Shown in pieces: positions 1 to 28,815 of a stretch of DNA of 28,815 bases. Both the position numbers and the translations under genes were made by a program. Numbering within the stretch: position 1 is the stretch's first letter; each line of letters starts with the position of its first letter. The DNA comes from Candidatus Sumerlaeia bacterium (GTDB taxonomy: Bacteria; Sumerlaeota; Sumerlaeia; SLMS01): the NCBI GenBank assembly GCA_038208905.1, contig JBBQYG010000037.1, positions 1 to 28,815 of the forward strand, given 5' to 3'. The notes under the pieces are model-generated. The model worked only from the letters and a program-made list of their open reading frames with translations, did not search any database and was not told the DNA's origin.

Positions 1-573
1 GCCACGCTCCGCAGCGAAGACCTTGTGGCCGCGCTCCTCCGCGCCGTGGAGCAGGGCAAGGTCCGCGTCGCCGCCTACAGCGGAGAGGACGCCACCGGCC
101 CGCGCGATCCCACCCCCCACGATGGACACCGCGAGTCGCCGCGCCACCACGCCATCGAATCCGGCAAGTTTGGCTCGATCCAAACATCGATCAACATCTG
201 CGACCAGCGCGTGATCCAGGACGCGCTGCCCCACTGCGCCGGGCGCGGCCTCGGCGTCATCGCCAAGCGCCCCATCGCCAACGCCTTCTGGCGCTTTGCC
301 GAGCGCCCCGTCGGCGACTACGCGCTACCCTACTGGGACCGCGCCCGCGCCATGAACCTCGCCCCGCCCGCCGGCATCCCCTGGCCCGAACTCGCCCTGC
401 GCTTCACCGCCTTCACCCCCCACGTCCACGCCTGCATCGTCGGCACCGCCAACATGGACCACTTCCGCCAGAACCTCGCCCTGCTGGAGAAGGGCCCGCT
501 TCCCGCCGATGTCTATACATCTATCCGAGAGGCTTTCCGGGAGAATGATGATGGGTGGGTGGGGCAGGTGTGA
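1..573 (+). CDS. Aldo/keto reductase family oxidoreductase, 5'-truncated by window edge
   Basis: Frame is open from base 1 (ATLRSEDLVAALLRAVEQGKVR...). AKR-type motifs: GKVR..AYSG, IQTSINICDQ, GVIAKRPIAN, ELALRF...IVGT..DHFRQNL. TGA ends at 573. Confidence 0.85.
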   Translation, partial: ATLRSEDLVAALLRAVEQGKVRVAAYSGEDATGPRDPTPHDGHRESPRHHAIESGKFGSIQTSINICDQRVIQDALPHCAGRGLGVIAKRPIANAFWRFAERPVGDYALPYWDRARAMNLAPPAGIPWPELALRFTAFTPHVHACIVGTANMDHFRQNLALLEKGPLPADVYTSIREAFRENDDGWVGQV

Positions 574-667
574 ACGGCAGGGATGAGGTGGGAGGGCTGA
601 ACGGCGGGGTTCTGCGCCCTGAGGGGGCATCCACTCCCTGTCCGGCCCGGATGGCCATCGAAGGTCT

Positions 668-728
668 CCGCCGACCAGCCATTGCCCGCCCGGCGACCGG
701 CCATTGTTCATCCGCCGACCAGTCCTTG
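668..728. repeat. Three 17-bp direct repeats at exact 22-bp period
   Basis: ccgccgaccagccattg (668-684), ccggcgaccggccattg (690-706), ccgccgaccagtccttg (712-728). Confidence 0.7.
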
Positions 729-736
729 CGCACCCG

Positions 737-1065
737 CACCGCGCCACTGCCCGCTTCGGGGGGCATCTACTTGCCCTCGGCTTCAGCCGAGGGTGCCCGA
801 CTCCGCCGATTCCAAGCGCGCTTCAGCGTGCTTTCCCCCGGCTTCAGCCATCCTCCCCGCGACCGTGTCAATGCGCCCCCCCCAGATTGCGGCGGCCGAC
901 CCCTGAGCTGGAACTCGAACCTCGCGAACGGCAGTGGAGGCGAAACGCATGGCTGAAGCCCCCCGGCAAGCACGCTGAAGCGCGCCATGAGCCCAGGAAT
1001 CCCGACCTCCCTCGGCTAAAGCCGACGGCAAGCAGGTGCCCGCTGAAGCGGGCAGTGAGGCGGTG
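737..1065. repeat. REP/REPIN-like long imperfect inverted repeat built from short palindromes
   Basis: 737-793 (caccgcgccactgcccgcttcggggggcatctacttgccctcggcttcagccgaggg) is nearly the reverse complement of 1009-1065. 816-851 (gcgcgcttcagcgtgctt...ggcttcagccat) pairs with 949-985. Internal palindromes include gcccgc-tgaa-gcgggc and ccctcggc-ttca-gccgaggg. Confidence 0.8.
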
Positions 1066-1167
1066 GGACGCACGACGCAACAATCCCGGAAATCATCTTT
1101 GCCTCCCGCCCGAAACGGTGAATAGAATCCCTCGCCCGGCGTAATCAAGGTGGAGGAACCGCGTCCC

Positions 1168-3720
1168 ATGTCAGACCAGCGCAGGCAGCGTCGCCACTCG
1201 ATCATCGCCATCGTGAATATCGCGCTGGCGATTGGCGGGCTTCTGCTGGTGGTTCCGTCGATTTTGCTGATCCAGAAGATTCGGGCTGTACATACGAATT
1301 CCTCGGCGGAGGACTCGGCGGTGGGGCTGGGGCTGGCCGGCATGGACGAGGGTACGCGCCTGCGGAATGCGCACGAGGCGTTTCACGTCCGCCTTGCGCA
1401 GGAATTGCATGGGGCCCAGAGCCTCTCCTCCGCGGGGGCGCGTGAACTCGCGATGAAGGCGATGCCGGAACTGACGGGCCTCTCTCCCGAATCCGTCGAA
1501 CGGATCTTCCGCGACCGGTCCGCCTACTTCGCATCCGCGGATTGGCTGACCGCGATTGATCGCGGCCTGATCGCGCTGGCCGCCGGTGACTACGACGCCG
1601 CGCTGCGGCTCGCCGCGGCAGGGGATGGCAACCCCCGCGATCTTGCCACCATCGAGGGAACCACCGCCCTCGCCAAGTACCGCGACGGCCTCGGTCCCGA
1701 GTGGCAGGATCGCTCCCTCTCCGCCTTCGCGCGCGCCTTGGAACTTACATCGGAGACCGACGAACCCGCCGCCTGGGCGAAAGTGGCGGTATGGGTGGCA
1801 GCGGCACAAGCAAGGCGGGGTGCCTATGCCATCGCCGAACCGCTCATGCGGCGCGCGGTGGCGGTGGAGGAGGCAGTCCACGGTGAGACGATGCGCCTCG
1901 CCCCTCGCCTCGCCGAACACGCGGCTTTGCTTGCAGGGACGAGGGAACTCCCCGAGGCCGAGGCCCTTTCACTCCGCGCCGTCGCAATCGCGGAGCGGCT
2001 CGGGGAATCCGACACCGAGGCATTCGCCGATTTGCTCGATATTCTTGCGAGCATCCATCAGTTCGCCGGGCGCCACGCGGAGGCGGTGCCGGTGTGGGAG
2101 CGCGCGCTGATCCTCACCGAGAGACTCCTCGGCCCCGATCACCACAGTGTCGCCCGGCGCCTTGGCGGATTGGCCGAATCGAAAGCAAAGCTGAGAGAGT
2201 ATGCCGAGGCGGAGGCCCTCTATCGACGCGCGCTTGTCATCGAGGAACAGTGCTTTGGCGTCTATCACCCAACGGTGGCCAACACGCTGTGGAGGATTGC
2301 GGACCTGCTGCTGGACACGGCGCGGCGAGACGAGACGGAACAAATCGCGACGCGCGCGGCGCAGATCGAGGCGAAGCTGCCACCGGCAGGCAGCCTCGCC
2401 ACCGGCACTCGTCAATTCCTGAGAGGGAGCGTTCTCATCGGGCTGGATCGACACGCCGAGGCGGTCCCTGCGATTCGGTCGGCTCTCTCCATCATGGAGA
2501 ATCACTTCGGCCCCAACCACCCTAACCTGAAGACGCTGCTGGAGTCCCTCGCCATGGGCCTTTCCAGAATGGGAAACCACGACGAGGCGGTCGCTCAACT
2601 GCGTCGCGCTCTCGAAATCCATGAGGCGCAGCCGGACCTGGAGCCGATCCGGATGGCGTTCACCCTCAGGTTGCTGGGCGACATTCTTACCAAGGCCGGC
2701 GCGGCCGAGGAGGCAGTAGGCTTCTATCGACGCGAGCTCGCGATCATCGAAGCCCACCATGGCCCCAGCCACCCAAAGGTGGCGACGAACCTCAAGAGCC
2801 TTGGCACGCTCCTATTCGAAGGAGGCTACGAGGTTGAGGGGGAGACGCTCCTGCGGCGGGCCCTCTCCATTGACCAGGCTGAACTGGCCCCCGACGACCC
2901 GGCGCTTGCCTTGCGGCTCTTCAGTTTTGCCGACCTTCTTGCGGTTGCCGGCCGCCACACCGAGGCGGAGGCGATCCTGCGGCGCGGGCTTGCAATCACC
3001 GAGCCTCGCTCCGCCACTGAACCCGAAATGGCGGTCCGGGGACTGACAAGAATTGCACGGCTTCTGACCGACTCGGGACGGTATGCCGAGGCGGTTCCCT
3101 TGGCCCAGCGCGTCGTTGATCTGGTCGGACCCGCGCTCGGGGAGGAACACCGAAATTTTGCCGGAGCCCTGGTCGTTTTGGGTCGGGCCCAGCTTGGCGC
3201 GGGCGAGACGTCCAAAGCGATCACGACCGCCGACCAGGCACTGACGATTTACCGGCGGGACTTCAATCCGCGCCAGTGGCGAATCGCAACCGCGCTTGAG
3301 CTACGCGCGGACTCCCTCATCTCGCGCGGCCTGCCCAACGACGATCTCCTCGCGGAGGAATCCATCGCGGAAGCACTGGACACCTATCGGGATGCAGACA
3401 TGGCCGAATATGGCCGATTCGCCATCGCCCTCCGAAGCTCCGCCAGCGTGAAGCGCGCGCGGGAAGACCACTCGGGCGCCGCGGAGGACCTGCGCGAGGC
3501 AATCCGAATCGATCTCGAATTGAGCCTCCCCCCGATTCTCAATCTCGCAGACTCCCACCACCAACTCGCCCTCGCCCTCACCGCCGCCAACGACCCCGCC
3601 GCCGTGGCCATCGCGGCGCAAACCGCCGCCGACCATCGCGCCCGCTACGAAGCCCAGGAATCCCACGCCGCCACGATGATCGCGGCGAATCCCGATTGGC
3701 CGTTTCGACCAGCCCCGTAG
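1168..3720 (+). CDS. Membrane-anchored tetratricopeptide repeat (TPR) protein, kinesin-light-chain-like 42-aa repeats
   Basis: ATG 1168 follows GGAGG (alternative GTG at 1150). Basic N-terminus followed by a TM helix (IIAIVNIALAIGGLLLVVPSILLI). Repeated EAE.LY.RAL.I.E...GP.HP.VA..L..LA units. No catalytic domain recognised. Confidence 0.88.
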   Translation: MSDQRRQRRHSIIAIVNIALAIGGLLLVVPSILLIQKIRAVHTNSSAEDSAVGLGLAGMDEGTRLRNAHEAFHVRLAQELHGAQSLSSAGARELAMKAMPELTGLSPESVERIFRDRSAYFASADWLTAIDRGLIALAAGDYDAALRLAAAGDGNPRDLATIEGTTALAKYRDGLGPEWQDRSLSAFARALELTSETDEPAAWAKVAVWVAAAQARRGAYAIAEPLMRRAVAVEEAVHGETMRLAPRLAEHAALLAGTRELPEAEALSLRAVAIAERLGESDTEAFADLLDILASIHQFAGRHAEAVPVWERALILTERLLGPDHHSVARRLGGLAESKAKLREYAEAEALYRRALVIEEQCFGVYHPTVANTLWRIADLLLDTARRDETEQIATRAAQIEAKLPPAGSLATGTRQFLRGSVLIGLDRHAEAVPAIRSALSIMENHFGPNHPNLKTLLESLAMGLSRMGNHDEAVAQLRRALEIHEAQPDLEPIRMAFTLRLLGDILTKAGAAEEAVGFYRRELAIIEAHHGPSHPKVATNLKSLGTLLFEGGYEVEGETLLRRALSIDQAELAPDDPALALRLFSFADLLAVAGRHTEAEAILRRGLAITEPRSATEPEMAVRGLTRIARLLTDSGRYAEAVPLAQRVVDLVGPALGEEHRNFAGALVVLGRAQLGAGETSKAITTADQALTIYRRDFNPRQWRIATALELRADSLISRGLPNDDLLAEESIAEALDTYRDADMAEYGRFAIALRSSASVKRAREDHSGAAEDLREAIRIDLELSLPPILNLADSHHQLALALTAANDPAAVAIAAQTAADHRARYEAQESHAATMIAANPDWPFRPAP

Positions 3721-3781
3721 CTGATACTCTCCCCCCCGCGCCCACTTATCCCCTGCTTCCCCCTGCTCTTCCCTACATCTT

Positions 3782-3833
3782 CCCGCCTTTCCCCGCCTTT
3801 TCCGCCGTTCCCGCCTTCCCCGCCGTCCCCCTC
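3782..3833. repeat. Degenerate 9-bp tandem repeat (CCCGCCKTY, about 5 units) within a pyrimidine-rich tract
   Basis: cccgccttt-c-cccgccttt-tccgccgtt-cccgccttc-cccgccgtc-cccctc. The same unit recurs at 23958-24055. Confidence 0.75.
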
Positions 3834-3866
3834 AAAATAAATCGTCCTGCCTTGGTCGATTTGCCG

Positions 3867-3895
3867 TTGACTCGGGGGTGGCTCATCCATAGGTT
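3867..3895 (+). promoter_or_regulatory. Putative sigma70 promoter for tuf/S10 operon
   Basis: TTGACT (3867-3872), 17-bp spacer, TAGGTT (3890-3895). AT-rich aaaataaat tract lies upstream (3834-3842). Confidence 0.6.
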
Positions 3896-3901
3896 CCCCG
3901 T

Positions 3902-4280
3902 CCGCCGCTAGAGGAATAGGCCACCCGGCCAAGTCCTTGTGCGGAACGCGGGTTGCGGAGTCCCTCACCGCAGCATGGGCCTGAAAAGGCCTCGACCGCC
4001 CAGCGACTGAGTCATCGGTCGAGCAGAGGAAGACGAGGGCGCCTTCCGCAGCCGGCAAACCGCGCATCCGCGCGACTTGCTGGCGCGCCAGTGCGCCCAC
4101 CACGTCCTCCTCCCATCGAAGCCAGGCCAGAAGCGCAGGTCCGCGGGGCAGAATCCACCGGAAACGGTGGCCAAGCTCAAGCGGGGGAGGCGCGTCGCTT
4201 GCGTCGCTGGTCGGCGAAGGCTCCCCGCCGAAATCGGGAGCGGGACTGAGAAGTCTCAGAACAACGACCCACGACTGGGA
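3902..4280 (+). ncRNA. Candidate large structured 5' leader / ncRNA upstream of tuf (unassigned family)
   Basis: Nested helices: tgcggaa 3940-46/ttccgca 4044-50; gttgcgg/ccgcagc; ggcct-GAAA-aggcc; ctcgaccg/cggtcgag; gccggcaa/ttgctggc; ccaccg-GAAA-cggtgg; gctccc/gggagc; gact-GAGA-agtc. No credible ORF. Confidence 0.55.
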
Positions 4281-4287
4281 GCTGATC

Positions 4288-5478
4288 ATGGCGAAGGAAG
4301 CATTCAAGAGAGACAAGCCGCACGTCAACATCGGAACCATCGGTCACATCGACCATGGCAAGACCACGCTGACGGCCGCCATCACCAAGACCCAGGCCTC
4401 GAAGGGCTTTGGCGAGGCTGTGGCGTTCGACCAGATCGACAAGGCGCCGGAGGAGAAGGAGCGCGGTATTACGATCAATACCTCGCACGTCGAGTATTCG
4501 ACGGCCAACCGCCACTATGCCCACGTCGATTGCCCGGGCCACGCCGACTATATCAAGAACATGATCACGGGAGCCGCGCAGATGGACGGCGCGATCCTGG
4601 TGGTTGCCGCGACCGATGGCCCGATGCCCCAAACGCGCGAGCACGTGCTGCTTGCCCGCCAGGTCAACGTGCCCGGCCTTGTGGTGTTCCTCAACAAGTG
4701 CGACATGGTGGACGACGAGGAGCTCCTCGAGCTCGTCGAGATGGAAGTCCGCGAGTTGCTTAGCAAGTACGACTATCCCGGCGACGAAACGCCGATCATC
4801 CGCGGGTCGGCCCTCAAGGCCCTCGAGGGCGAGAAGAGCGCGCTTGGCGTCGATGCGATCACCAAGCTGATGGAGGCCTGCGACAGCTTCATCAAGGAGC
4901 CGATCCGCCAGACCGACAAGCCCTTCCTGATGCCGGTCGAGGACGTGTTCTCGATCTCCGGCCGCGGAACGGTCGTCACCGGCCGCGTCGAGCGCGGTCT
5001 GCTTAAGAAGATGACGGACGTTGAGATCGTGGGCCTTGTGGACACGCGTCGCTGCGCCGTGACGGACATCGAAATGTTCCGCAAGCTGCTGGACGAGGCG
5101 ATCGCCGGCGACAACGTCGGCCTCCTCCTCCGCGGCATCCAGAAGGAAGACGTCGAGCGCGGCATGGTTCTCTGCGCTCCCGGCTCCATCAAGGCGCGGA
5201 CGAAGTTCAAGGCCTCCGTGTACGTCCTCACGAAGGAAGAAGGCGGGCGCCACACCCCGTTCTTCAAGGGCTACAAGCCCCAGTTCTACTTCCGCACGAC
5301 CGACGTGACGGGCGCGGTTCACCTGCCCGAGGGCGTCGAGATGGTCATGCCGGGGGATAACATCGAGATCGTCGGCGAGCTGATGAAGCCGATCGCACTC
5401 GAGAAGGAACTCCGTTTCGCCATTCGCGAAGGCGGACGCACCGTCGGCGCCGGCGTCGTGTCGGAAGTCCTCGAGTAA
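4288..5478 (+). CDS. tuf: Elongation factor Tu
   Basis: [35 protein letters not shown] motifs; 396 aa. Confidence 0.99.
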
Positions 5479-5490
5479 CGAAGCGAATCC

Positions 5491-5534
5491 AGGGCGGGGG
5501 CCGAGCATACGGCGGCCCCCGCCCTTGTCTTTTT
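5491..5534 (+). terminator. Intrinsic terminator-like hairpin between tuf and rpsJ
   Basis: 13-bp stem agggcgggggccg (5491-5503)/cggcccccgccct (5513-5525) followed by tgtcttttt. Confidence 0.75.
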
Positions 5535-5565
5535 CGATTCTCCAGAGAGCACACGGAAGCAAATC

Positions 5566-5880
5566 ATGGCCAGTCAAGTCATCCGCATCAACCTTTGGTC
5601 CTTCGACAGCCGGCTGCTGGATTCGTCCGTGCTGTCGATCGTCGAGACGGCCCGCAACACCGGCGCCAGCATTGCCGGCCCGGTGCCGCTTCCCACGCGG
5701 ATCCGCAAGTTTACCGTCAATCGCTCACCCAATGGCGACAAGAAGAGCCGCGAGCAGTTCGAGATGCGCCAGCACAAGCGCCTCGTGGACCTCATCGACC
5801 CGCCGCAGAAGACGCTGGACGAACTGCAGAGCCTTGACCTGCCTGCGGGCGTTTACGTCGAGATCAAGCTTACCTCGTAA
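5566..5880 (+). CDS. rpsJ: 30S ribosomal protein S10 (NusE)
   Basis: [32 protein letters not shown]. Confidence 0.98.
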
Positions 5881-5963
5881 GGGTACACCCTCATCCGCTC
5901 GCAGAGCGGCGGGGTCACACCCCACCGACGACTGTCAGGCACCACACGGAGGCTCCGGGACTT

Positions 5964-6599
5964 ATGCCACTCGGACTTTTGGGCAAGAAAATCGGAATGA
6001 CCCAGCTCTTCGACGAGAAGGGTAGCGTCATCCCCGTCACAGTAATCGAAGCCGGGCCCTGCCCGGTGATTCAGAAGCGTACCGTCGAGTCCGACGGGTA
6101 CGACGCCATCCAGATCGGCTACGACGAGAAGCCCGAGCGCAAGGCCAACAAGCCCGAACTCGGCCACTTCGCGAAGTCCGGCTCCAAGCCCCAGCGTCTG
6201 CTCCGCGAAATCCGCGGAATCGACATCAATTCGCTGGAGGTCGGCCAGGCTCTCTCCGTCGAGATGTTCCAGGAAGGCGAGAAGGTCGATATCGTCGGCA
6301 CGAGCAGGGGACGCGGCTTCACCAGCGTCCGCAAGCGCCACGGCACCAAGCCCGGACCAAAGTCCCACGGCTCCATGTATCACAACCGCCCGGGCTCCAA
6401 CGGCGGAAGCTCCGATCCGGCGCGCACGTTCCTTGGCAAGCCCCTGGCGGGGCATGACGGCGCCTCGCGCGTGACGACGCGGAACATCCGCATCGTCAAG
6501 ACGGATTCCGCCCGCAATCTGATCATCATCCGCGGCTCCATCCCCGGCGCCAACGGCGGCTACGTGATGATCCGCAAGACGAAGTCGGCGAAGAGCTGA
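5964..6599 (+). CDS. rplC: 50S ribosomal protein L3
   Basis: GLLGKKIGMTQ, PVTVIEAGPC, DGYDAIQIG, GSIPG; operon position. Confidence 0.98.
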   Translation: MPLGLLGKKIGMTQLFDEKGSVIPVTVIEAGPCPVIQKRTVESDGYDAIQIGYDEKPERKANKPELGHFAKSGSKPQRLLREIRGIDINSLEVGQALSVEMFQEGEKVDIVGTSRGRGFTSVRKRHGTKPGPKSHGSMYHNRPGSNGGSSDPARTFLGKPLAGHDGASRVTTRNIRIVKTDSARNLIIIRGSIPGANGGYVMIRKTKSAKS

Positions 6600-6634
6600 A
6601 CGGCCCGGACGAAAGCAAGGAAGGCACACTGACA

Positions 6635-7276
6635 ATGCCCGAAGCAACTCTCAAAAATCTCAGCGGCAAGGATGCCGGGTCCGTTTCACTGGCCCAGGCA
6701 GTCTTCGGCGCCGAGCCCAACGCGGTGGTGGTTCGCGAGGCCTACAACGCCTACATGACCAACCAGCGCCAGGGCACCCACTCCACCAAGACCCGCCACT
6801 TCGTGAGCGGTGGTGGCAAGAAGCCCTGGAAGCAGAAGGGCACGGGCCGCGCCCGCCAGGGCTCGATCCGCGCAACGCAGTGGCGCGGTGGCGCCACGGT
6901 CTTCGGGCCGCTCCCCAAGGACTATCGCGAGAAGGTCAACCGCAAGAAGCGCCAGATCGCTTTCCGCTCGCTGCTCTCCTCGCTGCACTCCAGGGGCGCC
7001 ATCGTCTTCGTGGAGACCCTCGAGGTCGCCGACGGAACCAAGACCAAGGAGATCGTCGCCCTGCGCGGCAAGCTGGGCGTTACCGGCAAGGTCCTCTTCG
7101 TTACGGCCGACGTGGCCCCCAACCTGTTCCGCGCGGCCAAGAACCTGCAGTCCTCCGCAACCGACCCCACGCGGGTCGAGGTCGCCGGCGCCGTCTCGGT
7201 CTTCGACCTGCTGACCTGCGACACGCTGATTCTATCCAAGGACGCCCTCGCGGCGCTTGAGGAGCGTCTGTCATGA
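6635..7276 (+). CDS. rplD: 50S ribosomal protein L4
   Basis: RQGTHSTKTR..VSGGGKKPWKQKGTGRARQGSIR..QWRGG. Confidence 0.98.
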   Translation: MPEATLKNLSGKDAGSVSLAQAVFGAEPNAVVVREAYNAYMTNQRQGTHSTKTRHFVSGGGKKPWKQKGTGRARQGSIRATQWRGGATVFGPLPKDYREKVNRKKRQIAFRSLLSSLHSRGAIVFVETLEVADGTKTKEIVALRGKLGVTGKVLFVTADVAPNLFRAAKNLQSSATDPTRVEVAGAVSVFDLLTCDTLILSKDALAALEERLS

Positions 7277-7575
7277 TCGAGAAGAGCCCCTACGAAATCC
7301 TCGTTCGCCCTGTCATTTCGGAGAAGGCGCTGAACGTGTCGGCCACACCGGGCGGAGCGCAGTACGTGTTCCGCGTGGCGATCGCCTCCAACAAGCGCCA
7401 GATCCGGTGGGCCGTCGAGGCCGCCTATGGCGTGAAGGTCACCAAGGTCACGACGGTGCTGACCAAGGGGAAGTCCCGCCGGTCCCGCAATCGCCAGGGC
7501 CTCACGGGCAAGCGTCCCGACGTGAAGAAAGCCTACGTGACTCTGGCCAATGGCCAGCAGATCGCGTTGATGTAA
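7273..7575 (+). CDS. rplW: 50S ribosomal protein L23
   Basis: PVISEKA, YVFRV...[25 protein letters not shown] overlap with rplD. Confidence 0.97.
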
Positions 7576-7585
7576 GGAGCCAACA

Positions 7586-8413
7586 ATGCCTATCAAGAGA
7601 TTCCGCCCATATACGCCCACGCGGCGCTTCCTCACGGTGCTCTCCTTCGAGGAGATCACCAAGAAGGCTCCCGAGCGTTCCCTGACCGAGCGCGTTCACT
7701 ACGCCGCCGGCCATAACAACAACGGCCGCATCACCAGCCGTTTCCGCGGCGGGCGTCACAAGCGCCTATACCGGATCATCGACTTCAAGCGCACCCGCGA
7801 CGGGATTCCCGCCAAGGTTGCCTCGATCGAGTACGATCCCAACCGCACGGCCAACATCGCTCTGCTGCACTATGCCGATGGCGTGAAGACCTACATCCTT
7901 GCACCCAAGGGCCTGAAGGTCGGCACGGTGGTCACCAGTGGTTCCCAGGCGGAAATCCGCGTGGGCAACTGCCTGCCGCTGGCCAACATCCCCGTGGGCA
8001 CCACGGTTCACGCGGTGGAGATGCGTCCCAAGGGCGGCGCCAAGCTGGCGCGTTCCGCGGGCAACGGCGTACTTCTCCTTGCCCGCGAGACCACGATGGC
8101 GACTCTTCGCCTCCCCTCGGGCGAGGTTCGCCTGGTTCCCGTCGTCTGCCGCGCCACGATCGGCGAGGTTGGCAACGCGGATCACGAGCTGGTTTCGATC
8201 GGCAAGGCGGGCCGCCAGCGTTGGAAGGGCAAGCGCCCCCACAACCGCGGCGTCTCGATGAACCCGGTGGATCACCCGATGGGCGGCGGCGAAGGCCGCA
8301 CGTCCGGCGGTCGCCAGCCCTGCTCTCCCTGGGGCCAGAAGGCCAAGGGTCTTGCGACGCGCAAGAAGAGCAAGGCCAGCACCAAGATGATCGTCAAGCG
8401 CCGCACGAAGTAA
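7586..8413 (+). CDS. rplB: 50S ribosomal protein L2
   Basis: [38 protein letters not shown]. Confidence 0.99.
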
Positions 8414-8441
8414 CCCCGGACAGGACCAAGGATACCCTACG

Positions 8442-8720
8442 ATGCCCCGTTCACTCAGGAAGCCCCCCTTCATCGACCACTCCCTCGCGGGAAAGGTCGA
8501 GTCCATGAACTCGAAGAACGAGAAGAAGGTGATCCGCACGTGGTCGCGGCGCTCGATGGTCTCGCCCGACATGGTGGGCCATACGATCGCGGTGCACAAC
8601 GGCAAGGCCTTCATCCCCGTCTTCATCAACGAGAACATGGTGGGCCACAAGCTGGGCGAGTTCGCCCTGACCCGCACGTTCAAGGCACACGGCGGCAAGA
8701 CCGTGAAGGCAACGAAGTAA
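8442..8720 (+). CDS. rpsS: 30S ribosomal protein S19
   Basis: [23 protein letters not shown]. Confidence 0.99.
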
Positions 8721-8751
8721 CGTCACCATCGACGAGGAGCAGAGACCGGCA

Positions 8752-9132
8752 ATGTCAGCAGGACTGAAAAAACACACAGAGACAGCCCGCGGGAAGCGCA
8801 TCCTGGGCAAGTCCTTGACGCGCTACGTGCGCTGCGCCCCGCGCAAGGTCCGCCTGGTGGTGGACCTTATCCGCGGCAAGGCGGCGGGCGATGCGCTCAT
8901 CATCTTGCAGTTCACCCAGCGCCCCTCCGCGGTGCCCTATGTGACGCGCGCCCTGAAGGCCGCGATCGCGAGCGCCAAGGAAGTGCATCCGGAGCCGGAA
9001 ACCCTTCTCGTCTCGGAGGCCATCGTTGACGAGGCCCCCATGATGAAGCGCACCCGCCCTGCCTCGATGGGACGCGCCGTCCGCGTCCGCAAGCGTCAGA
9101 GCCACATCTTCCTCGCCCTCGCCGAATCCTGA
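8752..9132 (+). CDS. rplV: 50S ribosomal protein L22 (with N-terminal extension)
   Basis: PRKVRLVVDLIRGK, GRA..VRKR.SHI; operon position. Confidence 0.96.
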   Translation: MSAGLKKHTETARGKRILGKSLTRYVRCAPRKVRLVVDLIRGKAAGDALIILQFTQRPSAVPYVTRALKAAIASAKEVHPEPETLLVSEAIVDEAPMMKRTRPASMGRAVRVRKRQSHIFLALAES

Positions 9133-9170
9133 TCGCGCGCAAGGCCTGAATCCGTCAAGGAGACTGAATC

Positions 9171-9821
9171 TTGGGACAGAAAGTACACCCCTACGGCTTC
9201 CGCCTGGGCGTCATCAAGGACTGGCTGTCGCGCAGCTATCCGCGCGCCGCCTATAAGGAACTGCTCCACGAGGACCTCGCGATCCGCAAGGTCATCAAGA
9301 CCAAGTTCAGCCACGCGAACATCGCGATGGTGGAGATCGAACGCGCCACCAAGCGCGCCAAGGTCATCATCCACACCGCGCGCCCCGGCATCGTGATCGG
9401 CAAGAAGGGCGAGTCGATCGAACTGCTCCGCAAGGAGCTCGAGAAGATGACGGGCAAGCAGATCGTCATCAACATCGAGGAGATCAAGCGCCCCGACCTC
9501 ACCGCCCAGCTCGTGGCCGAGAACATCGCCGGCCAGCTCCTTCGCCGCATCAGCTTCCGCCGCGCCATGAAGAAGACCGTCCAGAGCTGCATGAAGGCCG
9601 GCGCCCTGGGAATCAAGATCCAGTGCTCGGGCCGCCTTGGCGGCGCCGAAATGAGCAGGACGGAGTGGTATCGCGAGGGCCGCGTTCCCCTTCACACGCT
9701 GCGCGCGGACATCGACTACGGCTTCGCCGAGGCCAAGACGAAGTACGGCATCATCGGCGTCAAGACGTGGATCTTCCGCGGCGAAGTCTTCGAGAAGCCC
9801 GCCGTCAAGACCGCGGCCTAA
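9171..9821 (+). CDS. rpsC: 30S ribosomal protein S3
   Basis: TTG start after [42 protein letters not shown]. Confidence 0.99.
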
Positions 9822-9848
9822 CCGACCACCTAGAGGATATATCCGACC

Positions 9849-10322
9849 ATGATGCTTCCCAAGAAGCCAAAACACCGCAAGGTGCAGAAGGGCCGCCGCC
9901 GCGGGAAAGCCTACCGCGGCTCGACGCTGGCCTTCGGCTCCTTCGGGATCAAGGCCCTGGAGTGCGGCTGGGTGACCAACCGCCAGATCGAGGCCTCCCG
10001 TATCGCCATCACCCGCACGATCAAGCGCGGCGGCAAGCTCTGGATCCGCATCTTTCCGGACAAGCCGCTGACGGTCAAGCCGGCGGAAACGCGAATGGGC
10101 AAGGGCAAGGGCAACCCCGAGCACTGGGTCGCCGTGGTCAAGCCCGGCCGCATCCTCTTCGAACTCGAGGGCGTGACCGAGGAGTTGGCCCGCGAGGCCA
10201 TGACCCGCGCCATCTACAAGCTGCCGATCCGCGCCAAGTTCATCAAGCGCGAGGAGCCGTTGGCCCACGTTGCCGCCGCGGAACCCGCGGCACTCGCGGC
10301 ACCCGCCGCCACGGAAGGATGA
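9849..10322 (+). CDS. rplP: 50S ribosomal protein L16 (Ala/Pro-rich C-terminal tail)
   Basis: [24 protein letters not shown]. Confidence 0.99.
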
Positions 10323-10330
10323 ACCTGACA

Positions 10331-10534
10331 ATGCCTAGCGAATTCGCCAAGCTGGTCGAACTGGACATCGCGGAGTTGACGCTCCGCGCCGCCGAGCTGC
10401 GCAAGGAGATGTACGACCTGCGCCTCAAGCTCACCACCAAGGAGCAGTCCAACACGGCCCGTCTCCGCGACGGCCGCCGGGACTACGCCCGGGTGCTGAC
10501 CGCCATCCGCCGCAAGCAGCTCGCGGCAAAGTAG
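10331..10534 (+). CDS. rpmC: 50S ribosomal protein L29
   Basis: MPSEFAKL...ELRKEMYDLR...RRDYARVLT lies between rplP and rpsQ. Alternative in-frame ATG at 10319. Confidence 0.92.
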   Translation: MPSEFAKLVELDIAELTLRAAELRKEMYDLRLKLTTKEQSNTARLRDGRRDYARVLTAIRRKQLAAK

Positions 10535-10604
10535 CCAACCCAGGAATCCCCCCGGGGCAACCCGGCGCCGCACCGACTGACCGACCACAGAGGAGTCTGG
10601 CCCC

Positions 10605-10898
10605 ATGGCCGAAGCGACCGCGCAGGCAACGGATAAGAAGGACCTCAAGCCCTACCCCAAGAAGAAGGTGGGCAAGGTCGTCAGCAACAAGATGGACAAG
10701 ACGGTTGTCGTCACCATCGACCGGCTGGTGAAGCACCCGCTTTACAAGAAGTACATCCAGCGCCGCAAGAAGCTGTACGTCCACGACGAGCAGAACCAAG
10801 CCCAGACTGGAGACACCGTCGAGGTGGCCGAGATGACCCGCCCCCTGAGCAAGCTGAAGCGCTGGCGCCTTGTCCGCGTCATCGAGCGCGCCAAGTAA
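10605..10898 (+). CDS. rpsQ: 30S ribosomal protein S17
   Basis: [34 protein letters not shown]. Confidence 0.98.
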
Positions 10899-10931
10899 CC
10901 CCACCCGCCACACCGCCCGAAGAGGACTAAG

Positions 10932-11300
10932 ATGATTCAGGAATACACCGTACTGACCGTGGCCGACAACAGCGGCGCCAAGCGCGTGCGCTGCTTCAAG
11001 GTGCTCGGCGGCTCCAAGCGCCGTTACGCCTCCATTGGCGATGTCATCGTCTGCTCCGTCCGCGACGCCGACCCCCATGGCACCGTCAAGAAGGGCACCG
11101 TGGTCAAGGCAGTCATCGTGCGCACGCGCAAGGAACTGCGCCGCGACGACGGCAGCTACATCCGCTTCGACGACAACGCGGCGGTGCTTATCAACAACCA
11201 GAACGAGCCCGTGGGCACGCGTATCTTCGGGGCCGTGGGCCGCGAGCTCCGCGCCCGCAAGTTCATGAAGATCATCTCACTCGCGCCCGAAGTCATCTAA
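10932..11300 (+). CDS. rplN: 50S ribosomal protein L14
   Basis: [30 protein letters not shown]. Confidence 0.99.
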
Positions 11301-11339
11301 CCACACCGCGCGGCGAATCGGCCAGATAGGACACCTACG

Positions 11340-11672
11340 ATGAAATTGAAGATCCGCAAGGACGACATGGTGGAAGTGATCACCGGAAACGACAAGGGCA
11401 AGCGTGGCCGCATCCTCCAGGTGGACCGCGAGCGTGGCTACGTGACGGTGGAGGGCGTGAACCTGCGCAAGCACCACGAGCCCGTCCGCCAGACCAAGGA
11501 AGGCGCCCGAACAGGCGGCATCGAGGAGCGCGAGGGCCACATCCACGCGAGCAACGTGATGATCGTGGATCCCAAGAGCAACTCGCCGGCCCGCATCGGC
11601 ATCAAGATTCAGGACGGCAAGCGCGTCCGCATCACCAAGGGCAAGAACGCCTCGGGAACCGCCCTCGACTGA
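11340..11672 (+). CDS. rplX: 50S ribosomal protein L24
   Basis: KOW motif D.VEVITG.DKGKRG, VEGVN, GGI.E.E..IH.SNV. Confidence 0.98.
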   Translation: MKLKIRKDDMVEVITGNDKGKRGRILQVDRERGYVTVEGVNLRKHHEPVRQTKEGARTGGIEEREGHIHASNVMIVDPKSNSPARIGIKIQDGKRVRITKGKNASGTALD

Positions 11673-11728
11673 CGTAGAGTCGGGTGCGCGATACCTCGGG
11701 AGCATACCAGGAAAGCAGGCTGAAGATC

Positions 11729-12325
11729 ATGGCATCACCAGAAAACATCGGCGGGGGAGCGGCAGCGGCGGCAGATCCGTTTGCGTCTCCCAGGCTGCTG
11801 CGCCTCTACCGCGAGAAGGCCGTCCCGGCCCTCATGGAGAAGTTCGGCTACAAGAACATCATGGAAGTCCCCCGCGTCCTCAAGGTCACGCTCAACATGG
11901 GCGTTGGCGAGGCGGCCAAGGACATCAAGGAACTGGACGCGGCGATCAAGGAGTTGACGATTATCGCGGGCCAGAAGCCGATGCAGACGCGCGCCCGCGT
12001 CTCGGTCTCGCAGTTCAAGATTCGCGCTGGAATGCCGGTTGGCGCCTTCGTCACGCTGCGCAACGCGCGCATGTGGGAGTTCATGGAGCGCCTGATCCAC
12101 GTCGCCCTTCCCCGCGTGCGCGACTTCCGCGGCCTTCCCGGGAAGAGCTTCGACGGCCGCGGCAACTATTCCATGGGTCTCAAGGAGCACATGATCTTTG
12201 TGGAGCTTGACTACAACGACATCTCCAAGACCCGGGGCATGAACATCACTTTCGTCACCAACGCCAAGAGCGACGCCGAGGCAAAAGAGCTTCTTCGTCT
12301 TCTCGGCATGCCCTTCCGGAACTGA
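11729..12325 (+). CDS. rplE: 50S ribosomal protein L5
   Basis: ATG 11729; [33 protein letters not shown]. Confidence 0.98.
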
Positions 12326-12344
12326 GAACGGAGCCAAAGACACC

Positions 12345-12740
12345 ATGCATTCCGATCCCGTAGCAGACATGCTGACCCGCATCCGCAACGCCAACACCTC
12401 GGGGCTCGACCACGTCGATATCCCCAACTCGAAGATCAAGGTGGCGATCGCGCGGATCCTCAAGGACGAGGGCTTCATCAAGTACTACAAGGTGATGCGC
12501 AACAACAAGCAGGGGACCATCCGCGTCTTCCTGAAATACGGCCCCGCCAAGGAGCGCGCCCTCGCCGGTCTCGACCGCGTCAGCAAGCCCAGCCTGCGCC
12601 GCTACATGAAGTCCGCCGAGATCCCCCACGTCCGCGGTGGCCTTGGCATCACGATCCTTTCCACGTCCCACGGCATCATGACGGGACGCGAGTGCCGCCA
12701 GAAGCAGCTTGGCGGGGAAGTTCTCTGCACCGTCTGGTAA
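12345..12740 (+). CDS. rpsH: 30S ribosomal protein S8
   Basis: DPVADMLTRIRNA, RVSKPS.R.Y, STS.GIM, GGEVLC.VW. Confidence 0.99.
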   Translation: MHSDPVADMLTRIRNANTSGLDHVDIPNSKIKVAIARILKDEGFIKYYKVMRNNKQGTIRVFLKYGPAKERALAGLDRVSKPSLRRYMKSAEIPHVRGGLGITILSTSHGIMTGRECRQKQLGGEVLCTVW

Positions 12741-12810
12741 TCCCACCCGGGATTGCCGACCACCCCGGGCCGCCCATGCGGGGCCCAAGACTTCTTCGGA
12801 GGCAACGGCC

Positions 12811-13350
12811 GTGAGCCGAATTGGCAAGCTACTCATTCCGGTCCCCAGTGGCGTCAGCGTCACGATCAAGGACACGGAAGTCCGCGTGAAGGGCCCCAAG
12901 GGCGAACTTTCCGTGGCCCATCTCGGCCGCGTCTCCGTCAAGCAGCAGGACGGGAACCTCCATGTGGAGCGCCCCGACGACGCCCAGGAGAGCCGCATGT
13001 TCCACGGCCTCTATCAGCGCCTGATCCAGAACTGCGTGACGGGCGTGACCGCCGGATTCAAGAAGGAACTGGAGATTCAGGGCGTCGGCTATCGCGCCGC
13101 GCTGCAGGGCAAGAACCTCCAACTCCTCCTCGGCTACTCGCACCCCGTTGTGCTTGAGCCCCCCACGGGAATCGCCTTCACCGTCCCCAAGCCCACCTCG
13201 ATCATTATCGAGGGAATCGACAAGCAGTCCGTCGGCCAGATCGCCGCCGTGATCCGCGCCAAGCGCCCGGTGGAGCCCTACAAGGGCAAGGGCGTGCGCT
13301 ACGTCGGCGAGCACGTTATCCGCAAGGCCGGCAAGTCGGCCAAGAAGTAA
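12811..13350 (+). CDS. rplF: 50S ribosomal protein L6
   Basis: GTG 12811 after GGAGG; SRIGK, VKGPKGEL, GVGYRA, LGYSHPV, PYKGKGVRY. Confidence 0.98.
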   Translation: MSRIGKLLIPVPSGVSVTIKDTEVRVKGPKGELSVAHLGRVSVKQQDGNLHVERPDDAQESRMFHGLYQRLIQNCVTGVTAGFKKELEIQGVGYRAALQGKNLQLLLGYSHPVVLEPPTGIAFTVPKPTSIIIEGIDKQSVGQIAAVIRAKRPVEPYKGKGVRYVGEHVIRKAGKSAKK

Positions 13351-13418
13351 CCTCAACCCGAGACAATCGCCTGGCGGCTGCCACGCAAGCGTAGCCACCC
13401 GAAAGGCAAAGGAAACCA

Positions 13419-13784
13419 ATGAAGCTCACCCGCAAGGAAAAACTCGAGAGGCGCCACCTGCGCGTCCGCAAGAAGGTCAACGGCACCGCCGAGCGTCCGC
13501 GCCTCAGCGTCCGCAAGACCCTCAAGCATCTCTATGCCCAGGTCGTGGACGATTCGCCCTCCGGCGGCGCCCGCACCATCGCGATCTATGCCACCGCGAG
13601 CCGCGCCAACGCCGGCAAGCACATGAGCAACGTGTCCAACGGCGCGGACCTCGGCAAGAGCATCGGCGCGGACCTGAAGTCGCGTGGCATCGACAAGATC
13701 GTCTTCGACCGCGGCGGCTATCGCTACCACGGCTGCGTGAAGGCCATCGCCGATGCGATCCGCGAAACGGGAATCCAGTTCTAA
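13419..13784 (+). CDS. rplR: 50S ribosomal protein L18
   Basis: [37 protein letters not shown]. Confidence 0.98.
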
Positions 13785-13827
13785 CCTTCACGACAACCCC
13801 TCCCCCGCGAGAAAAGGAACGAGTGCC

Positions 13828-14652
13828 TTGAGCGACGAAATCGACATCAAAGACAGCGACCTCACCGCCGACGACGCCAGCCATGGCGAAGGCGGCGAGG
13901 ACAGCCGCTACGACTCGCTGTCCCAGGCCCTGAAGGCCCACGGCGAGCCCATCAACCCCGCCAAGCTCGACCTCCGCGAGGAGGTCGTGTCCCTGAATCG
14001 CGTGGCCAAGGTCGTCAAGGGCGGTCGCCGCTTCAGCTTCGCGGCTCTCGTCGTCGTCGGCGACGGCGCCGGCCACGTGGGCGTTGGGTTCGGCAAGGCC
14101 AACGAAGTCCCCGATGCCATCTCCAAGGCCGTTGACTCGGCCCGCAAGACCCTGATCCGCGTTCCGCTCGTCGGGCGCACGATCCCCTTCGATGTCATCG
14201 GTGAGTTCGGCGCCGGGCGCGTGCTTCTCCGCCCCGCCTCCGAGGGTACCGGCCTCATCGCCGGCCCCGCCGCCCGCGCCGTCCTCCAGCTCGCCGGCGT
14301 TCACGACGTGCTGTCCAAGGTGCTTGGCTCCGGCAACCAGCTCAACGTCGTCCACGCCACCTTCGCCGGCCTCAAGAACCTCGAGATGGCGGAGTCCGTG
14401 GCGCTGCGCCGCGGCAAGAGCCTGGAAGAGGTGCTTGGCAACAAGGCAAGCGAGCGCTACCGCAAGGGCCGCGAGGAAGTCCTCTCGGGCTTCCACGTTC
14501 AGAAGTTGCACGAGCAGGACCGCAAGGACAAGGGCCGCCTTGGCACGTATAGCGCCGGCGGACGCGACGAGGATGCTTCCGGTCGCCGTGGCCGCGCCGC
14601 CGCAGATGGCGACGCCCCCGCCGCACCGGGCACCGCCCCCAGGAGCCGATAG
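13828..14652 (+). CDS. rpsE: 30S ribosomal protein S5 with long N- and C-terminal extensions (274 aa)
   Basis: TTG 13828 after [45 protein letters not shown]. Confidence 0.97.
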
Positions 14653-14655
14653 ACA

Positions 14656-14844
14656 ATGAGCAAGAAGATCCGCATCACCCAGATCAAGAGCGTGATCGGC
14701 TGCAAGCAGCCCCACCGCCGCACCATCCAGGTGCTTGGACTCCGCCGCATGAACGACACCGTCGAGAAGGAAGCAACGCCTTCCATCCTCGGCATGGTCG
14801 CCAGCGTCTCCTACCTCGTGAAAGTTGAGGAAGTCGGCTCATGA
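14656..14844 (+). CDS. rpmD: 50S ribosomal protein L30
   Basis: IRITQIKSVIG...T...LGLRR, TPSI.GM...V.YLV.VEE. Confidence 0.96.
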   Translation: MSKKIRITQIKSVIGCKQPHRRTIQVLGLRRMNDTVEKEATPSILGMVASVSYLVKVEEVGS

Positions 14845-15287
14845 AGATTCACAACCTCCCGGGCGATCCGGGCCGCAAGCAGGGGCGCAAGCGCCTTGGC
14901 CGCGGCCACGGCAGCGGCCACGGCAAGACCGCCGGCATGGGTCACAAGGGCCAGCAGGCCCGCTCCGGCGCGCCCAAGGCGGGCGCGTTCGAGGGTGGCC
15001 AGATGCCCCTTACTCGTCGCCTCCCCAAGGGCGGCTTCAAGAACCCCTTCCGCGTCGAGTACGAGGTCGTCAACCTCGCCTCCCTCGAGAAGATGTTCGA
15101 GGCCGGCGCCACGGTGGACCCCGAGTCCCTCGCCAAGCTCCGCCTGGTGCAGAGCCGCAAGCCGGTGAAGATTCTCGCGACGGGAACGCTGACCAAGGCG
15201 CTCACGATCAAGGCCCACAAGGCCAGCGAGGCGGCGATCGCGCGCATCAAGGAATCGGGCGGCACTTTCGAGGCAATCAACGGCTAA
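14841..15287 (+). CDS. rplO: 50S ribosomal protein L15
   Basis: GRG.GSG.GKTAG.GHKGQ.ARSG, FEGGQMPL.RRLPK.GF. Confidence 0.99.
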   Translation: MKIHNLPGDPGRKQGRKRLGRGHGSGHGKTAGMGHKGQQARSGAPKAGAFEGGQMPLTRRLPKGGFKNPFRVEYEVVNLASLEKMFEAGATVDPESLAKLRLVQSRKPVKILATGTLTKALTIKAHKASEAAIARIKESGGTFEAING

Positions 15288-15367
15288 GGCGGTCGGGCGG
15301 CCCTCCGGGGCCGCCCGCGCCGTCGTCAGAGAGTCATACCAGTAGCCCCTCCGGGCACCAGGACGAC

Positions 15368-16792
15368 ATGATTCAGATCATCAAAAACATCTTCGCCGCC
15401 AAGGACCTGCGGGAGCGCGTGATCTTCACCCTGGTGATGATCGCGATCTTCCGTTTGGGCTCCTTCATTCCGTGCCCGTTCATCAGCTCCTCCCACATGC
15501 AGGCGTCGATGTCCGGCGGCGGGTTGACGGGCGGGGTCTTCGGCGTGGCCGACATGTTCACGGGCGGGGCGTTCTCCAAGCTCACGATCATGGCGCTGGG
15601 CATCATGCCCTACATCTCAGCGTCGATCATCCTGCAGATGATGATGCTGGTGATCCCTCGGCTGGAGAAGATCGCCAAGGAAGGCGAGTCCGGCCGTCGC
15701 AAAATCACCGAACTCACCCGCCGGGGCACCGTTCTCCTCGCCGCTGTCCAAGGTTTCGGCTTGGGGCTCTTCATCCTTTCCGATCCCGAGATGATCACCG
15801 CGTCGATGCGCGAGCACAAGGCGCTCTTCGTGATGACCACGATGATCAGCGTCACCACGGGAACGGTGTTCCTGATGTGGATCGGCGAGCGCATCAGCGA
15901 ACGCGGGATCGGCAACGGCGTCTCGCTGCTGATCGCGCTGGGCATCATCGCCAGCTATCCGACCAACCTGCGCCTTGCCTTCCAGGCAGTACGCCTGGAA
16001 TCGATGGCGCCGATCTGGCTCCTCATCGTCGGCGCCATGTGCGTCGCCACCACCGTCGCGATCATCCTCATTCAGGAGGGGGCCCGCAAGATCCCCATCC
16101 AGCACGCCAAGCAGATGGTTGGTCGCAAGATGACCAACGCCCAGACGAACTACCTGCCGTTGAAGATCAACACCGCGGGCGTCATGCCGGTGATTTTCTC
16201 CTCCGCGATTCTCATGCTTCCCTCCTACCTCTTTGGCTGGATCGGCGCCAACCCGGGGCAGGGCATGGGCTTTTTCGGCGAACTCTTCAGCATGCAGTCG
16301 CGCTACAACCTGTACGACGCGTTCGGCCTCAGCAAGGGCGCGATCTTCCTCGTGCTGAAGGCCGCGAACCTGTACACGTTCACCTTCGTGATGCTCACGG
16401 CGTTCTTCTGCTTCTTCTACACCGCGATCGTCTTCAACCCGCAGGATGTCGCCGACAACCTTCGCCGCGTCGGCGCGTTTGTCCCGGGGTATCGCCCCGG
16501 CAAGCCCACGGCGGAGTATATCGACCGCGTGATGTCGCGCATTACGCTGGTCGGCGCGGTGTTCCTGTGCAGCGTCGCCATCATCCCCGAGGTCATGTTC
16601 GTCTCCTTCAACATCCCCTACGCCGTGGCCCAGTTCGCCGGCGGAACGGGACTCATCATCGTGGTCGCTGTGATCCTGGACACGATGAAGCAGGTTGAAT
16701 CGCGGCTGCTCATGCGCCACTACGAGGGCTTCAAGTCGCGCCGCCAGGTATCGGGTGGCGGGCGGCGCTGGGCCCGGGAAAAGCAGGGCTAG
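15368..16792 (+). CDS. secY: Preprotein translocase subunit SecY
   Basis: ATG 15368; ALGIMPYISASII, MWIGE.I..RGIGNG.SL.I, LPLKIN.AGV.P.IF, PG.RPG..T..Y, GGT.L.I.V.V. Confidence 0.98.
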   Translation: MIQIIKNIFAAKDLRERVIFTLVMIAIFRLGSFIPCPFISSSHMQASMSGGGLTGGVFGVADMFTGGAFSKLTIMALGIMPYISASIILQMMMLVIPRLEKIAKEGESGRRKITELTRRGTVLLAAVQGFGLGLFILSDPEMITASMREHKALFVMTTMISVTTGTVFLMWIGERISERGIGNGVSLLIALGIIASYPTNLRLAFQAVRLESMAPIWLLIVGAMCVATTVAIILIQEGARKIPIQHAKQMVGRKMTNAQTNYLPLKINTAGVMPVIFSSAILMLPSYLFGWIGANPGQGMGFFGELFSMQSRYNLYDAFGLSKGAIFLVLKAANLYTFTFVMLTAFFCFFYTAIVFNPQDVADNLRRVGAFVPGYRPGKPTAEYIDRVMSRITLVGAVFLCSVAIIPEVMFVSFNIPYAVAQFAGGTGLIIVVAVILDTMKQVESRLLMRHYEGFKSRRQVSGGGRRWAREKQG

Positions 16793-16854
16793 AGAATGAG
16801 GGGCGGCAAGCCGCGGGCTGCGCGGAACCGCCGTGAATCCGGAGGGCGCCGCCG

Positions 16855-17508
16855 ATGAACCTCGTCCTCTTTGGCCCACCGGGCTCCGGCAAGGGCACCC
16901 AGTCAGAACGTATCTGCAAGAAGTACTCGATGACCCACATTTCGACGGGGGACGCCTTGCGCGCCGCGATTCGCAACAAGACAGAGGTCGGACAGCGCGC
17001 CCAGGCATTGATTGAGCGCGGCGAACTCGTGGGCGACGATGTCGTCACCGATTTGCTGCGCACGATCATCGCCCCGCTCCGCTCCCAGACCGAAAGCTTC
17101 CTGTTCGACGGCTATCCGCGCACGGTGGGCCAGGTCTCGATCCTCGATGACATCTGCGAGGAATTCCGCCTTTCGCACCCGGTGGTGATCAACCTCACCG
17201 TGCCCGAGGAAACGCTGATGCTCCGGCTGACCGGTCGGCGCATCTGCGCGGAATGCCGCGCCACGTTCAATATCTACTTCAAGCCCACGCGCCAGGCCGG
17301 CGTCTGCGATCACTGCTCGGGGCCCTTGACAAAGCGCATCGACGACAGCCCGGAGACCACGCGCGAGCGCCTGCGCGTCTATCACGATCAGACGGCCCCC
17401 GTCCTCTCCATGTATCAGGAGAGCGGCATGCTCTACACGATCGACGCCACCGGCGACACGGAAGAGGTCTTCCGCAAGGTGGACCGCATCATCGAGGAAA
17501 ATTACTGA
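16855..17508 (+). CDS. adk: Adenylate kinase (Zn-binding LID, CxxC...CxxC)
   Basis: GPPGSGKGTQ, HISTGD.LR, FDGYPRT, ICAEC...CDHC. Confidence 0.98.
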   Translation: MNLVLFGPPGSGKGTQSERICKKYSMTHISTGDALRAAIRNKTEVGQRAQALIERGELVGDDVVTDLLRTIIAPLRSQTESFLFDGYPRTVGQVSILDDICEEFRLSHPVVINLTVPEETLMLRLTGRRICAECRATFNIYFKPTRQAGVCDHCSGPLTKRIDDSPETTRERLRVYHDQTAPVLSMYQESGMLYTIDATGDTEEVFRKVDRIIEENY

Positions 17509-18356
17509 TGATGACCGCGGCGGGATTCTTCCGGCAGCGCCGGCACGAGCGTGGCTCCAACGAGGTCTATCTCAAGAGCGCCGCCGAGATCGCCATCATG
17601 CGGCGCGCCGGGCGCCTGCTGCGCGGGATCATCCGCGAGGTGACCGAGGCCGCCGTCGAGGGTGTCACGACGCTCGAACTCGACCGCCTCGCGTATATGC
17701 GCATCAAGGAAGCACGCGCGATCCCCGGCTTCCTGGGCCTGTACGATTTCCCCAACACGCTGTGCATCTCCGTCAACGAAGCCGTCGTTCACGGGATTCC
17801 CACCAAGCGCCGCCTTGTCGAGGGAGACCTCGTCTCCATCGACTGCGGGCTGATCCTCGAGGGGTACTTCGCGGACACGGCCTACACGGTGCCGGTGGGG
17901 CGCATTTCGCCGGTGGCGGAGCGGTTGCTGCGCACGACGCGGGAGTCGCTGGACGCCGGCATCGCGGCGGCCCGCGTGGGCGGCCGCGTGGGCGACATCG
18001 GCGCGGCGGTGGAACACATGGTCCATGCCGCGGGGTTTCACTGCGTGGAGGGCTACTGCGGCCACGGGGTGGGACGTTCCTGCCACGAGGAGCCACAGGT
18101 GTACAACACCAGCCAGGAACGCGGAAAGCGCATCGCCAGCGGCCTGACGATCGCCATCGAGCCGATGGTGAACGTGGGAACCTCGGAGACGCGCGAGCTG
18201 GAGGACGGCTGGACGGTGGTGACAGCGGATGGCTCGCTGTCGGCGCATTTCGAGCATACGGTGGCGATTACCGATGCCGGCGTGGAAATCCTGACCTTGG
18301 ACCCCGTGCTGGACGGCGTGGAAGCACTCAGCGAAGGGAGATCGGTTTCGGCTTGA
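17508..18356 (+). CDS. map: Methionine aminopeptidase type I
   Basis: Start overlaps adk stop; CISVN..VVHGIP, SID.G, ADTA, GHGVG..HEEP, IEPM, SAHFEHT. Confidence 0.97.
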   Translation: MMTAAGFFRQRRHERGSNEVYLKSAAEIAIMRRAGRLLRGIIREVTEAAVEGVTTLELDRLAYMRIKEARAIPGFLGLYDFPNTLCISVNEAVVHGIPTKRRLVEGDLVSIDCGLILEGYFADTAYTVPVGRISPVAERLLRTTRESLDAGIAAARVGGRVGDIGAAVEHMVHAAGFHCVEGYCGHGVGRSCHEEPQVYNTSQERGKRIASGLTIAIEPMVNVGTSETRELEDGWTVVTADGSLSAHFEHTVAITDAGVEILTLDPVLDGVEALSEGRSVSA

Positions 18357-18447
18357 CGGCTGAGTCCGCGGGAAGAGAGCATTCGAAATTGCGCCCTAGC
18401 GGTCAGGGGCGCGCCCCCGCCACCGGAAACCCGAAGCGAAAGAGGAT

Positions 18448-18669
18448 ATGGCAAAGGAAAAAGGCATCGAAGTCGAGGGAGTGGTAACGGAAAAGCTCCC
18501 GAACGCCATGTTTCGCGTCGAGTTGCAGAACGGCCTGGAAGTCATGGCCCACATATCGGGAAAGATGAGAATGCACTTCATTCGCATCCTTCCCGGCGAC
18601 AAGGTGACGGTTGAACTCTCCCCCTACGACCTGACAAAGGGGCGGATAACATACCGCAACAAGAATTGA
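18448..18669 (+). CDS. infA: Translation initiation factor IF-1
   Basis: [36 protein letters not shown]. Confidence 0.99.
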
Positions 18670-18760
18670 CCCACCCCGGTGAGTCACCCGCAGCAAGCCC
18701 GGTTGGCGGCCCCGCCGCCCCCCGCGTGAGGAAGAGAAAGCCGAAAGAAGGACGACTGAC

Positions 18761-18874
18761 ATGAAGGTTCGCGCCTCCGTAAAGAAAATCTGCAACAAGT
18801 GCCGCGTGATCCGCCGCAAGGGCGTCATCCGCGTGATTTGCGAAAACCCCCGCCATAAGCAGCGCCAAGGCTAA
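18761..18874 (+). CDS. rpmJ: 50S ribosomal protein L36 (Zn-ribbon, C+ type); not in ORF track
   Basis: Read directly: [37 protein letters not shown]. Confidence 0.98.
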
Positions 18875-18891
18875 GAGAAGGAGTATTCCCC

Positions 18892-19266
18892 GTGGCTCGT
18901 ATTGCCGGTATCGATCTTCCCCGCGAAAAGAAAATCGCCTATGCCCTGCCGTATCTGTTCGGCATTGGCCCCACCACGGCCCGCCGCATCCTGACCGCCG
19001 CGCGGGTGAACTTCGACACGCGCACCAAGGACCTTACGGACGACGAGGTGACGCGTATCTCGCAGATCGTCGCCAACGAGTACAAGGTCGAGGGTGACCT
19101 GCGCCGCGAAATCGGCCAGAACATCAAGCGCCTGATGGACATCGGATGCTATCGCGGCATTCGTCACCGCAAGGGCCTGCCGATGCGTGGCCAGCGCACC
19201 CGTACAAACGCCCGCACCCGCAAGGGCGCCAAGAAGACCGTCGGCGCCAAGAAGGCCGCGAAGTAA
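18892..19266 (+). CDS. rpsM: 30S ribosomal protein S13
   Basis: GTG start; [35 protein letters not shown]. Confidence 0.99.
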
Positions 19267-19305
19267 CCCCCGCCAGACCGCACCACCTCAAGGAGTCCCG
19301 CCAGC

Positions 19306-19710
19306 ATGGCAAAGAAGCCTGCCGCCGCATCGAAGGCCCCCGCGAAGAAGAAAGCCCGCAAGAACATCGCCCATGCGGTGGTCCACGTGCACGCGACCTT
19401 CAACAACACGATCGTTACCTTCTCGGACCGCGCCGGGAATACCCTGAGCTGGGCGTCCGCAGGGTCGTCGGGCTTCAAGGGCTCGCGCAAGTCCACCCCC
19501 TTCGCCGCGGGCCAGGCAGCCGACAAGGCCGCCGCCGGCGCGCGCGACCACGGCGTCCAGTCCGTTGACGTGTTCGTGAAGGGCCCCGGCCCGGGCCGCG
19601 AGAGCGCCATCCGCGCCCTCCAGTCCGCCGGTATCAAGATCGCGCTCATCCGCGATGTCACCCCGCTTCCCCACAACGGCTGCCGCCCGCCCAAGCGCCG
19701 CCGCGTCTGA
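19306..19710 (+). CDS. rpsK: 30S ribosomal protein S11
   Basis: [38 protein letters not shown]. Confidence 0.99.
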
Positions 19711-19735
19711 CCGAACTTTCAGGAGGATTTCCCCA

Positions 19736-20368
19736 GTGGCTCGTTACATAGGCCCAACCAGCAGGCTCGAGCGCCGTCTCGGCAAGAAGCTTCACCTCAA
19801 GGGTGAGCGCGACATCAATGGCAAGTCCGCCCTTGAGCGCCGCAACTTCCCCCCGGGGCAGCACGGTCAGCGCCGCACCAAGCTGTCCACCTACGGCGTC
19901 CAGCTTCGCGAGAAGCAGACTCTCAAGATCATCTACGGCGTTCTCGAGCGCCAGTTCCGCAAGTACTATGCGACCGCCGTCCGCTACAAGGGCGTCACGG
20001 GCACGGTGCTTCTCCAGCTTCTGGAGTCGCGGCTGGACAACCTGGTGTACCGCGCCGGCTTTGCCGCCACGCGCCGCCAGGCCCGCCAGCTCGTCCGCCA
20101 CAAGCATGTGCTCGTCAACGGCAAGGGGATCAACATTCCCTCCGCCAACGTCAAGCCCGGCTCTGTCCTCTCGCTGACCGAGAAGGCCAAGGCTCTGCGC
20201 GTGGTCGAGGATGCTCTCTCGATGATCGAGCGCCGCGCCGCCCGCAAGGGCTTCGTCGAGTTCAACGCCGACACCAAGGAGGCCAAGTACCTCCATGTCC
20301 CGTCGCGCGAGGACCTCGACGATATCGACGTGCGCGAGCAGATGGTCATCGAACTGTACTCGCGCTAA
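19736..20368 (+). CDS. rpsD: 30S ribosomal protein S4 (Zn-free type)
   Basis: GTG 19736 after AGGAGG; ARYIGP, PPGQHG, QLREKQ, LESRLDN.VYR.GF, IELYSR. Confidence 0.98.
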   Translation: MARYIGPTSRLERRLGKKLHLKGERDINGKSALERRNFPPGQHGQRRTKLSTYGVQLREKQTLKIIYGVLERQFRKYYATAVRYKGVTGTVLLQLLESRLDNLVYRAGFAATRRQARQLVRHKHVLVNGKGINIPSANVKPGSVLSLTEKAKALRVVEDALSMIERRAARKGFVEFNADTKEAKYLHVPSREDLDDIDVREQMVIELYSR

Positions 20369-20456
20369 TTAGCCGTTGTGGAACCGGTCCTGCCTCTCCC
20401 TCGCGGAGCGGCGTGGCTCGACACCTTCCCAATTCTTTCAGGAGCCTCTCCTATCC

Positions 20457-21485
20457 ATGGAGCTTGAACTCAAACCGCTGATTCGCCCAACCCGCCTGGT
20501 TCCCGATGGCGTGACGCTGTCGGATACGTTCGGCCGCTTCACCGCCGAGCCCTTCGAGCGCGGCTTCGGCAACACGATCGGCAACTCGCTGCGCCGCATT
20601 CTGCTGTCCTCCATCCAGGGGGCCGCCGCCACCAGCGTCCGCTTCGAGGGAATCCGCCATGAGTTCAGCGGCATCCCGGGCGCCAAGGAAGACGTCAACG
20701 ACGTCGTCCTGAACCTGAAGCAGGTCGTCTTCAAGATGGACGGCGTGCATGGCAAGGCGACCATCTTCCTGGACAAGAAGGGTCCCGGCCTTGTTCGCGC
20801 CGGCGACTTCGAAATCCCCGACCACGTTCAGATCCTCAACCCCGAGCAGCCCGTCTGCACGCTCTCCGAGACCGGCCACCTCCGCATGGAAGTGCTCGTC
20901 GCCCAGGGCCGCGGCTACCAGCCCGCGATCTATGGCGTGATGGAGGACGAGGACGATATCGGCATCATCCCGATCGACGCCGTGTTCTCTCCCGTCCGCC
21001 AGGTTTCCTACAAGGTTTCCGACGCGCGCGTGGGCCAGAGCATGGACTACGACCGCCTCCAGATCGAAGTCTCCACCAATGGCGCCGTCCGTCCCGAGGA
21101 AGCCGTCAGCTACGCCGCCAAGATCCTCCGCGATCACCTCGACCTGTTCATCCGCGCCGGGGACCACGACACGGTTTCCGTTTCCGGTGGCGATTCCGAA
21201 GGCGGGATCGGCATTGGCAAGGACGAGGATCAGGTTCAGGGCCTCCTCAACCGTTCCATCGAGGAACTGGAGCTTTCCGTCCGCTCCTTCAACTGCCTGG
21301 AAGCCGCCCAGATCAAGACCATCCGCGACCTCGTCCAGAAGTCCGAGAGCGAGATGCTCAAGTATCGCAACTTCGGCCGCAAGTCGCTCTCCGAAATCAA
21401 GGCGATCCTCAAGGAAATGGGCCTTGGATTCAACATGAAGCTCGACGACCGCGGGAATCCCATTCCCGCCGGCGACGAGAAGTAA
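20457..21485 (+). CDS. rpoA: DNA-directed RNA polymerase subunit alpha
   Basis: ATG 20457; [49 protein letters not shown]. Confidence 0.99.
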
Positions 21486-21542
21486 GTAGCCGCACCGAGC
21501 CACCCTCGACGCCGTACCAGCCCCCATACCGAGCAACCGCAC

Positions 21543-21986
21543 GTGAGACACAGAAAGCATAAAACCAAGCTGAACCGGTCCCTTGGCCACCGCACGGCCA
21601 CCTTGCGCAATCTTGCCAGGGCCCTTATCCTCCAGACGAACGAGGACAGGGAAAACCCCGTCAACCTCGAGCGCATCGAGACGGGCGCGGTGAAGGCCAA
21701 GGTCCTTCAGCCCTTCGTCGAAAACCTGATCACGCTCGGCAAGAAGGGGACGCTGCACCACCGTCGCCAAGCCTTCGCCAAGCTCCAGGACAAGGAAGCC
21801 GTCCACCGCATTTTCGAGGTGCTGGCTCCGCGCTACAAGGATCGCCAGGGTGGCTACACCCGGGTCATCCGCACGCGCCGCCGCATGGGCGATGGCTGCG
21901 AGATGGCCTACATCGAGTTCGTTGACCGCCCCGAGGTTCCCGCGGGAACCCCCGCCGCCCCGGCCGCCGCCGCCGCCGCGGGCTGA
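21543..21986 (+). CDS. rplQ: 50S ribosomal protein L17 (internal insertion and Ala-rich tail)
   Basis: GTG start; MRHR...KL.R...HR.A, LIT.GK, R.GGYTR.I, R.GD..EMA.IE.V. Confidence 0.97.
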
Positions 21987-22018
21987 CCCCACCCTGTATC
22001 CTACCCCGTAGAACACAC

Positions 22019-22074
22019 AGGAGAGCGCCTTGCCCACCGGAAACCGGAGGCAGGGCGCTCTCCTTCTTTTTTTT
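22019..22074 (+). terminator. Intrinsic terminator ending the alpha operon
   Basis: 16-bp stem aggagagcgccttgcc (22019-22034)/ggcagggcgctctcct (22049-22064), followed by tc and T8. Confidence 0.88.
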
Positions 22075-22117
22075 CGGTTTGACGACCGGACCCGCCACCC
22101 CTCCCTTGGGAACTGCC

Positions 22118-23875
22118 ATGTCACGAGCCATCACGGAATTGTCCAACCCGCTCACGCGGAGTATCGACGCCGTCGATCCCACCGGGATCCTGCGCCTGCT
22201 GCGGCAGTCCGACGCCCAGTTGTTCGCCGGGTGGGAGACCTTTCCCTCGCTGATGGACGAAGATGTGCTCGAATCGCTGGCGCGCGCCGCCTGGCGGATG
22301 GCGCGCCTGCTTCGCGCGCCTGATTCCATCGTGGTCATGGCCGGCGCCGGAACGAGCGGACGCCTCGCCTATCTGCTCTGCCTCGAGTTCAACCGCATCC
22401 TCAAGGAGCGCCGCCTTCCCGAAGTCTTCCGCCCCCTCATGGCCGGCGGGGAAGCCGCCCTGATCATGGCCCAGGAGGCCGCGGAGGACAGCGCCACCGC
22501 CGCCCAGCGCGATATCAAGGACGCCGTTCACGATTCCATCCGCCAAGGGATGTATATCGGAATCACCTGCGGGCTCTCCGCGCCCTACGTCGCGGCCCAG
22601 CTTGAAATGATGGGCGGCAACAGCCGCTTCGAGTCTGTCCTCGTCGGCTTCAATCCCGCCTACATGGCCCGCGCCACCAGCACCGAGGGTTGGGACAAGA
22701 CGGTGAAGGAGATCGTGGATCGCGCGCTGGAGAGCGAGCGCTTCACACTCATTAATCCCGTCTATGGCCCCGAACCCATTACCGGCTCCACGCGCATGAA
22801 GGGCGGCAGCGCCACCAAGATCGCCCTGGAGACCGTCTTTGCCACGGCCCTCTGGATCGTCGAGAACGAGACCGGGCCGGAGTCGGCTCGCGTCGAGCTA
22901 TCGGGTGAGAACCTCCTTCCGCTCCGCCGCCAGGTTGCCGGGCAGCTGCGGCGCTATCGGCAGGCGGTGGAGGCCGCCTATGGAAACATCCCCGCCCTCG
23001 CGGAACTTGTCCGCCTCGCCGGCACGGCGCTGCGTTCCAGCGGCCGCATCCACTATCTGGGGCGCGGCGTCGCGGGGCTCCTTGGCATCATCGACGCCTC
23101 CGAATGCCCGCCGACTTTCGGCTCCGACCTCTATGACGTGCGCGGCTATCTGCGCGAAGGGTGGGAGATGCTGGGCTACTCGCCCGCGGCCATGCGCGCG
23201 CGCGGCCGCGCCTACGAGATCGACCTCGAATACTTCGCTCAAAGCGTGCTCCCCGATGTCACCAAGGGAGACCTCGTGATCGCCGTCGCCGTTGGCATGC
23301 CGGGAGAGATGACGCTGCGCCTGCTCAACGAAGCCGCCCAGGCCAAGGCGCGGACGGCGTTGCTGCTGATCGCGACGGAGCCGCCGAAGCCCGGCGTGCT
23401 TCCCGACTCCATCGGCCACCGCTGCGTCGTGATCGTGCCGTCGCTGGGCTTCGCGCCCGGCGTCAACAACGAGGCCGAACTGGCACTGAAGATCTGCCTC
23501 AACGCCACCACCACCGGCGCGCACATCATGGCGGGAAAGATCTATGAAAACATCATGATCGACCTGCGGATTTCCAACTCCAAGCTCCACGCGCGCGCCA
23601 TCGGGCTGATCGCGCGGCTGCTCACGATCCCCGAGGCCCAGGCCAGCCGCGCGCTGCACTACGCGATCTTCAAGAGCCTCCCCGACGATGCCGAGCTGGC
23701 CGACGCCAGCGTCGCCGTCGCCGTCCAGCGCGCCGTCACCCGCTCCCGCATCGTACCCCTGGCGATGCTGTTAGCCACCGGCAAATTCACCTACGACGAA
23801 GCCGAGGAACGCCTCGCCTCCGAACCCCGCGTCCGCCGCATCGTCGAGGACATCCTCGGGCAGACGCAGGCGTAG
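22118..23875 (+). CDS. Glucokinase regulatory protein (GKRP)-like double-SIS protein; probable N-acetylmuramate-6-phosphate etherase (MurQ family)
   Basis: 585 aa. Motifs TE.SNP, GAGTSGR, AGG...EAAED, GITCGLSAPYV, GPE.ITGSTRMKGGSATKI, DASECPPTFG, GKIYENIMIDLRISNSKL. About twice the length of MurQ. Confidence 0.88.
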   Translation: MSRAITELSNPLTRSIDAVDPTGILRLLRQSDAQLFAGWETFPSLMDEDVLESLARAAWRMARLLRAPDSIVVMAGAGTSGRLAYLLCLEFNRILKERRLPEVFRPLMAGGEAALIMAQEAAEDSATAAQRDIKDAVHDSIRQGMYIGITCGLSAPYVAAQLEMMGGNSRFESVLVGFNPAYMARATSTEGWDKTVKEIVDRALESERFTLINPVYGPEPITGSTRMKGGSATKIALETVFATALWIVENETGPESARVELSGENLLPLRRQVAGQLRRYRQAVEAAYGNIPALAELVRLAGTALRSSGRIHYLGRGVAGLLGIIDASECPPTFGSDLYDVRGYLREGWEMLGYSPAAMRARGRAYEIDLEYFAQSVLPDVTKGDLVIAVAVGMPGEMTLRLLNEAAQAKARTALLLIATEPPKPGVLPDSIGHRCVVIVPSLGFAPGVNNEAELALKICLNATTTGAHIMAGKIYENIMIDLRISNSKLHARAIGLIARLLTIPEAQASRALHYAIFKSLPDDAELADASVAVAVQRAVTRSRIVPLAMLLATGKFTYDEAEERLASEPRVRRIVEDILGQTQA

Positions 23876-24060
23876 GGGGAGAGGAAAGGCGGGAACGGCG
23901 GAGAAAACGGGAAAGACGGAAACGGCGCTCCCTCAACCAGCTTCTGCCTACCCTGTTCCCGCCGTTCCCGCTGTTCCCGCCTTTCCCGTTGTTCCCGCTG
24001 TTCCCGCCTTTTCCCGTTGTTCCCGCTGTTCCCGCCTTTCCCGCCGTTCCCCCTCCCCCT
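23876..24060. repeat. Inverted pair of 9-bp tandem repeat arrays (purine arm then pyrimidine arm)
   Basis: 23885-23927: aaaggcggg/aacggcgga/gaaaacggg/aaagacgga/aacggcg. 23958-24048: about 10 x CCCGYYKTT (cccgccgtt, cccgctgtt, cccgccttt, cccgttgtt...). Confidence 0.85.
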
Positions 24061-24078
24061 TTGTCACCCAATTGTCAC
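24061..24078 (+). promoter_or_regulatory. Putative Pho box (PhoB-type direct repeat)
   Basis: TTGTCAC-ccaa-TTGTCAC with 11-bp period, resembling CTGTCAT-N4-CTGTCAY, about 120 bp upstream of pstS. Confidence 0.7.
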
Positions 24079-24195
24079 ACTAGACAACTGATTTCATTCG
24101 ACTTTGGATTCCGGGTTGACGGCTTGAAAGGGTCTGATGCCTGTTTCGGCGCGGCGGGGAAATGGTGCCCGCCAAACTCATGGATGGGGTACGTC

Positions 24196-25203
24196 ATGAT
24201 GATCGTTCGGGGATTCGTTGGGATCATGGTCGGCGCTGCGCTGCTCGTCGGCTGCGGCGGAAGCGGCGAATCCACGGAGGGCGGTAGCGAGCTTTCGGGA
24301 ACCATCCGCATCGACGGCTCCAGCACCGTATATCCAATCACCGAGGCCGTGGCCGAGGAATTCGGCAAGACGCAGCCGCGGATCCGCGTGACAGTGGCGC
24401 GGTCGGGGACCGGTGGCGGCTTCAAGAAGTTCGACACCGGCGAGACCGACATGAACAACGCCTCCCGCCCGATCACCCCGGCGGAGGCCGCCACCGCCAG
24501 GAGCAACGGCATCGATTTCATCGAGCTTCCCATCGCCTACGATGGGCTCTCGATCCTCGTGAACCCCAAGAACGATTTCGTGGCCCACATGACCGTGGAG
24601 GAGCTTCGCAAGACTTGGGAGCCCAACAGCACGGTGAAGAAGTGGAGCGACATCCGCGCGGGCTGGCCCGACCGGGAAGTGAAGCTCTATGGCCCTGGCC
24701 CCGATTCGGGGACCTTCGACTATTTCACGGAGGCAATCGTCGGCAAGGCGCGTTCCTGCCGCGCCGACTACACGGCGAGCGAGGACGACAACACGCTGGT
24801 GATGGGAATCGCCGGCGACATCAACGCGCTCGGATTTTTCGGCTTCGCGTACTACGAGGCCAACATCGACAAGCTCAAGCTCGTCCCCGTGGATGGAGGA
24901 AAGGGCCCCGTTCTCCCGTCGCCCGCGACAATCATGGACGGCACCTACTCGCCGCTGTCGCGCCCGGTCTTCATCTACCTCACGCGCGCGTCCGCGGATC
25001 GCCCGGAGGTTCGCGCCTTCGTGGAGTTCTACATGAACAACGCCGGCGAGCTGTCGCGCGAGGTCGGCTACATCGCGCTTCCCGAAAAGGGCTACGAGCT
25101 AGCCAAGGCGCGCTTTGCCGCGAACAGGACAGGTTCCGTCTTCGAGGGGAAGGAACACACCGTAGGCATCACGATCGAGGAACTTCTGGCGGCGGAGAAC
25201 TGA
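24196..25203 (+). CDS. pstS: Phosphate ABC transporter substrate-binding lipoprotein PstS
   Basis: Lipobox [40 protein letters not shown]. Confidence 0.95.
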
Positions 25204-25206
25204 CCG

Positions 25207-26136
25207 TTGGCCGAGTTGAACACCGCAAGAATCAGGGAGCACCTCCGCAGGCAGGGCGGTGACGGCCCGATGGGAAAGCTGATCATCGGCTTTCTGGTGG
25301 CCTCCGCGTTCCTCTCGGTCTTCACCACCTTCGGCATCATCGTGGTGCTGGTGCGCGAATCGATTCCGTTCTTCAGCACCATCCCGCTCGACGAGTTCCT
25401 CTTCGGCACCAAGTGGTTTCCGCTCGCCGCGCAGCCGTCCTTCGGCGTCCTCCCTCTCGTCGCCGGCACCGCCCACATCGTGATCGGCTCCGCGTTCATC
25501 GGCCTCCCGCTGGGACTTGGCTCCGCGATCTACCTGAGCGAATACGCGTCGCCGCGGATGCGCTCGATCCTCAAGCCGTTTTTGGAGCTGCTCGCCGGGA
25601 TTCCCACCGTCGTGTACGGATTCTTCGCGCTTACGTTCGTCACGCCGCTGCTGCGCAACGTGTTCCCGTCGATCCAGGTCTTCAACTCGCTCAGCGCGGC
25701 CATCGTCGTCGGCATCATGATCCTGCCCACGGTGGCGTCGCTGTGCGAGGATGCGTTGCGCGCGGTGCCTCGCCAATTGCGCGATGGCGGATACGCCCTC
25801 GGCGCCACGAAGTACGAGGTCACTTCCAGCATCGTCGTGCCCGGCGCGCTCTCCGGCATCATGGCCTCGTTCATCCTCGCCATCTCGCGCGCCATCGGCG
25901 AAACGATGGCCGTCACGCTCGCCGCCGGCGGCACGGCCAACCTCTCCTTCAACATGCTCGATGGCGTCCAGACGATGACGGCCTTCATCGTCTCCGTCAG
26001 CCTTGGCGACACGCCGCGCGGAACCATCGGCTACCAGACGATCTTTGCCGTCGCCTTGCTGCTCTTTGTCATCACGCTCGGGCTCAACCTGCTCTCCAAC
26101 AGGATCCTCAAGCGCTATCGGGAAAGCTACGAGTGA
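25207..26136 (+). CDS. pstC: Phosphate ABC transporter permease PstC
   Basis: TTG start (alternative ATG 25270); YLSEYA, ELLAGIPTVVYG, SRAIGETMAV. Confidence 0.95.
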   Translation: MAELNTARIREHLRRQGGDGPMGKLIIGFLVASAFLSVFTTFGIIVVLVRESIPFFSTIPLDEFLFGTKWFPLAAQPSFGVLPLVAGTAHIVIGSAFIGLPLGLGSAIYLSEYASPRMRSILKPFLELLAGIPTVVYGFFALTFVTPLLRNVFPSIQVFNSLSAAIVVGIMILPTVASLCEDALRAVPRQLRDGGYALGATKYEVTSSIVVPGALSGIMASFILAISRAIGETMAVTLAAGGTANLSFNMLDGVQTMTAFIVSVSLGDTPRGTIGYQTIFAVALLLFVITLGLNLLSNRILKRYRESYE

Positions 26137-27026
26137 CGCCCGGCCCGCCCACCAACTCGATCCTCATGTCGACGGGAAACCTTGCGCGGCGTCGCCTGGC
26201 GGGCCGTTGCTTCTCGTTCCTCGTGGCGGGCTGCGCCTACTGCACGATCGCCATTCTCGCGGTGCTGATCATCCAGATCCTGGGGAAGGGATTCCCACTG
26301 CTTACGTGGGACTTCATCAGCAGCTTCCCCTCGCGCAAGGCCGAGGACGCCGGCATCAAGGCCGCGCTCTGGGGGACGTTCTGGCTGATGTCGCTGACGA
26401 TGGCGATCGCCACGCCGGTGGGAATCGCGGCGGCGATTTATCTGGAGGAGTTTGCGCGAAAGGGAAAGCTGAGCACCTTCATCGAGGTGAACATTTCCAA
26501 CCTCGCGGGTGTTCCCTCGATCATCTACGGCATCCTCGGGCTGGCGCTGTTCGTCCGCGCGTTCCAACTCGACCGCAGCCTGATCGCCGGAGCGTTGACG
26601 ATGGCGCTGTTGATTCTCCCCGTCGTCATCATCTCCGCGCGAGAGGCGATTCGCTCCGTGCCCTCTTCGCTGAGGGAGGCATCCTTTGGCCTGGGCGCGA
26701 CACGCTGGCAAACCACATGGAACGTGGTGCTGCCCTCGGCGTTTCCCGGCATCATGACGGGGCTCATTCTTTCCACGTCGCGCGCCATCGGCGAAACCGC
26801 GCCGCTGATCATGATCGGCGCGTTGACCTACATCGCTTTCACGCCGCGGGGCCCGATGGACGCATATACAGCGATGCCGATCCAGGTTTACGATTGGGCC
26901 TCTCGTCCCCAGCCAGAGTTCCAGGTCAACGCCGCCGCGGGCATCGTGGTGTTGATGGCGATCCTCCTGATGCTTAACGGTGTGGCGATCTGGCTGCGCC
27001 ACCGCAGCAGCAAGAAGGCCCACTGA
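26133..27026 (+). CDS. pstA: Phosphate ABC transporter permease PstA
   Basis: GTG overlapping pstC stop (alternative ATG 26166); [26 protein letters not shown]. Confidence 0.95.
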
Positions 27027-27820
27027 TGGCGGATCAGCGCGCGACCCCGCCGCCCGAGGACGAAGTCCTCGCCATGCGCAACTGCACGATCCGCTATGGA
27101 AGCCACGTGGCCGTGCGCGATCTCAGCCTCTCCTTCGCGCGGCACCGCGTCACCGCCATCATCGGTCCCTCGGGTTGCGGGAAAAGCACGCTCCTCCGCG
27201 CGCTCAACCGCATGAACGACAGCATCGCCTCCATGCGGCTGGAGGGACGCGTGGAGTATCACGGAGAGGATATCTACGGCCCGGGCATCGACCCCGCGGA
27301 AGTCCGCCGCCGCATCGGCATGGTCTTCCAGAAGCCCAACCCGTTTCCCAAGTCGATCCGCGAAAACGTCCTCTGGGGCCCCAAGCGCAACGGCATGCTG
27401 AAGGGAAAGAACGCCGCCGCCATCGCCGACCTGTTGGAGAGCAGCCTCCAGCGCGCCGGCCTCTGGGAGGAGGTCAAGGACCGCCTCGGCGCCTCGGCCC
27501 TCGCGCTCTCCGGCGGACAGCGCCAGCGCCTCTGCATCGCCCGCGCCCTCGCCAACGATCCCGAGGTCTTCCTCATGGACGAGCCCTGCTCCGCCCTCGA
27601 CCCCATCGCCACCTCCCGCATCGAAGACCTCATCAAGGAACTCGAGCGCACCTACACCATCGTCATCGTCACCCACAACCTCCAGCAGGCCTCCCGCGTG
27701 TCGGACTACACCGCATTCATGCTCAACGGCGAACTGGTGGAATACGGCGAGACAAAGGGGATCTTCACCAACCCGGCGAAGGAAAAGACGGAGGAGTATG
27801 TTTCGGGAAGGTTTGGGTGA
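27026..27820 (+). CDS. pstB: Phosphate ABC transporter ATP-binding protein PstB
   Basis: [52 protein letters not shown]. Confidence 0.98.
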
Positions 27821-27886
27821 GGGGTGCGGCGCTGAGGCGGATCTTTTTCGATGGACCTGACCGGTTGAACCGGGCCAGAAGCCCTG

Positions 27887-28815
27887 ATGGCATCGAACGA
27901 ACTGGCGGATATTCCCGTGACCACTCCACCACTTCCGGTAGGTGATCGCCCTGCGACGCGCCATGCGGCGTATATACACCGTTGGTGCTTTGTCGCGCTG
28001 CTGATGCTGATAGTCTCCGCGCTTCGCGGGATTCGTTTTCCCAACGCCTGGTCCTACACTCACTTCCTCTTCGACTACCGTTTCGGATTTATCCGGCGGG
28101 GCGCGGTGGGCGAACTCGCGCGACTGACCGGGATTCAATTCTTGCGAGACTATACTTTCTTCAGCGCGCTAGGATTTCTCCTCCTCGGCGCCATCCTCCT
28201 GTTGGTTGGCCATGCGATGGTCGTGTTGATCAGAACGGGCGATCATGCCCTGACCGCCTGCTGCCTGCTGCTCGCGTCCAGTCTTTGCATCGTCAACTAT
28301 TGCCACTTCGTCGGATACCTGGACCATATCGGGCTGCTGATCGTCCTGGCGAGCCTGTATATACGAAAGTTCTGGCACAAGTTCCTCCTCCTTTTTCCAT
28401 CACTGTTTCTCGCCATGCTGGCGCATGAGGGCATCATGGTCATGTACCTCCCCGTCGCCGTGATGTCCCTCGTTTTCGCCATGAACGGGAACAGGAGCCC
28501 GCGCCGCGTATGCGCGGTGGGATTGGGTTGCGCCGTGCTGGTTGGCCTAGCGCTGTTCCTCGATAGGTCGTCGCTCGATCAGGCGACCGCCGAGCGTTTC
28601 CACTCGCAGGCGCAGGAGCAGACCGAGGTCACGCTGAGGAGCGACGCTTTCGAGACACTCTATCGCAGCTCCGCCGAGAATCGCCGCATCATGGCGGAAG
28701 TGTGGTCGGGGAAGTCCTACTTTATCGTATTTTGCCTGACGCTCTCCGTCGCGCTCCCCAGCGCGGCCTTCATCATTTGGGCAGCATTCCGCATCCTCCG
28801 TGCGTCGGGATCGCC
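27887..28815 (+). CDS. Polytopic membrane protein, possibly GT-C-like; 3'-truncated by window edge (not in ORF track)
   Basis: Open frame read manually: MASNELADIP...RWCFVALLMLIVSALRG...THFLFDYRFGFIRRGAVGE...VGYLDH...MLAHEG..., with several hydrophobic segments and no stop before the window end. Confidence 0.75.
   Translation, partial: MASNELADIPVTTPPLPVGDRPATRHAAYIHRWCFVALLMLIVSALRGIRFPNAWSYTHFLFDYRFGFIRRGAVGELARLTGIQFLRDYTFFSALGFLLLGAILLLVGHAMVVLIRTGDHALTACCLLLASSLCIVNYCHFVGYLDHIGLLIVLASLYIRKFWHKFLLLFPSLFLAMLAHEGIMVMYLPVAVMSLVFAMNGNRSPRRVCAVGLGCAVLVGLALFLDRSSLDQATAERFHSQAQEQTEVTLRSDAFETLYRSSAENRRIMAEVWSGKSYFIVFCLTLSVALPSAAFIIWAAFRILRASGS

Follow-up and report, generated by a model that had tools for sequence, protein, structure and literature searches.

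What lies between the promoter and the EF-Tu gene (tuf) of a Sumerlaeota genome, and does it act as RNA? Few bacterial proteins are as abundant as EF-Tu, and the S10-type gene cluster codes for much of the ribosome; to our knowledge, the control of their output is largely unknown beyond a few model lineages. The question is raised by a contig of a Candidatus Sumerlaeia bacterium (JBBQYG010000037.1; the whole stretch of 28,815 nucleotides analyzed here is called the window), where a sequence-only reading had proposed a highly structured RNA of ~385 nt between a sigma70 promoter and tuf, being either a new regulatory leader or a co-transcribed large noncoding RNA. The features discussed below are collected in Table 1.

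Table 1. Features of the tuf leader and its surroundings in the window
Feature	Position	Strand	Details
Putative promoter	3867..3895	+	-35 TTGACT 3867-3872, 17-nt spacer, -10 TAGGTT 3890-3895
P0, 5′-terminal stem-loop	3905..3944	+	ccgc 3905-3908/gcgg 3941-3944; gagga 3911-3915/tcctt 3934-3938; ggcc 3919-3922/ggcc 3927-3930
Three-way junction P1/H1/H1b	3948..3999	+	
P1	3948-3951/3996-3999	+	GCGG/CCGC
H1	3952-3958/3968-3974	+	Loop 3959-3967, CCCUC at 3962-3966
H1b	3977-3982/3987-3992	+	GAAA loop
Proposed kissing loop	3962-3966/4035-4039	+	
Variable linker insertion hairpin	4004..4021	+	cgac 4004-4007/gtcg 4018-4021; from the sequence; not conserved
P4 hairpin	4028..4047	+	GGAAG 4028-4032/CUUCC 4043-4047; loop 4033-4042, GAGGGC at 4035-4040
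P4b hairpin (domain iii of the sequence-only reading)	4051..4084	+	gccggcaa 4051-4058/ttgctggc 4077-4084; inner cgcgc/gcgcg; minimum free energy (MFE) fold
C/U-rich tract, 3′ strand of P5	4096..4114	+	
Nonconserved GC-rich spacer (domains iv and v of the sequence-only reading)	4115..4267	+	No alignable conservation; z = -0.68 and -0.56
Small hairpin	4268..4290	+	ccca 4268-4271/tggg 4276-4279; from the sequence; overlaps Shine-Dalgarno GGGAG 4277-4281; weak
tuf start codon	4288-4290	+	
tuf (EF-Tu, 396 aa)	4288..5478	+	Leading gene of the operon; ORF and NCBIfam EF-Tu, 742 bits
Terminator-like hairpin with T-run	5511-5523		Between tuf and rpsJ
rpsJ	5566-5880	+	Next gene after tuf; then rplC, rplD, rplW, rplB, rpsS, rplV

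Positions 3902-4287, counted from the predicted start, form the 5′ untranslated leader of the tuf-rpsJ-rplC-rplD... operon (EF-Tu plus S10-type) in this Sumerlaeota bacterium. The proteins encoded 3′ of tuf (S10, L3, L4, L23, L2, S19 and L22) all exceed their NCBIfam cut-offs. A promoter of the form TTGAC-N17-19-TA-N3-T is found at the homologous site in 21 of 30 tuf-upstream regions, so the arrangement noticed in the window is conserved; sigma-70 screening does not flag TTGACT/TAGGTT, because its -10 hexamer matches at only 3 of 6 positions. Transcription would start at about 3902 and run into a GC-rich discriminator. As expected of an r-leader, the interval thus lies in the 5′ untranslated region of a ribosomal protein operon, with a conserved promoter upstream and with tuf and ribosomal protein genes downstream. 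Between 3400 and 5700 the only terminator-like site is the one after tuf, and none is in the leader. In four RNA runs, with small shares in the run search (0.06-0.11), read depth is confined to 4255-4800 (contigs 90-99% alike), which is the conserved coding part of tuf and derives from other organisms; the leader has no coverage.

It is evident that the leader as a whole folds better than expected on the plus strand. The MFE of 3902-4287 is -195.6 kcal/mol, compared with -167.2 ± 5.8 kcal/mol in 100 dinucleotide shuffles (z = -4.92, 0/100), whereas on the minus strand z is -1.77 and 7/100 shuffles are as good; the earlier preference for the plus strand is therefore supported. The stability is unevenly distributed. 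When parts were shuffled separately (dinucleotide shuffles), z is -3.17 (0/100) for the 5′ half (3902-4050), -4.83 for domain i of the sequence-only reading (3902-3945) and -2.74 (0/100) for its domain iii (4051-4095), against -0.68 for domain iv (4096-4200) and -0.56 for domain v (4200-4287). The spacer parts that match the latter in 20 relatives show a mean z of -0.74 on the plus and -0.57 on the minus strand, with 3/20 below -2 on either strand. Hairpins of the type CCAG-N-CUGG were seen by eye at the Shine-Dalgarno position in one family (f1), and RNAalifold failed to recover them. The conserved structured RNA domain is only the 5′ ~215 nt of the leader (3902-4114), and the remaining ~170 nt resemble ordinary GC-rich spacer. 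Of the ~385 nt of structure first claimed, the overall excess over shuffles and the 5′ part have stood, and conservation and covariation in relatives extend to the 5′ ~215 nt but not to the 3′ part; domains iv and v lack conservation in relatives and are not supported.

Within the conserved domain, all the pairings listed by the sequence-only reading are present in the sequence, yet the relatives select among them. Its domain i survives as the inner part of P0, to which the MFE fold adds an outer stem. Among 18 order-level relatives, pairing between the two halves of P0 within a genome is stronger than pairing with halves from other genomes (-15.6 kcal/mol for self versus -10.7 kcal/mol for cross pairs, 0/5000 derangements, L016 left out). 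From its domain ii, a multiway junction, the hairpins gttgcgg/ccgcagc and ggcct-GAAA-aggcc are retained. The helix said to close it, tgcggaa/ttccgca (3940-46/4044-50), is unsupported: in every relative TTCC has GGAAG as its local partner, and the 5′ hairpin is closed by gcgg at 3941-3944. The pairing ctcgaccg/cggtcgag belongs to an insertion specific to the window and competes with P1; its formation would break P1 and H1b, and the linker hairpin at 4004-4021 is the alternative to it. Only some relatives (L020, L025 and L031) have insertions at this position.

What is conserved is a three-way junction followed by the hairpin P4. RNAalifold on an unbiased MAFFT alignment recovered P1 and H1, with compensatory changes in 8 of the 15 pairs. 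Among 41 sequences aligned to the leader model, double changes occur in 7/7 pairs of H1 (92.9% paired), in 4/4 pairs of P1 and in 5/5 pairs of H1b, although the latter is paired in just 67%; H1b is capped by stable GAAA or UUCG loops in several relatives. P4 is 87.8% paired, and one sequence (L034) has the variant GGAAAG/CUUUCC. Overall, 88.4% of the cells in this alignment are paired compared with 73.2% in shuffles (0/500), and the covariation score is 0.352 compared with 0.12 (at most 0.086 in slid controls), figures that come from rows fitted to the model and nonindependent relatives, including one sequence (L168, from G015) that is not upstream of tuf. The leader therefore has the covariation-backed conserved secondary structure that is characteristic of r-leaders.

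A long-range helix, P5, encloses P4 and is formed by the purine-rich linker 5′ of P4 and the C/U-rich tract, which in relatives lies 28-85 nt 3′ of P4. Duplex energies of P5 against mononucleotide shuffles were uninformative (mean z = -0.16), and P5 was assessed by self-versus-cross pairing in their place. Among 21 order-level relatives, the run is 7.86 for self and 6.26 for cross pairs and the energy is -14.9 versus -11.6 kcal/mol (0/5000 derangements). With the linker that does not overlap P4, the window's own sequence ranks last of the 21. Here, positions 4103-4112 pair with 4026-4035 instead (9/10 pairs); because this helix shares bases with the 5′ arm of P4, the two are alternatives in the window, and the MFE fold contains the helix and not P4. 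Domain iii of the sequence-only reading, now P4b, is supported in position: relatives have a hairpin of variable sequence at the same place 3′ of P4.

The loops of H1 and P4 behave differently from the stems. CCCUC in the H1 loop and GAGGGC in the P4 loop are nearly invariant over 11 families and complementary to each other, whereas all the stems vary, which argues for a specific tertiary contact or for recognition. The five loop-loop pairs are 100% paired in all rows that have letters at these sites, four being invariant and one showing a single compensatory change. This is the double change to CCCUG with CAGGG in one relative (L063, from G023), where the identity of the locus as a leader was checked; in another (L021, from G011), UGGGG preserves a U-G pair. 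The compensatory change favors a kissing contact between the two loops, as judged from sequence comparison. The support for the contact is one compensatory event, and the invariant loops could instead be two separate recognition sites.

We then sought to address how widely this RNA is distributed and whether it belongs to any known family. Rfam 15, with its models for r-protein leaders, riboswitches, T-box, tmRNA, RNase P, SRP and 6S RNA among others, gives no match at the gathering score over the whole window, and none in the tuf loci of 20 relatives. At E ≤ 10, region 3650-4350 has only two chance-level matches, both on the minus strand and far under threshold (MIR1437, 19.3 bits versus 168; FAM13A-AS1_2, 12.6 versus 38). 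The earlier statement that the interval has no tRNA or tmRNA signature, and no sign of another known family, is borne out, and a literature search found no paper on this RNA. The leader model has a single match in the 4.2-Mb genome from which the window comes and hits 34 of 75 Sumerlaeota genomes. The two-part loop signature is found upstream of tuf in 45 of the 52 assessable Sumerlaeota genomes, representing 11 of 15 families. A pattern search of 185,579 species genomes returned 25 matches with tuf 113-351 nt downstream, 24 in genomes titled Sumerlaeota or BRC1 and one in a metagenome-assembled genome titled "bacterium". In contrast, none of 80 metagenome tuf loci used as a negative control, with EF-Tu 72-79% identical and presumably from other phyla, has a model match at E ≤ 0.1. 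Credible matches in other genomes are upstream of tuf on the same strand; the match elsewhere in G015 is without the H1 loop motif and within an apparent coding sequence. These results show that the leader domain is a well-supported new RNA family, specific to Sumerlaeota and outside Rfam. For the two options first offered, they favor the regulatory leader (no Rfam match, covariation, single copy), and nothing indicates a separate noncoding RNA.

What might the domain do? It probably helps to set the output of the translation machinery. Our preferred explanation, with a probability of roughly 45%, is that the tuf-S10 operon has a new cis-regulatory leader peculiar to this lineage, to which one of the operon's own products most likely binds. 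The kissing contact between H1 and P4 would lock a specific tertiary fold, and this fold would be the binding site for a ribosomal protein or, less likely, for EF-Tu. Binding would exert feedback on tuf and the downstream ribosomal protein genes after transcription has started, and the domain would count as an autoregulatory r-leader. In the window, P4 with its kissing loop on the one hand and the helix 4026-4035/4103-4112 on the other may constitute a switch. The ribosome-binding site is ~170 nt downstream of the conserved domain in the window, and among relatives the domain and the start codon are 113-351 nt apart, a long distance for translation to be controlled directly.

Many r-leaders mimic rRNA. 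When the 16S and 23S rRNAs of two complete relatives, G036 and G033, were searched for sequence words, no GAGGGC proved common to both, and a CCCUC-containing look-alike of the H1 loop in the 23S rRNA of G036 is a helix that covaries away in G033. Several specific roles were rejected. As an anti-Shine-Dalgarno strand, the C/U tract pairs no better with the Shine-Dalgarno region of its own leader than with those of others (-14.6 kcal/mol for self versus -14.8 kcal/mol for cross pairs, 3337/5000). As a Rho-loading site, its C-minus-G maximum in a 30-nt window exceeds that of shuffles (P < 0.05) in no more than 2 of 39 leaders, and a role as the 3′ strand of P5 accounts better for the C-rich tract. 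The word GTTCTTTG/TTCTTTGA, which we take to be boxA-like, is common to the rRNA leaders of G036 and G033. Autoregulation by NusB/NusE (S10) through boxA was discarded, as a boxA-like word with at most one mismatch is present in 0 of 30 tuf leaders and is absent from 3601-5700 of the window.

A very unlikely variant is that the leader senses 30S subunits, with GAGGG in P4 mimicking a Shine-Dalgarno sequence and CCCUC in H1 mimicking the anti-Shine-Dalgarno sequence. The 16S rRNA of Sumerlaeota ends in ...CACCUCCUUU. The ribosomal anti-Shine-Dalgarno sequence would compete for the P4 loop against the H1 loop and open the kissing contact; the leader would then refold through the P4/P5 alternative, so that free 30S subunits would be sensed directly. 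If true, cells would couple the production of EF-Tu and ribosomal proteins to their idle ribosome capacity, with no dedicated repressor protein.

Explanations other than feedback by an operon product have to be weighed against the same evidence. It is possible, if doubtful, that the domain senses nothing and is a structural element that protects tuf mRNA, which is highly expressed, from 5′-end-dependent decay, directs processing or organizes the folding of the leader. A conserved stable hairpin (P0) only ~4 nt from the predicted 5′ end and the stably capped H1b would suit such a role, as would the negative searches for an expression platform and a binding partner (terminator, Shine-Dalgarno pairing and rRNA words). 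However, a protective 5′ hairpin has no need of invariant loop sequences, and those of H1 and P4 persist through 11 families in which every stem has changed; the combination of a junction, a kissing loop and an enclosing helix is also more elaborate than any stabilizer that we know of. A riboswitch, whose aptamer would bind a small molecule or an ion tied to translation capacity such as a guanine nucleotide or an alarmone, seems unlikely. Aptamers typically combine covarying stems around a few invariant nucleotides with a tertiary contact between loops, the 5′ untranslated position fits, and an alternative helix competes with P4 in the window. Yet riboswitch classes usually serve several genes of a pathway and this RNA occurs once per genome, before tuf only; it has neither an adjacent terminator nor a supported Shine-Dalgarno-sequestering helix, and none of the Rfam riboswitches is similar to it even when E ≤ 10 is allowed.

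We give little credence to processive antitermination, in which the leader would act on RNA polymerase for read-through of the tuf-S10-spc cluster and of the terminator-like site after tuf. The put and EAR elements are folded RNAs that act on RNA polymerase in this way, and the position at the head of a long operon, the two hairpins with conserved loops and the terminator-like hairpin with its T-run in the tuf-rpsJ gap would all be in keeping with it; however, no Rfam family is similar, and the boxA-like word GTTCTTTGA of the phylum's rRNA leaders is missing from 30/30 tuf leaders (at most one mismatch). It is highly improbable that release or termination turns the 5′ domain into an independent trans-acting small RNA. 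Its conserved part is compact (about 150-215 nt), begins at a conserved promoter and is followed by nonconserved leader, but there is no terminator-like site 3′ of the domain, the alignment contains no second promoter signature ahead of tuf, and the domain always immediately precedes tuf in the same orientation. The chance is close to negligible that the structure reflects accidental pairing in GC-rich noncoding DNA, or the insertion of a small nonautonomous (MITE-like) mobile element ahead of tuf. The high GC content of 67%, a caveat raised at the outset, and the failure of domains iv and v to beat shuffles would agree with chance pairing, and covariation that exceeds every control speaks against it; a mobile element should show several copies and patchy presence, whereas one copy is found in the window's own genome and the same position is occupied in 45 of 52 genomes from 11 families.

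The autoregulatory leader proposed here combines a compact fold with a testable tertiary contact. We know of no pure culture of Sumerlaeota, and the leader offers a handle for genome annotation in this phylum, for a new Rfam entry and for experiments on the homeostasis of the translation machinery. If its binding partner is not a ribosomal protein, it would represent a new type of sensor.

Regulatory kissing loops are known from the cobalamin, lysine and purine riboswitch classes. Like these, the Sumerlaeota leader has two complementary conserved hairpin loops on covarying stems, and its GAGGG resembles a Shine-Dalgarno sequence; unlike these, the GAGGG loop has no start codon at a usable distance, and the leader matches nothing in Rfam, is single-copy and serves one operon. 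A 2016 study of tufB reportedly found that EF-Tu synthesis is adjusted after transcription has started, in a translation-coupled manner, through structure at the tufB ribosome-binding site. The proposed Sumerlaeota mechanism would likewise set EF-Tu output after initiation through folding of the mRNA close to the beginning of a tuf gene, although its domain is 113-351 nt before the start codon and has no counterpart outside the phylum. Two candidates upstream of the S10 gene, the S10 r-leader of Firmicutes/Clostridia (PMC7247131) and the rpsJ motif of Peptostreptococcaceae (PMC11109978), are described by comparative genomics as lineage-restricted. They are like the Sumerlaeota leader in being lineage-restricted leader candidates, with a protein ligand described as unknown or presumed. 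They differ in belonging to other phyla and in lying directly before rpsJ rather than before tuf; the window and the loci of 20 relatives have no Rfam match.

The S10-operon leader of Escherichia coli is regulated by ribosomal protein L4. Its distribution is reported to be narrow (PMC3616713). It shares no sequence or structure homology with the Sumerlaeota leader, as seen from the lack of an Rfam match. The Sumerlaeota operon opens with tuf, and its leader is built from a junction and a kissing loop and is confined to Sumerlaeota. An attenuator hairpin with a U-run inside the leader, as in L4 attenuation of the E. coli type, was not found in the search of 3400-5700, so that the Sumerlaeota leader also differs in this respect. 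The two systems are alike in having a structured 5′ leader ahead of the rpsJ-rplC-rplD... block and in presumed feedback by a product of the operon.

Immediately downstream of tuf lie rpsJ, rplC, rplD, rplW, rplB, rpsS and rplV, and the 87-nt tuf-rpsJ gap holds a terminator-like GC hairpin with a T-rich tail (5511-5533), which could be a partial terminator allowing an excess of EF-Tu over ribosomal proteins. Upstream of the interval 3902-4287, the putative promoter TTGACT-17-TAGGTT proposed by the sequence-only reading is present, and a homologous arrangement is kept in relatives: the form TTGAC-N17-19-TA-N3-T is conserved in 21 of 30 tuf-upstream regions in a MAFFT alignment. At 3780-3830, which is 37-87 nt upstream of the -35 box, a 9-nt unit (consensus TTCCCGCCT) is repeated about five times in tandem within a pyrimidine-rich tract. 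The repeats are followed by an A-rich stretch (3832-3842), and several relatives have an A-run at the equivalent place. ARAGORN called an 89-nt tRNA-Gly(GCC) on the minus strand (1575-1663) within the 856-aa TPR-protein ORF, which is probably a false call in GC-rich coding sequence; the leader model matches the same site at 13 bits, which is chance level.

Features of the tuf leader and its flanks (window coordinates)
Feature	Position	Sequence or remark
TPR-repeat protein gene	1150-3720	upstream flank of the interval
Putative promoter	3867-3872 (TTGACT), 3890-3895 (TAGGTT)	17-nt spacer; from sequence
P0	3905-3944	5' hairpin
P1/H1/H1b	3948-3999	three-way junction
H1 loop	3962-3966	CCCUC
P4	4028-4047	hairpin
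P4 loop	4035-4039	GAGGG
C/U-rich tract	4096-4114	3' side of long-range helix P5
tuf	4288-5478	downstream flank of the interval
Conserved core, 5' to 3'		GCGG; hairpin with loop (U/A/C)CCCUC; second, variable hairpin; CCGC; purine-rich linker; P4 segment
P4 segment of the core		GGAAG, 1-3 variable bases, GAGGGCG(C/A)C, CUUCC

The + strand of 3902-4287 has a minimum free energy of -195.6 kcal/mol, compared with -167.2 ± 5.8 for 100 dinucleotide shuffles, none of which folds as well (z = -4.92), whereas z is -1.77 for its reverse complement. Both claims, an unusually stable fold and an RNA on the + strand, therefore stand, and all the pairings listed in the earlier reading are found in the sequence. 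Against dinucleotide shuffles, z is -4.83 for 3902-3945, -3.17 for 3902-4050 and -2.74 for 4051-4095. The two 3' domains proposed at about 4106-4190 and at 4203-4275 are hardly more stable than shuffles, with z = -0.68 for 4096-4200 and -0.56 for 4200-4287. In 20 relatives, leader sequence lying over 90 nt past P4 has a mean z of -0.74 (+) and -0.57 (-), and z falls below -2 in three of the 20 on either strand. Because z stays near the shuffles both in the window and in these relatives, the 3' ~170 nt of the leader behave as ordinary GC-rich spacer. What had been described as a new structured RNA of ~385 nt is a real, apparently undescribed family, but its size is ~215 nt. Rfam 15 gave no family at threshold in the whole window and just two minus-strand matches, at chance level, at E<=10; ARAGORN called nothing within the interval, in agreement with the sequence-only reading, which saw no tRNA or tmRNA signature there, and the tuf loci of 20 relatives had no Rfam match.

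When tuf-upstream DNA from 30 genomes was aligned with MAFFT, a conserved core was evident directly 3' of the promoter. RNAalifold recovered P1 and H1 from this unbiased alignment, with compensatory changes at 8 of 15 pairs; conservation and covariation in relatives, which had been proposed as a check, are thus both observed upstream of tuf. A covariance model was then built from 20 order-level sequences. Among 41 related sequences, which were aligned to the model and are thus fitted to it, 88.4% of cells are paired versus 73.2% in shuffles (0/500), and the covariation score is 0.352 versus 0.12 in shuffles and at most 0.086 with slid partners. One of the 41 rows (locus L168 of genome G015) is not upstream of tuf and is without the H1 loop motif. 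Double changes are found at 7/7 pairs of H1 (92.9% paired), at 4/4 pairs of P1 and at 5/5 pairs of H1b, yet H1b is just 67% paired; P4 is nearly invariant (87.8% paired). Two helices of the sequence-only reading are not retained: the closing helix 3940-46/4044-50 shows no conservation and clashes with P0 and P4, and ctcgaccg/cggtcgag lies in a window-specific insertion and clashes with P1 and H1b.

P0 and P5 keep their structure and not their sequence. Self pairing of P0 is -15.6 kcal/mol versus -10.7 for cross pairing (0/5000 derangements; 18 sequences, L016 left out). For P5, formed by the linker 5' of P4 with a C/U-rich tract 28-85 nt 3' of P4, the mean run is 7.86 for self versus 6.26 for cross and the energy -14.9 versus -11.6 kcal/mol (0/5000 derangements, 21 sequences); in L028, for example, AGAGAGAGAAAC pairs with its exact complement, and in L034 ACUGGAAACA with its complement. 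P5 is shifted in the window, where 4026-4035 pairs with 4103-4112 (9/10 pairs) and overlaps the 5' arm of P4. The window's minimum-energy fold uses this helix in place of P4, and the window ranks last of the 21 for P5 with the non-overlapping linker.

The H1 and P4 loops, both outside the covariance model, are complementary in all rows with letters of the 41-row alignment. Four of the loop-loop pairs never vary. The fifth is changed on both sides in G023 (CCCUG with CAGGG), and UGGGG in G011 keeps a U-G pair. The promoter and downstream blocks of the G023 locus identify it as a genuine tuf leader, although its contig stops before tuf. We read these loops as a probable kissing loop, backed by one independent compensatory event.

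In the window's own 4.2-Mb genome the covariance model has a single match (3939-4050, 67.2 bits); at E<=0.01 it matches 34 of the 75 species genomes sampled from the phylum. A less strict signature of two parts, a P4-type hairpin with CCCU[C/G] at most 220 nt upstream, is found in 45 of 52 assessable tuf-upstream regions and in 11 of 15 families; two more tuf genomes were excluded because the contig ends at that place. The genomes without it are two of family f6, in which a tRNA gene closely precedes tuf, G029, G049, two of family f11, and G041, which is the sole assessed member of another class and has a tRNA at that place too. An exact-pattern scan of 185,579 species, one genome each, gave 79 loci, of which 25 have a tuf start 113-351 nt downstream (24 Sumerlaeota/Sumerlaeia/BRC1 and one 'bacterium' MAG). 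In the remaining 54, no tuf follows within the locus; one is a Sumerlaeaceae match at the locus end, and the 53 from other phyla we take as chance matches. No match was obtained at E<=0.1 in 80 metagenome tuf loci (72-79% EF-Tu identity). A small mobile element before tuf was considered and rejected, given one copy in the window's own genome and the signature in 45/52 regions.

Some leaders show further features. At L164 (G034), the short spacer that directly follows the apparent fusA end contains the motif and its own TTGAC promoter-like site, and P4 begins just 128 nt before tuf. Family f3 (L018, L022, L024, L026, L034, L035) has a second conserved block in the last ~150 nt before tuf, roughly GCGGCUUUGCGG ... 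CCGCCCUCGAG AUUCC ... GGGAUAAUC CGAGGUCAGCAAAA GCCGC, with apparent nested pairing; a block of this type also lies downstream of the motif in L063. This second block matches no Rfam family, and the window's family lacks it. Family f7 (L154, L155, L156, L158) has other conserved blocks 3' of the motif, 30-250 nt before tuf, such as GCGGCGTAAGCC, and GTTGTACCA(T/A)TTTTGGAGGATCAAAAA around the ribosome-binding site.

In one phylum only, the tuf-S10 transcript thus begins with a structured domain that is conserved, strand-specific and present in a single copy; its mode of action, in every part, we infer. A single site in each genome, placed without exception before one and the same translation operon, and loop nucleotides that stay invariant while the stems covary are together the pattern of leaders that bind a product of their own operon; our first-ranked reading (probability roughly 45%) is that the domain may be such a leader. 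No conserved counterpart of GAGGGC was found in the 16S and 23S rRNA of two complete relatives (G036 and G033); a 23S segment of G036 that resembles the H1 loop is not kept in G033, where it has covaried. The domain might instead serve stability or folding with no ligand, a possible but rather unlikely explanation, and a riboswitch appears improbable. The C/U tract does not pair specifically with the Shine-Dalgarno region, and a small hairpin over the Shine-Dalgarno was not recovered by RNAalifold. As a C-rich Rho-loading site, the tract was not significant (2/39).

The leader has no terminator-like site, the sole one in 3400-5700 being at 5511-5523, after tuf. An antitermination RNA is very unlikely. 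A boxA-like word common to the phylum's rRNA leaders occurs in 0/30 tuf leaders. In G036 and G033 the 16S and 23S genes are not adjacent (L169-L174; 3.169 and 0.160 Mb in G036, 4.165 and 4.035 Mb in G033), and each has its own leader with GTTCTTTGA or a near copy. No part of the leader was covered by RNA-seq runs. A separate small RNA seems the least likely of these four alternatives.

The S10 leader of E. coli is controlled by L4, and tufB is reportedly autoregulated in Salmonella; both are among the closest kinds. The S10 r-leader of Firmicutes (PMC7247131) and the rpsJ motif of Peptostreptococcaceae (PMC11109978) are also among the closest. By the Rfam test none of the four is homologous to the Sumerlaeota leader, and none is known to stand before tuf as it does. 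No description of such a tuf-leader element came up in full-text searches, and the supplementary motif lists of surveys (PMC7247131, PMC11109978 and others) could hold a counterpart. The structured leader of the tuf-S10 operon is a real RNA family, specific to its lineage and apparently undescribed. Its particulars are new, but many lineage-specific elements of this kind are now being found.

Follow-up and report, generated by a model that had tools for sequence, protein, structure and literature searches.

The window analysed here, a stretch of 28,815 nucleotides from contig JBBQYG010000037.1 of the Candidatus Sumerlaeia bacterium assembly GCA_038208905.1, carries a gene for a 585-aa protein that is a full-length bacterial homologue of the eukaryotic glucokinase regulatory protein (GKRP). 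The protein is predicted, with a probability of about 0.75, to be a single-chain, pseudo-dimeric MurNAc-6-phosphate etherase, for which we infer the catalysis, the substrate and the pathway partners. It would consist of two MurQ subunits fused into one polypeptide, with the same architecture and evolutionary origin as eukaryotic GKRP. GKRP is a textbook example of an enzyme turned regulator, and in humans GCKR is a major locus for metabolic traits.

The etherase reading draws on the GKRP architecture and fold, on the complementary decay of MurQ motifs in the two halves and on the invariance of the MurQ catalytic residues. It also draws on the replacement of MurQ by the two-SIS form and its co-occurrence with AnmK, on peptidoglycan-salvage neighbours in relatives together with NamZ and BadF kinase genes in the same genome, on the activity reported for eukaryotic two-repeat homologues, and on a score above the cut-off of a MurQ subfamily model.

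The gene is one unexceptional representative of a large family of bacterial proteins already tagged with GKRP Pfam domains in public databases. A full-text literature search turned up no account of two-SIS GKRP-type proteins in bacteria, and the family is uncharacterised in the literature found, as far as the accessible text of those papers extends. The bacterial two-repeat form is likewise unmentioned in the available passages of a preprint on the eukaryotic homologues (10.64898/2026.05.08.723886).

Table 1. Features of the two-SIS gene and its upstream region, with positions in the window.
Feature	Positions	Strand	Basis or remark
Terminator-like hairpin 3' of rplQ, GGAGAGCGCC ... GGCGCTCTCC, then a T-run	22020..22075	+	43 nt before the start codon
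GGGAA purine run, RBS-like	22108..22112	+	5 nt before the ATG at 22118; from sequence inspection only
Whole gene, 585-aa two-SIS GKRP-type protein, including stop codon	22118..23875	+	
N-half, aa 1-262: SIS-1, lidless MurQ repeat with insertion at ~aa 180-207	22118..22903	+	PF22645 at aa 61-164; positions 3-153 and 171-212 of MurQ model NF003915 match
GAGTSGR, aa 76-82, phosphate-binding loop, N-half only	22343..22363	+	Alignment with 6 MurQs
E120-A-A-E123-D124, the MurQ 'EGAED' motif	22475..22489	+	E120, E123 and D124 invariant in all groups
GPEPITGSTRMK, aa 217-228, MurQ substrate-site motif, N-half only	22766..22801	+	Alignment, conservation
C-half SIS-2, aa 263-476, phosphate loop decayed to GRGVAGL	22904..23545	+	PF22198 at aa 294-390; MurQ model positions 35-259 match aa 281-515
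DASECPPTFG, aa 326-335, MurQ catalytic-base motif, C-half only	23093..23122	+	
GKIYENIMIDLRISNSKLHAR, aa 473-493, start of the lid	23534..23596	+	N487, K489 and R493 correspond to human N512, K514 and R518
C-terminal helical lid, aa 477-585	23546..23872	+	PF20741 at aa 477-576 (2.3e-22); helices in model

Domain architecture and similarity to GKRP

The initial annotation had described two SIS-like halves followed by a C-terminal lid, and the 585 aa indeed contain three GKRP Pfam domains in order, GKRP_SIS_N (1.9e-31), GKRP_SIS_2 (1.6e-16) and GKRP-like_C (2.3e-22), all above their gathering scores. Only the full three-domain architecture is diagnostic, because in control genomes PF22645 by itself is also found in ordinary MurQ. 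In phmmer searches against PDB chains, frog GKRP (3w0l_B; E 5.7e-86) aligned collinearly over query residues 4-579 and chain residues 29-603, and human GKRP (4bb9_A) gave E 1.1e-85, against only 2.5e-28 for the top MurQ structure, 4s12. The C-half alone also matched GKRP SIS-2 plus lid (1.3e-31) better than MurQ (2e-22). Similarity of the whole protein to MurQ amounts to only ~95-100 bits, and identity to the named eukaryotic GKRP sequences is ~33-38%. The score for the NCBIfam MurQ subfamily NF003915 (198.2) exceeds the cut-off of 168; those for the MurQ equivalog TIGR00274 (163, cut-off 302) and for NF009222 (162.1, cut-off 255) are below theirs.

An AlphaFold2 model of the protein (pLDDT 95.1, pTM 0.94) superposes on human GKRP 4bb9 with TMq 0.89, TMt 0.87 and an rmsd of 2.7 Å over 593 columns; across the solved GKRPs the TM range is 0.87-0.89 and the rmsd 2.7-3.1 Å over ~593 columns. 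Structure matches of the model also include GlmS and tagatose-6-P isomerases.

Sequence (E ~1e-85), fold (TM 0.89) and the phylogeny described below support the earlier proposal that this is a bacterial full-length GKRP homologue. All seven motif strings quoted for it in that proposal are present in the translation, and the seven human GCKR strings given alongside them all appear in the phmmer alignment to 4bb9. The segment VLVGFNP..MAR..W, held to be absent from MurQ, proved to be an N-half insertion relative to six aligned MurQ sequences.

A composite active site

The MurQ motifs have decayed in a complementary fashion in the two halves. The N-half retains GAGTSGR, the EGAED glutamate and GPE..GSTRMK, and the C-half retains the catalytic-base motif DASECPPTFG and the lid. 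As each half is without a different set of MurQ motifs, one composite MurQ-type site remains, the one in which vertebrate GKRP binds fructose phosphates. The ligand residues of human GKRP are presumably T109, S110, E153, S179, S183, E348, N512, K514 and R518, and the catalytic glutamates of MurQ are taken to be E83 and E114 in E. coli numbering. T79, S80 and R82 of the bacterial protein align with human T109, S110 and R112, E123 with the second catalytic Glu of MurQ and human E153, T150 and S154 with human S179 and S183, and E329 with the first catalytic Glu of MurQ and human E348. The substrate-site motif GPEPITGSTRMK (aa 217-228) aligns with human residues 250-261, GPEGLSGSSRMK.

E329, E123, T79, S80, R82, E219, S224, R226, D326, T333, K458, M480, N487, K489 and R493 are invariant in 35/35 long and 9/9 compact bacterial sequences of the alignment, and these MurQ-type site residues are kept in 37 to 39 of the 39 non-vertebrate eukaryotic sequences. 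T79, S80 and R82 are invariant in all 39 of the latter, and D326, E329 and T333 in all groups. P332 is found in all 35 long bacterial sequences, and both prolines of DASECPPTFG are kept in every one of them, whereas human GKRP has Ile-His in place of this MurQ-type Pro-Pro (P331 and P332). Conserved residues alone are no proof of catalysis: rat GKRP, in which most of the site residues are retained, is described as inactive as an etherase in the available passages of the preprint (10.64898/2026.05.08.723886).

Distribution in bacteria

The two-SIS form was detected in 49 of 75 Sumerlaeota genomes and a MurQ-type match alone in 5; no genome had both. In its own genome, which is 93.9% complete, the gene is the sole MurQ-like gene. 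Within Sumerlaeota, the two-SIS protein replaces MurQ, and 30 of the 33 AnmK-positive Sumerlaeota genomes have the two-SIS protein and no MurQ-type match. A complete Phycisphaerae chromosome and Sulfidibacter corallicola each gave a single match, in keeping with the same one-form-only pattern. The two-SIS form also occurs in some Planctomycetota, some Acidobacteriota and one Omnitrophota record. It is rare in Planctomycetota: of 201 evenly sampled genomes searched at a threshold of E 1e-15, the centre genome alone had it, with MurQ-type matches in 50 genomes and neither form in 150. At 50% identity, the collected homologues reduce to roughly 400 representatives. Identities among Sumerlaeota are 58-63% within the same family, 43-50% within the same order and ~37-44% within the same class, a stepwise drop with kinship that fits long vertical descent.

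Origin of the fused architecture

In a tree of the separated halves, 55/55 N-halves formed one clade and 55/55 C-halves another, each with an SH-aLRT of 100, and all of the 26 MurQs included fell outside both; tree supports here and below are quick-search SH-aLRT values only. It follows that bacteria and eukaryotes have one fusion event in common. The outcome named in the initial annotation as refuting, placement among independently duplicated MurQ proteins, did not arise; the halves grouped with eukaryotic GKRPs, corresponding half with corresponding half.

Independently duplicated MurQ was considered as a source of the bacterial proteins and ruled out, as bacterial and eukaryotic N-halves and C-halves make up these same two clades (SH-aLRT 100). 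The tree also hints that the N- and C-halves stem from different MurQ subgroups, in which case the fusion would have joined two paralogues instead of tandem duplicates.

As to direction, for which the initial annotation had offered both alternatives, the balance tips slightly towards an origin of the two-SIS architecture in bacteria by fusion of two MurQ units, in which case it would still be the standard Sumerlaeota etherase, and eukaryotes would have acquired the finished gene horizontally from a donor akin to Sumerlaeota. Under both LG+G4 and LG+C20+F+G4, the maximum-likelihood root separates 'compact' groups made up of bacteria alone from all other sequences (SH-aLRT 98 and 99), and the main cluster of eukaryotes sits a further three nodes inside; the N-half tree agrees with a bacterial root (97). 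The reverse course, in which the fusion took place in an early eukaryote that had acquired murQ and the gene later passed to bacteria, spreading among Sumerlaeota, Planctomycetota and Acidobacteriota, appears unlikely but has several observations on its side. Bacterial monophyly (29 rows) was not rejected in the AU test (p-AU 0.439) and costs only 5.95 log-likelihood units; some eukaryotic sequences are basal, with weak support (81-83), when the C-half is analysed alone; and the named eukaryotic holders are phylogenetically broad, comprising Metazoa, choanoflagellates, Capsaspora, Amoebozoa, Metamonada and a jakobid. Against a eukaryotic source stand the bacterial roots under both models and in the N-half tree, the pattern of vertical descent within Sumerlaeota, the bacterial nature of both the parent gene and the substrate, and the presence of the gene in bacterial salvage operons of several phyla.

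These data suggest that the two domains were fused in bacteria and that the design is no eukaryotic invention, which shifts the beginnings of the architecture to bacteria, probably along with the initial loss of one of the two active sites. If a bacterial origin is correct, human GCKR descends from a fused bacterial cell-wall enzyme and not from a duplication inside eukaryotes. The family also offers prokaryotic proteins that are easy to express, with which the passage from a symmetric homodimeric enzyme to an asymmetric protein with a single site could be tested.

Genomic neighbourhood

Upstream of the gene lies an rpsD-rpoA-rplQ operon and downstream of it a phosphate ABC transporter, all on one strand and at ~65% GC, and the rplQ synteny is common to 8 related Sumerlaeota loci. 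These neighbours are uninformative on function.

Eukaryotic contamination of the contig was also considered; the bacterial flanks, the GC content and the rplQ synteny in the 8 relatives rule it out.

Peptidoglycan-related genes adjoin the two-SIS gene in several relatives. In locus L050 the order is BadF-type kinase, two-SIS gene and NamZ, with the kinase gene overlapping the start of the two-SIS gene, and in L049 it is Amidase_3, NlpC/P60, MR_MLE epimerase, two-SIS gene and NamZ. L052 and L057 have the two-SIS gene followed by a beta-lactamase-family/NamZ fusion, and in L066 it lies between an outer-membrane protein gene and a GH3 NagZ fused to a beta-lactamase-family domain. NamZ is a neighbour in 4 of 71 related loci, and any recognisable peptidoglycan-related neighbour was found within 6 kb in 8 of the 71.

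The genome that carries the gene encodes three NamZ homologues and one BadF-family kinase, the latter 30% identical to the kinase of L050; these genes are scattered, and no salvage operon was found around them. AnmK was detected neither in this genome nor in the 10 other genomes of its family (0/10), and no nagA match in this genome reached the cut-off (best match 25.7 bits against 225.65). As neither was found, neither the step that normally feeds the etherase reaction nor the one that normally drains it can be accounted for in this organism.

Predicted function

In the proposed pathway, MurNAc would be freed from peptidoglycan fragments by the three NamZ homologues and phosphorylated by a BadF/NagK-type amino-sugar kinase, and the two-SIS protein would then convert MurNAc-6-P to GlcNAc-6-P and D-lactate. 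This would fill in the step for which MurQ is missing in the salvage of peptidoglycan sugars by Sumerlaeota, some Phycisphaerae and some Holophagae, the activity being a predicted one.

Counted against the etherase reading were the TIGR00274 score below cut-off, the failure to find AnmK and nagA, the count of 8 of 71 loci with peptidoglycan-related neighbours, and the uninformative neighbours of the gene itself.

SIS domains bind many different phosphosugars, and the composite site could process, or only bind, another one, such as the 6-phosphate of another 3-O-substituted or amino sugar, making the protein a lyase or isomerase outside MurNAc salvage in at least this lineage. The absence of AnmK from the genome and its family, the lack of a nagA match above cut-off, the separation of the gene from cell-wall genes in its own genome, the subthreshold TIGR00274 score and the structural matches to GlmS and tagatose-6-P isomerases all point that way. 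Another substrate is nevertheless quite improbable given that the exact MurQ catalytic motifs are invariant, with both prolines of DASECPPTFG in all long bacterial sequences, that the protein substitutes for MurQ across Sumerlaeota, and that relatives have NamZ, NagZ, amidase and kinase genes near the two-SIS gene and NamZ and BadF kinase genes are present in the genome studied here.

Very little speaks for a non-catalytic or moonlighting phosphosugar sensor regulating a sugar kinase, for instance of the BadF/NagK type, as vertebrate GKRP does with glucokinase: the fold and ligand-site residues are shared with GKRP, and in L050 the kinase gene overlaps the two-SIS gene, but kinase adjacency is limited to 1 of 71 loci, matches to glucokinase (PF02685) and hexokinase (PF00349) both numbered 0 in the 93.9%-complete genome, so that their absence is probable, not certain, and the protein begins at the equivalent of human residue 26-29, without the N-terminal segment (human 1-30). 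According to the available passages of the preprint (10.64898/2026.05.08.723886), residues 1-30 of human GKRP rearrange on glucokinase binding, and inhibition of glucokinase is specific to jawed vertebrates, the tunicate and lancelet orthologues being non-inhibiting. Of the three options offered by the initial annotation, an etherase, a sugar-phosphate-sensing kinase regulator or both, the etherase is well supported and the kinase regulator is not, given the missing N-terminal extension, the failure to find a glucokinase and the restriction of glucokinase inhibition to jawed vertebrates.

Comparison with known systems

The vertebrate GKRPs (human GCKR 4bb9 and 4lc9; Xenopus 3w0l) resemble the bacterial protein in being collinear over the full length, in fold (TM 0.87-0.89) and in the corresponding phosphosugar-site residues. 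They differ in that the bacterial protein is without the first ~25 residues, its residue 4 aligning with human 29, and in that they are regulators, whereas no glucokinase partner was found in the bacterial genome.

Non-vertebrate eukaryotic GKRP homologues were reportedly described as etherases by Veiga-da-Cunha et al. 2009. The GKRPs of Naegleria gruberi and lancelet, of ~570-630 aa, share with the bacterial protein the two-SIS core and lid, the origin of the halves and the composite-site residues. The bacterial protein differs from them in its host, in its neighbourhood (a ribosomal operon here, peptidoglycan-salvage operons in relatives) and in its presumed role, which would be the recycling or scavenging of bacterial cell-wall sugars and not the digestion of prey. 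In the passages available from the preprint (10.64898/2026.05.08.723886), the Naegleria, lancelet and frog proteins, all of them two-repeat homologues, are reported to be active MurNAc-6-P etherases.

With MurQ, the two-SIS protein shares the catalytic motifs, the presumed chemistry and, in some genomes, the partners NamZ, NagZ, kinase and AnmK, and it is an alternative occupant of the same genomic role, the two never occurring together in the 75 Sumerlaeota genomes. MurQ has ~300 aa and one SIS domain and is a homodimer according to the available preprint text (10.64898/2026.05.08.723886), from the symmetry of which we infer two equivalent sites; the two-SIS protein has 585 aa in one chain and one intact site.

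Start codon and upstream signals

The reading frame begins with the ATG at 22118 and ends with the stop codon at 23873-23875. The same frame is open further 5' to a TTG at 22079, which would give a protein of 598 aa. The ATG is favoured because homologues begin at the same MSRA(I/V)TE and because GGGAA lies 5 nt upstream. A search for a sigma-70-type promoter 5' of the two-SIS gene found none. In the terminator-like hairpin that follows rplQ, the inner hairpin with its T tail (22046-22063) was found by program, and the longer outer stem of 10 bp by direct inspection.

A full-length GKRP homologue encoded in Sumerlaeota

The 585-aa product of the GKRP-type gene (the query) carries GKRP_SIS_N (aa 61-164, 1.9e-31), GKRP_SIS_2 (aa 294-390, 1.6e-16) and the GKRP lid domain (aa 477-576, 2.3e-22) of Pfam. 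In a phmmer search of all PDB sequences, residues 4-579 aligned with 29-603 of Xenopus GKRP (E 5.7e-86) and residues 4-580 with 29-605 of human GKRP (E 1.1e-85), and the top MurQ structure reached only 2.5e-28. An AlphaFold2 model made without templates from 76 sequences (pLDDT 95.1, pTM 0.94) superposes on human GKRP 4bb9 with TM scores of 0.89/0.87 and an rmsd of 2.7 A over 593 columns; MurQ chains span just half of it (query-normalised TM ~0.4). These results support the main claim of the initial annotation, a bacterial full-length homologue of human GCKR (GKRP), and all the motif pairs it quoted were found in the translation and in the phmmer alignment to the human protein.

The reading frame is already open from a TTG at 22079. 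However, homologues share the same first residues, MSRA(I/V)TE, and GGGAA lies 5 nt 5' of the ATG at 22118, which is therefore the likely start codon. The window holds a ribosomal-protein and RNA-polymerase operon, in which rpsD, rpoA and rplQ were confirmed using Pfam, and rplQ is followed by a terminator-like hairpin, the GKRP-type gene and a phosphate-type ABC transporter (binding protein, permease and ATPase by Pfam). The hairpin is strong and closes the rpsD-rpoA-rplQ operon, leaving just 43 nt to the GKRP-type gene. The interval between the two yielded no sigma-70-like promoter, and expression may need read-through or an unrecognised promoter.

GC content is ~65% along the entire window, the closest named relatives among the matches listed are Candidatus Sumerlaeota MAGs (58-63% identity), and the rpsD-rpoA-rplQ-gene order was found again in 8 related loci. 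A contaminant origin was rejected on all three counts; given its relatives and the shared gene order, the gene is bacterial.

Features of the window, related loci and the query's own genome (G000)
Feature	Location	Strand	Description
GKRP-type gene	ATG 22118, stop 23873-23875	+	585 aa
Terminator-like hairpin	22020-22075		10-bp GC-rich outer stem, inner CCGG/CCGG stem, T-run
Related locus	L050		BadF/NagK-type kinase, GKRP-type gene, NamZ
Related locus	L049		Amidase_3, NlpC/P60, MR_MLE epimerase, GKRP-type gene, NamZ
Related locus, Planctomycetota	L052:6465-8912 (fusion)		GKRP-type gene, beta-lactamase-family/NamZ fusion
Related locus, Planctomycetota	L057:1313-3817 (fusion)		GKRP-type gene, beta-lactamase-family/NamZ fusion
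Related locus, Acidobacteriota	L066:7495-10272 (fusion)		Outer-membrane protein, GKRP-type gene, GH3 NagZ/beta-lactamase-family fusion
Compact-form loci	L062-L064, L066-L070, L072-L074, L076		Acidobacteriota/Holophagae and some Planctomycetota
NamZ homologues, G000 (n=3)	C4:57840-58442, C3:29052-29660, C30:22404-22985
BadF/NagK-type (BadF-family) kinase, G000 (n=1)	C185:6355-7248

Distribution of the two-SIS form

Among 8000 candidates scored from a 90%-identity protein collection, 1667 proteins matched at E <= 1e-10. Of the best 120 of these, 119 have the full set of three GKRP Pfam domains; the exception, a 359-aa fragment (P0077), has two. A 50%-identity library gave 403 representatives at E <= 1e-30. 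With one genome per species, 75 loci were retained: 36 from Sumerlaeota, 21 from Planctomycetota, 7 from Acidobacteriota (including the cultured Sulfidibacter corallicola M133), 1 from Omnitrophota and 8 without a phylum assignment, the other 2 (Verrucomicrobiota and Hydrogenedentota) being ordinary MurQ-type matches.

Within the window's own phylum, 54 of 75 genomes match the query at E <= 1e-20. Counted from the match table, 49 contain the two-SIS form (two MurQ-like halves and a lid in one chain), which gives a single full-length match in 43 of them and a match that is broken up or spans contig ends in the other 6. Another 5 have only a MurQ-type match, to query residues ~270-514; none of the 75 has both. 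The closer the kinship, the higher the identity to the query: 58-63% for members of its family, 43-50% for those of its order and ~37-44% for those of its class. Among 201 evenly sampled Planctomycetota genomes the two-SIS form occurs only in the centre genome, and MurQ-type matches in 50. Sumerlaeota is thus the main bacterial home of the two-SIS form.

In four Sumerlaeota genomes (G060, G062, G065 and G030) the query matches two or three adjoining pieces of a single open frame of 626-766 aa, which suggests lineage-specific insertions between the SIS halves. A 'compact' form (~460-525 aa, 30-35% identity to the query, all site residues kept) includes S. corallicola NZ_CP071793.

Bacterial two-SIS proteins already carry GKRP Pfam tags in databases; among the matches listed, JGI names them MurNAc-6-P etherase and NCBI hypothetical. 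A full-text literature search found no description of bacterial two-repeat GKRP-type proteins; Veiga-da-Cunha et al. 2009 and supplementary files, which lay outside its reach, could mention them. The finding matters more for the family as a whole, and for what it says about how GCKR originated, than for the query gene alone.

Active site and predicted function

Each half of the query was aligned with six MurQs. The N-half (aa 1-262) retains the GAGTSGR phosphate loop, the EGAED motif (E120, E123, D124) and GPE.ITGSTRMK, and is without DASECPPTFG and the lid. The C-half retains DASECPPTFG (E329) and the lid motif GK.Y.N.M.DL..SN.KL, and has lost the three motifs that the N-half retains: GRGVAGL and GRAYEID stand where the phosphate loop and the EGAED motif would be, and a shortened segment where GPE..GSTR would be. 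On these alignments the decay of MurQ motifs is complementary and leaves a single composite MurQ-type site.

In the phmmer alignment these site residues fall opposite human T109, S110, E153, S179, S183, E348, N512, K514 and R518, which form the phosphosugar site of GKRP. Seventeen residues (T79, S80, R82, E120, E123, D124, E219, S224, R226, D326, E329, T333, K458, M480, N487, K489 and R493) do not vary across the 35 long and 9 compact bacterial rows, and each is shared by 37 to 39 of the 39 rows from non-vertebrate eukaryotes. All 35 long bacterial rows also have the MurQ-type P332, whereas human GKRP has His at this position.

The query is predicted to be an active single-chain MurNAc-6-P etherase (probability about 0.75). 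According to a May 2026 preprint on GKRP evolution, non-vertebrate eukaryotic GKRPs (Naegleria, lancelet) are good etherases and glucokinase inhibition is reported in jawed vertebrates only (10.64898/2026.05.08.723886); this reading also rests on the absence from the query of the N-terminal segment present in vertebrate GKRP, and on the failure to find a glucokinase of either family in the query's own genome (93.9% complete). Action on a different phosphosugar substrate is unlikely. A role as kinase regulator, which the initial annotation had offered beside the etherase function, is very improbable on the same three grounds of missing glucokinase, missing segment and inhibition reported in jawed vertebrates only.

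The GKRP-type gene is the sole MurQ-like gene of its genome. AnmK was not found there, nor was any nagA above its cut-off, and this amino-sugar salvage set, with three NamZ homologues, one kinase and no glucokinase found, is unusual for an etherase-keeping bacterium. Across the phylum, AnmK occurs in 33 of 75 genomes (30 with the two-SIS form, 1 with MurQ, 2 with neither). Salvage genes adjoin the GKRP-type gene in only 8 of 71 loci; the adjoining fusions join a beta-lactamase-family serine hydrolase to NamZ or to GH3 NagZ.

Origin of the two-SIS form

The same preprint traces eukaryotic GKRP to bacterial murQ, through its duplication and uneven fusion (10.64898/2026.05.08.723886). When 55 N-halves, 55 C-halves and 26 MurQs were placed in one tree, all N-halves formed one clade and all C-halves another (SH-aLRT 100 each), so the bacterial and eukaryotic two-SIS proteins stem from a single fusion. 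Different MurQ subgroups join the N-halves and the C-halves (supports 84 and 94, from a small MurQ sample biased to query-like sequences); if real, this would indicate fusion of two already diverged murQ paralogues, not of a fresh tandem duplicate.

Eukaryotic labels come from source names for 17 of 26 rows (fish, lamprey, Ciona, sea cucumber, scallop, Capsaspora, three choanoflagellates, Dictyostelium, Balamuthia, Anaeramoeba, Paratrimastix, Stygiella, two 'Eukaryota sp.' and one EukProt transcript) and from clustering for the other 9. A joint N+C matrix was rooted by setting the MurQ set against both halves. With LG+G4 as with LG+C20+F+G4, the root separates two purely bacterial compact groups (Acidobacteriota and some Planctomycetota) from the rest (SH-aLRT 98 and 99), which puts the family's ML root at the compact form. 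The query's Sumerlaeota clade is the next branch, and the main eukaryotic cluster, in which one Sumerlaeia MAG protein joins 24 eukaryotic rows, is nested deeper (supports 84-94). The N-half tree concurs with this rooting (97); the C-half tree is without clear resolution. Constraining the 29 bacterial rows to be monophyletic lowers the log-likelihood by only 5.95 units (p-AU 0.439). With biological priors included, a bacterial origin of the two-SIS form is somewhat to fairly clearly favoured, and the evolutionary direction leans bacterial.

The MAG protein, P0071 (625 aa, Candidatus Sumerlaeia bacterium), is the only bacterial row within the main eukaryotic cluster (cluster support 90-94); it may point to the donor lineage or be an artefact. 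P0176 and P0184 ('Eukaryota sp. TZLM3-RCL / TZLM1-RC') are eukaryotic GKRP-type proteins that lie apart from it, close to where the long-form clade starts to branch, a placement that hints at more than one transfer between bacteria and eukaryotes.
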